Shown here: positions 1 through 64,000 of the stretch, one piece after another
Position numbering within the stretch: the stretch's first letter is position 1
Layout: every line of letters begins with the position of its first letter
Source: Archaeoglobus sp.
GTDB lineage: Archaea; Halobacteriota; Archaeoglobi; Archaeoglobales; Archaeoglobaceae
Assembly (NCBI RefSeq): GCF_017656475.1
Contig: NZ_JACDNT010000002.1
Location: 33,160-97,159 of the forward strand
Length of the DNA stretch: 64,000 nucleotides
Reading direction: 5' to 3'
Translations under genes and position numbers: made by a program
The notes under the pieces: generated by a model
Databases searched by the model: none
The model's input: the letters and a program-made list of their open reading frames with translations, nothing else
What the model was told of the DNA's origin: nothing

Positions 1-1242
1 GTCCGGATGCAGAGATTTCTCAAGCGGCTTGAACTTATCTGGCATTTTTACAGATTCGATTTTCACACATTTTCCTGAGATAAACAGAGTAAAATCGTAC
101 GATGATAGCTTCATTTCCTTGTCAATTAGTACCTTGAAGGTCAGGTAAGTGCCATTAAAAATTTCAGCCTTTGATGGCTGAACGTACATTTTAACACTTT
201 TCTCCTCCTCTTTAACGATCCAGACATCCTTCTTTTGAAGGACGTCATCATCAGCCTGTATTATCCTCGAAAAGCTGTTGTCTGGAGGGAGGTCGTAGTA
301 GTTCTTTGCCAGGTCTGAGATTGATAGGGTTGAGGTTTTGGAGGTGTCTCTCACATAAACTGTGTACTTGCCCGCTTCCAGTCCAGCAGTCTCGAACTGC
401 ACTTTTGCTTTTCCGTTCTCGTCAAGGTAAACCTTCTTGTACATCACGGAGTTTTTACCGGCAAGCACAACCAGTATTCCATCATATTCAGCCTCCCCAA
501 TTCTGTTTGAACTGATGCTAACAGTTAACGGTTCTCCAACCTTAATTTTGTCTGGAGCAGAGAACTCAAATTCTGGTTCAACAATCAAGACCGATATTCT
601 CTTTGAGTCCCATACTTTCCCGCCATATTCAAGTTTTAAGTCAACAACATACTCTCCGGGCTTTACGGTATCAGCGATGTCTCCCGTTCTCTCATACATT
701 TCCCTCAAATTCAGGTCAAACTTTGCTGAGTAGATGTTGTCCTGCTCCTCAAAATCAGCAGTTTTTTCGTAGTACAGCTCGGCGTTGTTTCCGTAAAACC
801 TGAGCTTCAACTTCGCCGGATTTGCACTCTCCACCAGCACCTCCAGTTCGGTTCTGCTCTGATAAACAAGCTCCTTTAGCTCAAACTCCGTTATTTTCGG
901 TCTGATAACTTTGAAGTCTTCTACATGCTCTTCTGGCTCTGTGTCGTCAATCACAACCTTCAAATGGTAAGTTCCCTCCTCCCAGTCTTCCGGAATGATG
1001 AAAGTCCACTCTTCCCCGCATTTGTCGTAAATATCCTCTCCCTCATCAACGTGGCAGAGCAACTCACCATCATCCTCTCCCACAACAGCGATGTCAACTG
1101 ACCGATTTACATCCAGATAAACCTGAAATCTGACCTGATCTCCGAGATTTACACTCTCCTTGTCGATAAAGATGTTTACCTCCGCTGCAAAGGCAGGAGA
1201 AATTACAAGGATCAAAACGACAGCAAAGGCCAGCCACCTCAC
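1..1242 (-). CDS. Secreted Ig-like domain protein, paralog of the S-layer-like protein at 27769-30675; 3' end runs off the window
   Basis: Not in the ORF track; manual translation from GTG at 1242 is open to base 1 (MRWLAFAVVLILVISPAFA-AEVNIFIDKESVNLGDQV...). Has a signal peptide. YDGILVVLAGKN and ETAGLEAGKYTVYVRDTSKT match YDGIWVVFTGNN and ETAGYSPGTYKLYVRDTAKT of the 968-aa protein. Confidence 0.85.
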   Translation of the reverse strand, partial: MRWLAFAVVLILVISPAFAAEVNIFIDKESVNLGDQVRFQVYLDVNRSVDIAVVGEDDGELLCHVDEGEDIYDKCGEEWTFIIPEDWEEGTYHLKVVIDDTEPEEHVEDFKVIRPKITEFELKELVYQSRTELEVLVESANPAKLKLRFYGNNAELYYEKTADFEEQDNIYSAKFDLNLREMYERTGDIADTVKPGEYVVDLKLEYGGKVWDSKRISVLIVEPEFEFSAPDKIKVGEPLTVSISSNRIGEAEYDGILVVLAGKNSVMYKKVYLDENGKAKVQFETAGLEAGKYTVYVRDTSKTSTLSISDLAKNYYDLPPDNSFSRIIQADDDVLQKKDVWIVKEEEKSVKMYVQPSKAEIFNGTYLTFKVLIDKEMKLSSYDFTLFISGKCVKIESVKMPDKFKPLEKSLHPD

Positions 1243-1476
1243 GCAATGAGTTCCGTAGACCAATCTTAAAATTTTCTTTCAAAAAAGAAATTACCAAAGC
1301 TTAATGCCAGCAATAGACCATTCTGAAAATATTTTAATACGTGCATGTGAAGATACATCCCTTAAAGCTCGCTCAAGTTAAATTCTTGCTTTACACCTTA
1401 TCCAGCGATGATGATGCGACCGAAAATTTAAAATTTAGCATATACTCACTTCTTAAAAAGGAGGTAAAGCAAGAAG

Positions 1477-1782
1477 ATGTCGGAAATTTGCCCTGTTTGC
1501 GGACTGCCGAAAGATTTGTGCGTTTGCGAGGAAGTTGCGAAGGAGCAGCAGTTTATAGTGATTAAGACGGGCAAACGAAGATACGGTAAAGAGGTTACCA
1601 TCATTGAGGGAATAGACAAAGGAGAGATAAACCTGGAAGAGCTGGCTAAGTTTTTGAAGTCAAAGCTGGCATGTGGAGGTACTGTTAAGAACGGCGTGAT
1701 TGAGCTTCAGGGCAATCACGTAAACAGGGTTAAGGAGCTTCTGATAAAGAAGGGGTTCAATCCTGAGAGGATAAAGACCTAG
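1477..1782 (+). CDS. Translation initiation factor aIF1 (SUI1/YciH)
   Basis: CPVCGLP..LCVC N-terminus, [16 protein letters not shown] motif, GGAGGT SD upstream. Confidence 0.95.
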
Positions 1783-2212
1783 AGGCGTAATCCATTATTT
1801 TTCTCATCATCTCAACATCAGCCTCTTTTTCTTTTAGCCTTAACTCGAAAATTTTCTCCCTGCATGCCATGTAAGCGTCGAAGGCGGTAAAGATTATCTC
1901 TTCAAACGTTTTGGCGAATTTCAATCTTTCCTCTGTTCTAAGATTTAGCTCATCAGCCATAAAATCCCTCAGATCGCAAAATAGCCTCATGCTGTCTCCC
2001 GGACTGAAGTTTCTATCAGTAGCGAGAAAGCGCATCACGTCATCCACTGCATCGCTCAAATCAGCCTCTTTCCCCTCGTAAAGGCTCAAAGCTCCATCGA
2101 CTATTTTTTCTGCCGCTTCCTGAAGAAAGCTGACTACCTCAAAGACCGGCTTTACGGGGTAGTTTATAAGGAGCTTATCAACCCACCACTCAACCACTTT
2201 TTTCCTGTCCAT
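1757..2212 (-). CDS. RsbRD-N / DsrT-like helical protein
   Basis: W..L..YP near the N-terminus, FSPGDSM, and C-terminal [19 protein letters not shown] resemble DsrT/RsbRD_N proteins. Confidence 0.6.
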
Positions 2213-2271
2213 ATTCTTCTAATTGTCAGGCACCATAAGAAGATAACCTTTTAAGTTGCATTCTGCACTGC

Positions 2272-3984
2272 ATGCACATGAGCGAGATCATGGAGATGCT
2301 GATTCGCAGAGGGTATCTCTGGCAGTCTTTTGAGATATACGGAGGAATGGCAGGTTTTATTGATTACGCTCCTCTTGGTAACAACCTGAGAAGAAAGATT
2401 GAGAATATCTGGAGAAGGTACTTTGTGATTAACGAAAGAGCTGCGGAAATCGACACTCCAACGATAGGAATAGAGGAGGTCTTCATCGCCTCAGGACACG
2501 CTACATCCTTTACCGATGTGGCAATTGAGTGCGAAAGTTGCGGGAGGGTTTACAGAGCAGACCACTACGTCAAGGAGAAGCTCGGAATCGAGGTGGATGA
2601 GACGGTTGAGGCGGTTAAAGAGGTTATGGAGGTTTACGACCTGAAGTGTGAGTGTGGTGGGAAGTTCAAAGACCCCGCTCCCATGAACCTGATGTTCTCC
2701 ACCACCATCGGCCCCGGAAGGGGAAAGAAAGGCTATCTCCGCCCCGAAACGGCTCAGGGGATGTTCGTTGACTTCAAAAGGCTGGCGAACTTCTTCAGGG
2801 AGAAGCTTCCATTTGGTGTGGCCCAAATTGGTAGAGCATACAGAAACGAGATCAGTCCAAGACAGGGTGTAATAAGGTTAAGAGAGTTTAATCAGGCGGA
2901 GCTGGAGTTTTTCGTTCATCCTGGAGAAAAGAAACATCCGAACTTCAGCCTTTACGCCAACGATGTTGTCAGGCTGGTTGATAAATTTGATAATGAGCAT
3001 GAAATGAAGCTTGAGGAAGCGGTTGAGAAAGGCATTATAGCAAACCAGATTCTTGCTTACTTCATCGGAAAAACAAGGCGTTTTCTGCTGGAGATTGGCA
3101 TTAAGGATGAAAAGCTTAGGTTCAGGCAGCACAAGGATGACGAGAGGGCTCACTACGCAACAGACTGCTGGGATGCTGAAGTTTTGACCAGCTACGGGTG
3201 GATTGAGATTGTTGGAATTGCAGACAGAACAGACTACGACCTGAAGAGGCACAGCAAGTACAGCGGTGAGGATCTGAGCGTGTTCGTGCCATACGAGGAG
3301 CCGGTAAAGGTTAGAAAGAGAAAAATCGTTCCGATTCTGAGCAAACTTGGCCCCGTTTTCAGGCAGAAGGCCAAGAAGGTTGCTGAAGCTCTTGAGTCCC
3401 TGAACGTTGAATCGGAGCCGGAAGAGGTTGAGGTAGAGGTTGATGGGGAGAAGATAAAAGTAACAAAGGAGTTCTTTGAAGTTCAGGACGTTGAGGAGGA
3501 AGTTGTGGGGGAGAAGGTTATCCCGCACGTTATCGAGCCTTCCTTCGGGCTGGATAGAATCACCTACTCAGTTCTTGAGCATTCATTCGACAAAGATGTT
3601 GTCGACGGGGAGGAGAGGAGAGTTCTAAGGCTGAAGAGGTGGGTCAGCCCGATAGAGGTCGCTGTCCTTCCTCTTCTTTCCAGAGAACCTTTCGAGTCAA
3701 AGGCGATGGAAATTGTCCAGATTCTCAGAGAAAATGGAATTTTCACAGACTATGACGATTCGGGGAGCATAGGAAGAAGGTACAGGCGATATGACGAAAT
3801 AGGGACTCCATTCTGCATCACCACCGACCACCAGACATTTGAGGATGACACAGTAACCATAAGAGACAGAGACACCACCTCTCAGGTTAGAGTTAAGGTT
3901 TCCAAACTTCCGGAAATACTGAAAGAATTGCTGAGGAGTGAGAGGGATATAACAGAGTTCGGAGAAGTCTTCAGGCAGGTGTAA
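2272..3984 (+). CDS. glyS: Glycine--tRNA ligase (archaeal/eukaryotic alpha2 type)
   Basis: YLRPETAQG, RNEISPRQG..RLREF, VIEPSFGLDRI, anticodon domain GSIGRRYRRYDEIGTPF. Confidence 0.97.
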   Translation: MHMSEIMEMLIRRGYLWQSFEIYGGMAGFIDYAPLGNNLRRKIENIWRRYFVINERAAEIDTPTIGIEEVFIASGHATSFTDVAIECESCGRVYRADHYVKEKLGIEVDETVEAVKEVMEVYDLKCECGGKFKDPAPMNLMFSTTIGPGRGKKGYLRPETAQGMFVDFKRLANFFREKLPFGVAQIGRAYRNEISPRQGVIRLREFNQAELEFFVHPGEKKHPNFSLYANDVVRLVDKFDNEHEMKLEEAVEKGIIANQILAYFIGKTRRFLLEIGIKDEKLRFRQHKDDERAHYATDCWDAEVLTSYGWIEIVGIADRTDYDLKRHSKYSGEDLSVFVPYEEPVKVRKRKIVPILSKLGPVFRQKAKKVAEALESLNVESEPEEVEVEVDGEKIKVTKEFFEVQDVEEEVVGEKVIPHVIEPSFGLDRITYSVLEHSFDKDVVDGEERRVLRLKRWVSPIEVAVLPLLSREPFESKAMEIVQILRENGIFTDYDDSGSIGRRYRRYDEIGTPFCITTDHQTFEDDTVTIRDRDTTSQVRVKVSKLPEILKELLRSERDITEFGEVFRQV

Positions 3985-3987
3985 ACT

Positions 3988-4878
3988 TTGCTCGTCCTCT
4001 CAGGAGGGACTGGGACACCAAAACTCCTTCAAGGACTAAAGGAGGTAGCAGACTTCTGGGTTGTTGTAAACACAGCCGAGGATGTCTGGGTGTCTGGAAA
4101 CAAAATCTGTCCCGACATCGACTCCGTCATCTACGCTCTTGCTGAAGTTATCGACGATGAGAAGTGGTGGGGGATAAAAGGAGATACCTTCTACACTCAT
4201 CAAAGGCTGAAGACTCTTGGCTTCGATGAGGGAATGATGATTGGTGACTTGGACAGGGCAACGCATATTCTGCGAAGCGAGGTTCTGAGGGCCGGAAAAT
4301 CGCTTTGTGATGCCACGAAGACTGTTGCGAATGCTTACGGAGTAAGGCATGAGATATTTCCGATGTGTGAAGAGGAGATTTCGACCATCGTTGTTACCGA
4401 TGAAGGGGAGATGCACTTTCAGGAGTTCTGGGTGGTCAGGAAAGGGGAGCCGGAGGTTAAAGACGTTTACTTCAAAGGCATTGAAAGGGCAAAAATCCCG
4501 GAGGAGGTTAAGAAGAGGCTGGAAAAGGAGAATGAGGTTCTTATCGGTCCGAGCAATCCAATCACGAGCATTATGCCGATTTTGAGCATTGAGGACTTCA
4601 GAGAGAGATTGAGAGATAAGAGGGCCATTGCCATCTCGCCTATAATCGGAAAAGCTCCGGTAAGCGGTCCTGCAGGGAAACTGATGAGGGCGAAGGGCTA
4701 CGAAGTATCGCCAAAAGGTGTGGCGGACGTTTACGCGGACTTTCTCGACCTTCTTGTGGTTGATGAAGCGGATGAGGGTGTGATCGAGAAAAGTGTCGCA
4801 ACAAACACGATAATGAAAAGCAAAGAAGACGCGATAAGACTTGGAGAATTTGTGGTCAGGCTTTTTGACAGATTATGA
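3988..4878 (+). CDS. cofD: 2-phospho-L-lactate transferase (F420 biosynthesis)
   Basis: [53 protein letters not shown]. Confidence 0.93.
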
Positions 4879-4888
4879 CTGATAGACT

Positions 4889-5743
4889 ATGACTCTGATA
4901 AACGCTGCAAAAATCAGAAAGTTTTTGGAAAACCTTCCGTATCCGGCACACTGTATTCACTGCCAAGGTATTGACGAGAAGGCTGAGAATCCTGTCCACC
5001 ATCCGAGTTACGAAGTCACCCCCTCCTGCAATCTGAGGTGCATTTTCTGCTACTCAAGGATTGCGGAATTGAAGGGTGCAGCACCAAAACCCGGCTACTA
5101 CGGCTCGCTGAATCCAAAAGCGATCACGATCTCCCAGTACGGCGAGCCATTCGTTGTCGGGACTGAAAGAGTTGTTAAAATCATCAGGAAGCTGAGGGAA
5201 AGGTTTGGAGAGGTGAGGATTGACATCCAGACAAATGGGACCCTCCTCGATCCCGAAATTCTTGGAAATGAGGCGGACATAGTGATGATCAGTCTCGACG
5301 CGGGAAGCAGGGAGAGCTATGTGGAGATCGCGGGCAGAGACTACTTCAAAAAAGTTGTTGAGAATATAAGGAGAATGTCAGAGCAAACTTACACCGCTGT
5401 CAGAACAGTTTTCATGCCCGGTGTTAACGACTACGAGCTTGAGAGGATTGCGGAGATTGCCTCAATTGCTGAAGAGCTTTTCCTTCAACCAATCTCAATC
5501 TACAGGGAGAACACCGAGCTTATGAGAAGGCTTGACGTTGAAAGGGCTGAGAGCCTTGGAGAGTACATCAAAACTGCATATAGGCTTTCAGAAATTGCAG
5601 AAGTCAGAATACCGGGATGTCTGCTCCTGAACATGCGCTGGTTTTTGAAAGAATACGATGTAGGAGATCTTCTGCTCGTCAGAAGGGATGCTTTCGGAAG
5701 CATGCCGATAATGCAGAGAGACTGGCAGTTCAGCTTCGATTAA
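4889..5743 (+). CDS. Radical SAM protein of unknown function
   Basis: CNLRCIFC (CX3CX2C), SQYGEP, QTNG, MISLDA; extra N-terminal HCIHC. Confidence 0.9.
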   Translation: MTLINAAKIRKFLENLPYPAHCIHCQGIDEKAENPVHHPSYEVTPSCNLRCIFCYSRIAELKGAAPKPGYYGSLNPKAITISQYGEPFVVGTERVVKIIRKLRERFGEVRIDIQTNGTLLDPEILGNEADIVMISLDAGSRESYVEIAGRDYFKKVVENIRRMSEQTYTAVRTVFMPGVNDYELERIAEIASIAEELFLQPISIYRENTELMRRLDVERAESLGEYIKTAYRLSEIAEVRIPGCLLLNMRWFLKEYDVGDLLLVRRDAFGSMPIMQRDWQFSFD

Positions 5744-5772
5744 ACTTATTTTCCCTCAACCATACTTACGTT

Positions 5773-6228
5773 ATGAGGTTCGCTGCTGTAAGCGATACGC
5801 ATGACAACCTGACTGCCGTAAGGGAACTTATTGAAGCTTTGAAGAGGGAGAAGCTGGACTTTGTTGTGCACGCGGGTGATGTAATCGCTCCATTCTCCCT
5901 GAAAGAGTTCGAGAAGCTCGGAGTGAAGCTGTACGTTGCCTTCGGGAACAACGATGGAGAGAGAAAAATTCTAACGGAGATAGCAAATCGAAACGGGTGG
6001 GAGATCGGAGATGTTGTTGAATTTCCTGGTGGTGTTGTTTACCACGGCACGGACAGCAGAATACTGGAGATACTGAAAAAGCTCGACACACTCGTCGTTT
6101 TTGGGCACACTCATGAAGTCCTGAAGTCTGAAAACCTCCTGAATCCGGGAGAGGTCTGCGGGTACCTTACGGGAAGGAGAACGTATGCCATAATCGAGGA
6201 TGGTGAAATCAGCATAGTGGAGCTTTAG
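5773..6228 (+). CDS. YfcE/MJ0936-family metallophosphoesterase
   Basis: SDTHDN, HAGD, GNND, GHTH, NPGE motifs; start moved to MRFAAV. Confidence 0.9.
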   Translation: MRFAAVSDTHDNLTAVRELIEALKREKLDFVVHAGDVIAPFSLKEFEKLGVKLYVAFGNNDGERKILTEIANRNGWEIGDVVEFPGGVVYHGTDSRILEILKKLDTLVVFGHTHEVLKSENLLNPGEVCGYLTGRRTYAIIEDGEISIVEL

Positions 6229-6264
6229 GGCTAAAGTTAAAAAACTGCCAATTGGTGTTAGTCC

Positions 6265-7557
6265 ATGCGAGTTTACACTGCTGACATAAAGCCCGAAATG
6301 GAAGGTCAGAAGGTCAAGCTGTACGGATGGGTTCACGAAGTTCGCGATCTTGGTGGATTGGTGTTTATACTGCTCAGGGATAGAGAGGGCATCGTTCAGA
6401 TTACATTACCAAGAAAGTTCGTAAGCAAGCAGGTTTTCAAGCTTGCCAAGAAGATTAGGAGAGAGAGCATTATCGCAGTGTTTGGAGAAGTCAGAAGAGA
6501 GGAGAAAGCTCCGGGAGGAGTTGAGATAATTCCCGAATCCATAGAGGTTCTCAACGAGGCTGATGCACCTCTACCGCTTGAGGTCACCGAGAAGGTTCCG
6601 GCAGAGCTTGACACACGCCTTGACCACCGCTTCATGGACTTGAGGAGGCCCAGAGTACAGGCGATTTTCCGAATAAGGCATCAGGTGTTGCAGACTGTCA
6701 GAGAATTCCTGTCTAAAGAAGGTTTCATAGAAGTTCACACGCCAAAAATCGTATCAACAGCAACAGAAGGAGGCACAGACCTTTTTCCAATCAGCTACTT
6801 CGAGAAAGAGGCTTTCCTCAACCAGAGTCCCCAGCTTTACAAGCAGGTTCTTATGGCCGCGGGTTTTGAGAAAGTATTTGAGATAGGGCCCATATTCAGG
6901 GCGGAGGAGCACAACACTACTCGCCATCTCAACGAGGCAATATCCATCGACATTGAGATGAGCTTTACCGACCACAACGGTGTAATGGATATTCTGGAGA
7001 GGCTCGTTCACAAGGTCTATGTTGACGTTGCTGAAAAATGCGAGCGTTACTTGAACTGGCTTGAAATAAGTCTTGAAATTCCCGAACTGCCCTTCCAGAG
7101 GATAACGTACGATGAGGCGAGAGAAATTGCCGCAAGGAAAGGCGAAGAGATTCCGTGGGGTGAGGACTTGAGCACCAACGCGTTAAAGTTCATCGGAGAG
7201 GAGATCGGAGGGCTGTACTTCATCACCGACTGGCCCACAGAGTCGAAGCCATTCTACGCCATGCCCTACGAGGACAGACCTGAAATCAGCAAGAGCTTCG
7301 ATTTGATGCACGACTGGCTTGAGCTTTCGAGCGGGGCGCAGAGAATTCACCTTTACGACATGCTGGTGGAGAGTATGAAGTCCAAGGGATTGGAACCTGA
7401 GAGCTTCGGTTTCTATTTAGAGGCTTTCCGCTACGGCATGCCACCCCACGCCGGCTGGGGACTTGGGGCAGAAAGGCTAATCATGTCGATGCTCGGCCTG
7501 AAAAATGTGAGGGAGGCGGTTCTGTTTCCGAGGGACAGGCACAGGCTCGTTCCGTAA
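6265..7557 (+). CDS. aspS: Aspartate--tRNA(Asp/Asn) ligase, probably non-discriminating
   Basis: [44 protein letters not shown]. Confidence 0.96.
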
Positions 7558-7623
7558 TTGCAGAATTGAACAAATTTCTCAAAACCTCTTTGACTTTATT
7601 TTTCGAACAATTTACCAAATTTT

Positions 7624-7800
7624 ATGCCCGCGGTGATTGATGCTGCAAGATGTGATGGGTGTGGACTTTGCATTCCAGAATGCAAGGGAAATGCCATCCA
7701 CCTCAACGGAAGCAAGGCCTACGTCGATGAGGATGCCTGCATGGAGTGCGGAGCTTGTGTTAGAGCCTGCCCGAACAACGCAATCAGCGTGGAGTGGTAA
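7624..7800 (+). CDS. 2[4Fe-4S] ferredoxin (58 aa)
   Basis: Below the ORF-track cutoff; manual translation MPAVIDAARCDGCGLCIPECKGNAI...CMECGACVRACPNNAISVEW with two CxxCxxCxxxC motifs. Confidence 0.93.
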   Translation: MPAVIDAARCDGCGLCIPECKGNAIHLNGSKAYVDEDACMECGACVRACPNNAISVEW

Positions 7801-7918
7801 GGGCACGATAAGATTGATACTAGATGCAAAGACTTTAGACACAACAAAAAAACGCTTACTCTAACTTAGGAAGATTAAAGGGAAAATACATCAAAAAATT
7901 AAAAAGAGCTTGATCAAA

Positions 7919-8272
7919 CTACCATGGGTGAGTTCCAACAACGACCTGCTTGCCAAAAGTTTTTTCAATCATTTCTTTGATCTTGTTTACGTCGCCGTAA
8001 GGACAGTTGCCTTTCTCGTTCGCGACTACGATGCATTTACCTATGAACACTGTATCGTAGTCATCCAACCCCTCTATCCATTTGTTGAACAGCTTTATCT
8101 TAGGAACGATGTAGCCGGGACAGCCGCCACAGCCGACCAAGCCCACAATATCGACCTTGTCGAACTTCTCGAACTCGCCCTTACCCTCTCTTGCTGCTGT
8201 GAAGCACCTCTGGCAGCCGATGCAATACCTGTCCCTACAGTTATCGCAGCACAGAATAATAGCCTTCACCAT
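7919..8272 (-). CDS. CGGC-domain protein (putative metal-binding)
   Basis: C..C..CF, GCGGCPG, CPY, terminal GTH; start MVKAII after a GAGGTG SD. Confidence 0.85.
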   Translation of the reverse strand: MVKAIILCCDNCRDRYCIGCQRCFTAAREGKGEFEKFDKVDIVGLVGCGGCPGYIVPKIKLFNKWIEGLDDYDTVFIGKCIVVANEKGNCPYGDVNKIKEMIEKTFGKQVVVGTHPW

Positions 8273-8531
8273 TCCGACCACCTCGATAACAAATTTTTGC
8301 AATATTACAAAACTTTTTCTACTTATTTCGATTAAAATTTAATTATTAAATCTTAAGGAAGTTCTCGAAATCATTTCAGGTAAGAATTGCTACTCTTGCA
8401 ACCGTGAGGGGTAAACTGAGAGAATATCCAAATATGATCAAAATCTAAGCCTGAGGGCAACAACGAGTTGTTAGGTTGAAGGACATTCGAAGCCTGAAAA
8501 ACTTATTAAATTTCAATCCCTATAAAATTTT

Positions 8532-8951
8532 ATGGAAGAGTATGAGGAAATTCTCAGCATTGTCGGTTCTGCCCCGTGGTACAGGCTTACTGGCATGATC
8601 CCGAAGTTGCATGGAGATAGAGTCGTTGTGGAGATGGAAATTGACAAAAGCAAGCACATTCAGGCTCTCGGCACAGCTCACGGAGGAGCGATTGCCAGCG
8701 TTCTCGATTCTGCCATTGGTCTCAACGTCAACAGAGAGGTTGTTAAGAGGGGGAAAACTGCAGTAACAGCACAGCTAAACATCCACTACATTCGGCCAGT
8801 TACAGAAGGCAAGATTGTGGGCGTGGGAATGCCGGTGCACATAGGCTCTAAGGTCACGGTTGGTTACGGAGAGGTGAGAAACGAGGATGGAGAGCTTGTT
8901 GCTACGGGAACCGCAACCTTCTACATAATCGAGAGGAAGTTTAAGGATTGA
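8532..8951 (+). other. PaaI-family hotdog-fold thioesterase
   Basis: HGGAIASVLDSAIG, TAQLNIHYIRP, ATGTATF. Confidence 0.9.
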
Positions 8952-9705
8952 GCAGCTCTCCCTTTACCTTCTTCAAATATTCCACAATTCCGTCTACAGC
9001 CTCCGCAAGTATCTTGGAGTTGTCGTACTTCTCGACAATTTCCCTCAGCCTCTCCTTTTCCCAGTCCCTCATCTCTTCAGCAATCTCAACCATTTTCGGG
9101 AAGGCTCTGATGATGTTGTCAACAATCGTGATGTCAGCCATTCTGGCAGTTCTGGAGAGGGGATTTAAGTCGACAGCTATCACCTTCTTTCCGTGCTTCT
9201 TCAGAATCTCACACCTGTCCCCATCCTCCAATGGCACGAGGACAACATCAGCAATAAGTATTCCTCTGCTGTCAACTATTCTTCTCGCCGATTCAAGGCC
9301 TTCAAGCTCTGCATCGCCTGCGGCAAGCACTTCAATCCCATACCTCTCAAGATAGTTCTTGATTTTCTCGACCCTCTCGGGAGTGTGGTGGAAAACATTG
9401 ATTTCCACTTTTGCATTTACGAACTCTGCAAGCCTCTTTGTTTCTTCTGGCACCAGAACTGCCGTGTTACCATTTACGGAGATAACAGGATGCTTTGCAA
9501 GGAGCATTAAAGCCACCGCAGCTCTCTCAGCCTTCAAAGCGAAATCTCTGGTCATTTCGCCGAGGATATAGTCAAAAGCCTCCCCTCTACCGTGAGCTAT
9601 CAGTCCCTGCATTGCAGTAACCCCTAATTTTACCCCTTCAACCAGCTTTTCCCTCGTTACCAAGGATGCGTACCTTGGATGGCTCTTCGGAATCTTCTTC
9701 ATCAC
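8941..9705 (-). CDS. 4-phosphopantoate--beta-alanine ligase (archaeal CoA pathway)
   Basis: IPKSHPRY.SL, GLIAHGRGEAFDY, ISVNGN, VPLEDGDR, DLNPLSRT. Confidence 0.93.
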   Translation of the reverse strand: MMKKIPKSHPRYASLVTREKLVEGVKLGVTAMQGLIAHGRGEAFDYILGEMTRDFALKAERAAVALMLLAKHPVISVNGNTAVLVPEETKRLAEFVNAKVEINVFHHTPERVEKIKNYLERYGIEVLAAGDAELEGLESARRIVDSRGILIADVVLVPLEDGDRCEILKKHGKKVIAVDLNPLSRTARMADITIVDNIIRAFPKMVEIAEEMRDWEKERLREIVEKYDNSKILAEAVDGIVEYLKKVKGELLNP

Positions 9706-10331
9706 CTCACCTCAAGGAAGTCTGCAAGCTCTTTCAGGGATTCAAAAACGTAATCTGCATGCTGGATAAAAGACTTTGCCATCTCCTTGTTTCTCTCTGT
9801 CAATATTAAGGCGGCTTTTGCTCCGGCAGCTTTTCCAGAGAGGATGTCAAAGAGAAAGTCCCCAACCATAAGGGCCCTTGAAGGTTTAACATCGAACATC
9901 TTCAACGCCAGAATGAGCGGTTCTGGAGAGGGTTTTGGCTTTGCATCTTCTCTTCCAATGATAAAGTCAAAGTTGAATCCAAGCCTTTCAGCCACTATCT
10001 CAGCACTCCTTCTGCTGTTTCTCGTAATAACGCCCTTTATGACATCAAGCCCGTTAACAAGCTCTACAGCGTAATAAGCAGGTCTAGCTTCCATCGCGCA
10101 CTTCAACTCATAACTCTCAAGAATTCTGAACATTTCCTGTCTTCTCTGCATATCGCTCTCTTCCATTATTGACTCAAGAATAAACCGTCCCTTAATCCCA
10201 AGTTCTCTCCTTATCTCGTCGAAGGGTATGTTAAGCTCGATAAGTGTGCCGTCTAAATCAAAGGCAACAAGCTCAAATTTCGAGGAGTTGTCTGAACTTT
10301 CTGGCTTCTTCTGCTGGATTTCTTGAATCAT
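9702..10331 (-). CDS. HAD-family hydrolase
   Basis: [24 protein letters not shown]; start uncertain because it overlaps pyrF. Confidence 0.85.
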
Positions 10332-10902
10332 AAATACCCCTCCCGACTATAATTCCATCAGCATACTTTACAGCCTCCAGACTACCCTTCTGAGCACCTA
10401 TTCCGGGACAGAGGATTTCCATGTCGCCAGCAACTCTCCTTATTTCCTTCAGCCTCTCAATTCTCGTTGATGGAGCTATAAGTCCGCTGCATCCAATTTC
10501 TCTAGCCTTCTCAGCGATTTTTAGCGAGACTGCACTCATGAACTCCTCCCCTCCGGGACTGCTGAGTTCTGTCACAACGTAAACCTTCCCCCCATACTCC
10601 GCTGCAACTCTGCAGACTTCTTTAAGCGTATCGCTGCCAACAAATCCGTGTGCAATCACCGACTCTGCAGAGTTCTCAAAGGCGATTTTCGCTATCAGAG
10701 AACTCGTGTATGGGATGTCGGCAATCTTGAAATCTGCTATAACGGGTTTAATTTTAGAGAGCTTTTTTATCACCTTTATACCAGCCGAGAGAACAAGGGG
10801 ATAGTTGACCTTTATTCTGTCAACATACTCCTCAACATTTCTCGCTATTTCAAGGGCTTTTTCTTCATCGAGAACGTCAAGAGCCAGTATCAGCTGTTTC
10901 AT
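10273..10902 (-). CDS. pyrF: Orotidine 5'-phosphate decarboxylase
   Basis: [16 protein letters not shown] (DxKxxD), PGIGAQ, IVGRGIY; start moved to MKQLIL. Confidence 0.95.
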
Positions 10903-10992
10903 CGGGAAATGTTGAATGTGGGTAAAAATTACTTTTCCTTCCAAAAGCAATCCTGAGCAACAACTTTATACCGTTCTGCACGACCATGCATA

Positions 10993-12237
10993 ATGGTTAG
11001 GGAGAAGGGTTTCTGGAAGAGGGAGAGGGTTGATGAGGCTCTCAACAGGTTGCTTGGGAAGATTAAGGTCCTTGGTACCGAACATGTTAACGTTTACAAC
11101 CTCAACGGCCGTGTTTTGGCCGAAGACATTGTTGCAGGTTTCGATATTCCACGATTTGACAGGGCGGCGATGGATGGCTATGCTGTAAGGGCTGAGGACA
11201 CGTTTGGTGCTTCTGTCAACAATCCAATCATGCTCGAGCTTGCCGGCAGTGTGGAGATTGGAGAGACGCCTGAGGTAGAAGTGGAGCCGGGAAAAGCTGT
11301 CAGGATAATGACCGGAGCGATGATGCCTAAGGGTGCAAATGCGGTAGTTATGCTTGAGCACACGAGGATAAATGGCAACTTGATTGAAGTCTTGAAGGCC
11401 GTGACACCAATGAAAAACGTTTCGAGGAGGGGGGAGGACATAAAAGAGGGAGAGGTTGTCCTGAGAAAGGGGGAGATTCTCCAGCCTCAGGATGCCGGGG
11501 TGATTGCATCCCTTGGAATAGACAAAGTCAAGGTTTACCGGAAACCAAAAGTGGCCGTTATCACCACCGGAAACGAGCTTGTGGAGGTTGGTGAAGCAAT
11601 TGAAGGAGCAAAAATATACAACTCCAACAATCCGATGATATGCAACGCCCTCCTTGAATTTGGGTTTGAAGCGATTTCGCTGGGAATTGCGAGAGACTCC
11701 ATTGAAGATATACGGAATAAGGTTAGTGAAGCGCTAAAGTTTGATGCAGTTGTGATAACAGGGGGAACCTCTGTCGGCTCCAAGGACCTCGTTCCTGAAG
11801 TTATTGAAGAAATTGGAGAGATAGTATTTCACGGCGTTTCGATGAAGCCCGGAATGCCAACTGCAGCCGGTGTTGTTGATGGAAAGCCAGTTTTTATGCT
11901 CCCAGGCTCGCCGGCGGCAGCTCTGCTTGGATTTTACACCTTTGCTGTTCCTGCTATCTACAGGATGATGAATGTGAAAATTGTTGCGAGGAAATGGAGC
12001 AGGCAAAGAGGAATTCTGCAGGGAAGGGTTCCGTCGGAGACTGGGGTTAGAGGGAACGTCAGGGTTCACTGGCAAGATGGGAAAGTTTACCCGGTAAGGA
12101 TTTCGGGGTCGGGGGTTCTCAGCTCCTTCGTCAGGGCGAATGCCTTGCTTGTAGTGCCCGAGGAGAGAGAAGGCTACGAGGAGGGTGAGGAGGTAGAGGT
12201 TACGCTTTTGAGGGATGTAACAGAGGTGTTCGAATGA
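10993..12237 (+). CDS. moeA: Molybdopterin molybdotransferase MoeA
   Basis: AAMDGYAV, IMTGAMMPKGANAVVMLE, TGNEL, GGTSVG, KPGMP, LPGSP. Confidence 0.93.
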   Translation: MVREKGFWKRERVDEALNRLLGKIKVLGTEHVNVYNLNGRVLAEDIVAGFDIPRFDRAAMDGYAVRAEDTFGASVNNPIMLELAGSVEIGETPEVEVEPGKAVRIMTGAMMPKGANAVVMLEHTRINGNLIEVLKAVTPMKNVSRRGEDIKEGEVVLRKGEILQPQDAGVIASLGIDKVKVYRKPKVAVITTGNELVEVGEAIEGAKIYNSNNPMICNALLEFGFEAISLGIARDSIEDIRNKVSEALKFDAVVITGGTSVGSKDLVPEVIEEIGEIVFHGVSMKPGMPTAAGVVDGKPVFMLPGSPAAALLGFYTFAVPAIYRMMNVKIVARKWSRQRGILQGRVPSETGVRGNVRVHWQDGKVYPVRISGSGVLSSFVRANALLVVPEEREGYEEGEEVEVTLLRDVTEVFE

Positions 12238-14198
12238 GGAAGGTTTTCAGAGATGTTGTAACGATTGACGAAGCCCGGAATCTGCTTTTCAACTATTTCA
12301 CTCCCAAAAGAACTGTTGAGACTGTCCCGCTTTACCTTGCCGTAAATAGAGTTCTGGCAAAGGATGTTTACGCCCTCACCGACGTCCCACCTTTCGACAG
12401 GGCAACAATGGACGGCTACGCTGTCAGGGCTGAGGACACTTTTACCGCCGAGGAGGACAATCCGGTCATTTTGAAAGTCACAGGAGTGATTGAGGCCGGA
12501 AAAAAGCCAGAAATTGAGGTTAATAGAGGAGAGGCTGCTGAAATAGCCACAGGAGCCATGATGCCGAAGGGTGCAAACGCTGTGGTAATGGTAGAGTACA
12601 CGAGGAAAAGAGGAGATGAAATTGAAGTATTCAAGCCAGTCTCTCCGGGAGAGAACGTGATGTACGCGGGAAGCGACATAATGGCGGGAGAGTTAATAGC
12701 CAGAGAGGGATCAAGGCTGACTCACAGAGAAATCGGTGTTATGGCTGCATGCGGAATAAAAGAGGTTGAGGTGTACAGGAAGCCAAGAGTTGCAATAATC
12801 TCAACAGGAAATGAGCTGATTAGTCCGGGAGAAAAACTCGTGGAGGGTAAAATATACGACGTCAACTCCTACAGCCTAACTGCAGCAGTTGAGGAGAATG
12901 GCGGGGAAGCGATTTTAATTGGCATTGCGAGAGATGATGAAGCGGAGATGCGCAGACTTATTGATAAAGCTCTTAAAGATGCTGACATCGTTATTACGAG
13001 CGGAAGCACCTCTGCAGGAGCCGGAGACGTGATGTACCGCATTCTGGATGAATTCAATCCGGGTGTCATAGTTCACGGCATCGCCATAAAGCCCGGAAAA
13101 CCAGCTATTATAGCTGTGAGCGATTCAAAACCAATTTTCGGGTTGCCGGGATATCCCACCTCCGCCATGACAGTTTTCGAAGTTATAGTAGCGCCGATAA
13201 TAAGGGAAATGGCCGGAATTTCGGAAAGTGAGGTGGCAAGGCTAAAAGCAAAGCTGGCTTTGAAGGTTTTCTCGGCAGAGGGGAGGAGAGAGTATCTTCC
13301 AGTAAACGTTGTGGAGGGTGTCGAGGGTTACTCAGCCTATCCTGTGAGCGGCTCATACAGCGGAGCCGTTACCTCCTTTGCCTTCACAGATGGCTTTGTT
13401 GAAATTCCCGAGAACGTTGTCATGCTCGAAGAGGGGGAAGAGATTGAAGTTAAGCTCTTCAGCCATCTCAGACCTGCGGATTTGATGATAATAGGAAGCC
13501 ACTGCGTTGGTGTGGACATTCTTCTGTCAATTCTGCGGGAAAAGAGGCCATACATGAGCAAGGTTATAAACGTCGGTTCCACAGGCGGGATTCTTGCCGT
13601 AAAGAGGGGTGAGGCTGATATTGCCGGCACCCACCTGCTTGACGAGAGCGGAGTTTATAACGAGCCGATTGTGAGAAAATACGGGCTAAGGAATGTGTTG
13701 CTGGTTAAAGGTTACTTGAGGGAGCAGGGTTTGATAGTTGCAAATGGGAATCCCAAGAGAATTAGAGGCTTTGAAGACCTGCTGAGAGGGGATGTGACCT
13801 TCATCAACCGCAACCGGGGCAGTGGGACGAGGATTTTAACGGATATGTATCTCAGGGAGGTTGCCGAAAAGAGAGGTGTGAGTTTTCAGGAACTCACTGC
13901 TTCAATCAAGGGCTATACAGTTGAGGCAAAAACCCACACTTCCGTTGCGGTTTCGGTGGCAAGCGGGAAGGCTGATGTAGGGGTGGGGATAAAGAGTGTC
14001 ACGGTGAACTATGGCCTGGATTTCATACCACTGAGAAGTGAGGAGTACGATTTCCTGATAAGGAAAGACAGGATGGAAAAGGAAGCTGTGAGGGATTTTC
14101 TGGAGTGTTTAACTTCGGAGGAGTTTGCCAGCAGGCTTCAGAAAGTTGAGGGTTTGAAAGTCTATGAGAGGACTGGGGAAGTGGTGGAAATCGACTGA
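12234..14198 (+). CDS. moeA: MoeA fused to a C-terminal PBP-like domain (archaeal MoeA2 type)
   Basis: MoeA motifs followed by GSHC, GSTGG, INRNRGSGTR, EEYDFLI. Confidence 0.93.
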   Translation: MRKVFRDVVTIDEARNLLFNYFTPKRTVETVPLYLAVNRVLAKDVYALTDVPPFDRATMDGYAVRAEDTFTAEEDNPVILKVTGVIEAGKKPEIEVNRGEAAEIATGAMMPKGANAVVMVEYTRKRGDEIEVFKPVSPGENVMYAGSDIMAGELIAREGSRLTHREIGVMAACGIKEVEVYRKPRVAIISTGNELISPGEKLVEGKIYDVNSYSLTAAVEENGGEAILIGIARDDEAEMRRLIDKALKDADIVITSGSTSAGAGDVMYRILDEFNPGVIVHGIAIKPGKPAIIAVSDSKPIFGLPGYPTSAMTVFEVIVAPIIREMAGISESEVARLKAKLALKVFSAEGRREYLPVNVVEGVEGYSAYPVSGSYSGAVTSFAFTDGFVEIPENVVMLEEGEEIEVKLFSHLRPADLMIIGSHCVGVDILLSILREKRPYMSKVINVGSTGGILAVKRGEADIAGTHLLDESGVYNEPIVRKYGLRNVLLVKGYLREQGLIVANGNPKRIRGFEDLLRGDVTFINRNRGSGTRILTDMYLREVAEKRGVSFQELTASIKGYTVEAKTHTSVAVSVASGKADVGVGIKSVTVNYGLDFIPLRSEEYDFLIRKDRMEKEAVRDFLECLTSEEFASRLQKVEGLKVYERTGEVVEID

Positions 14199-14250
14199 AC
14201 ATTAATCCAAAATCAAAAAGCATTTTAAATCTCCTTCCCACTCAGCCTTC

Positions 14251-16251
14251 ATGCTACTCCTCGAACACGAATCCAAAGCTCTGCTTGAGAAATACGGCAT
14301 AAAAACAGCAGCATGCACCTTCTGCGAGACGGAAGAGCAAGCCATTAGGGCAGCAAAGCAAATAGGCTTCCCGGTTGTGATGAAGGTTGCTGGGAGAGAG
14401 ATAGTCCACAAGAGTGATGTCGGTGGAGTTATTCTGAACATCAACTCTGAAGAAGAAGTAAAAAAGGCTTTCCAGGCTTTGATGTCCATACCAAAGGCTG
14501 AAGGAGTCAATGTGCAGCCTCAGGTCGAGAAGGGGATTGAGGTCATAGTTGGTGTTGCTGAGAACGAGCAGTTCGGAAGCGTTGTCATGTTTGGCTTGGG
14601 TGGTGTTTTTGTTGAAGTTCTGAAGGATGTTAGCTTCAGGTTGTTGCCTTTAACGAGAAGGGATGCCGAGGAGATGGTGAGGGAGGTTAAGGGGTATAAG
14701 CTGCTTGAAGGCTACAGAGGGATGAAGGGTGATGTTGGGGCTGTTGTTGATCTGCTTTTAAAGCTAAATGAAATTGTTGAGAAAGAAAGTATAGTGGAGA
14801 TGGATTTGAATCCCGTTTTTGTCTATGAGAAAGGACTGGTTGTTGCTGATGCCAGGATTGTTGTTGGGGAAAGGAAGAGGTTCGATATGGAAATTGGGGA
14901 TATAGACTTCTTCTTCAATGCAGAGAGTGTGGCGGTTGTTGGTGCTTCGACAAATCCAATTAAGGTCGGAAACTCTGTCTTGAAGAGCCTGATGTCAAAC
15001 GAGAATCTGAGGATTTACCCCATAAACCCGAAAGCGAACGAAATTCTTGGGCTGAAAACTTATCCCTCCATAAAATCCCTTCCCGAAGTCCCGGATATTG
15101 CGATTATAACTGTCCCTGCCGATTACGTTGTTGATGCTGTCAGAGAGGCTGCTGAAATTGGAGTGAGGGGAGTTGTGATAATCTCGTCCGGATTTAAGGA
15201 GGCCGAAGTTGAGGAAGGAAAGCTCAGGGAAGAAGAGCTGAGGAAAATCGTCAGAGAATACGGAATAAGGATAATAGGGCCAAACACCTTCGGCATAGTC
15301 AGTGTAATCAACGGCTTAAATGCCAGCTTCACACCGATGTTCAGCGAGGTGAAGAAGGGCAGAATAGCGCTGGTTTCGCAGAGCGGCGGGATATGCCACT
15401 ACACTGTTCATCAATTCAGGGATTTAGGGTTCAGCCATATCCTGCATCTTGGAAACAGGTGCGATGTCGATTTTCCAGACGCGCTGAGGTTTTTAGCCAA
15501 TGACGAGAATACCGATGTCGTCGCACTCTACATCGAAGGCACTGAAAACGGAAGAGGAATCTTTGAAGAGCTAAAAGAGCTCTGCAAGAGGAAAAAGGTT
15601 GTGGTGATGAAGTCTGGAAGGAGCAGTGTTGCTGACAAGGCATCGGTGAGCCACACGGGAAGCATGGCGGGGGATTACAGAGTCTTTGCCTCAGCCATGA
15701 GGCAGGCTGGGGCGGTTGTTGTGGAAACTCCAACGGAACTGATGGACTCAGCTATGGCAATGGCAAAATTTGAGGAGGTAAAAGGTGGAGTTGCAGTGCT
15801 GACAATACAGGCCGGCCTTGGAATCGTTGCTGCCGACATCATCGAGACCTCTGGCGGTAGGCTGGCAAAATTTGGAGATGAGACTGTGAGGAAGCTGAAA
15901 AGCCTGCTACCCCCGATAACTCTCAGAGAGAACCCCGTGGATATGTCGTTCAGCGGTCTCGACCTTCATGTTTTTGCTGAAGTTATAGATACAGTCTGCC
16001 AGGATGAAGATACCGGAATGGTAATGTTCCTTTACGCTGTCGCACCACCAAGCTGGGTTTTACCGGCTGAGGTAATCTCGCAGATAATGGGCAGAATGAC
16101 CAAGCCGTCCATTCTTGTCTATTCATCAACTCCAGAGAACTACGCAGAAATCAAGGAAGTATTAAAGGACTCTGAAACTCTGATATTCGACTCAGTAGAG
16201 AGGGCTGCAAGAGTTGCCGCAATTCTGTCAGACAAACGAAACTATTTTTAA
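14251..16251 (+). CDS. ADP-forming acyl-CoA synthetase, fused beta-alpha order
   Basis: N-terminal ATP-grasp ([14 protein letters not shown]), then CoA-binding VAVVGAS, GPNTFG, SQSGG and phospho-His SHTGSMAG. Confidence 0.9.
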
Positions 16252-16273
16252 TTTCACCCTGCATTTCAGGTTG

Positions 16274-17146
16274 ATGTTGCTGGTTTATATTGACGGTGAG
16301 TTCGTCCCGGAAAATGAAGCGAAGATAAGCATCTTTGACCACGGCTTTCTTTACGGAGATGGAGTTTTTGAGGGGATAAGAGCTTACAACGGAAGAGTTT
16401 TTCGGCTAAAAGAGCACATAGACCGCCTTTACGACTCCGCCAAAGCCATCGATCTTGAGATACCTCTCACCAAGGAGGAGTTCATGGAGATAATTCTTGA
16501 AACGCTGAGAAAAAACAACCTCAGAGATGCATATATCAGGCCGATTGTTACAAGAGGGGTTGGTGACCTTGGCCTCGATCCGAGAAAATGTCAGAAGCCC
16601 TCGATAATAGTCATAACAAAGCCATGGGGTAAGCTCTACGGAGACCTCTACGAGAGGGGCTTAACGGCAGTCACTGTTGGAGTGAGAAGGAACTCTTTTG
16701 ATGCACTTCCGCCAAATATAAAGTCTCTCAACTACCTCAACAACATTCTGGCAAAGATTGAAGCGAATGCAAAAGGAGGAGATGAGGCTATCTTCCTTGA
16801 CAGAAATGGCTACGTTTCAGAGGGGAGCGGGGATAACATTTTTGTGGTTAAAAATGGGGCAATTACCACACCACCAACAATAAACAACCTCAGAGGAATT
16901 ACGAGAGAGGCTGTGATAGAAATAATAAACAAACTCGGAATCCCGTTCAGGGAGACAAACATCGGTCTCTACGACCTCTACACGGCAGACGAGGTTTTTG
17001 TCACCGGCACTGCTGCTGAAATCGCACCAATTGTAGTTATTGATGGCAGAAAAATCGGTGATGGTAAGCCGGGAGAGATAACGAGAAAGCTTATGGAAGA
17101 GTTCAAAAAGCTCACTGAAAACGAGGGCACCCCAATCTATGAGTGA
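16274..17146 (+). CDS. ilvE: Branched-chain amino acid aminotransferase
   Basis: [35 protein letters not shown]. Confidence 0.95.
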
Positions 17147-17654
17147 AGTTCTGATTACACTAATCGTAGAGCTTGAGGACAGGCCGGGTCAGTTGCTAAA
17201 AGTTCTGCAGCCAATTTCGGCACTTGGAGGAAACATTGTTGGAATTATCCACCAGAGAGGGAAAAAGACACCTCTGAACAGACTGCCAGTCGAAATTTCG
17301 TTTAAAATAGATAGCAGCAAGGTGGAAAACCTTATAAAAGAGCTGAAATCGCTTGGAATAATTATAAGGAGCTTCAATGAGGTGAAGCTTACTGCAACTA
17401 CATCAGTTCTTCTAATAGGTCATCTCATCCACACGGACATCAGTGACACAATAAGCAGCATTGACACTGATGGCGAAGCGGAGTGTGTGGAGATGCATGT
17501 CAGCATGCCAGAGATTTCCGGTCCTTCGACTGCAATAATAACCATCTCAGCTTCAGGGAAGGAGAAGCTCAAAGAGGCTTTAGAAAAGCTGCGGGAAGTT
17601 TGCAGAAGAAAGGAAATAACGATAATCGAGCCGGTTAACGAGGAGCTAATATGA
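17139..17654 (+). CDS. Tandem ACT-domain protein associated with homoserine dehydrogenase
   Basis: LEDRPGQL...GGNIVGI ACT motif; translationally coupled to hom. Confidence 0.85.
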
Positions 17655-18631
17655 TTAAAATCGCCATCATCGGGTTCGGAACAGTTGGACAGGGATTTGC
17701 TGAACTTTTGGTCAGGAAAAGGGACGAGATCGAGAAAGCCATTGGGGAATTCAAGGTTACCGCAATTGCAGACTCCAAAAGCTCGATAAGCGGTGAATTC
17801 AGCCTTTCTGACACCATTAAAATGAAAAGGGAGACTGGAAGGCTCAGAGATGATGTCAGCGCTATGGAGATTGTAAGAAATGCTGAATACGACGTTTTGG
17901 TTGAGGCCAGCGTGACTAAAATTGGGGGTGGAGATGCAGTTGAATACATCACGGAAGCCCTCAGGAGAGGGAAGCATGTAATTACGTCAAACAAGGGGCC
18001 AATTGTTGCCGATTTTGATGGTTTAATGAAGCTTGCAGAGAAGAACGGAGTAAAGCTCATGTATGAAGCCACTGTCGGAGGGGCGATGCCGGTTGTAAAG
18101 CTGGCAAAGAAGTACCTCGCATTTTGCGAAATTGAGAGTGTGAAGGGGATCTTCAACGGCACCTGCAATTACATACTATCAAGAATGGAAGAGGAAAGGC
18201 TCCCTTACGAGCAGATTCTCAAGGAAGCTCAGGAGCTTGGGTACGCTGAGGCTGACCCAACATACGACGTCGAGGGGATTGATGCCGCACTTAAGCTCGT
18301 AATAATCGCTAACACAATCGGTGTGAGTGCAAGGTATGAGGATGTTGAGGTGACGGGAATAACGCAGATAACCCCCGAAGCTTTTCAGGTTGCTGCTGAG
18401 AAAGGCTACACCATAAGGCTCATCGCAGAGGTTAGCAGGGAAAAGCTGAAAGTATCTCCGCGGCTTGTTCCACTGCACCATCCTCTCTCAATCAGGGGGG
18501 CGATGAATGCAGCCATGTTCAAAACGGATACTGCAGGAAACATCTTCGTCGCTGGCAGGGGAGCGGGAAAGGAGGAGACGGCATCAGCCATGCTGTCTGA
18601 CTTTTACGAGATTTATGCTGGATCTCATTAA
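17651..18631 (+). CDS. hom: Homoserine dehydrogenase
   Basis: GFGTVG, NKGP, YEATVGG, NGTCNYIL, GYAEADP..DVEG.DAALK. Confidence 0.95.
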   Translation: MIKIAIIGFGTVGQGFAELLVRKRDEIEKAIGEFKVTAIADSKSSISGEFSLSDTIKMKRETGRLRDDVSAMEIVRNAEYDVLVEASVTKIGGGDAVEYITEALRRGKHVITSNKGPIVADFDGLMKLAEKNGVKLMYEATVGGAMPVVKLAKKYLAFCEIESVKGIFNGTCNYILSRMEEERLPYEQILKEAQELGYAEADPTYDVEGIDAALKLVIIANTIGVSARYEDVEVTGITQITPEAFQVAAEKGYTIRLIAEVSREKLKVSPRLVPLHHPLSIRGAMNAAMFKTDTAGNIFVAGRGAGKEETASAMLSDFYEIYAGSH

Positions 18632-19337
18632 GTTTTTAATAGTCCTTGGATTTTTGTTATACGCCTGCAAGCTCGACTTGGAGAGCAGAATAATCCCAAA
18701 TCGAGTATGGAAGTACATGCTGCTCGTCTCACTCCCCATAACAGGATATCAGCTCGTTACAAGTGATTATTTGATGATACACTATATGGTGGCCGGATTT
18801 TTCGTTCTGATGGTTATCGCTCTCTCCTATGCCCTCTACCTTATCGGAGCTTACGGAGGGGCTGATGCAAAAGCGATAATGTGCCTCGCCGTAATCTTCC
18901 CGTTTTATCCAACCTTCAACGGCTTCCCTATGCTCAACCAGGGATTTTCTTTCGCCTTCTCAACGCTCGCCAACTCTGTAATAGCCGCTCCACTGCTCCT
19001 GATTTTTATGTTTTTCCGCAACCTGGTGAGAGAGGGTTGGAGAGGGCTGAGAGGGAACGTTCTCTATTATTTCACAGGTTACAGGGCTGACGTAAAAAAC
19101 CTGCCGAAGTTCCACAACCTGCTCGAATTCGTAGACGAGAATGGAGAGTTCAAGCGTGTCAGGAGGGCTGTTGAGCCGGATGAGAGGATGCTTGAAAGAC
19201 TGAGAAAGAGTGGTGTGGAGAAGGTCTGGGTCACTCCCGCATTACCATTCTTAATATTCATCACCGCAGGATATATCGTTGCATTTATTTTCGGGGATTT
19301 ACTGTATCTGCCAATCTCCACCATTTTAAGCTGGTGA
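18615..19337 (+). CDS. A24 prepilin/prearchaellin peptidase (FlaK/PibD-like)
   Basis: LDL.SR.IPN, GGADAK (GxGD-like), VWVTPALPF, multiple TM segments. Confidence 0.88.
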   Translation: MLDLIKFLIVLGFLLYACKLDLESRIIPNRVWKYMLLVSLPITGYQLVTSDYLMIHYMVAGFFVLMVIALSYALYLIGAYGGADAKAIMCLAVIFPFYPTFNGFPMLNQGFSFAFSTLANSVIAAPLLLIFMFFRNLVREGWRGLRGNVLYYFTGYRADVKNLPKFHNLLEFVDENGEFKRVRRAVEPDERMLERLRKSGVEKVWVTPALPFLIFITAGYIVAFIFGDLLYLPISTILSW

Positions 19338-19388
19338 AAGGTTTATATATCCTCCTAATGGATTTAACGAAAAACCAGAAAGGAGGAG

Positions 19389-20666
19389 ATGGGTATGGCT
19401 AAGGAAAAGGAGCACATTAATGTTGCCTTCATAGGGCATGTGGACCACGGAAAGAGCACTCTGATTGGAAGGCTGCTTTACGAAACTGGTGAGATTCCGG
19501 AGCACATAATTGAGAAAATGAGGAAAGAAGCTCAGGAGAAGGGCAAAGCTACATTCGAGTTCGCATGGGTCATGGACAGACTGAAGGAGGAGAGGGAGAG
19601 AGGAGTTACCATCGATGTAGCCCACAGAAAGTTCGAGACTGAGAAGTACTACATCACCATTGTCGACTGCCCCGGTCACAGGGACTTTATCAAGAACATG
19701 ATTACTGGAGCTTCCCAAGCTGATGCAGCGGTTCTCGTCATGGATGTTGTTGAAAAGGTCCAGCCACAGACCAGGGAGCACATATTCCTTGCAAGAACTC
19801 TCGGTATAAACCAGCTGATCGTGGCAATTAACAAGATGGACAGAGTTAACTACGACCAGAAGGAGTACGAGGCAGCTAAGGAGGCAGTAAGCAAGCTGCT
19901 CAAGATGGTGGGTTACAAGGTCGATGAGATTCCGTTCATTCCAGTCTCAGCATACTACGGAGACAACGTCGCCAAGAAGAGCGACAAGACTCCGTGGTAC
20001 AACGGACCGACTCTGATGGAGGCGTTCGACCTTCTCAAGCCGCCGGAGAAGCTCGTGGACAAGCCGCTCAGAATCCCCATCCAGGATGTCTACTCGATCA
20101 GCGGTGTTGGTACGGTGCCTGTGGGGAGAGTTGAGAGCGGTGTGCTGAGAGTTGGAGACAAGGTCGTGTTTGAGCCTGCTGGTGTGAGCGGTGAAGTCAA
20201 GAGCATCGAAATGCACCACGAGCCAATTCAGGAAGCGTATCCAGGAGACAACATCGGTTTCAACGTTAGAGGTGTGAGCAAGAAGGACATCAGAAGAGGA
20301 GATGTCGCAGGACATCCGGACAACCCGCCAACCGTGGTTAAGGACTTCACAGCCCAGCTCGTCGTTCTGCAGCACCCAACTGCAATTACAGTAGGTTACA
20401 CTCCAGTTGTGCATGCGCACACGGCACAGATCGCCTGCAGGTTCGTTGAGCTCCAGAAGAAGATCGACCCAAGGACTGGTCAGGTTAAGGAAGAGAACCC
20501 GCAGTTCCTTAAGACTGGAGACGCTGCAATCGTGAAGCTTGAGCCAACAAGACCGATGGTCATCGAGAAGGTCAAGGACATTCCACCGATGGGCAGGTTC
20601 GCTATCAGAGACATGGGTATGACCATTGGAGCCGGAATGGTTCTCGATCTTACCCCAAGAAAATAA
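19389..20666 (+). CDS. tuf: Elongation factor 1-alpha
   Basis: [30 protein letters not shown]. Confidence 0.98.
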
Positions 20667-20687
20667 CCTTATTTTTTTGGTGGTCTA

Positions 20688-21008
20688 ATGCCGATAAAAG
20701 GTCCTAAGGCAAGAATCAAGCTCTCTGGTCTGAATCCAAAGGAACTGGATAGAATCTGCAGCCAGATCAAGGAGATCGCAAACAAGACTGGTGTTGAGCT
20801 GAGCGGGCCGGTACCTCTCCCCACAAGGAGGATGGTCGTTCCAGTGAGGAAGGCCCCGGACGGAGAGGGCAGTGAAACCTGGGATCACTGGGAAATGAGG
20901 GTTCACAAGAGGCTCATAGACATTTCAGCGGACGAAAGAGCGTTGAGGCAGATAATGAGAATTCAGGTTCCGAGAGACGTGAACATTGAAATCGTCCTCG
21001 AATCCTGA
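20688..21008 (+). CDS. rps10: 30S ribosomal protein S10 (uS10)
   Basis: [30 protein letters not shown]. Confidence 0.97.
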
Positions 21009-21926
21009 ATGTTATTTAAAATCACTTTTCTTGGAACTTCCGGCACTATTCCAAGCGTGGAGAGGAATTCCCCCGCTATTTTTGTCCAATTTGGCGGGCA
21101 GAGAATGCTTTTTGATTGTGGCGAGGGGACGCAGAGACAGATGATGATAGCCAAAACCGGCTTTCGTAACCTCGACAACATTTTCATAACTCACCTACAC
21201 ACTGACCACTTCATCGGCATTTTTGGACTGATTGAGACGATGTCCTTGAATGAGAGAACCAAAGACCTCAACGTTTACTCTCCAAGGGCTGACGTGCTGA
21301 AAGCGCTTTTCGATGCTTTCGGATACGACCAGCTCAACTACGATGTGAAGGTGAGGGAGCTGAAAGACGGGGATGAGGTAAAGTTTGACGACTTCAAAGT
21401 TGTTGCATTCAAAACGGAGCACATAGTCAAGAGCGTTGGATATGCAATCATAGAGAACGACAGAAGAGGGAAGTTCAACAGAGAAAAAGCGGAGAGAGAG
21501 CTTGGAATCCCCCCAGGGCCGCTTTACGCAAAGCTTGCAAGGGGAGAGGAGATAGTCTGGAAAGGAAAGGTGATAACACCGGATATGGTTCTCGGTGAAG
21601 TTAGAAGGGGGAGGAAGGTTGTATACACCGGTGACACGAGGCCAACTGAAAGAACGGTTGAAATTGCAAGGGATGCAGATCTGCTCATCCATGACGCCTC
21701 CTTTAAGGAAGAGTTGAAGGAGTGGGCAATAGAGAGCGGTCACTCAACTGCGAGAGAGGCGGCAGAGGTTGCAAAAGCTGCGAACGTTAAAAAACTCATT
21801 CTCACACACATAAGCACTCGCTATTCAAAGGATGCTACTCCCTTACTTGAAGAGGCCAAGGAAGTTTTTAGTAACACAATAATAGCAAGTGACTTTCTTA
21901 GTATTGAAGTAAATTACAAAAGATAA
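21009..21926 (+). CDS. rnz: Ribonuclease Z
   Basis: LGTSG, DCGEGTQ, THLHTDH, GP exosite, GDT, HST, THIS.RY. Confidence 0.95.
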   Translation: MLFKITFLGTSGTIPSVERNSPAIFVQFGGQRMLFDCGEGTQRQMMIAKTGFRNLDNIFITHLHTDHFIGIFGLIETMSLNERTKDLNVYSPRADVLKALFDAFGYDQLNYDVKVRELKDGDEVKFDDFKVVAFKTEHIVKSVGYAIIENDRRGKFNREKAERELGIPPGPLYAKLARGEEIVWKGKVITPDMVLGEVRRGRKVVYTGDTRPTERTVEIARDADLLIHDASFKEELKEWAIESGHSTAREAAEVAKAANVKKLILTHISTRYSKDATPLLEEAKEVFSNTIIASDFLSIEVNYKR

Positions 21927-21967
21927 CAAATTATATATAACTCTTTACCGCATGGTAGCCCGGTGAT

Positions 21968-22468
21968 TTGATGAGAAAATTGTATGCCATACTGGTCCTA
22001 ATTGCACTCGCATTGGTTCTGGGCGGGTGCTCCGGGCAGAATGAGAGTCCAGCAGCAACCACAACTCCGACTGAGAGTGTACAGGAAGAACAGCAAGAAC
22101 AGCAAGAGGGAGGAAATCCATACTACACTACCAGCGAGGCACCTCTCAGTGGAGATGCCAAAGAACTTGACGAGATGGTAAGGCCCATTCTGAATGACAT
22201 TTTCGGAGGGGCGAAGGCGGAGTCTTTCTTGTCTGGATCTTCCGATTCTGGTATGGGTGTTTCCATACTTTACGTGTTGAAGAGACCGGTTGAAAACAGC
22301 GATTTGGAGTCACTGAAAACAGCCATCTCCAACTTGGGGTTCAGCACCAATTACGGTGGGGTCAATGGGCAGGATTTTGGCTACGCCTTCACAAAGGATC
22401 AAACAGCACTTTTAATTGGTGGCACCATCGGAGAGCAGAGGATTCAGGTTACCCTGGGGACGGGGTAG
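21968..22468 (+). CDS. Hypothetical lipoprotein
   Basis: Signal peptide with LGGC lipobox, T/Q/E-rich linker; TATA-like ttatatataa upstream. Confidence 0.75.
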   Translation: MMRKLYAILVLIALALVLGGCSGQNESPAATTTPTESVQEEQQEQQEGGNPYYTTSEAPLSGDAKELDEMVRPILNDIFGGAKAESFLSGSSDSGMGVSILYVLKRPVENSDLESLKTAISNLGFSTNYGGVNGQDFGYAFTKDQTALLIGGTIGEQRIQVTLGTG

Positions 22469-22554
22469 CCAGTCCTATTGTTTTATTTTTATTTCGTCAA
22501 GTCAGTGCAAACATGCCGCCATCTATTCTCGAGAAGTTAAATTAAACCACTTAA

Positions 22555-23640
22555 TCAGACCACGCCCAACTCCGCCAGCCTCTCTGGGAGATATACATCC
22601 GTAACATAATCCAGACCATACTTAGCCAGAGCCTGCTGCTCTGACTTCTTCTTTATCTCAAGCTGCAGGTTCACCTCCTTCTTCCAGAATTCGGAATCAA
22701 ATCGAGGATCAGTAAGTATTGCGTTCAACGCCTTGATATCCTCATCCGTCAGCTTGTCCGCTGGCAGATCGTACTTTACGATGTCCGTTGGCCTTATCCC
22801 CACAAACTGAGCTGCAGGAGTTGCAAGATACTCCGAGAGGTGGGCGGACTTTATACTCCCATAAGCCACGCTCGCAAAAATCCTGTAGCTCCAGGGATCT
22901 CCATCCGTAAACACAACCACTGGCAGATTGAGCTCGGTGTTGAGCCTCCTCAACAACCTGCGAGTGCTTCTTGCCGGCTGTCCCTTCAGGTGGACTATTA
23001 TCGCATTGTATTTTTCATCAAACCCGTTCTCTACAAGCCTGTCCCTCATACCGCCTGTCTCTATCGCTATCACGAACTTTGCGTCGTGGTCAACAAACTC
23101 AATCCTGTCAACGTTGACCGGAATCTGATATCCTCCCTCACCCACATCATCCTGACAGTGTATCTCCCTAACACCTCTCCTCGTCTCCTCCCTAACCCTG
23201 AGGGGCCCTATAACAGTGGCTCCATCCTCTTCAGGGCGGATGTGGAAGTGCTCCCTCTGGAAGTTCGTCAGAATTTCTAAATCCTCAACAAGCCTGTCGC
23301 TTTCAGGCTGCTCCTCGAATTTTGCCGCACCCCATCCCTCAGAGATGTAGTAAAGCTCTCTCAGGGTTGATGACTTGTTTAGGTTGAGCTGCTCCTTGAG
23401 AAAACCGATGACATAGGTCATCTTCAGGATTCTGTAAGCCCCCTTAACGGTCTTGGCAGATCTTACAGATTTTCTGTCACCGTAAACCCAAACCTCGCTC
23501 TCCTCATTAAACTCGATGTTGTGCTTAGTTCTCGTTGCGATATGAAGCTCAGGAACCTGCCCGGCTTTCATCTGATCATAAATGTTCTGCACTATACCGA
23601 TCAAAGCCTGCAGGCATCTTCGCTCGATTTCTCTCATCAT
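22555..23640 (-). CDS. top6A: DNA topoisomerase VI subunit A
   Basis: TLRELYY catalytic Tyr, IETGG, LKGQP, TDGDPW TOPRIM, EQQAL. Confidence 0.96.
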
Positions 23641-23685
23641 TCTATCATTATCGCAACGGATTTATAGGCCTTACCAACACTCTCT

Positions 23686-24033
23686 TTGATGCTTTACATC
23701 AACACGTTTCTCGACAGAATAGGAGAGATTATTAGAGGAGAAAGAAGCGTTGAAGAGGCAGATGAGCTTCTGGAGCAGAAAAACATCCTCGAGATGTTCA
23801 AAAAAGATTGTGAGGAGATAATCAACCTCTACAAAAGCGGAAAGGCAGAGAAAGAGGAAGTTCAGAGGAACTTTTACCTCCTCAAGACGTATGTTGTTTC
23901 TCAGCTCGCAATTCACTTCGACAGGCTCAAGGAGTTTGCAGAAAGCAAAGGTGTGAGGATTGAGAAGAGGCTTGAACCGGAAGTGATAAACGAGATTGCC
24001 CTCTACATTGACAGGATCGAAAAGGAGATATGA
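23686..24033 (+). CDS. Small helical hypothetical protein (resembles A. fulgidus AF0941)
   Basis: Clean ORF, ATGA overlap with surE; family recalled from memory. Confidence 0.7.
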   Translation: MMLYINTFLDRIGEIIRGERSVEEADELLEQKNILEMFKKDCEEIINLYKSGKAEKEEVQRNFYLLKTYVVSQLAIHFDRLKEFAESKGVRIEKRLEPEVINEIALYIDRIEKEI

Positions 24034-24815
24034 AGATTCTGCTCACAAACGACGATGGGCTATATTCAGCAGGGCTCAAGGCTGCATACGAGGCATTGGA
24101 GCAGCTTGGAGAGGTCTTTGTCGTAGCTCCAGCCGTACAGAGGAGTGGAGTGGGGAGAAGCCTCTCCATAATGGAGCCGATAAGGGTCTCTGAGCTGAAA
24201 ATTAACGGAATGAAGATATATGCTGTGGATGGCACACCAACGGACTCGGTTATAATCGGCATGTACGAGATTATCGGCGAAATCCCCGACCTTACAGTTA
24301 GCGGGATAAACCTGGGCGAAAACCTCTCCACTGAGGCTGCAACGACGTCGGGAACTGTGGGTGCTGCTCTGGAAGCGGCAACTCACGGAAGCAGAACCAT
24401 CGCAATATCGCTGCAGATGCCGGACGTCAGCAAATTCGAACTAACGAGTAAGGCGGATTTTAGCTTCGCATCCAAGGTTCTGAAAGACCTCGCAAAGCTC
24501 GTGCTCGAAAAAGGACTGCCTGAGGGCGTTGACCTGCTGAACGTTAATGTCCCCGCAAGGCCGAACGGTAAAATTGCCGTAACAAGGCTTGCGAGAAGAA
24601 TGTACATTGTCAGCGTGGAGAAAAGGCTAGACCCGAGGGGCAGGGAGTACTACTGGATACATGGGGATGAAGTAGAGGACGCTGAGGAGGGGACGGATAT
24701 CCACGCCCTTAGGCTCGGTTATGTTTCCGTAACCCCTCTCTCAATTGATTTAACCGCGAAAGTTGATTTTGGAAAGGTTGGAAGGTGGTTTAATGGCCTC
24801 GAATGGGAAGTATAA
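24030..24815 (+). CDS. surE: 5'/3'-nucleotidase SurE
   Basis: LLTNDDG, GTPTD, SGINLG.N, SGTVGAA.E. Confidence 0.95.
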   Translation: MKILLTNDDGLYSAGLKAAYEALEQLGEVFVVAPAVQRSGVGRSLSIMEPIRVSELKINGMKIYAVDGTPTDSVIIGMYEIIGEIPDLTVSGINLGENLSTEAATTSGTVGAALEAATHGSRTIAISLQMPDVSKFELTSKADFSFASKVLKDLAKLVLEKGLPEGVDLLNVNVPARPNGKIAVTRLARRMYIVSVEKRLDPRGREYYWIHGDEVEDAEEGTDIHALRLGYVSVTPLSIDLTAKVDFGKVGRWFNGLEWEV

Positions 24816-25470
24816 CGCTGCAAAGCTCGCGTTAGAGCTTGTTAAAGACGGGATGGTTTTGGGGATTGGTAGTGGTTCAACAGTCGAAATATTCCTGAAC
24901 CTGCTTGGGGAGAGGATAAAAAGAGAGGATATGGAGGTTTATGGAGTGCCAACTTCCTACCAGTCCTACTACGCAGCCATCAGAAACAGGGTAAGAGTTG
25001 TCGATCTGGTTGAATACGAACCAGAGTTGTGTATTGATGGAGCTGATCAGGTAGATGCTAAGATGAACTGCATTAAAGGTGGTGGAGGGGCATTGACGAG
25101 GGAGAAGATAGTTGCGAAGGCGAGTAAGAAGGTTGTGATAATCGTGGATGAGGGCAAGCTGGTTGAGAAACTTTCAATGCCCATCCCGGTTGAGGTCCTG
25201 CCCTTCGCCTACGGGTATGTGTCCAAAAAGTTGAAGGAGCTGGGAGCTGAAGTGAAACTCAGGCACGGGAGCGGCAAAGTTGGACCAGTTGTGACGGATA
25301 ACGGCAACTTTGTTTTGGATTGCGATTTCGGTGTACTGGAAGATGAAGCTGTTGAGGAAACGGAAGAAAGTGTGAAGCTCATAACCGGTATTGTTGAAAG
25401 CGGTATTTTCCCCAAAAAAATGATTGACCAGGTTATAGCTGGCTCATCGAACTCTACGAGGTTTTTATAG
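24793..25470 (+). CDS. rpiA: Ribose-5-phosphate isomerase A
   Basis: GIGSGST, DGADQ, IKGGGGAL.REK, TDNGN. Confidence 0.95.
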   Translation: MASNGKYNAAKLALELVKDGMVLGIGSGSTVEIFLNLLGERIKREDMEVYGVPTSYQSYYAAIRNRVRVVDLVEYEPELCIDGADQVDAKMNCIKGGGGALTREKIVAKASKKVVIIVDEGKLVEKLSMPIPVEVLPFAYGYVSKKLKELGAEVKLRHGSGKVGPVVTDNGNFVLDCDFGVLEDEAVEETEESVKLITGIVESGIFPKKMIDQVIAGSSNSTRFL

Positions 25471-25471
25471 G

Positions 25472-26530
25472 CTACCACTTGTCCTTTTTTCTCGAATTCA
25501 TTATGACAGCTATTGCTATTGCAACTAAGGCTACTCCACCACCTGCCACGGCAACTGTGGTTAGATCAGCATCAATCAGACTTTTCTCCCTGATTGATTT
25601 CTTAAGCTCCTCGACTTCCAGCTTCAGCGAAGAAAGAGAATCCTTAATCTCGTTTATTTTTGTATCTGCAGTGGTAAACTTCCCTTCGTTAACCAGCCTC
25701 TCCACCTCATCTATTGCCTCATCAACACTGCCAATGTTTGAGTACAACTCCTCGTATCTGGCCTTAACCTCCTCATAGTTCTCGATCCTGTCTCTCTCGT
25801 TTTCGACTCTGTACTGAATGAGAATGAGTTCTTTGTTGATTTCAGTGAGCGAAGCTTTCAGCTCGTCGATTTTGGACTGGTAGGATTTCATATTGCTGCT
25901 AACGTAGCACTCCTCAACAGCATCCTCTATATCTTCCATCAATTCCTCAGCATCCCTGTACTTTTCATCATTGTAAAGCAGCTTGGCCTCCTTCAGCTTT
26001 TTCTCATCGGCACACTCTGCATCTTCAAAATTCCTTATGTCTGAGTAAAATTTCTGCTTGTTCACAACCGTAATTTCCAGTCCGATTAGCTCTTCTTCCT
26101 CAGTCTCCACTTTCAGCACCGTCAGGTTTTCAAGCCTTGAGTCGATTACCGGCACATATCCAGAAACTGTCAAAGCAATTTCATCCACACCATCATCGCT
26201 TTCAGGGACAAAAATCTTGAGTTCTGTTTCACCCCCATCGGAGCTATACTCATCCTGAGGTGAGGGGTAGAGCACTTTCTTTCCATCCCGATACTCAACG
26301 ACAACTGCAAGCGCTGAGGAGTCAAGTTGGGTAAAAACATGATACTCCTGGTCGTCTGCCAGCTTGGCGTCGCTTGAGGAGTCGGGAGTTACTGTGCAGG
26401 TGAAATAGAGGTATTCTCCGCCGAAGTAGTAATCGTCGAATGTTTTGGAGCAGGAGTAGTCGAAGTCATAAGCTGAGGCTGTGGTAAATAGCAAAAGAAC
26501 AGGAAGAAGAATTAACGGAGCTCGTCCCAT
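25472..26530 (-). CDS. Membrane-anchored surface protein: beta domain, helical region, C-terminal TM
   Basis: Signal peptide, beta-rich N-domain, heptad-rich acidic helical region, TM helix, basic tail RKKDKW; paralog of the upstream gene. Confidence 0.8.
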   Translation of the reverse strand: MGRAPLILLPVLLLFTTASAYDFDYSCSKTFDDYYFGGEYLYFTCTVTPDSSSDAKLADDQEYHVFTQLDSSALAVVVEYRDGKKVLYPSPQDEYSSDGGETELKIFVPESDDGVDEIALTVSGYVPVIDSRLENLTVLKVETEEEELIGLEITVVNKQKFYSDIRNFEDAECADEKKLKEAKLLYNDEKYRDAEELMEDIEDAVEECYVSSNMKSYQSKIDELKASLTEINKELILIQYRVENERDRIENYEEVKARYEELYSNIGSVDEAIDEVERLVNEGKFTTADTKINEIKDSLSSLKLEVEELKKSIREKSLIDADLTTVAVAGGGVALVAIAIAVIMNSRKKDKW

Positions 26531-27702
26531 TTTCTTCTCCCTCCTCTGAACTTTATTGCTGCCACCACCACTACTACCCCAACAATGATGCCTGCAATGA
26601 TGTACAGCGGTGAAATTGGCAGTTCAATATTGAGTGATGGTAAGCTGAAGCCACCCTCCTCTGACTTCTCGTTTTCAATCTTTGTCTTAAGCTTGTCAAT
26701 ATTGCTCAAAAGGTCTTCAACCTGTGGTTTCAACTCCTTGAGCTTTTCGTAAGCATCAGAGTATTTTTTATCTTCTATCATCTGATTTGCATCGTCAAAC
26801 TGACTCTTCAGGCTATCATACTGACTTTTCAGTTCAGCGTAGGTTTCTACATAGGCGGTGTAGTTCTTGCTGTCAGCAACTTTGTTGAGAGCGACTTCTA
26901 CAACGCTCAGGTTCAGGTACGCTTTGTTGAGCATGTCCTCAACGTAATCCCTCTCAGTCTCGGCCTTTAGCTTGTTGGCCTGTGAAGCAATCTCGTCAAG
27001 CTTCTCCTCAGCCTCGCTTATCTTCTCATCCGCTTCAACATATTTTCCCTGAGACACGAGGCTTTCAGCACTCTCAAGGAGAGAGTATATCTCATCAAAA
27101 TCAGACTGGTTGTACTGCACTCCTGCCGATTCCAAGTCTGACTTAAGGGAATCTGCATCTTCCCTTACCTTTTGAATGTCCTCGCTGAACTTCTGTGTGT
27201 TCACAACCTTTATTTTCAGGGGTGGGAGCGCATCTTCCTCAGCCTCTTCGACTGAAACATTGACCACATCGATACTTTCCAGTCTTTCGGAAACAGAAGG
27301 TACTGTGCCAGACAAGTTCACTTCTATGCTTCTAACACCTTTCTTCTGTTCGTTGACATAAAAATATTTGACCTCAATTTTGACTTTATCATCATTCAGA
27401 AACTCTTCGGTCTTGCTTCCGAGGTAATAGTTGACTGCTATAATCCACTTCGTACTTTCGAGAGAAGTTTCGAAGGTGTAAGTACGTGGATTATCCCTCT
27501 CACCCCCAATTAACTCCATATCGTCATCCGTATTGGGAGTTATCCTGTATGTTACAGTAACTTCGTCTCCCGGCAAATAGTAATCCTTCCCTGGTTTTAT
27601 CTCGGTTTCAGGAGTGTCGAAGTTATCCTTTGTAAGGGTTTCAAGAGCTAGGGCTGGAGTAGCCAGTATGAGCAGGAGCAGTACTGCCACAATCTTCTTC
27701 AT
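26512..27702 (-). CDS. Membrane-anchored surface protein: beta domain, helical region, C-terminal TM
   Basis: Signal peptide MKKIVAVLLLLILATPALA, long helical region, TM, tail RRKWDELR. Confidence 0.8.
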   Translation of the reverse strand: MKKIVAVLLLLILATPALALETLTKDNFDTPETEIKPGKDYYLPGDEVTVTYRITPNTDDDMELIGGERDNPRTYTFETSLESTKWIIAVNYYLGSKTEEFLNDDKVKIEVKYFYVNEQKKGVRSIEVNLSGTVPSVSERLESIDVVNVSVEEAEEDALPPLKIKVVNTQKFSEDIQKVREDADSLKSDLESAGVQYNQSDFDEIYSLLESAESLVSQGKYVEADEKISEAEEKLDEIASQANKLKAETERDYVEDMLNKAYLNLSVVEVALNKVADSKNYTAYVETYAELKSQYDSLKSQFDDANQMIEDKKYSDAYEKLKELKPQVEDLLSNIDKLKTKIENEKSEEGGFSLPSLNIELPISPLYIIAGIIVGVVVVVAAIKFRGGRRKWDELR

Positions 27703-27740
27703 AAACAGAATACAGAACCGTAGCTTAAAAACTTTATCGT

Positions 27741-27768
27741 AAAATAAAAAAGGAAAAAATTTGGAGAA
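27741..27768 (-). terminator. U-rich terminator candidate after the S-layer-like gene
   Basis: Minus strand reads TTCTCCAAATTTTTTCCTTTTTTATTTT directly after the stop. Confidence 0.5.
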
Positions 27769-30675
27769 TTACTTTCTCCTCAGCAGGTATGCTACTGCCA
27801 GCAGTCCGGCAATTGCGAACACTGCCTCGAAGCCGGGCACTCCACCGCCCTGCTGTGGTGTTGTGGTTGTAACCGCGGTGGTTGTGGTCTCTTCAACGGC
27901 TGTGGTTGTTGTAACCGCGGTGGTTGTGGTCACGGCTGTGGTTGTTGTAACCGCGGTGGTTGTCGTAGCTGGTGCGGTTTCGAGGAGTTCGACTGTCTTG
28001 ATCACGAGCAAGTCATCGTGAGCAGTTTTTTCTCTAGCTAAGGACTCTGTCGGATCAAGATAATACACTTCTTTGATGTATTCTGTATCTATCTCATCTC
28101 TTGGAGTCTTAGCCGTGTCACGGACATACAACTTGTAGGTTCCTGGGCTATAACCAGCAGTCTCTATAGTAATCTCTCCGACGCCCTCTGAGTTAACTAC
28201 AACCTGGAAAACATCTTCGATGTTGTTTCCGGTAAATACTACCCAAATTCCGTCATAGCCTGAGATTTGCCTGTTCGTAGTTACCTTGATCTTCAAGGTG
28301 TCTCCAACTACTGGGGTTTCTGGTTCCAACGTCACATCGAGAGTCTGCTGCACCACTTCGATCAGTTTCTGAGTTTCGGCTGAATCAACTTCTTCATACT
28401 CCTGACCTGTGTAGATGAACAGTTTAACGGTTAGCACATAGAGACCCGGAACGAGTCCTTCATCAAGGCCCTCATCGTCAGCAATTTTGTCTAAATCAAG
28501 CGTAAACGTCGCTGTATTGTTGGCATCCAAGTCATACGCTGCATCGTCATAGTCTTTGTAATCTACATTAAGTCCTTCAAAGACGTACCCAACCTTCACT
28601 TTCTGGCGGTCACCAGGTTCAACAACTACTGAGACATCTGTCTCACCGTTGTACGGGAGGACTCCTGGCACTACTATCTCCTTTACCCACGGATCCTTAA
28701 CGACTATGGAGAACATCTTCTGAGCATCTGCTGCCCTATCGACATAATTTACTTGCCCATCAGTGATGTTTTCTGGTGCAACAAGATACACATAGTACGT
28801 TCCTGGATCAGCTTCTGCGTCAACATCCAATTCAAACTCTAAGTTGCCATCTTTATCTGCCATAACCTGGGCAGTATTTGGACACACGCCGTCATCAAGG
28901 TCTGCCTCTGACGCTACGTGTTCACTACCAAGATAGAAGTAGTCCTCTTCGTCAGAATAGATACACACGATTTGGTCAGGAGATGTTGTACCTGAGAATA
29001 CTAAGCTGTCGCCCCTGATTACGGTCGTCTTATCAACCGTAACATCCAGTATCTGCTTGACCACCTCAACTCTCACACTTGCAGTAAGTCCCAGCCCCAT
29101 AGTATCTTTTGCCTTAAACCTGTAGTCATGCAACTCTGCGTTGTAAGCTACATCAAATTTGAACTCGGCCTTACCTGTGGCGTCTACTCCCTGGGTGAAC
29201 ACACACTCATCCTCGCTGGAGTCATACCAGCCACCCATGTCTACACACAGATCATCTGGAGTATCGTTAGCGTATAGATCACCAAGGTCGTCCTCACTTA
29301 TTGTAAGATTTACTGGAGTATTGATCTTAAAGTTCGTTTGCACTATAATCTTGAAGGAGTCACCCCTGCTCACTGTGGGTTTATCAACCGATACCGTAAT
29401 TGTCCCCTCTTTCAGCTCCATTAGATCGACAATCTCATCCTCTGCAACTCCATCGCCATCCGCATCTATCCACACTTTCACTTTGTAGTAGCCAAGCTCA
29501 AGATCTCCTGGGACTTTGGTTCCAAAGCTATCTATCTTGAACTTGAATTCACCTCCCTCGTCGATGTACGCCATTATTGGACCTACCTTAAGCACATCAT
29601 CCATTGTTGTGATGTTCAACCAAGCTACATTTTCAGCACCGTTTTGAGTATACTTCAGTGTGAAGTTGTCATTCTTTGTACCACTCTTTGCGAGTGTTGC
29701 CTGACCAGTAATGACCAAGTCCGTTCCTTTCACATGGGTGTCGGGTACATTCAACTGGGTTATCTCAGCCTCGACAACACTAAATACGGCTGTAGCTTCT
29801 GATCTGTTCTCATTGTGTTTGTAGTTCACGTCAATCTTCGCTACATAGACTCCCTCTGGAAGGTCCGATGCAGGAACTTTTTCTGATATAACAGCCCAGA
29901 AAGGCGCAGCGGTTGCTATCATTGCATTGCTGGAGTTTCTTGCATACTCGCCCGCCTTAATTGGCACCCACCATGTATCGTCCCCACAGGCTTCACTGAG
30001 GGTGTGGTAGCCCCCTGCTGATGCGTTACACAGCTCGATGTACCTGTCGTTTCCTGTGACGAAGACCTTTATCTCCGAGACGGCGGTCGATGTGCTCATG
30101 GACGCTTCAACCTTAACCCAGTCACCGATGGCCACTGACGATTTGTCGACCGAAATGGAAACCTCAGGTTTCCCTGCAACTGGCGGGTTAACCTTGAATC
30201 CCAGATGTGTCGGATCTCCATTGGTAACATTATGACTATACCCCGAAGTTGTGTTGTAGACAAACGGGAACACGACATAGGTTCCAGAAACATCTGGTGT
30301 AAATTCCTTATTCAGCTCAGCCCCTTCACAGTCTACCTGAACCTTCAGTAAAGCATTATCAAGTAAGTCATCGTAGGTAGCATCACCAGCCCAGAAATCA
30401 ACGAAATCAGATGCCTTAACGACAACCAAGAACCTTGTTGTCTTACATGGGTCTTCTCCAGTTGATACCCACGAACCCGTTATAGTTACTGACTCACCGA
30501 GATTTATTTCATCGTCACTCAGCTTTAAATTCAGTAGATGTACTGGATCACCTACCGTTATGGGTCCATCATCCACTGTTACATTTTCTATACTCGGTGT
30601 AAGGGCCATCGCTGGAGTCACTGATATCACTAAAAGCGCCGCCATTATTACGCCTATTATTCCTAACCTTTTCAT
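27769..30675 (-). CDS. PGF-CTERM cell-surface glycoprotein (S-layer-like, multiple Ig-like domains)
   Basis: Signal peptide, acidic beta-rich repeats, many N-x-S/T sequons, Thr-rich linker, VPGFEAVFAIAGLLAVAYLLRRK sorting signal. Confidence 0.9.
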   Translation of the reverse strand: MKRLGIIGVIMAALLVISVTPAMALTPSIENVTVDDGPITVGDPVHLLNLKLSDDEINLGESVTITGSWVSTGEDPCKTTRFLVVVKASDFVDFWAGDATYDDLLDNALLKVQVDCEGAELNKEFTPDVSGTYVVFPFVYNTTSGYSHNVTNGDPTHLGFKVNPPVAGKPEVSISVDKSSVAIGDWVKVEASMSTSTAVSEIKVFVTGNDRYIELCNASAGGYHTLSEACGDDTWWVPIKAGEYARNSSNAMIATAAPFWAVISEKVPASDLPEGVYVAKIDVNYKHNENRSEATAVFSVVEAEITQLNVPDTHVKGTDLVITGQATLAKSGTKNDNFTLKYTQNGAENVAWLNITTMDDVLKVGPIMAYIDEGGEFKFKIDSFGTKVPGDLELGYYKVKVWIDADGDGVAEDEIVDLMELKEGTITVSVDKPTVSRGDSFKIIVQTNFKINTPVNLTISEDDLGDLYANDTPDDLCVDMGGWYDSSEDECVFTQGVDATGKAEFKFDVAYNAELHDYRFKAKDTMGLGLTASVRVEVVKQILDVTVDKTTVIRGDSLVFSGTTSPDQIVCIYSDEEDYFYLGSEHVASEADLDDGVCPNTAQVMADKDGNLEFELDVDAEADPGTYYVYLVAPENITDGQVNYVDRAADAQKMFSIVVKDPWVKEIVVPGVLPYNGETDVSVVVEPGDRQKVKVGYVFEGLNVDYKDYDDAAYDLDANNTATFTLDLDKIADDEGLDEGLVPGLYVLTVKLFIYTGQEYEEVDSAETQKLIEVVQQTLDVTLEPETPVVGDTLKIKVTTNRQISGYDGIWVVFTGNNIEDVFQVVVNSEGVGEITIETAGYSPGTYKLYVRDTAKTPRDEIDTEYIKEVYYLDPTESLAREKTAHDDLLVIKTVELLETAPATTTTAVTTTTAVTTTTAVTTTTAVEETTTTAVTTTTPQQGGGVPGFEAVFAIAGLLAVAYLLRRK
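27863..27965 (-). repeat. Tandem ~18-bp repeats encoding (AVTTTT)n
   Basis: gtaaccgcggtggttgt occurs three times, alternating with acggctgtggttgtt. Confidence 0.85.
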
Positions 30676-30738
30676 ACTTCTCTACCTCCTTTTCTCACCT
30701 TTCATCTCACCTTCCACTATATAAATTCTCCCATTCTT

Positions 30739-30778
30739 TGGCGGCGGGAAAGCTACAGCATCAGCTAACCCGCCGCCA
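30739..30778 (-). promoter_or_regulatory. GC-rich 5'-terminal hairpin in the leader of the S-layer-like mRNA
   Basis: tggcggcggg (30739-48) and cccgccgcca (30769-78) form a perfect 10-bp inverted repeat, with an inner AGCT/AGCT stem. Confidence 0.7.
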
Positions 30779-30800
30779 CCGTAATTTAATGGTCACTACA

Positions 30801-30816
30801 TATATTTAAACCTTTT
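30801..30816 (-). promoter_or_regulatory. BRE-TATA promoter of the S-layer-like gene
   Basis: Minus strand AAAAGG-TTTAAATATA, about 30 nt upstream of the hairpin 5' end. Confidence 0.65.
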
Positions 30817-30971
30817 GCTTATGAAAGGGGATATTGTAACAATCGATTGCTACTGAGAACAGGTTGAGGTTAAAGGAGAAGGTAGGTTTTCTGAAACCTT
30901 TCGAACTTGCTTTGAGGATTTGGATGTGGCAGAAAGGTGGACTAAAAAGCAAATTAAAAAATTAAAATCAA

Positions 30972-32420
30972 TCAAACGTCAAAGTACTTCATGAACTCCC
31001 AGGGCGTTATGTACAGACAGTACTGGTTCCATTCATCAATTTTGAGCTCCATGAATGCATCCAAGATGTGCGAGCCGAGAACCTCGTGCATCACCTCATC
31101 GCTCGCCAGATGGTCTATCGCATCCCTCAGCGTTGTTGGAAGTTCACCAACACCCAGCTCCCTCTTCTGGGCTGGTGTTAGCTCGTAAACGTCCTCAAGC
31201 AGTGGATCGCCGGGATCGATCTTTTTCTTTATGCCATCCAGACCGGCAGCGAGCTGGGCGGTGATTGCAAGATACGGATTGCAGCTCGGATCAACGCCCC
31301 TGTACTCCACTCTTATTGCCGAAGGCTTTTTGACATACATTGGAACTCTAACAAGGGCAGACCTGTTCCTCAGACTCCAGCAGATATAAATGGGAGCCTC
31401 AAACCCTGGAACTAATCTCTTGTAGCTGTTAACCGTTGGGGCGCAGAGAGCAGTTAGAGCCTTGGCGTGCTCAAGCAGCCCTCCTATGTAGTACCTCGCC
31501 TTCTGGCTAAGCATGTACTCATCGTCTGGATCGGCAAATATTGCATCACCGCTGAATGGCTCCCCCTTCCACAGGCTTTGATGCGTATGCATCCCGCTGG
31601 CATTGTCTAAATAGAGGGGCTTGGGCATGAATGTTGCATATAGGCCATGCATTGCCGCAACATTCTTTGCTGCAAACTTGTAGAGGTAGAAGGCATCTCC
31701 AACTTCAACGAGTTGTTTTGGCTTGAAGTTCAGCTCCACCTGACCGGCAGTCGCAACCTCGTGGTGGTGGTACTCAACCTCAACACCCAACTTTTCAAGG
31801 TAGTATGAAAGTTCGTTTCTGTACTCAACTGTTGTATCCTCAGGTGGAGGCCTGAAGTAGCCCTCCTTGGGCCTTATCGTATAACCACTCTCAACTTCCG
31901 GGCTGATTGGCATGACTCTCGGCGGCCCCCAGCTGTCACCAGCACCACCATTCGGCGAGACCCACATGTCCCAGCTCAGGCGGGTGAAATCAACCCCTTC
32001 AAAAACGAAGAACTCGATTTCGGGGCCGAAGATTGCCGACATTCCCTCAGCTTTAAGCATATCCTCATATCTCTTCGCCACATAACCGCGAGGATCGCAA
32101 TCGGCAATCTCATTCCCCCAGGCCTCGTAAACGTTCCCGAACATTATCGCCGACTTCTGAATCGGATCATCAGTCCACGGTATTACCTTCAGCGTCGATG
32201 CGTCCGGCATCCAGATCATGTCGCTCTTCTCTATTGTTCTGAAACCCCTGACTGAAGAACCATCAAAACCGATTCCTGTTTCAAAGGCATCTCCATCCAG
32301 AAACTCTCTTGCGGGAATCGAAAACGTCTGGAGATAACCTCTAACGTCTGTGAAAGCGCAGAGAACCTGCATAACGTTATTTTCTTTCAAAACCGATTTT
32401 ACTCTCTCAAACTCATCCAT
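30972..32420 (-). CDS. glnA: Glutamine synthetase type I
   Basis: FDGSS, GPEIEFF, HHEVA..GQ.E, FMPKP...NASGMHTHQS, NSYKRLVPGFEAP, RVEYR..DPSCNPY. Confidence 0.96.
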   Translation of the reverse strand: MDEFERVKSVLKENNVMQVLCAFTDVRGYLQTFSIPAREFLDGDAFETGIGFDGSSVRGFRTIEKSDMIWMPDASTLKVIPWTDDPIQKSAIMFGNVYEAWGNEIADCDPRGYVAKRYEDMLKAEGMSAIFGPEIEFFVFEGVDFTRLSWDMWVSPNGGAGDSWGPPRVMPISPEVESGYTIRPKEGYFRPPPEDTTVEYRNELSYYLEKLGVEVEYHHHEVATAGQVELNFKPKQLVEVGDAFYLYKFAAKNVAAMHGLYATFMPKPLYLDNASGMHTHQSLWKGEPFSGDAIFADPDDEYMLSQKARYYIGGLLEHAKALTALCAPTVNSYKRLVPGFEAPIYICWSLRNRSALVRVPMYVKKPSAIRVEYRGVDPSCNPYLAITAQLAAGLDGIKKKIDPGDPLLEDVYELTPAQKRELGVGELPTTLRDAIDHLASDEVMHEVLGSHILDAFMELKIDEWNQYCLYITPWEFMKYFDV

Positions 32421-32661
32421 TTAATCACCTTTAAGCCCTTTTTTGCTTCAAGATATATATTTTTTTGCATTATCACTTTCTCAGTCAAGAATTCTTAAAT
32501 ATAAGCCAGAAATATTAAGGAATTTTCAATCTCCTCTCTGTCCTACATACGTGCTAATACTAACATATACAAATAACACATAGATACACGTATTAATAGG
32601 GTAAAATTTAAATACACTTGGTGTTGAAGGGCAAAGCCGGAAGTAAAAAGGAGGTGGTGAG

Positions 32662-34248
32662 ATGGGAAATTTAAGGACACCGAATGCAGATGAGGCGACA
32701 GGAACATTTAACCGCTCCAGGAGCGTTGTTCCATTCTCTGGACTTTGTTCAAGGTGCATTGACGGGTGCAGAGGAGGGTGTGAGGCTTGGCTCGCATCTT
32801 TCAGAGGGAGAGAAGTACTTTATCCCCAGGATTTTGGATACGTGACGGCCGGAGCAGATAAGGAGTATCCTGTTGACTACTCACATCTGAACATACAGGG
32901 ATATGCAAGAGGTGCGAAGGGTCTTGAGGGTGATATTGGCCCTGACGAAGCAATTTTCACGAATGTTGACACAACCACAGAATACGGATGGGATAAGAAG
33001 GTCAAGATGAGGCTTCCAATTTTCACGGGAGCTCTGGGTTCAACCGACATTGCAAGGAGAAACTGGGAGCACTTTGCAGTAGGTGCAGCAATTTCTGGTA
33101 TTACGATCGTCTGCGGTGAAAACGTCTGTGGTGTAGACCCCGAACTTGAGCTTGACTCTGAAGGGAAGGTGAAGAGATCACCGGAAATGGATAGAAGAGT
33201 GGAGATTTACAGGAAATTCTACGAAGGGTACGGTGAGCTGATAGTTCAGGCGAACGTTGAGGACACAAGACTCGGTGTTCCTGAATATCTCGCAAGCAAG
33301 CATGAGCTGGAGACCATAGAACTGAAGTGGGGGCAGGGAGCGAAGAGCATAGGTGGAGAGATAAAGGTAAAGTCTTTGGAGAGAGCTCTTGAACTGAAGA
33401 GGAGGGGCTACATAGTCCTGCCCGATCCCGAAGATCCCGCAGTTCAAAGGGCTTTTAAGGAAGGGGAAATTAAGGAGTTCGAGAGGCATTCAAGACTTGG
33501 GTTTGTGAGCAGGGAGTCCTTCCTTGAAGAGGTTGACAGGCTGAGAAGCATTGGCTTCAAGAGAATAACGCTGAAAACCGGTGCATACTCAGCAGTTGAT
33601 TTAGCCCTCGCACTTAGGCTTGGATCGGAGGCAAAGCTGGACTTGGTAACCATAGACGGTGCAGGAGGAGGGACGGGAATGAGCCCATGGCCGATGATGA
33701 ACGAATGGGGAATACCGACCTTCTACCTTGAATCCCTTACCTACCAATTCTGCAGGAAGCTGGACAAGAGAGGATTTAGAGTTCCCGACATTGCCATTGC
33801 TGGAGGATTCTCGACCGAAGATGGAATATTCAAGGCAATCGCAATGGGTGCTCCCTACGTGAAAGCAGTGTGTATGGGCAGGGCATTGATGATACCCGGC
33901 ATGGTGGGTAAGAACATTGAGAAGTGGTTGAAGGAAGGAAATCTGCCAAAGAACGTTGCCAAATACGGAAATAGCTTGGAGGAGATATTCGTAACCTATG
34001 AAGAGCTGAAAGAAAAATACGGAAGCAGAATAAAGGAAATTCCAGCCGGAGCTATAGCAATGTACACATTCTCTCAGAAAATAAAGGTTGGACTGCAGCA
34101 GCTGATGGCGGGCAGCAGAAACTTCAAGCTTTCAACGATATCCAGAAACGACTTAATTGCTTTGACAGAAGAAGCAGCAAAGGTTTCCGGCATCCCATAC
34201 GTTATGGATGCTTACAGGGAGGAGGCAGAGAGGATCTTGGAGGAGTGA
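32662..34248 (+). CDS. Stand-alone FMN-binding glutamate synthase family protein
   Basis: IELKWGQGAKSIGG, TIDGAGGGTG.SP, EWGIPT, AGG; N-terminal CxxCxxxCxxxC; GGAGGTG SD. Confidence 0.85.
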   Translation: MGNLRTPNADEATGTFNRSRSVVPFSGLCSRCIDGCRGGCEAWLASFRGREVLYPQDFGYVTAGADKEYPVDYSHLNIQGYARGAKGLEGDIGPDEAIFTNVDTTTEYGWDKKVKMRLPIFTGALGSTDIARRNWEHFAVGAAISGITIVCGENVCGVDPELELDSEGKVKRSPEMDRRVEIYRKFYEGYGELIVQANVEDTRLGVPEYLASKHELETIELKWGQGAKSIGGEIKVKSLERALELKRRGYIVLPDPEDPAVQRAFKEGEIKEFERHSRLGFVSRESFLEEVDRLRSIGFKRITLKTGAYSAVDLALALRLGSEAKLDLVTIDGAGGGTGMSPWPMMNEWGIPTFYLESLTYQFCRKLDKRGFRVPDIAIAGGFSTEDGIFKAIAMGAPYVKAVCMGRALMIPGMVGKNIEKWLKEGNLPKNVAKYGNSLEEIFVTYEELKEKYGSRIKEIPAGAIAMYTFSQKIKVGLQQLMAGSRNFKLSTISRNDLIALTEEAAKVSGIPYVMDAYREEAERILEE

Positions 34249-34418
34249 GGGAATCTATTCGAGAGTCTCTAATCTTTTTTAATTTTATTTAGTAATAAAA
34301 TTATCACACAGTTTTCTCGAAAATTGCATAATTACAGCAATGCAAGGATGAGTAAACCAATGGATGATTTAGAGTTATCCTTGTCAGCTCAATCTCGGAG
34401 GGAGAACTTAGACAAAAA

Positions 34419-35498
34419 TTAAATTTTAGTTCCCGCCTTGAGCAGGTCTTCAGCTATCAGCCTGACAGTGTCCTCAACAACGCCGTCCTCGTATATGTCC
34501 TCTCCATCCAGCACAGCCTTGACCATCCTGCCAATTCTTGTGCCGAAATCAATTTCGACCTTCTGGCTTCCATAGTAGTACTTCAGAATCAGCTTTTTGA
34601 GGATGACGGCGTCTTCTCTTAACTCTGAATCTGACTCAATGACTTTGTCCAGGCAGTGCATGAAGTTCACAGACTGAAAGCCGAAATTTCTGTACGCCAT
34701 GAAGCCAAGACATGCCGCCTCCATGTAGTGCTGTGCAAAATCTTCTCCCCTCTCCTCTGCTCTCCTTGCCTTGAAGTAAGCTATCTTCGCCTTTAGATCT
34801 ATCGGAAGCTCTCCAAAGCTCTCAAGCCGCTCCATAACCCTTTTCAGCTCACTTTCATCCAAATACGGCAGAAGGTTCTGCAGAACCGCGGCTATGCTCA
34901 AGTCCTCTCCAACCTGCTCTAAAGCATCAAGGGCCATTTTCAGCAGCATCTCCGCCTCTCTCTTTCTCCCTCCCCTCTGATAAACCACGGCAAGATTGTT
35001 CAGAAGCATCCCCATCATTCTAACGTCTCCCTTCTCCTTTGCCATGTTGAACGCTTCAATCAGAGCTTTCTCAGCATGCTCTTTCATATCCAGCTTTGCA
35101 TACATTGTTCCAAGGGCAGTCAAAATCGCCAGCTTCTGGTCGTTTTTTACATCTCCGAGAAGTTTCAGGGCATCCGTGTAGGCCTTCTCAGCCTCAGCGT
35201 ACTTTCGAGAAATCTGGTAAAGATTGCCGAGATTGTATAGGCAACCAATCACGTACGGCAGAAAGCTCTCATCCTCCTCCGAAAGCTTAATGTAAAGGTT
35301 TAGAGCCTCACGGTAAGCCTCCTCAGCCTCTTTCAGCTTATGCATAGCGTAGTAAATGTTTCCTAAGGTTCCGAGAACCTTCCCCTTTTCGTGGCCATCA
35401 AGGCTCCCAGAAAGACTCTTCCCGACTTCAGCGAGTATTTCAAGCTCAGTCAAATCCTTAGCATTGTTAAATGCCTCCACAAACTCATCAGCGTTCAT
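34419..35498 (-). CDS. Tetratricopeptide-repeat protein
   Basis: Repeated LGNxY....EAE.AY..AL units; start moved to MNADEF. Confidence 0.85.
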   Translation of the reverse strand: MNADEFVEAFNNAKDLTELEILAEVGKSLSGSLDGHEKGKVLGTLGNIYYAMHKLKEAEEAYREALNLYIKLSEEDESFLPYVIGCLYNLGNLYQISRKYAEAEKAYTDALKLLGDVKNDQKLAILTALGTMYAKLDMKEHAEKALIEAFNMAKEKGDVRMMGMLLNNLAVVYQRGGRKREAEMLLKMALDALEQVGEDLSIAAVLQNLLPYLDESELKRVMERLESFGELPIDLKAKIAYFKARRAEERGEDFAQHYMEAACLGFMAYRNFGFQSVNFMHCLDKVIESDSELREDAVILKKLILKYYYGSQKVEIDFGTRIGRMVKAVLDGEDIYEDGVVEDTVRLIAEDLLKAGTKI

Positions 35499-35643
35499 TC
35501 TTCTTCCCCTTTTTGAATATTTTTTCGATTTCAGAATCCATATACCTCCTCTTGTGCTCACTCCCAAGGGCTTTTCGGTAGTCAGCCCTCAACTGCTGGG
35601 AAGCGAGCTTTTCAAGAAGCTTTTCCTTCTCTTCGTCATCCAT
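35488..35643 (-). CDS. Small charged hypothetical protein (51 aa)
   Basis: Manual translation MDDEEKEKLLEKLASQQLRADYRKALGSEHKRRYMDSEIEKIFKKGKKNER; host-like codons; stop overlaps the TPR start. Confidence 0.65.
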   Translation of the reverse strand: MDDEEKEKLLEKLASQQLRADYRKALGSEHKRRYMDSEIEKIFKKGKKNER

Positions 35644-35720
35644 GTCAATACTCTTTCTGAAGTTCATTTAAACCTATTGGAATGCCAAAGTTTTTTTACC
35701 CAGTCGTTATCTGCAAAACC

Positions 35721-37190
35721 GTGCAAGTCAAAATCCTCGACACAACACTGAGAGACGGTGAGCAAACTCCCGGAGTATCGCTGAGCGTAGAGCAGAAGGT
35801 GATGATAGCCGAGGCTCTGGACAACCTTGGAGTTGACATCATCGAGGCAGGAACAGCAATTGCCTCTGAGGGCGACTTTCAGGCAATAAAGGAAATCTCG
35901 CAGAGAGGTCTGAATGCCGAAATCTGCAGCTTTGCGAGGATAAAAAAGGAAGATATAGATGCCGCAGCAGATGCCAATGCTGACTCCATCTTCATGGTTG
36001 CTCCGTCATCAGATATTCACATCAACGCCAAGTTTCCCGGCAAGAGCAAGGAGTACGTAATCGAGAAAAGCATCGAGGCAATTGAGTACGCGAAGGAGAG
36101 GGGGCTTATAGTCGAGTTCGGTGCTGAGGATGCATCAAGGGCTGATCTAAATTTCGTCATCGAGCTGTTCAAAAGGGCTCAAGAGGCTAAGGCGGACAGA
36201 ATTACCTTTGCGGACACCGTGGGAGTACTCTCTCCCGAAAAGATGGAGGAGACCGTGAGAAAAATTAAGGCTGAGGTCAAATTGCCTCTCGCAATCCACT
36301 GTCACGATGACTTTGGACTCGCTACCGCAAACACCATATTCGGCATCAAAGCTGGAGCTGAGGAGTTCCACGGAACCGTAAACGGTCTCGGCGAGAGAGC
36401 CGGAAATGCGGCAATAGAGGAGGTTGTAATTGCCCTTGAATACCTCTACGGAATTAAAACTAAAATTAGGAAGGAGAAGCTGTACAACACGTCAAAGCTT
36501 GTAGAGAAGCTTTCAAGAGTTGTAGTTCCTCCAAATAAACCGATTGTGGGAGACAATGCCTTCACACACGAAAGTGGAATTCACACTTCAGCCCTTTTCA
36601 GGGATTTCAAGTCGTACGAGCCTATATCCCCAGAGGTTGTGGGGAGAAAAAGAGTCATCGTTCTCGGAAAGCACGCTGGAAGGGCAAGTGTTGAAGCGAT
36701 AATGAACGAGCTCGGCTACAAAGCGACTCCAGAGCAGATGAAAGAAATTCTCGCAAGAATAAAGGAGATTGGAGACAAGGGCAAGAGAGTCACGGATGCC
36801 GACGTAAGAACGATAATTGAGACGGTGCTGCAGATAAAGAGGGAGAAGAAGGTCAAGCTCGAAGACCTAGCAATCTTCAGCGGGAAAAACGTCATGCCGA
36901 TGGCAAGCGTGAAGCTCAGGATAAATGGTCAGGAGAGGATAGAGGCTGCTGTCGGTCTCGGTCCGGTTGATGCGGCGATAAACGCCATAAGAAGGGCTAT
37001 AAAGGAGTTTGCAGACATAAAGCTTGTAAGCTACCACGTGGATGCCATAACGGGCGGAACCGACGCTCTCGTTGATGTGGTTGTGCAGTTGAAGAAGGAT
37101 AATAAGATTGTGACGGCAAGAGGTGCGAGGACGGACATAATCATGGCATCGGTCGAGGCTTTCATTGAAGGTTTAAATATGCTCTTTTAA
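35721..37190 (+). CDS. 2-isopropylmalate/(R)-citramalate synthase family enzyme
   Basis: [35 protein letters not shown], LeuA-type regulatory domain GPVDA; leuA vs cimA not resolved. Confidence 0.9.
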
Positions 37191-37192
37191 TT

Positions 37193-37858
37193 TTACATGA
37201 ACATCTCTCTCATTAGCTGTTCCGCACCCTCACTGTCGCCAAAGTAAAGAACCTCTCCTCCAACGAGAATACAGGTTTTATCTGACATAAGAAAAATCTC
37301 ATCAAGTTCGTCGTGAGTAACAACCACCACTCCACACTTCTTGGAAAGGTTGTAAATCATGTTTACTACCCTCACCCTCAGGTCTTTGTGAAGACCTTGA
37401 AAGGGTTCGTCGAGGAGCAGATACTTTGGTTTTGATATGAGGGCCCTTGCCAAAACCACCATCTGCCTCTCACCACCACTCAACTTTCCTGCCTTTTTTT
37501 TGGCCAGTGGTCCAAGCTCGGGAAAGATTTCCAGAGCCTCCTGAAAGTCCCCTGAAATAGACACGTTCTCCTCGACAGTCAAATTCTTTGCAACTCTCAA
37601 CCTCTCCGGTGCCAGAGTTATACCCATTTTAAACCTCTCAGAGGGCTTTAAATGTGTAATTTCCACATTATCGAGGAAAACTCTTCCCTTAGACTCCATC
37701 AAGCCCATAATGCACTTCAGCAGGGTTGACTTTCCGCTGCCGTTAGGGCCAGCAATAAGCATTATCTCTCTCCTCTCCAAATAGCAGGTAACATCCTTCA
37801 AAATCATCCTCCCGTTAAGCTCCACTCTAACTCTGTCAGCCCTCAGCAATTTTTCCAC
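37193..37858 (-). CDS. LIV-type ABC transporter ATPase (LivF-like)
   Basis: GPNGSGKST, LSGGERQM, LLLDEP. Confidence 0.88.
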   Translation of the reverse strand: MEKLLRADRVRVELNGRMILKDVTCYLERREIMLIAGPNGSGKSTLLKCIMGLMESKGRVFLDNVEITHLKPSERFKMGITLAPERLRVAKNLTVEENVSISGDFQEALEIFPELGPLAKKKAGKLSGGERQMVVLARALISKPKYLLLDEPFQGLHKDLRVRVVNMIYNLSKKCGVVVVTHDELDEIFLMSDKTCILVGGEVLYFGDSEGAEQLMREMFM

Positions 37859-38477
37859 CCCTCATCTCGTAGCTGACATCAACAATATCCCTCAGCAGCT
37901 TCATCCTGTGGGCAGTAACAATGGCATCCACACCTTCCCGCTTTATTTTTCTCAAAATCCTCCTCACCCTTTTTGCGTTCTCCACATCAAGCCCTGAGAA
38001 TGGTTCATCGAGAAGCATGAGTTTCGGCTGCGCTGCCAAGGCTCTTCCTATTTCCAGCAACCTAAGCTCACCTTGAGACAGTAAACCTGCCTTTAGATTC
38101 ACCTTATTCTTGAGACCAACAAATTCACAGATTTCCATTGCAGATTCCATCGCCTCCCTGTAGCTCACCCTCAAAATAAATGGGGTGGCCACGTTTTCAA
38201 TTACGCTCATGTTCTTGAAGGGTCTTGGAATCTGGTAGACGATTGTAATGCCCATCCTTGCTACCTCTTCAGGTGTCTTTCCTGCTATGTCCTCTCCTTC
38301 AAACAAAATTCTCCCGCAATCCGGTTTCTCAATTCCCGCAATTATCTTGAGCATCGTTGACTTTCCGCTGCCGTTTGGTCCGTAGATTCCGGCAAATCCA
38401 CTCTCAAGCTCGAAGTTTATGCCCCTCAGCACCACATTTCCGTTGTAAACCTTTGACACGTCAATAAGCTGAAGCAC
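37836..38477 (-). CDS. LIV-type ABC transporter ATPase (LivG-like)
   Basis: GPNGSGKST, YQIPRPF, LEIGRALA, LLDEP. Confidence 0.88.
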   Translation of the reverse strand: MLQLIDVSKVYNGNVVLRGINFELESGFAGIYGPNGSGKSTMLKIIAGIEKPDCGRILFEGEDIAGKTPEEVARMGITIVYQIPRPFKNMSVIENVATPFILRVSYREAMESAMEICEFVGLKNKVNLKAGLLSQGELRLLEIGRALAAQPKLMLLDEPFSGLDVENAKRVRRILRKIKREGVDAIVTAHRMKLLRDIVDVSYEMRGGKIAEG

Positions 38478-39318
38478 CCCACCACCTCTTTAGCTTGGGA
38501 GATAGCATCAGAACGGCAGCGTAGATGAGGAGATGTGTCTCCGGCAGAATTCCTGAAAAAGCTCTGGAGACGACTACAATTATGTAGCTACCGATTATTG
38601 GAGACGCCCACCTATTACCAGCGATGAGACTGGCAACGAAGGGTAGAAGTACAATCTCAACGGAAAAAATTTCAGGGGAGACGTGGCCGAAATACAGAAG
38701 ATAGCACACACCGGCAACTGTTGCAGTAAAAACTGATATTGCAAAGCTTACGATTCTAATTTTGAAAGCATTAATACCAATGCTTCTCGCGGCGAATTCA
38801 TCATCTCTCACAGCCTCAATTTTAAGTCCAAGCCCTGACTTTCTGATGAGAGCAAAGGATGTGAAGAAGAGCAGCAACATCGAAGAAGACAGCAGGTAGC
38901 TCTCCCATAATCCAATCGATAGGAATGAGAAGCCCTCCTCCCCACCAACAACTCCACCGTTTACACTGAGAGTTATGTAATGCGAAAAATACCAGAATAC
39001 AATTGCGGTGATGAAGGACGTGAAGACGAACTTCTCTCTCCCGGAAAGGGATAGGGCTGTGAACAGGAGAAGTGACAGCAAAAAAGCCGGAATGATGAGA
39101 ACTGGATTGATTGCCAGAGCATATGCAGCAATGCCGAAGGGTATTGAGTGAACAAGGCTCGTCCATCCAGCCTCTTTTTCCATGAAAAACCAAGATAGTG
39201 ACAGGATAGAGTAAACGACGGCCATCGTTGCAACTGAAACGATAAAACTGCTCCTGAGTAGTAGGGGTAGCAGGAGTAATGCTAAGATAATTGCAAAATC
39301 TTTCTTCAAAGCAGCCAC
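38461..39318 (-). CDS. LIV-type ABC permease (LivM-like)
   Basis: Hydrophobic; GGEEG, AVRDDEFAARSIGIN. Confidence 0.85.
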   Translation of the reverse strand: MAALKKDFAIILALLLLPLLLRSSFIVSVATMAVVYSILSLSWFFMEKEAGWTSLVHSIPFGIAAYALAINPVLIIPAFLLSLLLFTALSLSGREKFVFTSFITAIVFWYFSHYITLSVNGGVVGGEEGFSFLSIGLWESYLLSSSMLLLFFTSFALIRKSGLGLKIEAVRDDEFAARSIGINAFKIRIVSFAISVFTATVAGVCYLLYFGHVSPEIFSVEIVLLPFVASLIAGNRWASPIIGSYIIVVVSRAFSGILPETHLLIYAAVLMLSPKLKRWWGASAY

Positions 39319-40037
39319 CTCAGTACTGCGGTGTATGCTATGGCTATTGGAATCGTGAGGCCGTACTTCCTCAACCCTGCATTACCCGCTAACGCAGCAA
39401 TTGCGGCGATTATCACCGCTATGACCATACTGCTCCAACCCATCGAAGGGAATAGGGATTGAGTTGGAGCCAAAACTGCTCCAGAAAGACAGATGAAGCT
39501 GGACGAAATTGAAATTGTTAGAAATCTGATTCTCGATGTGTCAACTCCGTACATCTCTGCCAGCTCCCAGTCATCCTCTACAAACTTTAATTCAAATCCC
39601 CTTCTCGAAAGGGGAATTGCTGCGAATGCTAGGAATAGGAGGACAATCATCGCCCCATTCAACATCTCATGAATGCTCACGACTTCCCCAAACAATTCTA
39701 CATAGTTAGTTTCCATTACTTGGTAGTAAGAGGTTCTGTAGAGAAATCTCAGAGACTCCTCGATTGCTATGGAAAAACCGAGTGATATGATGGTAGCTTC
39801 CGCAACTGATAACTTCCTTGTTGCAGCTGACACTATCGCCCCCATGATTCCTCCAAAAATGAGGGCAAGCAGCAGTGCAGAGGTTGGGTTAAAGCTGAAA
39901 TAAATATAGGCCCCGAGAGTGAAGATGGATGCAAAGGAGAGGTTCAGCAGTCTGCCAATTTTGTAGTTCAGAATTACAGCAGAGGCGAAAAAAGATAAAA
40001 AAATTGCTGTTAAAAGTGCCGAAATCATTTCATCCAC
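39306..40037 (-). CDS. LIV-type ABC permease (LivH-like)
   Basis: Hydrophobic; LLNLSF, DDWELAEMYGVD. Confidence 0.8.
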   Translation of the reverse strand: MDEMISALLTAIFLSFFASAVILNYKIGRLLNLSFASIFTLGAYIYFSFNPTSALLLALIFGGIMGAIVSAATRKLSVAEATIISLGFSIAIEESLRFLYRTSYYQVMETNYVELFGEVVSIHEMLNGAMIVLLFLAFAAIPLSRRGFELKFVEDDWELAEMYGVDTSRIRFLTISISSSFICLSGAVLAPTQSLFPSMGWSSMVIAVIIAAIAALAGNAGLRKYGLTIPIAIAYTAVLRWLL

Positions 40038-41176
40038 AGAACCTGGGACGTTGCAAATTCAGGTGGATAAAGAACCTTCACTTCTCCTCCGACGAACTCA
40101 CCAATGACACCTTTGAGCTCATCGCTTCCCCACAAAGCTTGATGCAAGTCATTGAACCTGTAAATTCCTGCCGCACCCTCGAATTTTCCGGACAGGAGAG
40201 TTTCAATGAGTTTATCTTTACCCCCCTTCTTGTAGGCTTGGGATAGTATGATAATCGAGTCGTAGGTTAGCAGGCCAGCGTAGTTGTTTGCGTCCTCTCC
40301 ATACTTCTCTCTGTAATCCTCGAAGTATTTCTTGGTCATGTCCGTCTTCTCAGTCACTTCCAGTGCAGCAGCCTGAAATACTGTATATTCAGCGTTAATC
40401 TTTTTCAGTGTTGATGGTAATGCGAGAGCACCACCCACTGAATAAACCAACCCCTTACCACCGTTTGCTCTGTATTCCTTAAGGAAGTTTATCGAAATTC
40501 CACCCGGATCACCGAGAATGATGACATCTCTGTCTCCAGCCATCCCCGCAATTTCTCTGGCCACCTTTTTGTAATCATCTGGAGAGACGCTCGGAGACTT
40601 GTAGTAAACCTCCACCTCCGGATCACCGTAGAGAGACTTGATTGATTTGAGCATCCCCTGATTGAAGGTCTTTAAGGGGTCGTATCCCACGAAGTAGTAT
40701 TTCTCAGGCTTTGCAAGCTTCAGAAATTCTCCAGCCAGCGCACCCCAGTAGGTGGTGTTGTAAGCAACCCTGAAAACATAATTGTTGCCCTCAGCGACCT
40801 TTTTCTCTATTGCTTCGGTAGAAGCAACGCTGACGAGGTAAACAACCTTGCTCTCTCCTGCAGCATCCGCCACAACCATCGACTGCGGGCTTGAGTATGC
40901 GCCGACAACAGCATCAACATTCTGGGAGACGAGATATTCGAAGGCCGTTTTCGCCTTCTCAGGTGTGTCACCACAATCAGCAAAGACCAGCTCTACATTT
41001 CCTGCATGTTCTGCAGCAAGCTCGGCAGCATTCTTCATTGCAACTCCGGCTGTTGAGTAAAGTCCGGTTTCAGGAACAAGAACGCCTATCTTTATTATCT
41101 CCCCACTCTGCTCCGCAGGTTGAGCGCATCCAAGCAGAATTAATGCTAAAAAAATGGCAAAAAATCTCCACTTCAC
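40025..41176 (-). CDS. LIV-type ABC substrate-binding lipoprotein
   Basis: LLGC lipobox, IKIGVLVPETG, VVGAYSS, YVFR. Confidence 0.88.
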   Translation of the reverse strand: MKWRFFAIFLALILLGCAQPAEQSGEIIKIGVLVPETGLYSTAGVAMKNAAELAAEHAGNVELVFADCGDTPEKAKTAFEYLVSQNVDAVVGAYSSPQSMVVADAAGESKVVYLVSVASTEAIEKKVAEGNNYVFRVAYNTTYWGALAGEFLKLAKPEKYYFVGYDPLKTFNQGMLKSIKSLYGDPEVEVYYKSPSVSPDDYKKVAREIAGMAGDRDVIILGDPGGISINFLKEYRANGGKGLVYSVGGALALPSTLKKINAEYTVFQAAALEVTEKTDMTKKYFEDYREKYGEDANNYAGLLTYDSIIILSQAYKKGGKDKLIETLLSGKFEGAAGIYRFNDLHQALWGSDELKGVIGEFVGGEVKVLYPPEFATSQVLWMK

Positions 41177-41952
41177 TCCCTGTCCCTCCTGAACTCGGCC
41201 TTCCTCTTCTCAACAAATGCCTTTATCCCCTCCTCAGCGTCTGGAGAGGAAAAGGACAGGGCAAACAGGTCTCTCTCGTACATTATTCCGTCCCTCAACT
41301 CCATTTTGAATCCTCTGTTTACCGCCTGCTTAACCAAAGCCACCGCGTAGGGGGACTTGCTCTTAATGACTTCCGCCATCTTTTTTGCTTCGTCCATCAG
41401 CTTATCATGCTCAACCACTTTGTTTACCAATCCGAGCCTGTATGCTTCATCCGCCGAAATTCTTTCCCCAGTAAGGCACATCTCCATTGCCTTCTTCCAT
41501 CCAACAATCCTCGCAAGCCTTTGCGTCCCTCCTGCACCGGGAATAATGCCGAGATTTATCTCAGGCTGCCCAAAACTGGCTTTTTCGCTTGCTATTATGA
41601 TATCACAGGCCATTGCAATCTCACACCCACCTCCCAATGCAAATCCATTTATAGCAGCTATAACAGGAACTTCAAGGTCCTCCATTTCTTCGAGAACCTT
41701 TCCAAGCTCCTCTATCGTGTTTCTCGCTACAAAATGAGATGATTCGGAGAACATCTTAATGTCCGCCCCAGCACAGAATGCCTTGCCCTCTCCAGTCAGT
41801 ACAATTACTCTAACACTTTTGTTCTTCTTTGCATATTCCACAACCTCCTTCAACCCCTCCACGAAGTCTTTGTTGATCGCATTAAGAGCTTCAGGGCGGT
41901 TGAACTTCACCCAGAGAATTCCGTCCTCTTCTTTGTACTCAATAGCCGGCAT
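41173..41952 (-). CDS. Enoyl-CoA hydratase (crotonase)
   Basis: NRPEALNA, AFCAGADI, GGGCE and QPEINLG..PGAGG (both catalytic Glu). Confidence 0.93.
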   Translation of the reverse strand: MPAIEYKEEDGILWVKFNRPEALNAINKDFVEGLKEVVEYAKKNKSVRVIVLTGEGKAFCAGADIKMFSESSHFVARNTIEELGKVLEEMEDLEVPVIAAINGFALGGGCEIAMACDIIIASEKASFGQPEINLGIIPGAGGTQRLARIVGWKKAMEMCLTGERISADEAYRLGLVNKVVEHDKLMDEAKKMAEVIKSKSPYAVALVKQAVNRGFKMELRDGIMYERDLFALSFSSPDAEEGIKAFVEKRKAEFRRDRE

Positions 41953-41956
41953 CCTC

Positions 41957-43141
41957 TCACGTCCTGTAGCTCTTGGGCATTCCGAGAATGTGCTCGGCTA
42001 TGAAGTTCAGAGCCATCTGCTGGGTTACAGGAGCCAGGCGGATGAGGTTGATCTCCCTCCACCACCTCTCCACGTCATACTCCTTGGAATATCCGTATCC
42101 ACCGAAGACTTGCATTGCCCAGTAGACTGCTTTTATTCCAGCCTCCACTGCAACCGCCTTCGCCATGTTCGCAGTAGCTCCAACCTCTCTGTAGTTTGCC
42201 CCCTGATCAAACAGCGTTGCGGCCTTGAAGTTCATGAGCTTCGCACACTCCAGCGTTGCGTAGGCTTCAGCAAGCGGAAACTGCAGCCCCTGATAACTGC
42301 CTATTGGATCTTTGAACACCACCCTCTGCTTTGAATACTCAACTGCCTTGCTTATCGCAAGCCTGCTTATGCCGATTGCTGCCGTGGTGAAGCTCATTCT
42401 CTCAGGGTTGAGCGTGTCGAGCAGATGATACCATCCACCATCAAGTGGGGGTATCAGCGCATTTTCAGGTAGCCTCAGGTTGTTGAAGCTGACCTCACAG
42501 GTCTTGGAGTAATTTATTCCGTGCTTGGGGATCGGATTCACCTTTACCGCATCATTGGGCAAATCTGCAAGGAAAAGACTTATGCCATGGGTCTTCTTCT
42601 CAGCCTTCTCTCTTGGTGTCGTTCTGGCGATTATCAGCATCCCCTTCGCCCTGTCGGCACCGCTGATGAAGATCTTGTTACCATTAATAACCCACTCATC
42701 TCCATCCTTCACAGCTGTCGTTCTTATAGCCAGAGTGTTCGTTCCTGCATCCGGCTCGGTTAGGGCCATGCAGAACTCCATCTCACCCTTTGCAATTTTA
42801 GGCAGATACTTCTCTTTCTGCTCCTCCGTTCCGTGCCGTACTATAGTTAATGCACCAAAAACCTCAGTTAAAACCATGTACCAGATTCCAGCCATCCCGC
42901 ATCCATTCGCTGCAAGCTCCTCCATCGCTATCAGCAGCTCGGTTATTCCGTAGCCTCCACCACCGTACTCCTCCGGAATCACTATGCCCATGAAGCCCGC
43001 ATCGCTTATTGCCTTGAAGAACTCCTCAGCAAACTCCCCATTCTCCTCCTTCTCCCTCCAGTACTCAGGCGGGAAGTCCTTGGCTATGTCCCTTGCAGCG
43101 TTGGCAATCATCCTCTGCTCTTCGTTAAATTCAAAGTTCAT
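41957..43141 (-). CDS. Acyl-CoA dehydrogenase family protein
   Basis: ALTEPDAGTN, INGNKIFISG, LNPER, QVFGGYGY. Confidence 0.92.
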   Translation of the reverse strand: MNFEFNEEQRMIANAARDIAKDFPPEYWREKEENGEFAEEFFKAISDAGFMGIVIPEEYGGGGYGITELLIAMEELAANGCGMAGIWYMVLTEVFGALTIVRHGTEEQKEKYLPKIAKGEMEFCMALTEPDAGTNTLAIRTTAVKDGDEWVINGNKIFISGADRAKGMLIIARTTPREKAEKKTHGISLFLADLPNDAVKVNPIPKHGINYSKTCEVSFNNLRLPENALIPPLDGGWYHLLDTLNPERMSFTTAAIGISRLAISKAVEYSKQRVVFKDPIGSYQGLQFPLAEAYATLECAKLMNFKAATLFDQGANYREVGATANMAKAVAVEAGIKAVYWAMQVFGGYGYSKEYDVERWWREINLIRLAPVTQQMALNFIAEHILGMPKSYRT

Positions 43142-43156
43142 GCTATCACCAAAAAA

Positions 43157-43627
43157 TTAGAGAGGTTTAAAGTAGAGAATATCGGTAATCTTTCCTTCTC
43201 TCTCGTTCTTCGGCTTGAGAACCGGCTTCACCTTCATACCGATTTCAACGTTTTCGGGCTCAACTTCGCCAAGAAGGTGAATCAGGCAGCCGTCTGTGCC
43301 GTCAATATCAATAACAGCGTAAATTTCAGGCTTCTCCAAAGGTTTCTCGTAAGCGTCGAGCCTTGCAACTGTGAAAGCTCTTACACAACCCTCCCCGCTC
43401 ACTTCCACAAACTCAGTTTCGCTGAAATCCTTCTCGCAGTAGATGCGGGGCGGGAAGTAAACCTTTCCACACTTCTTGCATTTGGCAGCCAGAAACTTCT
43501 CCTCGTTCATGAGCTTCTTGAAGAACTCGTCTCCTGCCTTTCCACTCGTGTAAATCCAGTAAAGCTCTATTCTGCCATCCCAGTGTCTCAACTCTTTTGG
43601 ATTAACAATCTTCTCAATCATCTTCAT
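43157..43627 (-). CDS. DUF35 Zn-ribbon/OB-fold protein
   Basis: CKKCG..YFPPR.YC, IGMKVKPV; start moved to MKMIEK. Confidence 0.9.
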   Translation of the reverse strand: MKMIEKIVNPKELRHWDGRIELYWIYTSGKAGDEFFKKLMNEEKFLAAKCKKCGKVYFPPRIYCEKDFSETEFVEVSGEGCVRAFTVARLDAYEKPLEKPEIYAVIDIDGTDGCLIHLLGEVEPENVEIGMKVKPVLKPKNEREGKITDILYFKPL

Positions 43628-44154
43628 CCCTCCATCGGCTTCCAGTACTTGATATCCGTAATCGCTCCCTCTCTCTCCTCTTCGCTCTTCCAAACAGCCT
43701 TTACCTTCATCCCGATGTAAACGTCCTCTGGCTTCACCTCATCGAGAATGTGCATTATTCCCATGTGCGGTGATGCTCCATCAATGGAGATGACCGCCAC
43801 TATAACAGGCTCAGGCAGTGGCCTGGCATCGGGGTCGATGTATGAGATGGAGAACGTCTCAACGGTGCCTGTATCTTTCAGCTCGACCCATCCGTCAATG
43901 GGTTTGTAGCAGAGCTCGCAGAACATTCTTGGCGGAACCATCACTCTGCCACACTTGTTGCACTTCACTCCCAGAATCTTGCCCTCTTTCAGACCGTTAA
44001 GAAACTTGCTTATAGCCTGCCCAGCGGTCCAGGAGTAGCGGATATCCGGGTGATCTTCCACATACGTGACCTTCTTCTGTTTGATGTCAGCATCACTCAG
44101 CGGTGTTCCCTCAGCGTATGGAGGGCACTCAATATCCTTCTTGCCAACAGCCAT
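43624..44154 (-). CDS. DUF35 Zn-ribbon/OB-fold protein
   Basis: CNKCG..MVPPRMFCELC, IGMKVKAVW; start moved to MAVGKK. Confidence 0.9.
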   Translation of the reverse strand: MAVGKKDIECPPYAEGTPLSDADIKQKKVTYVEDHPDIRYSWTAGQAISKFLNGLKEGKILGVKCNKCGRVMVPPRMFCELCYKPIDGWVELKDTGTVETFSISYIDPDARPLPEPVIVAVISIDGASPHMGIMHILDEVKPEDVYIGMKVKAVWKSEEEREGAITDIKYWKPMEG

Positions 44155-44158
44155 TCTA

Positions 44159-45361
44159 TCACCTCTTATTTGACATAACCATAACCGTTCCAACCTGCAT
44201 CAGATCTCCCCATGCCTGACATACGCCCGTTGTGACTTCCTTTGCCACCTGTCTCTTCCCTGCCCTGTAGGCGAGCTGCCAGTACAGTTCGCAAGCCTTA
44301 ACACCCATCGTCGCTGCAATTGGATTACCAACTCCCAGCAGTCCTCCTGATGGGCAGGTGGGTAGGTCTCCGTCTCTTTGCGTTACTCCCTCTCTTGTGA
44401 GAATGGGCGCTTCTCCCTTCTTTGCCAGGCCTAATCCTTCCATGTGGTGCAGTTCTTTGTAATCGAATGGGTCGTATGGCTCGGCAACATCAATCTCCTT
44501 TCGTGGGTCATTGATGTGTGCCTGTCTGTATGCCATCTTCGCAGCTTCAGCAACATAGCGCGGGAAGTACAGATCACGGTTAGTCCACCATGTGGTGTCG
44601 AGAGCCCAGCCCACTCCAGTCACCCAAACTGGATTGTCAGTAAGCTGTCTCGCAATGTGCGGAGCGACCATGATTAGGGCTGCTGCTCCATCTGATGGCG
44701 GAGATACATCAAGCCTTCTGACAGGAAGAGCCATTGGCTCGCTGTTCAGCACATCCTCAACCGTAATCTTCTCTGCCACCTGAGCGCATGGATGATCCAG
44801 AGCGTTTCCCTTGTTCTTCACCGAAACAAGAGCAATGTCCTCATGCTTGATGTTGTGTACATGCATGTAGCGGCGCATTTCAAGAGCGAAAATCCAGATG
44901 AGGTTGGGGCTCAGCGGGCGGTCAAGAATCGGATCCCAGATGTACTTGAACGCCGACTGAGGGTGTGGATGGGATGAAGACATCTTCTCCTCACAAACCA
45001 CAAGACAGACATCAGCCAAACCACTCGCGACATGCCAGTATCCAGCTATAGGGGCAAAGACTCCCGTTCCTCCACCCACAAAGACTCTCATGTAAGGCCT
45101 GTCTGAACCTCCAGAGCCGTCAAGCAAATACTCTCCTTTCATGTGCAAACCATCGAACGTGTCAGGGGCGGAGCCCATCACAACCATCTCAATATCGTCA
45201 ATTGTTATACCAGCCTCCTCAAGAGCCTGCTTTATGGCAAGATAGCTCAACTCCCTCCCGGTTTCGTTGAGTCTCCTCTTGAAGGTCGTCATTCCCGCTC
45301 CAACGATTGCCACATCCTGCTTCTTGTGGAACTTCAACCCGCTAATTTTCTCAACTTCCAT
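44159..45361 (-). CDS. SCP2-type thiolase-fold protein lacking catalytic Cys (Ltp3-like)
   Basis: SDGAAA, YDPF, PSGGLLGVGNP; VFVGGGTG occupies the nucleophile loop. Confidence 0.85.
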   Translation of the reverse strand: MEVEKISGLKFHKKQDVAIVGAGMTTFKRRLNETGRELSYLAIKQALEEAGITIDDIEMVVMGSAPDTFDGLHMKGEYLLDGSGGSDRPYMRVFVGGGTGVFAPIAGYWHVASGLADVCLVVCEEKMSSSHPHPQSAFKYIWDPILDRPLSPNLIWIFALEMRRYMHVHNIKHEDIALVSVKNKGNALDHPCAQVAEKITVEDVLNSEPMALPVRRLDVSPPSDGAAALIMVAPHIARQLTDNPVWVTGVGWALDTTWWTNRDLYFPRYVAEAAKMAYRQAHINDPRKEIDVAEPYDPFDYKELHHMEGLGLAKKGEAPILTREGVTQRDGDLPTCPSGGLLGVGNPIAATMGVKACELYWQLAYRAGKRQVAKEVTTGVCQAWGDLMQVGTVMVMSNKR

Positions 45362-45371
45362 ATCCACCACC

Positions 45372-46514
45372 TTACACACCAAAAACAGCCACAGCACCGC
45401 TGTGAGTGGGCAGATATCTCCACGCCTGCGCCACTCCGGTCTCTACATCACTTAGCTGCTTTTTGCCCGCCTCACCGCGAAGCTGGAGAACCACTTCCAG
45501 AGCTTTCTGCCCTCCAGTGCACTCAAGCAGGTTGCCAACTCCGAGACTTCCTCCTGAAACGTTAACTGGCAAAGCACCATCCCTGTCGAAGTAGCCTTCA
45601 GCCATAAGTCTTGCCGAGTCGAACTTTCCTGCGAGTTGCAACGCCTCTATGTGCTGGAGTTCCTTGAATGCGAACCTGTCATCCACCTCGGCAAAATCAA
45701 CTTCCTTGGCGGGATTCGCTATTCCGGCCATCCTGTATGCCATCTTCGCTGCCTTGTAGGCGTACATTGCAGACAGGCTTGCAGTGTCATAACCATAAGT
45801 TTCGCTCCACCATCCTACACCCTTAACCCAAACAGGGCTGTCTGTCAGCTCTCTCGCAACCTTATCACTTGCAAGAACAAATACAACACACCCATCAGCG
45901 AGGGGGGCGATCTCCATCTTCTTCATCGGATCGAAGAGCTTCGGACTCGCCATGACATCGTCAATGGTTACATTAGCCGCATACGGGGCCGACTCATTCA
46001 GCAAAGCGTTGTTCTTGTTCTTAACGACCACTCTTGCAACATCCTCTTCACCCAGACACCTCTCGGACATGTACTGAAACATTTCTAAGGCAGCGAGGTA
46101 GTAGGGGTGCGCATTTCCAATGTTCCTGAGCCATATTGGATCCATCGCAAATTTGACAACATTTCCGAAAGTCTGAATGTCGCTCGCCTTGCTGTGGGCC
46201 TCAACGACTGCTATATCTGCAAGACCGCTTCTGATCTGCATGTAGGCAGTGGCAACGCCATAGAGAAAGTCTCCTGACACTGTGCACGTTGGCTTTACCA
46301 CTGCCCCAAGCTGGTCTGGCACGAATTCATCGAAGATTGCAAAACCCTCGTAGATGTCCTCTGCACACGTTACGAAGCTGTCCACATCTCTGCGTGGATT
46401 TATGCCGGCATCGGTGTAAGCCCTGACAGCGGCCTCGTACATGATTTCTTTCCAGCTCAGGTCGGGTGTGGTGGAATTGAAACCCGAATACCCAACTCCC
46501 ACAACAGCTACCAT
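45372..46514 (-). CDS. SCP2-type thiolase-fold protein with non-canonical active site
   Basis: ADG, AEVDDRF, NVSGGSLGVGN; no CASG or GHP motif. Confidence 0.85.
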   Translation of the reverse strand: MVAVVGVGYSGFNSTTPDLSWKEIMYEAAVRAYTDAGINPRRDVDSFVTCAEDIYEGFAIFDEFVPDQLGAVVKPTCTVSGDFLYGVATAYMQIRSGLADIAVVEAHSKASDIQTFGNVVKFAMDPIWLRNIGNAHPYYLAALEMFQYMSERCLGEEDVARVVVKNKNNALLNESAPYAANVTIDDVMASPKLFDPMKKMEIAPLADGCVVFVLASDKVARELTDSPVWVKGVGWWSETYGYDTASLSAMYAYKAAKMAYRMAGIANPAKEVDFAEVDDRFAFKELQHIEALQLAGKFDSARLMAEGYFDRDGALPVNVSGGSLGVGNLLECTGGQKALEVVLQLRGEAGKKQLSDVETGVAQAWRYLPTHSGAVAVFGV

Positions 46515-46768
46515 TCCATCACCAATTATTCTTTGTATTTCGATAATACTTAAATCTTACCGATTTTACTTGGTTAAAAATAAAAATAAAGGTGCGACAC
46601 TTCAGCATATAAAATAATACTAATTTTCACTCCTCCATGAACAACAAGAGAAATCAGAACTTAAACAACCGGGTAAAAAGCCTGGATAGGAAACGAACAG
46701 AAGGAGATGAATTTACAGCGATGGAAAACAATCTACGTTTTTAAGTTGATGAAAACTTTTCGTGAGAT

Positions 46769-47098
46769 TTACCTCCATTCGACATTTTCAAGATAAGCTT
46801 CCCCACGTGGAGTGAGAGAGTAGTACTTTTTCCCTCCTTCCACCTTTGACTCGACGAACAAAGCTTCCTCAAGCAGATCCAAATGCATTCTGGCCTGGGC
46901 TTCAGAGAGGTTGAATCTCTCCACAATCTCCTCAAAACTCCTCTTTCCGTACCCAATGAACTTTATAATCTCCCTTCTAACTCTGTGCTGCAAGGCCCTC
47001 AGACCAATTTTGTGATCCTCCGTAGGATCTCGAAGCTTTCCCTCTCTCTTCAACTTCTCCAGCCACTCCTGTTTTCTTTTCTGAAGGTCACTGCTCAT
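46769..47098 (-). CDS. ArsR-like winged-helix transcriptional regulator
   Basis: ALQHRVRREII...SFEEI...MHLDLLEEA...YYSLTPRG. Confidence 0.8.
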   Translation of the reverse strand: MSSDLQKRKQEWLEKLKREGKLRDPTEDHKIGLRALQHRVRREIIKFIGYGKRSFEEIVERFNLSEAQARMHLDLLEEALFVESKVEGGKKYYSLTPRGEAYLENVEWR

Positions 47099-47392
47099 AT
47101 TAACACTAATACCATGAGAAATATCAAATTTTTCGTTATCCTCTACGCTTGGTGTTACTTGATTGCATAAACCTGTAAAACCTCAAGCTTTTTCAAGTCT
47201 ATCCCTCTATGATTGCATCCACACTATCCTGAGAACAGACGTTAGCAGCATAACAGCGGTTAAGGATGGATGCAATCACCCTTCCCACCTGAATTGGTTC
47301 ATTATTTAAATCTTAATCCTCTTAAACCCTAAGGGGCTTGAAATTGCCAGAGATAGTTAGAGCTTTTTAAAGATATGTGGAGGGAGAGATGA

Positions 47393-48514
47393 ATGAGCAA
47401 AGCAATGAAGTTCATCATCTTGATGGGTTTGGTGAGTCTCTTCGGGGATATCACCTACGAGGGGGCGAGAAGCATAGTTGGGCCATATCTCGCCACTTTT
47501 GGTTTAAGCGCAGCTGTAGTTGGGCTTGTGACGGGGTTTGGGGAGTTTACGGGCTATGGTTTAAGGCTGCTTTCAGGTTACGTTGCGGACAGAACTGGAA
47601 GGCACTGGCTTATGACCTTTCTCGGATACTCTCTAATCCTTTCCATTCCATTGCTGGCTTTTGCTCAATACTGGTGGGTGGCTGCTGTGCTTATTGTGGC
47701 TGAGAGGCTTGGAAAGGCGATCAGAACACCCGCGAGAGATGCTATGCTGTCCTTTGCTACAAAACAGGTTGGTAGGGGATTGGGGTTTGGTGTTCACGAA
47801 GCGATGGACCAGATTGGAGCGGTAATTGGCCCGCTGATTGTTTTCTCAGCGCTTGTAGGTTATAGCTACAAAGAAGCTTTTATGGTGTTGTTTTTACCAG
47901 CCTTGTTGGTACTGCTGGCTCTCCTTGCAACCTGGAAGCTGTACCCCGCTCCACAGAGGTTTGAGGAGGAGAGGCAGGAAAGTGAGATTAAAGGAAGCTT
48001 CCTGCTTTACTCAATCTTCGTTTTCCTAAGTGTTGTGGGATTTCTCAGCTTTCCCTTGCTCTCCTACCATCTGGCCCGCTATGTCGATTTAAGGCTCATA
48101 CCTCTCCTTTACGCCCTTGCCATGGGTGTTGATGCCCTCTTTGCGTTGATTTCTGGCAAATGCTACGACGTTATCGGCCTGAAAACACTCATGCTTGTTC
48201 CACTGCTGACACCTTTGACTCTGCTCGCTTTGCAACCCACATTTGCCGGAGTTGTTGCTGGTGTTGCGGCATGGGGAGCTGTGATGGGGATGCATGAGGC
48301 AACAACGAGAGCTGCGATAGCTGACCTAACAGGAGTGAAGAAAAGAAGCACAGCTTACGGCATCTTCAACTCAATTTTCGGACTTGCCATGTTTGCTGGA
48401 GGAGCTGTTCTGGGATATCTCTACGATGTCTCCACGACAGGTCTTGTGATGTTCGTTCTGGCAGTTGAGTTTGCAGCTTTTCTAGTCATTTTGACGGTGA
48501 ACAAAAATATTTAA
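47393..48514 (+). CDS. MFS transporter
   Basis: GYVADRTGR motif A, ER.GKAIRTPARD, about 12 TM segments. Confidence 0.9.
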   Translation: MSKAMKFIILMGLVSLFGDITYEGARSIVGPYLATFGLSAAVVGLVTGFGEFTGYGLRLLSGYVADRTGRHWLMTFLGYSLILSIPLLAFAQYWWVAAVLIVAERLGKAIRTPARDAMLSFATKQVGRGLGFGVHEAMDQIGAVIGPLIVFSALVGYSYKEAFMVLFLPALLVLLALLATWKLYPAPQRFEEERQESEIKGSFLLYSIFVFLSVVGFLSFPLLSYHLARYVDLRLIPLLYALAMGVDALFALISGKCYDVIGLKTLMLVPLLTPLTLLALQPTFAGVVAGVAAWGAVMGMHEATTRAAIADLTGVKKRSTAYGIFNSIFGLAMFAGGAVLGYLYDVSTTGLVMFVLAVEFAAFLVILTVNKNI

Positions 48515-48593
48515 ACTTTTTGGAAATGGAATTCCGAAAATTTTTTAAATAATTAGATTTAGAATGTTTAAATCGTATTAAAAGGGTGGTAAG

Positions 48594-49742
48594 ATGCGCC
48601 TTCACGAGCATCAGGCCAAGCAAATTTTCGCAAAGCATGGAATAGGGATTCCAAGAGGTGAGGTGGCAACCACTCCTGAGGAGGTAGAGAAAATTGCAGA
48701 AAAGCTCGGAGGGAAGGTGGTTGTAAAAGCACAGGTTCTCGTGGGAGGGAGAGGGAAGGCTGGAGGCGTTAAGAAAGCAAACAGTCCGAAAGAGGCGAGA
48801 GAGGTAGCGGAGAAGATTCTTGGGATGAGTATAAAGGGGCACAAGGTTGAGAAGGTTCTTGTGGAAGAGCAGCTCGAAATAAAGAAGGAATACTACGTTG
48901 GATACGTCGTTGACAAGGTAAACAGACTTCCGGCAGTGATTTTCAGTCGAATGGGAGGAATGGATGTTGAGGAAATTGCCGCAAAGCACCCAGATGAAAT
49001 ACACAGGATTTACTTTGACCCTCTCTGGGGGTTAAAGGACTACGAGGTTCGTAAAGCGCTGTTCAGGGCAGGTTTTAGTGGAGATGAGTACAAGCAGATG
49101 TTCGACATCATAAAAAAATTGGCTGAAATTGCCTTCACCTATGAGGCAGAGCTTACTGAAATTAACCCTCTTGCCGTGACGAGTGAGGGATTTCTGGCTG
49201 CTGATGCCCGACTGAACGTTGACGATAACGCCCTTTACAGACATCCGGAGCTTGCAGAGCTGAGAGAAGCGACGGAGGAAAATCCGCTTGAGAGGGAAGC
49301 GAGATTGAAGGGAATCAACTACGTTCACCTTGGAGGGAATGTGGGTGTTATTGCTAACGGTGCGGGCCTGGCAATGGCTACAATGGACATAATCAATCTG
49401 ATGGGAGGAAAGCCAGCAAACTTCCTCGACACTGGAGGAGGCTTGGCAGACCCTGAGAAGATGAAAAATTGCTTGCTGCACGTTCTTAAGGATCCGAATG
49501 TAAAGGTCGTTTTCATCAACATCTACGCCGAGATAACGAGATGCGAAAAGGTTGCCGAGGGAATAATTTTGGCACTGGATGAGGCTCAAAGAAAAGTTCC
49601 ACTCGTCGTGAAGCTTGCCGGCACGAATGAAGATATTGGAAGAGAAATGCTTGAGAGATACAGTTCGGAAAAGGGAGCTGAAATTTACTTTGTCGATTCG
49701 GTTGAGGAAGGTGCGAGAAAAGCTGTAGAGCTTGCGGGGTGA
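48594..49742 (+). CDS. sucC: Succinyl-CoA synthetase beta subunit (or related acyl-CoA ligase)
   Basis: [40 protein letters not shown]. Confidence 0.88.
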
Positions 49743-49747
49743 TGGAT

Positions 49748-50614
49748 ATGGCAATTCTTGTTGATGAGAACACTCGTGTTATTGTTCAGGGAATAACGGG
49801 ATTTCAGGGAAGTTTTCAGGCGAAGAGGATGCTTGATTATGGAACTAAGGTCGTAGGGGGAGTAACTCCCGGAAAAGGTGGTACTGAGGTGCACGGAGTG
49901 CCCGTCTTCAACACTGTAGAGGAGGCTGTTGCCGAAACGAATGCTGATACGTCAATCATCTATGTTCCCGCACGTTTTGCAACAGATGCCATATTTGAGG
50001 CATTCGATGCAGGATTGAGGCTGGTTGTGTGTGTGACTGAGGGCATACCGCTCTACGACGAGATGCTCATCCACAGGAAGCTGAGAGAAGTGAAATCAAT
50101 GCTCCTTGGCCCCAACTGTCCAGGAGTAATCAGCCCGGGGAAGTCAAAGGTTGGACTTCTGCCTGACAGAAGCTTCATGCCAGGCAATCTCGGTGTGGTT
50201 TCGAGAAGTGGAACGCTCACCTACCAGATTTGTGAGAATCTAACAAAAGCAGGAATTGGACAATCAACAGTGGTGGGTATTGGAGGAGACCCAATGCCGG
50301 GATTAACGTTTGTTGACGTTCTTAAAATGTTTGAAGAGGATGAAGAGACCAAGGCGGTGCTACTGGTCGGTGAAATTGGAGGGACAGCAGAAGAAAAGGC
50401 TGCAGAGTTCATAAAGCAAATGTCCAAGCCGGTAGTGGCGTTCATAGCGGGAAGGACAGCACCACCTGGAAAGAGGATGGGGCATGCTGGAGCGATAATC
50501 GAGGGCAATATGGGGACTGCAGAGGCAAAGATTGCTGCTCTCCGAGATGCAGGAGCGAGGGTTGCAGAGACCTTGCTTGATGTGGTGAAGGGGGTCAGAG
50601 GTGTGTTGGGCTGA
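49748..50614 (+). CDS. sucD: Succinyl-CoA synthetase alpha subunit
   Basis: [31 protein letters not shown] phospho-His. Confidence 0.92.
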
Positions 50615-50791
50615 GTTTTGATGGCAAGTTGCAGTAAGTAAACCCAACTACAGACCGTACGCACAAAGTTGTAAACATTTGCCAGTGAAACCAATGCGCC
50701 TCCTGACAAAGACAGCAAAGATGCAATACTGCCCAAACTTAGCTCCCGATTAAGAGTAAGGTAAAGAGAGTTCAACCATTTATATAAAAAA

Positions 50792-52021
50792 TCAGGCCCC
50801 AAACTTCTTCGCAATGTTGAGCAAATCGAGGGCAATGTTGAGCAAATCCACACCTCTTATTCTGCACAGCCCTCCCTTATACGCTTCAAACTCGCTGAAA
50901 GTTCTGACTTCATCCCTTCTAACGTCCTCATGCACAATAACAACCGGAACTGGATCGGCAGTATGATCCTTGACTTTGATTGGCGTTGAGTGGTCTGCGG
51001 TGAGGATAAGACAGTGTTTGCTGAAGTCCAGATCAAGCAGTGGGGCAATTTTGGCGTCAAGCTTTTCTATGAAGGCCTTTTTCCCCTCGAAGTCTCCATC
51101 GTGCCCAAGCTCATCGGTTGCTTTAATGTGGAGCAACACTATATCGTAGCTTTCCAGAGCCTTTACTGCCGTTTCGACCTTTGAATCGAGGTTCGTGTTC
51201 TTGTTTCCCGTTGCCCCCTCAGGTGTAATTACGTCAGCACCAACAATTTTTCCAACGCCCTTGATGAGAGCTGTTGCGGCAATTACGCATAGCTTTAAGC
51301 CGGTCTTTTCCTCAAATCTCGGTACGTGAGGCATCTCTCCAGCCCCTCTCAGAAGTAAAGCGTTTGCCTTCAGCAATCCCTTCTCAGCCCTCTCCTTGTT
51401 CAGCGGGTGGTTCTCAAGAACCTCATGAACCTGCTGCATGAACTCGTTGACCATCTCGGCCATTCTCTTGGCCTTCTCATCTTCTTCAAGCGGAACGCAG
51501 CGCTTTACTTTCTTCCCAACGGCCTTCGGATCGGTATCGCTCACCTTATCTGAAAGCCCCTCTCCCCTGAAGACCACCGCCGCTCTGTGGCCTGTACCTC
51601 TCTCAATAAGAAACTCAACAGGCAGCTTAACTTTCTCCTTTATCGCCTCGATTAAGGCTGAAGTGTCCTCAATCCTTCCCGCTCTCCTGTCAACGACAGT
51701 CTTGTCGAATATGCTCCCCTCTCCCTCAACTGTGGCAAAGTTGGCCCTGAAGGCCACATCTCCCGGCTTCACCTCTATCCCCACTCCGGCAGCCTCAATT
51801 GGCCCCCTGCCGCTATAGTACTTGTAAGGGTCGTAGCCGAGCAGAGCGAGATGACTGGTATCACTCCCAGGCCTTATTCCGGGAGCTATGGTGTCCATGA
51901 TTCCGTTTATTCCCCTTTCTGCAAGAAAATCAAGGTTCGGCTTTCTTGCTTCACTCAGAGGAGTTTTTCCGTTAACAGGCCTGTCAGAAAGACCGTCAAC
52001 CACTACGAGCAGTACTGCCAT
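50792..52021 (-). CDS. apgM: Cofactor-independent phosphoglycerate mutase, archaeal type
   Basis: DGLSD, PGSDTSHL, GRG.IEA.G, HIKATDELGHDG, TADHSTP. Confidence 0.93.
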   Translation of the reverse strand: MAVLLVVVDGLSDRPVNGKTPLSEARKPNLDFLAERGINGIMDTIAPGIRPGSDTSHLALLGYDPYKYYSGRGPIEAAGVGIEVKPGDVAFRANFATVEGEGSIFDKTVVDRRAGRIEDTSALIEAIKEKVKLPVEFLIERGTGHRAAVVFRGEGLSDKVSDTDPKAVGKKVKRCVPLEEDEKAKRMAEMVNEFMQQVHEVLENHPLNKERAEKGLLKANALLLRGAGEMPHVPRFEEKTGLKLCVIAATALIKGVGKIVGADVITPEGATGNKNTNLDSKVETAVKALESYDIVLLHIKATDELGHDGDFEGKKAFIEKLDAKIAPLLDLDFSKHCLILTADHSTPIKVKDHTADPVPVVIVHEDVRRDEVRTFSEFEAYKGGLCRIRGVDLLNIALDLLNIAKKFGA

Positions 52022-52032
52022 TCAATCCCTCC

Positions 52033-53493
52033 TCAGCAGCTTTTTAAGTTTGCATCCCTGATTTGAACGTATCTGCTATAAATCTCCTCGTACTCTTCTG
52101 TTCCATCCTTTGAGGGTTCCACTTCAGCAAAATCAGGAAGGAAAGTTTTAAGCGCATCACCAATACCACTGAAGTTATCGCTGCCCGAAGCTGCAAGTAT
52201 CGCCGCCCCCCTCGCAGTAGCTTCGACATCTGATGAGACCAAGCACTTTCTTTTGGTGACATCGGCAAAAATCCGGTTCCAGAGTTTGCTGTTTGCCGCA
52301 CCTCCATCAAGCCTGAGTTCATCAATCTTTATCCCCTTCTTCTCCATCACCTCTATGTTCGTTCTGACCTCAAACGCAACTGACTCCATCACAGCCCTTG
52401 CAATGTCTCCCCTGTTGTGTGCTAATGTAAGGCCAAATATTGCCCCCTTAACTTCAGAATTCCAGTGAGGACATCCAGCGCCTGAAAAGAAAGGCAGTAT
52501 AAAGATGCCTCTCGCCCCTCTACCCGACTTTTCCGCCTCCTCGTTTATAACATCGTAACCTTCGCCGTGATAGAATGCCCTTTTAACCCATGAAAGAAGG
52601 CTGCCAGTTGTGAATATGCTCACCTCCCCCACATTTACATCCGGTAAAACGTGGGCAGAGTAGATTATCTCTCCGTAATCTCTTATCCTCTCAACAGGGG
52701 CGACCATGAAAGTCCCAGTCCCGGTAGTGGACTTCACACTCCCCTCATCAACAACTCCCTGGGCAAGGGCGGAGCACTGCTGATCCCCACCACCAGCAAC
52801 AACGACAGGGTTTGAGCTGATTCCAAGCTTTTCGGCAACGTTTCCCCTAATCTCCCCCACAACATCTCCCGAATTGACGAGGTCAGGCATCAGAGATATG
52901 TCGAAGTTAAACTCCTCGGCAATCTCATCGCACCACTTTCGCGAGTACAGATCGAGCAGCATCGTTCTTGAAGCATTTGAGTAGTCCGTCACAACCTCCC
53001 CGGTGAGCTTGTAGACGATGTAGTCGTGGACGAGCATGAGTTTCCAGCTTTTTTCTATCACATCCGTGTGCCTTATCCACCAGAGGATTTTGGGCAGAGA
53101 GAAGTATGGGTCTGGCTTCAATCCTGTTACCTCTGCAACTCTCTTCTCCCCTATCCTATCCTTTATCAGGTTGACTTCCTCCCCGCACCTCCTATCCTGC
53201 CAGACTATCGCCCTGCTGACAGGCTCTCCATCTCTCCCTACAGGAACGATGGTTTCCCTCTGGTTCGCAACAGCGATGGCTGCGATGGTGTCAGTGGCTT
53301 TTGCGATCTTCACCGCCTGTCTGCAGGCATCCACGATGCTGTTCCACCAGTGCTCGGCATCCTGCTCAACCCATCCGGGCTGGGGATAGTATGTTTCAAA
53401 TTCAGAATAGCTTTTGGCAACGAGGTTTCCATTTTCGTCATAAACCCCAACCGTCACACCTGTCGTTCCAGCATCAACGCCGAGGATGTGCAC
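52033..53493 (-). CDS. FGGY-family kinase, glycerol-kinase-like
   Basis: DAGTT, NQRET, AIVWQDRR, DPYFS, TDYSNASRT, GDQQ, GTGTF; GTG start after GGAGGTGA. Confidence 0.85.
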   Translation of the reverse strand: MHILGVDAGTTGVTVGVYDENGNLVAKSYSEFETYYPQPGWVEQDAEHWWNSIVDACRQAVKIAKATDTIAAIAVANQRETIVPVGRDGEPVSRAIVWQDRRCGEEVNLIKDRIGEKRVAEVTGLKPDPYFSLPKILWWIRHTDVIEKSWKLMLVHDYIVYKLTGEVVTDYSNASRTMLLDLYSRKWCDEIAEEFNFDISLMPDLVNSGDVVGEIRGNVAEKLGISSNPVVVAGGGDQQCSALAQGVVDEGSVKSTTGTGTFMVAPVERIRDYGEIIYSAHVLPDVNVGEVSIFTTGSLLSWVKRAFYHGEGYDVINEEAEKSGRGARGIFILPFFSGAGCPHWNSEVKGAIFGLTLAHNRGDIARAVMESVAFEVRTNIEVMEKKGIKIDELRLDGGAANSKLWNRIFADVTKRKCLVSSDVEATARGAAILAASGSDNFSGIGDALKTFLPDFAEVEPSKDGTEEYEEIYSRYVQIRDANLKSC

Positions 53494-54293
53494 TAAATCA
53501 CCTCCTCTATCCACCCCAGCATGTCAGCAAGTACTCTATCCTTTTCAGGCTCATTGTGGGGCTCGTGGTAAAAGCCCTCGTAGCTGATAAACTTGCAGAG
53601 CTTTCCACCCCTCCTCGCGAATTCCCTGCTCGCTTCATAAGAGGTGATCTGGTCAGCGGTCCCGTGTATGAGCAAAATCGGCTTTTTCAGTTTTTCAGCA
53701 TTCTCCAATGCCCACTTGCCCGCCTCAAGTGACTGCAGAATAAACCTCGGAGAGATTTTGTCGTGAACGAGAGGGTCTGAAACGTATTTCCTGACAACCT
53801 CTTTGTCTCTGCTTATCAGTTCGGGATTTATTCCGTTTGAAAGCTGAATTGAGGGACCTATTGCATTCAGAATTTTCAGAACGAAGTAGAGGATTTTTGG
53901 CAACTCTTTGGGAAGGGCCAAGAAGGGAGCAGAAATTATACCTCCCGTAACATCAGCATCTCTCCTGAGAAGGAAGTTCAGAGCGAGATTCCCACCCATG
54001 CTGTGCCCGTAGAGTATTTTCGGGCAGTCGTAATCACAGCTTTGGAGAAAAAGCTCGATATCGTCCATAAGCTTCTCGTACTCAGCATGTCCCCTCTTTC
54101 CCTCCGACCTTCCGTGTCCTCTGAGGTCAAAGGCTGCAAAAGATATGCCGTTCTCGTTGAAGAATTCAGCAACGTGCTCATACCTTCCAGAGTGCTCACC
54201 AAGACCGTGCACAAGGCAGATGGCGGCTTTTGGTGATTCAACATCCCAACTTCGGGTGAAAAGCGTAAGTCCGTCTTTTGTTTTTAGAGTCAT
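53493..54293 (-). CDS. Monoacylglycerol lipase/lysophospholipase (alpha/beta hydrolase)
   Basis: HGLGEHSGRY, DLRGHG.S, GHSMGG, HGTAD, YHE. Confidence 0.9.
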   Translation of the reverse strand: MTLKTKDGLTLFTRSWDVESPKAAICLVHGLGEHSGRYEHVAEFFNENGISFAAFDLRGHGRSEGKRGHAEYEKLMDDIELFLQSCDYDCPKILYGHSMGGNLALNFLLRRDADVTGGIISAPFLALPKELPKILYFVLKILNAIGPSIQLSNGINPELISRDKEVVRKYVSDPLVHDKISPRFILQSLEAGKWALENAEKLKKPILLIHGTADQITSYEASREFARRGGKLCKFISYEGFYHEPHNEPEKDRVLADMLGWIEEVI

Positions 54294-54332
54294 GGTGATA
54301 TTTAACGTATAAAAGATTAAAGTTTTTCGCAC

Positions 54333-54632
54333 TCACACTGCAAGCCTGAGGAGATAGTAAGAGATAATGGCAGCGATGATGGATATGCCGAAGTTTTTCC
54401 AGCGGTTGAAGGTCAGGATGAGGGGAATGAGGGCTAATACCCTTAAACCCATCTCTCCCGCATTGGTAGTGAAGATGGAAGTTACAAAGAGAGCTGAGAT
54501 GGCCGAAGTGGAGGAAAGGGAAAGGAAGTTCTTCATTCTTTTAGAAGTACTGAATTTGAACTTCAAAGGTAGAAATCTGGAAAGATACGTCCCGATGGCT
54601 ACAGCAACAATTGCTACAACCTTTTCATTCAT
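54333..54632 (-). CDS. azlD: AzlD-family membrane protein
   Basis: GTYLSRFLP, small and hydrophobic, coupled to azlC. Confidence 0.75.
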   Translation of the reverse strand: MNEKVVAIVAVAIGTYLSRFLPLKFKFSTSKRMKNFLSLSSTSAISALFVTSIFTTNAGEMGLRVLALIPLILTFNRWKNFGISIIAAIISYYLLRLAV

Positions 54633-55260
54633 CCTCCCACCCCGAAAGTAGCGGACCTGTAAGAGCAGCAGCTATTATTCCAGCAGCAGTTAAATTTAGA
54701 AGGTGGAAAGCTAAGGCAACAGCTCCCCCGCTCAACGCGGCTTTTATGTGCCTGCCTTTCAGGTTCGGAAGGAGCAGGACGAGAAATAAAGCAGAGACGG
54801 AGAAAACGAGCGCGGAGTAAATGTTCTCATCCAAAATAAGTGCACCACCAACAAAAGCGCCCAGTGCTGTCCCGGCAACCCATGCTGAGTAGGAACCAAG
54901 CTCGAGCCCCAAGAGAAATCTCTCGTTTTCAGCCGAGTTTACTGAGACTGCAAAAACTTCATCGGTCAGACCAAAGGCCGAAACTTGAGGAAGCTTCAAT
55001 TTAAGCTTATGAGCGATTATTGAGCTATATATAAGGTGTCGAAGGTTGATGAAAATCGGGATAAAGATAGCACTGAATATTGTCTGGTTGTAAAGAGTGA
55101 CCAGGGCAAACTGGCTCGCTCCCGCGAATATCAGCATTGATGCCAACAGTGCTTCCACATCAGAAAAGCCGAGAGTTCTGGCCAGCACACCGAAGGTGAA
55201 GGCGACCGGGATGTAGGCCAAGATTATGGGGGAGCTGTAAATCAATCCCTTTCGGAACAT
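54625..55260 (-). CDS. azlC: AzlC-family permease
   Basis: FAGASQF, NLRH..YS, LTDEVFA. Confidence 0.88.
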   Translation of the reverse strand: MFRKGLIYSSPIILAYIPVAFTFGVLARTLGFSDVEALLASMLIFAGASQFALVTLYNQTIFSAIFIPIFINLRHLIYSSIIAHKLKLKLPQVSAFGLTDEVFAVSVNSAENERFLLGLELGSYSAWVAGTALGAFVGGALILDENIYSALVFSVSALFLVLLLPNLKGRHIKAALSGGAVALAFHLLNLTAAGIIAAALTGPLLSGWEDE

Positions 55261-55397
55261 AGTGGTTTTGGGCTGGAAAGTATAAAGCCATTTTCGGTTG
55301 GCAGATTTTAAGAATGCAAAGCTTAATGGAAACCAGACGTTCAGCAGTTTGTATGGAAAACATAAAAATTTATTAATTACATCGTTTACGGGCAATC

Positions 55398-56759
55398 GTG
55401 AAGGACGTGCTCATTGTTGGCGCTGGTGTTACTGGTAGCTTTATAGCCAAAGAGTTATCCAAATACGACCTCGATGTTGTGGTTGTCGAGAGGAAATCAG
55501 GGCCGGGTTTGGACCAGACCAAAGGCTGTTCTGGAATCATCCACCCACTCCAGCTCCCGTTTGGGTCTTTGAAGAGCAAGCTCTGCCTTAAAGGCAACGC
55601 AATGATGGACGCTGAGGCTGAGGAACTTGGTTTCACCTTTAAAAGGGTTGGGTTAATTCTGGTGGCAACGAACGTTATTACTTTCCTTGCAATTCCTATC
55701 ATTCAGCTTTATTTCAGGCTAAACGGTGTTGTTTCGAAAAGACTGAGCAAGAAGAAAGTTCTTGAAATGGTTCCGAATGTGAGAGAGGATATATGGGGTG
55801 GGCTTTTCCTTCCAACAGCTGGTGTCGTAAATCCGGTTGAGATGACGGCCTCAGCAATAAGGTTTGCAAAAGCAAATGGCGTGGAAGTTCACTACGACTG
55901 CGAGGTTACGGGAATTGAGAGAAAGGGCGAAGGATTTGTTGTCAAGACGACTAAGGGGGATTTTGAAGCCAGGTGCGTTATAAACTGTGCAGGGCTTTAC
56001 GCTGACGATATAGCGAGGATGGTTGGTTACGAAATGACCATAACTCCGGGAAAAGGTACGCACATAGTTTTCGCTGAAAGGGGATTCTCCAACCACCTGA
56101 CAGTTGCAATACCCCTCAAGCCAAACAAGAGGACGAAGGGGGGCGGGGCACTCATTGGCTTTGACGGCAAGCCGCTCTGGGGGCCCAACTTGATTGATGT
56201 TGACAGCAAGGAGGACACTTCAGTGAAAAAGGAGGAGATAGAGGGCATAATCGAGAAGTTCTCACCTTTGTTCAAGAGGAGGCCAGAGGGTGTTGTTGCG
56301 TTCTACGCGGGCTTGAGGTCTATTGCCGGCACAGATTTTGTCATCAATCAACCGGTGGATGGCTTTATCAACGTCGCAGGCATACAGAGCCCTGGTCTGA
56401 CCGCTGCTCCGGCAATTGCAAAGATGGTAATTGAGATGCTCTCCTCCAGATTTGAGATGAAGAGGAAAGAAGACATCAAGAGGCCTCGGTGGACAAGGCT
56501 TTCAGAGATGGATGACGAAAGGATTAGGAAGGCAATTGATGAGAATGAGGACTTCGGAGAGATCGTCTGCCTCTGCAACATGGTGAGCAAGGCTGAAATC
56601 ATTAAAGCACTGGAAGAAGGTGGCTGTTTTGACACCGTAAGACACCTCACGTGGGCAGGAATGGACTGCTGCAAGTGTCATGCGGAGATAATGAGGATAA
56701 TAGAGGAGAAGAGTGGGAAGGTAAAGAAGGAGATAGAGGAGAGTGAAATCGTATGGTAG
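55398..56759 (+). CDS. FAD oxidoreductase, GlpA/L2HGDH-like, with C-terminal BFD-like Cys domain
   Basis: VGAGVTG, SGIIH, INCAGLYAD, GIQSPGLTAAPA, IVCLC...CCKC. Confidence 0.85.
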   Translation: MKDVLIVGAGVTGSFIAKELSKYDLDVVVVERKSGPGLDQTKGCSGIIHPLQLPFGSLKSKLCLKGNAMMDAEAEELGFTFKRVGLILVATNVITFLAIPIIQLYFRLNGVVSKRLSKKKVLEMVPNVREDIWGGLFLPTAGVVNPVEMTASAIRFAKANGVEVHYDCEVTGIERKGEGFVVKTTKGDFEARCVINCAGLYADDIARMVGYEMTITPGKGTHIVFAERGFSNHLTVAIPLKPNKRTKGGGALIGFDGKPLWGPNLIDVDSKEDTSVKKEEIEGIIEKFSPLFKRRPEGVVAFYAGLRSIAGTDFVINQPVDGFINVAGIQSPGLTAAPAIAKMVIEMLSSRFEMKRKEDIKRPRWTRLSEMDDERIRKAIDENEDFGEIVCLCNMVSKAEIIKALEEGGCFDTVRHLTWAGMDCCKCHAEIMRIIEEKSGKVKKEIEESEIVW

Positions 56760-57454
56760 TCGTTGTCGGTGCAGGATACGCAGGAATCTCAGTGGCTGAG
56801 AAGCTAAGGGAAAAGGGTGTTGAAGCCAAAGTTTACGACATGCGAGGAAAAGGAGGAGAGCTTGCCGAATTTGCAAAAATAGATGAGTTGAAAGAATACT
56901 ACGCTAAATATATTGAAAAAGTAGATGAAAGCGAAGTGGAGGTCATTAAGGGATGTGTTGTTTCAACAAACCCGTTCAAGGTAATATCTCCGCAGGGATT
57001 GGAGGTTAAAAAGGAGGATGGTTTCTTTATTTGCACAGGTGCTGTCGATTTAACTCCTGCCGCTTCAGAGATTTACGGAAAAAGAGTTGCGGGGATATAC
57101 ACTCTTGAAACTGCCATAAGGCTGCTTGCAATGGGAAAAAGAATCGGCAACAAGGTTTTAGTTGTTGCGAGAAAGGAAGAGGACATTTTAAAGCCGCTTG
57201 AGAGGTATCTTGTCGAGAAAGATTTTGAAGTGGAAGTTCTGTTGTCAAAAGAGCCGGCAGAGGTTTACGGTAGCAGAAGGGTTGAGAGAGTTGAGATTGG
57301 TGGGGAGAGCGTTTCCTGTGACGCTCTCGTAGTTTACGGAGGAAGGATACCCTTCAACCCCAAAAACCTGAAGGGCAAGCTGGCTGGAAATGTTGTTGAG
57401 TGTACCTACGATTACGAAAAAGTGGAGAAAAACGTTCAGAGTATTATGTTCTGA
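56753..57454 (+). CDS. Short FAD/NAD(P)-binding oxidoreductase, partner of the GlpA-like protein
   Basis: VVGAGYAG, CTGA, GKRVAGIYT, CDALV. Confidence 0.75.
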   Translation: MVVVVGAGYAGISVAEKLREKGVEAKVYDMRGKGGELAEFAKIDELKEYYAKYIEKVDESEVEVIKGCVVSTNPFKVISPQGLEVKKEDGFFICTGAVDLTPAASEIYGKRVAGIYTLETAIRLLAMGKRIGNKVLVVARKEEDILKPLERYLVEKDFEVEVLLSKEPAEVYGSRRVERVEIGGESVSCDALVVYGGRIPFNPKNLKGKLAGNVVECTYDYEKVEKNVQSIMF

Positions 57455-58446
57455 GCATAACCGCAGTTGGGGCACTTTGGTGGTTCATCTTTAACGAGAT
57501 TGATGTTGTAAACGTAGAATCCCTCCCTTTCAATCAGCAGCTCTCCGCAGTTGGGGCAGTAGGTGTTCTCGTATCTGTGCCCCCACACGTTTCCGGCATA
57601 TACGTACTCTATCCCCTCCTTCTTGGCAATCTCAATAGCCTCTTCTATTGTCTCCACAGGTGTTGGTGGTTTGTCGAGCATCTTGTAGTCCGGATGGAAG
57701 CGGGAGAAGTGGACTGGAATTTTTGGCGAAAGCTCTGCAACCCACCTGCAAAACTCTCTTATTTCTCCCCTGTCGTCATTCTCTCCCGGAATGATGAGAT
57801 AAGTAAGCTCGATGAAAACACCCTTTCGGTAAAGGTACTCTACGGTTTCAAGCACGTGTTCGAGCTTTGCGTGGCAAATTCTCCTGTAAAAATCCTCCCT
57901 GAATGCCTTAACGTCAACATTCGCAGCATCAAGTATTCCCTCAAACTGGTCAACGGCTTCCGGAGTCATGTAGCCGTTGGTGACGTAGACAACATAGTAT
58001 CCAGACTCCTTTACAAGTTTTGAGCTGTCAAGGGCAAATTCATGCCAGATGGCTGGCTCGTTGTACGTCCAGGCAACACCATCAGCTTTTCTTTCTATAC
58101 ACATCCTTAAAACCGTGTCAGGCTCAATCTCTCTCAAGTACGGGTAGTTGAGGTCGGCAAAGGCTATCTCAAAATTCTGACAGTGCTTGCAGCGGAAGTT
58201 ACAGCTCACACTGCCGAAAGATAGAACCTTGCTTCCGGGCTTGAAGTTGTTCAGCGGCTTCTTCTCGATGGGGTCGAGGGCAATGGATGAAGCCATTCCG
58301 TAGTTCAGCACGAGGAGCTCTCCACCCTCGTTCTTCCTGACTCTGCAAATTCCAGTCTTGCCTTCTTTTATTACGCAGCGATGCCAGCAAGTCTTGCACC
58401 TAACCTCTCCGTTAAGTTTCTCGTATAAGTAAGACCTCACTATCAT
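57436..58446 (-). CDS. AmmeMemoRadiSam-type radical SAM enzyme
   Basis: C..C.H.C......G.C.VR.N, DPIEKKPL, CNFRCKHCQN, TYNEP, HFSRFHP, YAGN, TYCPNCG. Confidence 0.9.
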   Translation of the reverse strand: MIVRSYLYEKLNGEVRCKTCWHRCVIKEGKTGICRVRKNEGGELLVLNYGMASSIALDPIEKKPLNNFKPGSKVLSFGSVSCNFRCKHCQNFEIAFADLNYPYLREIEPDTVLRMCIERKADGVAWTYNEPAIWHEFALDSSKLVKESGYYVVYVTNGYMTPEAVDQFEGILDAANVDVKAFREDFYRRICHAKLEHVLETVEYLYRKGVFIELTYLIIPGENDDRGEIREFCRWVAELSPKIPVHFSRFHPDYKMLDKPPTPVETIEEAIEIAKKEGIEYVYAGNVWGHRYENTYCPNCGELLIEREGFYVYNINLVKDEPPKCPNCGYAQNIIL

Positions 58447-59435
58447 AGCTCGTTCCAGATCTCCTTAATTTCACTGGCATACTCTTCTGGAACGAAAAAC
58501 ACAACACTCTCGTCGTGGAACATTTTCGGATAGAACACGTCGCACCAGTAGTATTTTGCGAACGGTGTCCTCGCAACGATGTTGATGTTCGTCCTGAAAT
58601 GCTCTCCGATTCTGTCAGCGCAGAACATTGAGAAGTTGAACGCGTTCAGACCCTTCTTACCGTAGTACTTCAGAATCTTTACAATTCCTTCAGCAATTCC
58701 ATTAAACTGTTCATCACTCATCTCCGCAAACTCTCTCTCCTCAGGTATGCCCGTAAAGTGGAAAAATCCTTTCGGAGCGAAGGCTGCGATCCAGTCAGTC
58801 TTCTCTGTTCTGCCAACATACCTCTCTCCTTCCTTTTCGACCTCTGCAAGTTTCTTCCAGTAGTCAACACCCTTGCTCTCCTTGAACTCAAGTGCGCTCC
58901 ACTCAAGTCTTGCGAAGTAGTCTGTCGACACCTCACTTATCATTACCTGAATGTGGGGATGCATGATGCTGCTTCCCGAAGGTTTGAGGTAGTTCATCCC
59001 GATTGTTATGTAGTACTTCCCATCCGGGACCTTCTTCACATACTCCTGAATCAGCTTAAAGGCATCATAGAAGTGCTGCTGCCTGAATTCGGATACTGGA
59101 ACGTAGTGCTCCTCCGTCAGCCTTAAAACGAGGGAGTATCTGGAGTAAGGCGTGAGGTTGGAGAAAAGCACACCTTCTCCCCTTTTCCACAGCTCCCCCT
59201 TCATTATCTCAGGATCACGTGATGCCATCTGCTCAATCCTTTCCGGGCAAAAAGGACACCAGGACTTCGTGCTCTCAATCTCCTCCTGAAAGTCCCCGCT
59301 TTGCATCGGAATTGTCTTTTTCAGAATTCTTGATGTCTGCAGCGTCAAAGGGTCGTAGCGTATCTCAACAACGTTCTCCTCGACTTTACCACCAACAAGA
59401 ATCTTCGCAACTTCAACCTCTTTACGAAATTCCAT
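58443..59435 (-). CDS. GalT-like (HIT-superfamily) nucleotidyltransferase
   Basis: EIRYDPLT, CPFC, GSSIMHPHIQ. Confidence 0.82.
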   Translation of the reverse strand: MEFRKEVEVAKILVGGKVEENVVEIRYDPLTLQTSRILKKTIPMQSGDFQEEIESTKSWCPFCPERIEQMASRDPEIMKGELWKRGEGVLFSNLTPYSRYSLVLRLTEEHYVPVSEFRQQHFYDAFKLIQEYVKKVPDGKYYITIGMNYLKPSGSSIMHPHIQVMISEVSTDYFARLEWSALEFKESKGVDYWKKLAEVEKEGERYVGRTEKTDWIAAFAPKGFFHFTGIPEEREFAEMSDEQFNGIAEGIVKILKYYGKKGLNAFNFSMFCADRIGEHFRTNINIVARTPFAKYYWCDVFYPKMFHDESVVFFVPEEYASEIKEIWNEL

Positions 59436-59502
59436 GTATTTTCTTGGTTACCGAAGATTTAAAGATTATGAACAACCTTAAAGTTTCCAAGGTGTAGGTG
59501 GT

Positions 59503-60054
59503 GTGATGAACCTGGATGAACTCCTGCTCCTCATTGAAAAAAACAGAACTCAGCTATCGAAAATTGAGGAAGACTTTTACGAGAAGTTGAGGGAAAGAAT
59601 AGCGGAGCTTGAAGAGCTAAAAAGTTCTGCCGAAGAAAGTGACTTTTTCAGGTATGAAGACGAGATAAGAACGCTGAAAAGGATGCAGAGGAAAATTTTT
59701 GAGCTGAGAACCGGCAAGATCATCAGCGCTGCTTGGGCTGAGGTTTGCGGGCAGCAGTTCAACAGTGATGTTGAGAACATGTGCACTGATGAAAGACTAT
59801 TCTTCAAGAAGCTGATTGAGATAATAAAGGAGTTCAAACGGAGCATTCTGGAAGGAGAGCGGAAGAAAGTTGAGGATAGAGTGCTTTTAAGGATTAAAAA
59901 GGATGTCGAGATACAGGGGGCTGACGGAAAAACATATAAATTGAGGAGGGAAGATGTGGTTACACTCCCTCAGTTGAACGCTGACGCTCTGATCAAAGGC
60001 GGTATCGCTGAGAGAATAGAGGTGAAAGAAGATGAAATATCCCAAGAAGGTTAA
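59503..60054 (+). CDS. GINS complex subunit (Gins51-like)
   Basis: LSKIEEDFY helical A domain, B domain GADGKTY.L...DVVTLP..NA..LI..G; upstream of L44e. Confidence 0.82.
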
Positions 60055-60313
60055 GACGTTCTGCCGGTATTGCGGGAAGCACACTCTTCATGAAGTGGAG
60101 AGAGTTAGCAAGGGAAAGGCAAGTTCACTTAACTGGATCAACAGGCAGAAGAAGAGAAGGGGAAAAGTTGGAAACTTGGGCAAGTTCAGCAAGGTTCCTG
60201 GTGGAGATAAGCCAACGAAGAGAGTCAACATCAGATTCCGCTGCACGGAGTGCAAGAAGGCTCACCACCGCCCGACATGGAGAGCCAAGAGGTTCGAGTT
60301 GATAGAGAAGTGA
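60032..60313 (+). CDS. rpl44e: 50S ribosomal protein L44e (eL42)
   Basis: [17 protein letters not shown]...RCTECKK. Confidence 0.95.
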
Positions 60314-60325
60314 GGAGGTGGGAGT

Positions 60326-60502
60326 GTGCACAGCAGGTTTGTCAAGGTCAAATGCCCCGACTGCGAGCACGAGCAGATAATTTTTGACCACCCCTCAACA
60401 GTTGTGAAGTGCATAATCTGCGGTAGAACTATTGCAGAGCCAACTGGTGGAAAGGGCAACATAAAGGCAGAGGTTTTAGAGGTTGTTGACCAGACTGAAT
60501 AA
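60326..60502 (+). CDS. rps27e: 30S ribosomal protein S27e
   Basis: Manual translation [53 protein letters not shown]. Confidence 0.95.
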
Positions 60503-60559
60503 ATTTATTTCATTTTGTAAGCTGTTTTAAACTCAAATAACTCCACGACGTTTTAGCAC

Positions 60560-61456
60560 TCATTGAACCAAGTGGGTTATGAATTCCGATACCTTCTCTA
60601 CCAAGGTGAACCTGTACTCCTTACTAGCAAATTCAATAACTGGCTGTAAGACGATTTTGACTTTCGTCTTTTCTCCATTCTCAATATGGCTGACCCACCA
60701 CTCGTCGAGCATTTTATTGTCGAGCTTTATTGTATACGTGAGCGTCGCTTCAGACCTTGGCTGTATGGTAGTTTCAACATTACTTGAACCCTCAGAAAAC
60801 TTGATGCCGTTCATATCAACCAAGTAATGGATCTTCATTATCTTAACCGGAACCAAGTTGTCATTGTAGATCGTAGCTGTGGTTATAACCTCAGTGTAGT
60901 TTTCGTTTACTTCCCCCCAGTATGACTTGGTTGACCTGATTGTTAAACCGGCAGGCCCAATGCTAATCTTCTGTGGCTCGTTTGAGCTTAATCCAGCCAG
61001 TATGTCCGTTTCTATCGGGTTGGAAAGCTCGATGGGATATTTGAATTCCGTAACTTTGAGGTCGAAGACCAAGTAGCCTCTTACATTCATCGTTGACTTC
61101 TCACCGTTCTTAATGTGTGAAACCCACCACTCTGGTATTTTGTCATTTTCAAGCTTCGTTGAGATGAGTATGGTCGACTCTGAGTTTGCTTTAATTTCAG
61201 CTTTTAAAGCTAAACCCTCCCCCATCTTTATGTTATTCATGTAGACTTCAGTTAAAACGTCTTTTAGCGGTAGCGGAATCGGATTGGGATTATAAACAAC
61301 GATTTTTGTTATTATTTCACTCGTTGAAGTCGTTACTTCTCCCCACTCATGACTTACCCCTCTAATCTCCGGTTGACCAATGGTCAACTCTTGGGAGCAC
61401 CCTGCGATAAGGATTGGAATTAAAAGAGCAATCACCAGTATTCTACTAAACCCCAT
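60560..61456 (-). CDS. Lipoprotein with two LEA_2/WHy domains
   Basis: IAGC lipobox; duplicated WGEV...YNPNP/YNDN...EWWVSHI.NGEK. Confidence 0.85.
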   Translation of the reverse strand: MGFSRILVIALLIPILIAGCSQELTIGQPEIRGVSHEWGEVTTSTSEIITKIVVYNPNPIPLPLKDVLTEVYMNNIKMGEGLALKAEIKANSESTILISTKLENDKIPEWWVSHIKNGEKSTMNVRGYLVFDLKVTEFKYPIELSNPIETDILAGLSSNEPQKISIGPAGLTIRSTKSYWGEVNENYTEVITTATIYNDNLVPVKIMKIHYLVDMNGIKFSEGSSNVETTIQPRSEATLTYTIKLDNKMLDEWWVSHIENGEKTKVKIVLQPVIEFASKEYRFTLVEKVSEFITHLVQ

Positions 61457-61561
61457 GCTTTGGCTTCAGATTTAAAGTCTATATTTTTTCTGAGATTTTT
61501 ACTAACCTAACACCATATACATGTAAAATAAAATTATCAAGAAAAAACAGTATAGACCAAA

Positions 61562-61924
61562 TTAAACTAAAGCCAAAACTCCTGACATAAGTTTTACAAT
61601 AACCTCTATTTCCTTAAAGCCCAGCAGCAACAGGAGGTTGTGGAAAGAGCATACTCCAAGGACGGCTGTAGAGGCTGTCAGGCCCACCACAATCCCAAGA
61701 TGAACTCCTTTATTCAGAGGAAAGTTGAGTTTTCGAGTTGAGAGGACGAGGGCGAAAATTGTGGCTAAGATAGCAACTTTGAGAAGAAGAAATGATGCCG
61801 GTGTCAAGGAGGCTACAAACTCGTTAAGTTCCCGAAATCCCATTTCGATGCCTTTTACTGTGGTGAGGTAATCCGTCAGGTTCACAATTGCGAATGTTGT
61901 TAGCAGTAACTTGATTTTCTTCAT
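61562..61924 (-). CDS. Small membrane protein (DUF5658-like)
   Basis: NLTDYLTT..G...G..ELN motif, hydrophobic. Confidence 0.7.
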   Translation of the reverse strand: MKKIKLLLTTFAIVNLTDYLTTVKGIEMGFRELNEFVASLTPASFLLLKVAILATIFALVLSTRKLNFPLNKGVHLGIVVGLTASTAVLGVCSFHNLLLLLGFKEIEVIVKLMSGVLALV

Positions 61925-62013
61925 TGTACTTACAATATTGAAATTACAATATAACAATTTCTGTTTTGTAAAAGTTTCTTTGTAAAAGTTTTAGGGCATC
62001 AAAGTTTTTATAG

Positions 62014-62910
62014 ATGTCTTCACTCCTTCAAGTGATGGTCATTACAGAGATTGCAGTTCTGCTTTCAGCCCTCGTTCTTGATTTTTTCATTGCAGAACCA
62101 CCCGCATTGCTGCATCCGGTTGTCTGGTTTGGCAAGTTGATATCATTGTTTGAAAAAATCAAGTTCAGCAGGAGAAAAGTAGAAATTCTCTACGGAACTT
62201 TTTGCTGCTTATCAATCATCTCTCTTGCCCTGATACTTGCCTTACTCCCTCTCCCTTACCCAGCAAGTTTTCTCTGGTCTGCGTATCTGCTCTTCTCAGC
62301 TATTTCGATCAGGAGCATGGTGAACCACGCGAAGGCATGCATAGTAAACGGCTTGGACAGGAAAGCGGTTCAAATGATTGTAAGCAGGAATACGGGAGAG
62401 CTGAGCGAGGAGCAGCTTTGTTCTGCCGTCATAGAGTCCGTTGCGGAAAATTACGTTGATGGAGTGGTTGCACCCCTCTTCTATTTCGCAATATTTGGAG
62501 TTGCCGGTGCTGTAGTCTACAGAGCGGTAAACACGTGTGATGCAATGATCGGCTACAGGAAGGGCAGGTACGAGGCTTTTGGAAAGTTTGCTGCCAGATT
62601 GGATGATTTGCTCAACTACATTCCCGCAAGACTTTCGTTAGTCTTCTTTGAGTTTTTGAGGAGGGGAGCGATTATTTACGGTTTGAAGAACAACGTGAAG
62701 CTAAACGGCTGTGCAATTTCTTCCATTTCCTACGTTCTCGGAGCAAAGCTCGAAAAGCCCGGACATTACTCGTTACCGGGCAAAAGTCCGGATGTGAAGG
62801 ACGTTGAGAGGGCAATAAGTGCTTTCATCACCCTCAGTTTGCTTGCCGTAATTTTCACGGTGATCATGACTGCGATCAGGATAGTGTTATTAACAAAGCT
62901 GCAACTCTGA
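62014..62910 (+). CDS. cbiB: Adenosylcobinamide-phosphate synthase CbiB/CobD
   Basis: HPVVWFG, IVSR, IESVAEN.VDG..APLFY, YRAVNT.DAMIGY, ARLDD..NYIPAR. Confidence 0.92.
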   Translation: MSSLLQVMVITEIAVLLSALVLDFFIAEPPALLHPVVWFGKLISLFEKIKFSRRKVEILYGTFCCLSIISLALILALLPLPYPASFLWSAYLLFSAISIRSMVNHAKACIVNGLDRKAVQMIVSRNTGELSEEQLCSAVIESVAENYVDGVVAPLFYFAIFGVAGAVVYRAVNTCDAMIGYRKGRYEAFGKFAARLDDLLNYIPARLSLVFFEFLRRGAIIYGLKNNVKLNGCAISSISYVLGAKLEKPGHYSLPGKSPDVKDVERAISAFITLSLLAVIFTVIMTAIRIVLLTKLQL

Positions 62911-62915
62911 AACCA

Positions 62916-64000
62916 ATGAACTGCAGCGCCTGCGATGGCAAGGGGTATGTAGAGATCGAAAAGGATTGCGAGATTTGCGGTGGAACCGGGAAGGCAAAGA
63001 GCTTCGACCCGAAGATAACTGCTGAGCTATCCGATGAGCAGATAAAGATGTTCATGAACGGTGTGTGTGGAGTATGCAGAGGAACGGGGAAGGTAAAAAT
63101 CATGGAGGTCTGCAAGGAGTGCAAAGGCACGGGAAAGGCGGGAAGATGCAAAATTTGCGGAGAAAGAGTTATTGGCAACCACGATCTCTGCAGCAGGTGC
63201 AGGAGACAGCCGCACGCTTACAGGCTGAAAAACAGTTGCGGGATTGAAGATGTCAGAATAAACAGAGTTTACGTCGGTACGGTCTCGGCTGTTACGGATA
63301 TAGGCGTCTTCGTCAATCTAAACAAGAGGTTGAGGGGGCTAATTCACAGAAAGAACCTGGGAAACAACAGGTTTTCTGAGGACGAGGAAGTTCTGGTTCA
63401 GGTGAGCGGGATAGGGTTCAGCGGAGAGATCGATCTGAAGCCGGTCAAAATGGACGATTACAAGGTGGTGGAGATATCAAAAGAGGTGGAGAGAGTTGAG
63501 ATTTCGGATCTTGAGAAATACATAGGAAAGATGGTTGAGGTTAGGGGGCTGGTTACGCACATCAAGGTGACTGGAGGGCCAACAATTTTCACACTGCTTG
63601 ACGGTAAGGCAAGTGTGCAGGCTGCTGCATTCGAAGGGGGCGAGAGGGCGTATCCTGAGGTTGGAGTTGATGACGTAGTAAGAATAATAGGGATAGTCAA
63701 AAAGAGGGACACCAAGTTCCAGATTGAAATTCTTGAGATGGAGAAGCTTTTGGGAGAGGACGCTTACGAGATAAGGAAGAGAGTCGAGGCTGAGATTGAG
63801 AGAGCCTGTGAGCCTGATTTCAAAGGTTTCCTGATCGAGAGCGATGTTCTTGAGGCACTGAAGGAGGACATGATGAGTGTTGCCAAAGAGCTGAAGAAAG
63901 CAATCTACGAGTCGAGGCCAGTGATAATCAGGCATCACTGGGATGCAGACGGTACTTGCGGAGGTGTGGCTCTGGAGAAGGCCCTCATCGACCTGGTTGA
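62916..64000 (+). CDS. Archaeal RecJ-like DHH protein with DnaJ-type Zn finger and S1/OB folds; 3' end runs off the window
   Basis: Not in the ORF track; manual translation shows four CxxCxGxG repeats, S1 GVFVNL, OB TGGPTIFT...AAF...RAYP, and RHHWDADG. Confidence 0.88.
   Translation, partial: MNCSACDGKGYVEIEKDCEICGGTGKAKSFDPKITAELSDEQIKMFMNGVCGVCRGTGKVKIMEVCKECKGTGKAGRCKICGERVIGNHDLCSRCRRQPHAYRLKNSCGIEDVRINRVYVGTVSAVTDIGVFVNLNKRLRGLIHRKNLGNNRFSEDEEVLVQVSGIGFSGEIDLKPVKMDDYKVVEISKEVERVEISDLEKYIGKMVEVRGLVTHIKVTGGPTIFTLLDGKASVQAAAFEGGERAYPEVGVDDVVRIIGIVKKRDTKFQIEILEMEKLLGEDAYEIRKRVEAEIERACEPDFKGFLIESDVLEALKEDMMSVAKELKKAIYESRPVIIRHHWDADGTCGGVALEKALIDLV

What the first reader, a model, noticed from the sequence alone, without database searches (positions are those of the whole stretch)
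25472..30675. Candidate multi-component S-layer: PGF-CTERM glycoprotein plus two paralogous membrane-anchored stalk proteins
Seen: two overlapping co-oriented genes follow the 968-aa surface glycoprotein and are clear paralogs (DYYLPGDEVTVTYRITP vs DYYFGGEYLYFTCTVTP; SGTVPSVSERLE..VVNTQKFSEDI vs SGYVPVIDSRLE..VVNKQKFYSDI). Each has a signal peptide, one beta domain, about 150-180 aa of acidic heptad helices, a TM helix and a basic Trp-containing tail. Known: Sulfolobales SlaB has beta domains, a coiled coil and a TM anchor, and props up SlaA; euryarchaeal PGF-CTERM proteins are usually considered self-anchored via archaeosortase ArtA. Inference: a heteromeric SlaB-analogous spacer or assembly scaffold in a euryarchaeon.
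Basis: partly seen in the sequence, partly recalled or inferred. Interest (0 to 1): 0.72.

Follow-up and report, generated by a model that had tools for sequence, protein, structure and literature searches.

The report
CetZ-linked envelope tether beside S-layer gene
The two "stalk" genes next to this Archaeoglobus surface-layer gene belong to an undescribed family of single-pass membrane proteins that in most related archaea is encoded directly behind the tubulin-like cytoskeleton gene cetZ, so they may be the missing link between that cytoskeleton and the cell envelope.

Summary
Three co-oriented minus-strand genes encode a 968-aa PGF-CTERM glycoprotein (BIG) and two paralogues, A (396 aa) and B (352 aa). 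A and B share 26% identity (E 3e-19). Each has a signal peptide, a beta-sandwich, a helical region, a C-terminal TM helix and a short basic tail.

The SlaB-like reading is only partly right. A and B belong to a family found in 86 of 96 Archaeoglobi genomes and, in shorter forms, in 185 of 401 sampled genomes of the phylum. In relatives the gene lies directly downstream of a CetZ1-type tubulin gene:
- 35 of 86 Archaeoglobi genomes
- 76 of 76 informative Methanomicrobiales loci
- 38 of 40 loci from other families

In the window's genus it has moved next to the S-layer gene and duplicated. An S-layer gene neighbours it in 21 of 86 Archaeoglobi genomes, in three different arrangements.

The most conserved part is the extreme cytoplasmic C-terminus, [WF]DEL[KR], present in 36 of 36 aligned sequences. 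B lacks it. The AF2 model shows a rod of two spectrin-like three-helix bundles, not one long coiled coil. A CetZ-tail complex prediction gave only weak support (0.52, best control 0.00).

Best reading: a trans-envelope tether between the CetZ cytoskeleton and the S-layer. I found no description of it in print.

The parts
27769..30675 (-). BIG: 968-aa PGF-CTERM surface glycoprotein, the probable S-layer protein. Signal peptide is about residues 1-24, followed by several beta-sandwich domains.
   Evidence: ORF. PGF-CTERM. It is the largest and best-scoring of 5 PGF-CTERM hits in the genome, and ArtA is present. AF2 model is all-beta with pLDDT 74. Foldseek hit 7ptp_A, 'in-situ pentameric S-layer protein', E 5.8e-23, TM 0.26/0.32.
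27856..27969 (-). Thr-rich (TTTTAV)x5 linker in front of the sorting signal.
   Evidence: Sequence. pLDDT is below 50 over residues 904-951.
27772..27840 (-). PGF-CTERM sorting signal (residues 946-968).
   Evidence: PF18204 matches residues 946-968.
30739..30810 (-). TATA-like TTTAAATATA (30801-30810) and a GC-rich hairpin in the presumed 5' leader of BIG (30739-30778). A GGAGGT Shine-Dalgarno lies at 30684-30690.
   Evidence: Sequence. Fold -34.1 kcal/mol, z -3.29. The promoter assignment is inference.
27703..27768 (-). BIG-A intergenic region: oligo-T runs (27741-27759, terminator-like), then AAAGTTTTTAAG (27724-27735) about 22-33 nt before the ATG of A.
   Evidence: Sequence. The reading as terminator plus own promoter is inference.
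26512..27702 (-). Stalk A (396 aa): signal peptide 1-19, beta-sandwich 24-167, two three-helix bundles 169-343, flexible linker 344-364, TM 365-386, cytoplasmic tail 387-396 ending WDELR.
26515..26544 (-). Cytoplasmic tail of A (FRGGRRKWDELR region), with D393, E394 and L395 invariant and W392 nearly invariant in the family.
   Evidence: Alignment A1. 36 of 36 sequences end in [WF]DEL[KR]. It is the only ORF of 11,839 in the genome with this ending.
25472..26530 (-). Stalk B (352 aa): paralogue with the same ectodomain plan, TM 322-346 and a tail ending ..KKDKW that lacks DEL[KR].
   Evidence: The B-type subfamily starts MGR.. and ends ..[DEKR][KRM]W.

Best explanation
BIG is the lipid-anchored (PGF-CTERM/ArtA) S-layer glycoprotein. 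A and B are type-I membrane proteins of a phylum-wide, unannotated family whose gene normally sits directly behind a CetZ1-type tubulin gene.

Proposed mechanism:
- The N-terminal lectin-like beta-sandwich, carried on a rod of two spectrin-like three-helix bundles plus a roughly 20-residue linker, spans the roughly 13-nm space under the S-layer and contacts the layer or its glycans.
- The TM helix crosses the membrane.
- The invariant C-terminal [WF]DEL[KR] peptide docks the CetZ cytoskeleton.
- The protein thereby couples CetZ filaments to the envelope.

In the window's lineage the gene left the cetZ-X-ubiX position, settled behind the S-layer gene and duplicated. B, which has lost the DEL[KR] ending, would be a CetZ-uncoupled strut or a partner of A.

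Shown: gene anatomy, paralogy, family range, both gene linkages, tail conservation, the fold model.

Inferred: topology, CetZ binding, S-layer contact, the roles of A versus B.
For: 1. cetZ linkage. The upstream neighbour is CetZ (PF21011, E 1.4e-67).
- cetZ then X are co-oriented with gaps of 9-23 nt in 8 loci.
- Comparing the coordinates gives adjacency in 35 of 86 Archaeoglobi genomes and 10 of 20 genera, including the sister family f2.
- Outside the class: 19 of 20 loci, 19 of 20 further loci, and 76 of 80 named Methanomicrobiales loci, with the other 4 at contig ends.
- In the window's own genome cetZ is followed directly by the ubiX-like gene that elsewhere follows X.

2. S-layer linkage. 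Comparing, BIG-then-X in tandem occurs in 16 genomes, a divergent arrangement in 1, and X-small gene-BIG in 4. Starred branches of a quick tree force at least 3 changes of the tandem label.

3. Tail. D393, E394 and L395 are three of the seven invariant columns of the whole protein. Related endings (WDELG, YDKLG, WDKLGR, WDRLG) occur across the phylum.

4. Divergence. The ectodomain diverges fast (26-77% identity in A1), whereas CetZ stays at 71-97%.

5. Complex prediction of CetZ with A residues 345-396: ipSAE 0.52 (runs 0.52, 0.51, 0.55), best of 3 controls 0.00.
- Verdict: 'weak support'.
- The mark was reached by 116 of 157 solved complexes and 2 of 215 mismatched pairs. At 0.60 or under it was reached by only 18 of those 157 and by both mismatches that passed.
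- Runs agree in at least 91% of contacts; partner pLDDT is at least 60.

6. Size. The longest helix is 54 residues. Two stacked bundles, a beta domain and the linker are compatible with the roughly 13-nm periplasm-like space reported for A. fulgidus (PMC4853940, passages).

7. Extracellular location of the beta domain. The same domain occurs on PGF-CTERM proteins and on PEGA-Ser/Thr-kinase receptors.
Against: - No experiment bears on the proposal.
- The complex score is in the band that the tool says is more often wrong than right without a good prior, and no interface was returned.
- In the window's own genome the gene is not next to cetZ.
- 30 of 86 Archaeoglobi genomes show neither neighbour, some because of contig ends.
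- One lineage (f12) has a different ending (R-G-V/I-Y), and two loci (L083, L165) have no cetZ nearby.
- BIG has its own lipid anchor, so no stalk is needed to hold it.
- No contact with BIG was tested.
- The rod geometry is read from secondary structure and fold matches, not from coordinates.
- Related genomes are not independent samples.
Confidence: 0.5

Rival explanations
1. Pure SlaB-like stalk. A and B, perhaps as a heteromer, only prop up or space the S-layer and have no cytoskeletal role. The cetZ neighbourhood elsewhere is historical synteny.
For: The gene lies directly behind the S-layer gene in the window and in 16 of 86 genomes, and near it in 5 more. The architecture (beta domain, helices, TM) resembles the published SlaB description (PMC5744192, passages). 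The estimated length fits the 13-nm gap.
Against: cetZ adjacency is kept across the phylum with gene gaps of a few bases. The invariant part is the cytoplasmic end. BIG is self-anchored through PGF-CTERM. The helices are modelled as monomeric bundles.
Confidence: 0.15
2. CetZ membrane anchor or regulator whose ectodomain has nothing to do with the S-layer protein. It might sense or bind something else in the pseudo-periplasm, and placement beside BIG is incidental.
For: The family-wide neighbour is cetZ, not a surface protein. 30 of 86 Archaeoglobi genomes have neither neighbour. The beta domain also heads receptor-type Ser/Thr kinases.
Against: Three different gene arrangements bring X and BIG together. 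Within one genus, X and BIG fall into the same two divergent types: X 60-65% with BIG 47-49%, against X 29-33% with BIG 35-36%.
Confidence: 0.25
3. The conserved C-terminus is a sorting or processing signal, or binds a cytoplasmic partner other than CetZ, and the operon with cetZ reflects shared regulation only.
For: B gives a sub-threshold hit to a CTERM-type anchor model (NF041738, 20.2 against a cut-off of 22). The complex prediction is only weak.
Against: In known tripartite sorting signals the motif comes before the TM helix; here it follows the basic cluster at the very end. The ending occurs on no other ORF of the genome.
Confidence: 0.1

Closest known systems
SlaB of Sulfolobales (partner of SlaA)
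   Same: Signal peptide, beta-sandwich domain(s), a helical stalk and a C-terminal TM helix. The gene lies directly behind the S-layer gene. The stalk lies in the pseudo-periplasm (PMC5744192, passages).
   Different: No detectable sequence similarity. There is one beta domain rather than two or three. The helices are modelled as two three-helix bundles, not a long trimeric coiled coil. The S-layer protein here has its own lipid anchor. The family is ancestrally tied to cetZ and has an invariant cytoplasmic end.
Bitopic cytoskeleton tethers of bacteria (RodZ for MreB; ZipA and EzrA for FtsZ). This comparison is recalled, not tested.
   Same: A single-pass membrane protein encoded with, or acting on, a cytoskeletal filament protein. 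The helical part resembles EzrA's spectrin-like repeats in fold (4uy3_A, Z 11.6, rmsd 9.1 over 160 residues; 4uxv_A, Z 10.7).
   Different: The topology is the reverse of EzrA: the bulk is outside and only about 10 residues are inside. The Pfam EzrA score of 23.9 is below the 39.6 cut-off. Helical matches at this Z may reflect only a common arrangement, as the tool itself notes. The partner is CetZ, not FtsZ or MreB.
Uncharacterised arCOG03888, the gene listed between cofC and cetZ1 in Haloferax volcanii (Table S2 of PMC9856176)
   Same: It has the same position (downstream of cetZ1, before cofC) as the 270-aa YDKLG-ended homologue in locus L080, whose neighbours are CofC and an epimerase. The table lists it in 11 of 20 cetZ1 regions.
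   Different: Identity with the family described here is inferred from position and size only. The paper's main text does not discuss it.
Haloferax volcanii S-layer glycoprotein csg (PDB 7ptp), compared with BIG
   Same: A chain of Ig-like beta-sandwich domains, a Thr-rich linker and a PGF-CTERM anchor. Foldseek E 5.8e-23, the best TM score of the listed rows (0.26/0.32), rank 4.
   Different: 12% identity. Other multi-Ig proteins such as alpha-2-macroglobulins score similarly, so the match is generic. No sequence hit in the PDB.

Membership tests
SlaB (Sulfolobales S-layer stalk) | Sequence homology to SlaB | tested here: inconclusive
   No Pfam, NCBIfam or PDB sequence match. I do not know whether these libraries hold a SlaB model or chain.
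SlaB (Sulfolobales S-layer stalk) | [quoted passage not shown] | tested here: inconclusive
   The signal peptide, one beta-sandwich and the TM helix are present. The helices are modelled as two three-helix bundles in a monomer model. The oligomeric state was not modelled.
SlaB (Sulfolobales S-layer stalk) | Gene directly downstream of the S-layer protein gene | tested here: met
   Met in the window and in 16 of 86 Archaeoglobi genomes. Not met in the rest of the family, where cetZ is upstream.
SlaB (Sulfolobales S-layer stalk) | Physical binding to the outer S-layer protein | not tested
PGF-CTERM / archaeosortase A substrates (BIG) | C-terminal PGF motif, TM helix and basic end, with ArtA in the genome | tested here: met
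   PF18204 scores 39.5 against a cut-off of 18.8. TIGR04125 ArtA scores 214.9 bits against a cut-off of 75 in G000:C7.
EzrA | Pfam/NCBIfam score over the cut-off; N-terminal anchor with cytoplasmic spectrin-like repeats | tested here: not met
   PF06160 scores 23.9 against 39.6. NF003409 scores 26 against 562. The basic residues flanking both hydrophobic segments put the bulk outside (sequence; inference).
CetZ-adjacent single-pass protein family (defined in this report) | Signal peptide, conserved beta domain (T..L, G.VP, VVN motifs), helical bundle(s), TM helix, aromatic-D-E/K-L ending | tested here: met
   A meets all of these. B meets all except the ending.
CetZ-adjacent single-pass protein family (defined in this report) | Gene directly downstream of a CetZ1-type gene | tested here: not met
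   In G000 cetZ lies on another contig (C25) and is followed by the ubiX-like gene. The feature is met in 35 of 86 class genomes and in 114 of 120 outgroup loci.

The most novel reading that the evidence does not exclude
This family is the long-sought envelope coupler of CetZ1-type tubulins throughout Halobacteriota. A ten-residue C-terminal peptide docks CetZ filaments inside the cell, while a fast-evolving lectin-like head on a spectrin-like rod grips the S-layer outside. CetZ could then steer where the wall is remodelled. Archaeoglobus shows the S-layer half of the link through its gene order.
Probability: 0.35. Interest if true: 0.9.

Novelty: new variant of a known kind. Interest (0 to 1): 0.8.

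Why it matters
How CetZ proteins act on the cell envelope is stated as unknown in current work. [quoted passage not shown]

A conserved single-pass protein encoded directly behind cetZ1 from Archaeoglobi to Methanomicrobiales and haloarchaea is an obvious candidate partner. It can be tested at once in Haloferax volcanii, where genetics and CetZ1 imaging already exist. It would also be a first case of an S-layer tied to a tubulin-family cytoskeleton through the membrane.

The family has no Pfam or NCBIfam model. Its nearest ESM Atlas clusters are all 'hypothetical protein'.

Tried and rejected
- RNA evidence. Four metatranscriptome runs of one sample hold the region as contigs. The contigs also cover the neighbouring genes and may include DNA, and contigs give neither levels nor transcript ends. 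Nothing can be said about expression or co-transcription.
- EzrA. The weak Pfam/NCBIfam hits are below their cut-offs and the topology is opposite.
- Foldseek of the A model. The top hit, 2wb7_A (pT26-6p, E 2.6e-5, TM 0.17/0.13), and the lectin-like sandwiches (FedF, Fbs1, CLIPPER) have low TM scores and show only a generic beta-sandwich.
- PDB sequence searches with A and BIG gave nothing usable.
The narrower A6 worked, but its search pattern was the tail itself, so tail counts from those 80 loci are circular and are not used. Adjacency counts from them are used.
- One literature search was badly framed and returned unrelated papers.
- arCOG04764, present in 15 of 20 cetZ1 regions, was considered as the haloarchaeal homologue. 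I dropped it because it is not adjacent to cetZ1 and its self-score suggests a smaller protein.
- The careful tree search did not finish, so only the quick tree is reported.
- The scan's earlier notes held nothing for this genome.
Full report
**What is in the window**

The minus strand carries three co-oriented ORFs:
- BIG, 27769-30675, 968 aa
- A, 26512-27702, 396 aa
- B, 25472-26530, 352 aa, overlapping A by 19 nt

BIG has a signal peptide and 12 N-glycosylation sequons. Its net charge is -94. A (TTTTAV)x5 linker precedes a PGF-CTERM signal.

The genome (G000, 96.5% complete) encodes archaeosortase A. It has five PGF-CTERM hits, of which BIG is the largest and best scoring.

An AF2 model of BIG, built on a 10-row alignment, has pLDDT 74 and is a chain of beta-sandwich domains. 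Among Foldseek hits the in-situ S-layer protein 7ptp_A ranks fourth (E 5.8e-23) with the best TM scores of the list. Other multi-Ig proteins score alike. BIG is therefore probably the S-layer glycoprotein. I saw no direct proof. A 2022 paper notes that domain searches find no S-layer protein in Archaeoglobus (PMC9012536, passages).

A and B are paralogues (26% identity, E 3e-19). Both have an N-terminal signal peptide, an acidic ectodomain, one C-terminal TM helix and a short basic tail.

The closest named relatives of A are hypothetical proteins of Archaeoglobus fulgidus and A. neptunius, at 60-73% identity.

**Fold of A**

The AF2 model was built on a 36-row alignment (pLDDT 86.6, pTM 0.68). 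Its parts are:
- beta-sandwich, residues 24-167
- helices 169-192, 199-217, 221-274, 281-310 and 314-343
- a disordered linker, 344-364
- a TM helix, 365-386
- an unmodelled tail

An exhaustive structural search aligns residues 168-243 and 245-345 separately to three-helix bundles. The best is 9rgv_A (Z 13.7, rmsd 1.5 over 94 residues). EzrA's spectrin-like repeats match with a poor rmsd (4uy3_A, Z 11.6, rmsd 9.1). The tool warns that such Z values are common for helical bundles.

I read this as a rod of two bundles sharing the long helix. I could not measure coordinates.

Cryo-ET of A. fulgidus reports a 3.7-nm membrane, a roughly 13-nm periplasm-like space and an 11-nm S-layer (PMC4853940, passages). 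A 54-residue helix, a second bundle, a beta domain and a 20-residue linker are compatible with that gap (inference).

The beta domain resembles lectin-type sandwiches only weakly.

**The unexpected neighbour**

A search with A found the family in 86 of 96 genomes of the class Archaeoglobi and in 20 of 21 genera.

I inspected 20 loci fetched from different genera. In 8 of them the gene immediately upstream, co-oriented and 9-23 nt away, is a roughly 390-aa protein. This protein is CetZ (PF21011, E 1.4e-67; Tubulin, E 7.9e-29).

I compared by hand the coordinates of the best family hit with those of the high-scoring CetZ. cetZ-then-X adjacency occurs in 35 of the 86 genomes:

| Genus | Adjacent / with the family |
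|---|---|
| g2 | 5/6 |
| g3 | 7/7 |
| g4 | 3/3 |
| g5 | 2/2 |
| g7 | 1/1 |
| g9 | 1/1 |
| g12 | 4/5 |
| g16 | 7/7 |
| g17 | 4/5 |
| g19 (sister family f2) | 1/1 |

It occurs in none of g1, g6, g8, g10, g11, g13, g14, g15, g18 or g20.

In several loci a UbiX-type flavoprotein gene follows X. In the window's own genome cetZ is followed directly by that gene. The simplest reading is that X was lost from a cetZ-X-ubiX position in this lineage.

**Linkage to the S-layer gene**

I compared the coordinates of BIG homologues (found in 84 of 96 genomes) with those of X.
- BIG directly upstream of X: 16 genomes (G000-G003, G005-G007, G009, G010, G030, G031, G033, G055, G075, G081, G085).
- Divergent arrangement: 1 genome (G016).
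- X, then a roughly 140-aa secreted protein, then BIG: 4 genomes (G038, G039, G053, G054).

That is 21 of 86. The remaining 30 show neither neighbour, some because the gene lies at a contig end.

I built a quick maximum-likelihood tree of 45 A-type proteins. It used only the genomes for which I held a locus with a full A-type ORF, plus two outgroup rows. The careful search did not finish. The tandem label needs at least 3 changes on well-supported branches. This is a gene tree, so the count is rough.

Within genus g1 there are two types of the cassette:

| Genomes | X identity to the window | BIG identity to the window |
|---|---|---|
| G001-G003 | 60-65% | 47-49% |
| G006, G007, G010 | 29-33% | 35-36% |

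B-type paralogues lie directly behind A in at least 14 genomes. They form their own subfamily, which starts MGR.. and ends ..[DEKR][KRM]W.

**The conserved tail**

In the 36-row alignment the invariant columns are P56, G122, G132, P135, D393, E394 and L395, and W392 is nearly invariant. All 36 sequences end in [WF]DEL[KR].

Basic residues precede this motif, directly after the TM helix. Basic residues also precede the N-terminal hydrophobic segment. The bulk of the protein should therefore be outside and the last roughly 10 residues inside the cell (inference from the positive-inside rule).

In the window's genome no other ORF of 11,839 (60 aa or longer) ends this way.

**Beyond Archaeoglobi**

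A profile of the beta domain searched against 1.84 billion representative proteins found only 74 proteins. Of these:
- 34 end in [WFY]DEL[KR].
- Four end in WDELG.
- About a dozen are B-type.
- Four carry a PGF-CTERM instead.
- Two (P0054, P0074) have the domain ahead of a PEGA domain and a Ser/Thr kinase.

In 401 sampled genomes of the phylum the same profile hit 106. A profile of the short forms hit 185 genomes in 75 of 121 genera.

I fetched 20 loci from the roughly 45 outgroup genomes hit. I fetched 20 more from those hit, chosen for family diversity and long contigs. cetZ lies directly upstream and co-oriented in 19 of 20 and 19 of 20. The exceptions are L083 and L165.

A scan of the species genome collection with the WDELG forms returned 80 loci, all titled Methanomicrobiales (Methanomicrobium, Methanoculleus, Methanoregula and others). 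cetZ is directly upstream in 76. In the other 4 the gene starts at the contig end.

The endings vary: WDELG, WDKLGR, WDRLG, YDKLG, WGRL and WERL. One family has R-G-V/I-Y. The short forms of about 260-290 aa lack one helical bundle.

The cetZ next to a YDKLG form (L080) matches PDB 4b46_A at 718 bits and 4b45_A at 311 bits. The window genome's CetZ also prefers 4b46_A (416 against 253 bits).

L080 has an epimerase upstream of cetZ and CofC downstream of X. That is the order listed for H. volcanii in Table S2 of PMC9856176: cofC, arCOG03888, cetZ, nolA (supplement). In that table arCOG03888 is uncharacterised and present in 11 of 20 cetZ1 regions.

**Is it in print?**

- Brown and Duggin 2023 (PMC9856176; abstract, several sections and the supplement read) analysed cetZ neighbourhoods by arCOG.
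  - For Archaeoglobales they used three genomes and the other CetZ paralogue (AF_1729, Arcve_1880, Ferp_2493).
  - They did not analyse the Halobacteria-like CetZ of Archaeoglobales and Methanomicrobiales.
  - Their main text never mentions arCOG03888.
- Santana-Molina et al. 2023 (PMC9871819, passages) show gene contexts, but in the passages I saw they do not describe such a partner.
- Full-text searches found 0 papers for arCOG03888. They found none for HVO_2203 or HVO_2205.
- The 24 papers listed (of 31 holding the term) for CetZ1 since 2021, seen as a search listing only, have no title or abstract on a membrane partner.
- Papers in subscription journals are outside this library.

**Binding test**

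One complex job was available. I used CetZ of G000 (32-row alignment) with residues 345-396 of A (36-row alignment). The result is given in the For line, point 5. Given the operon evidence this raises my odds modestly.

**Verdict**

The SlaB analogy holds for outline and, in this genus, for gene order. But the family is a CetZ-associated single-pass envelope protein, and its cytoplasmic end is its most constrained part.

The reading I prefer is a trans-envelope tether between CetZ and the S-layer (about 0.5). Next come a CetZ anchor with another extracellular role (0.25) and a plain S-layer strut (0.15).

Noticed in passing
window 30739-30778 (minus strand): A GC-rich hairpin (GGCGGCGGG...CCCGCCGCC) lies between a TATA-like box and the strong Shine-Dalgarno of BIG. 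Fold -34.1 kcal/mol, z -3.29, with 1 of 200 shuffles folding as well. It may be an mRNA-stabilising leader of a highly expressed surface-protein gene.
   Followed up: partly
P0054 (784 aa) and P0074 (903 aa): The same N-terminal beta domain heads receptor-like proteins that also have a PEGA domain and a Ser/Thr protein kinase domain (Pkinase, E about 4e-46). P0074 has TPR repeats as well. One is named 'protein kinase [Archaeoglobaceae archaeon]' by its source.
   Followed up: partly
genus g1: G001-G003 versus G006, G007, G010: Within one genus the BIG-A-B cassette comes in two deeply divergent types, while CetZ stays above 90% identical. In the stalk tree one type groups with a genome of another genus (G085). 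This looks like exchange or rapid turnover of a surface cassette.
   Followed up: partly
window about 208-900 (G000:C2:33367-34059, minus strand): A second open frame of 575 aa resembles residues 662-900 of BIG (E 2.2e-17). Similar roughly 580-600-aa relatives occur in many Archaeoglobaceae genomes.
   Followed up: no
L044:7611-9866 (G081), directly upstream of the BIG homologue: A 751-aa secreted protein with a papain-family protease domain (E 3.9e-43) plus DUF333 and NosD/beta-helix domains. It is an envelope protease next to the S-layer gene.
   Followed up: no
L042:8716-9159 and L052:1988-2419: In the X-small-BIG arrangement the middle gene encodes a roughly 140-aa secreted protein with no Pfam or NCBIfam match.
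   Followed up: no
L051:5286-6305 (G092): A second tubulin-like gene (339 aa, MRVLAIGCGGAG...) lies directly upstream of cetZ-X in the sister family. One search lists it as a weak CetZ_C match (100 bits).
   Followed up: no
window 27856-27969: RNA-library contigs of two runs break at the Thr-rich repeat (about 27930). This is most simply an assembly effect of the repeat.
   Followed up: no
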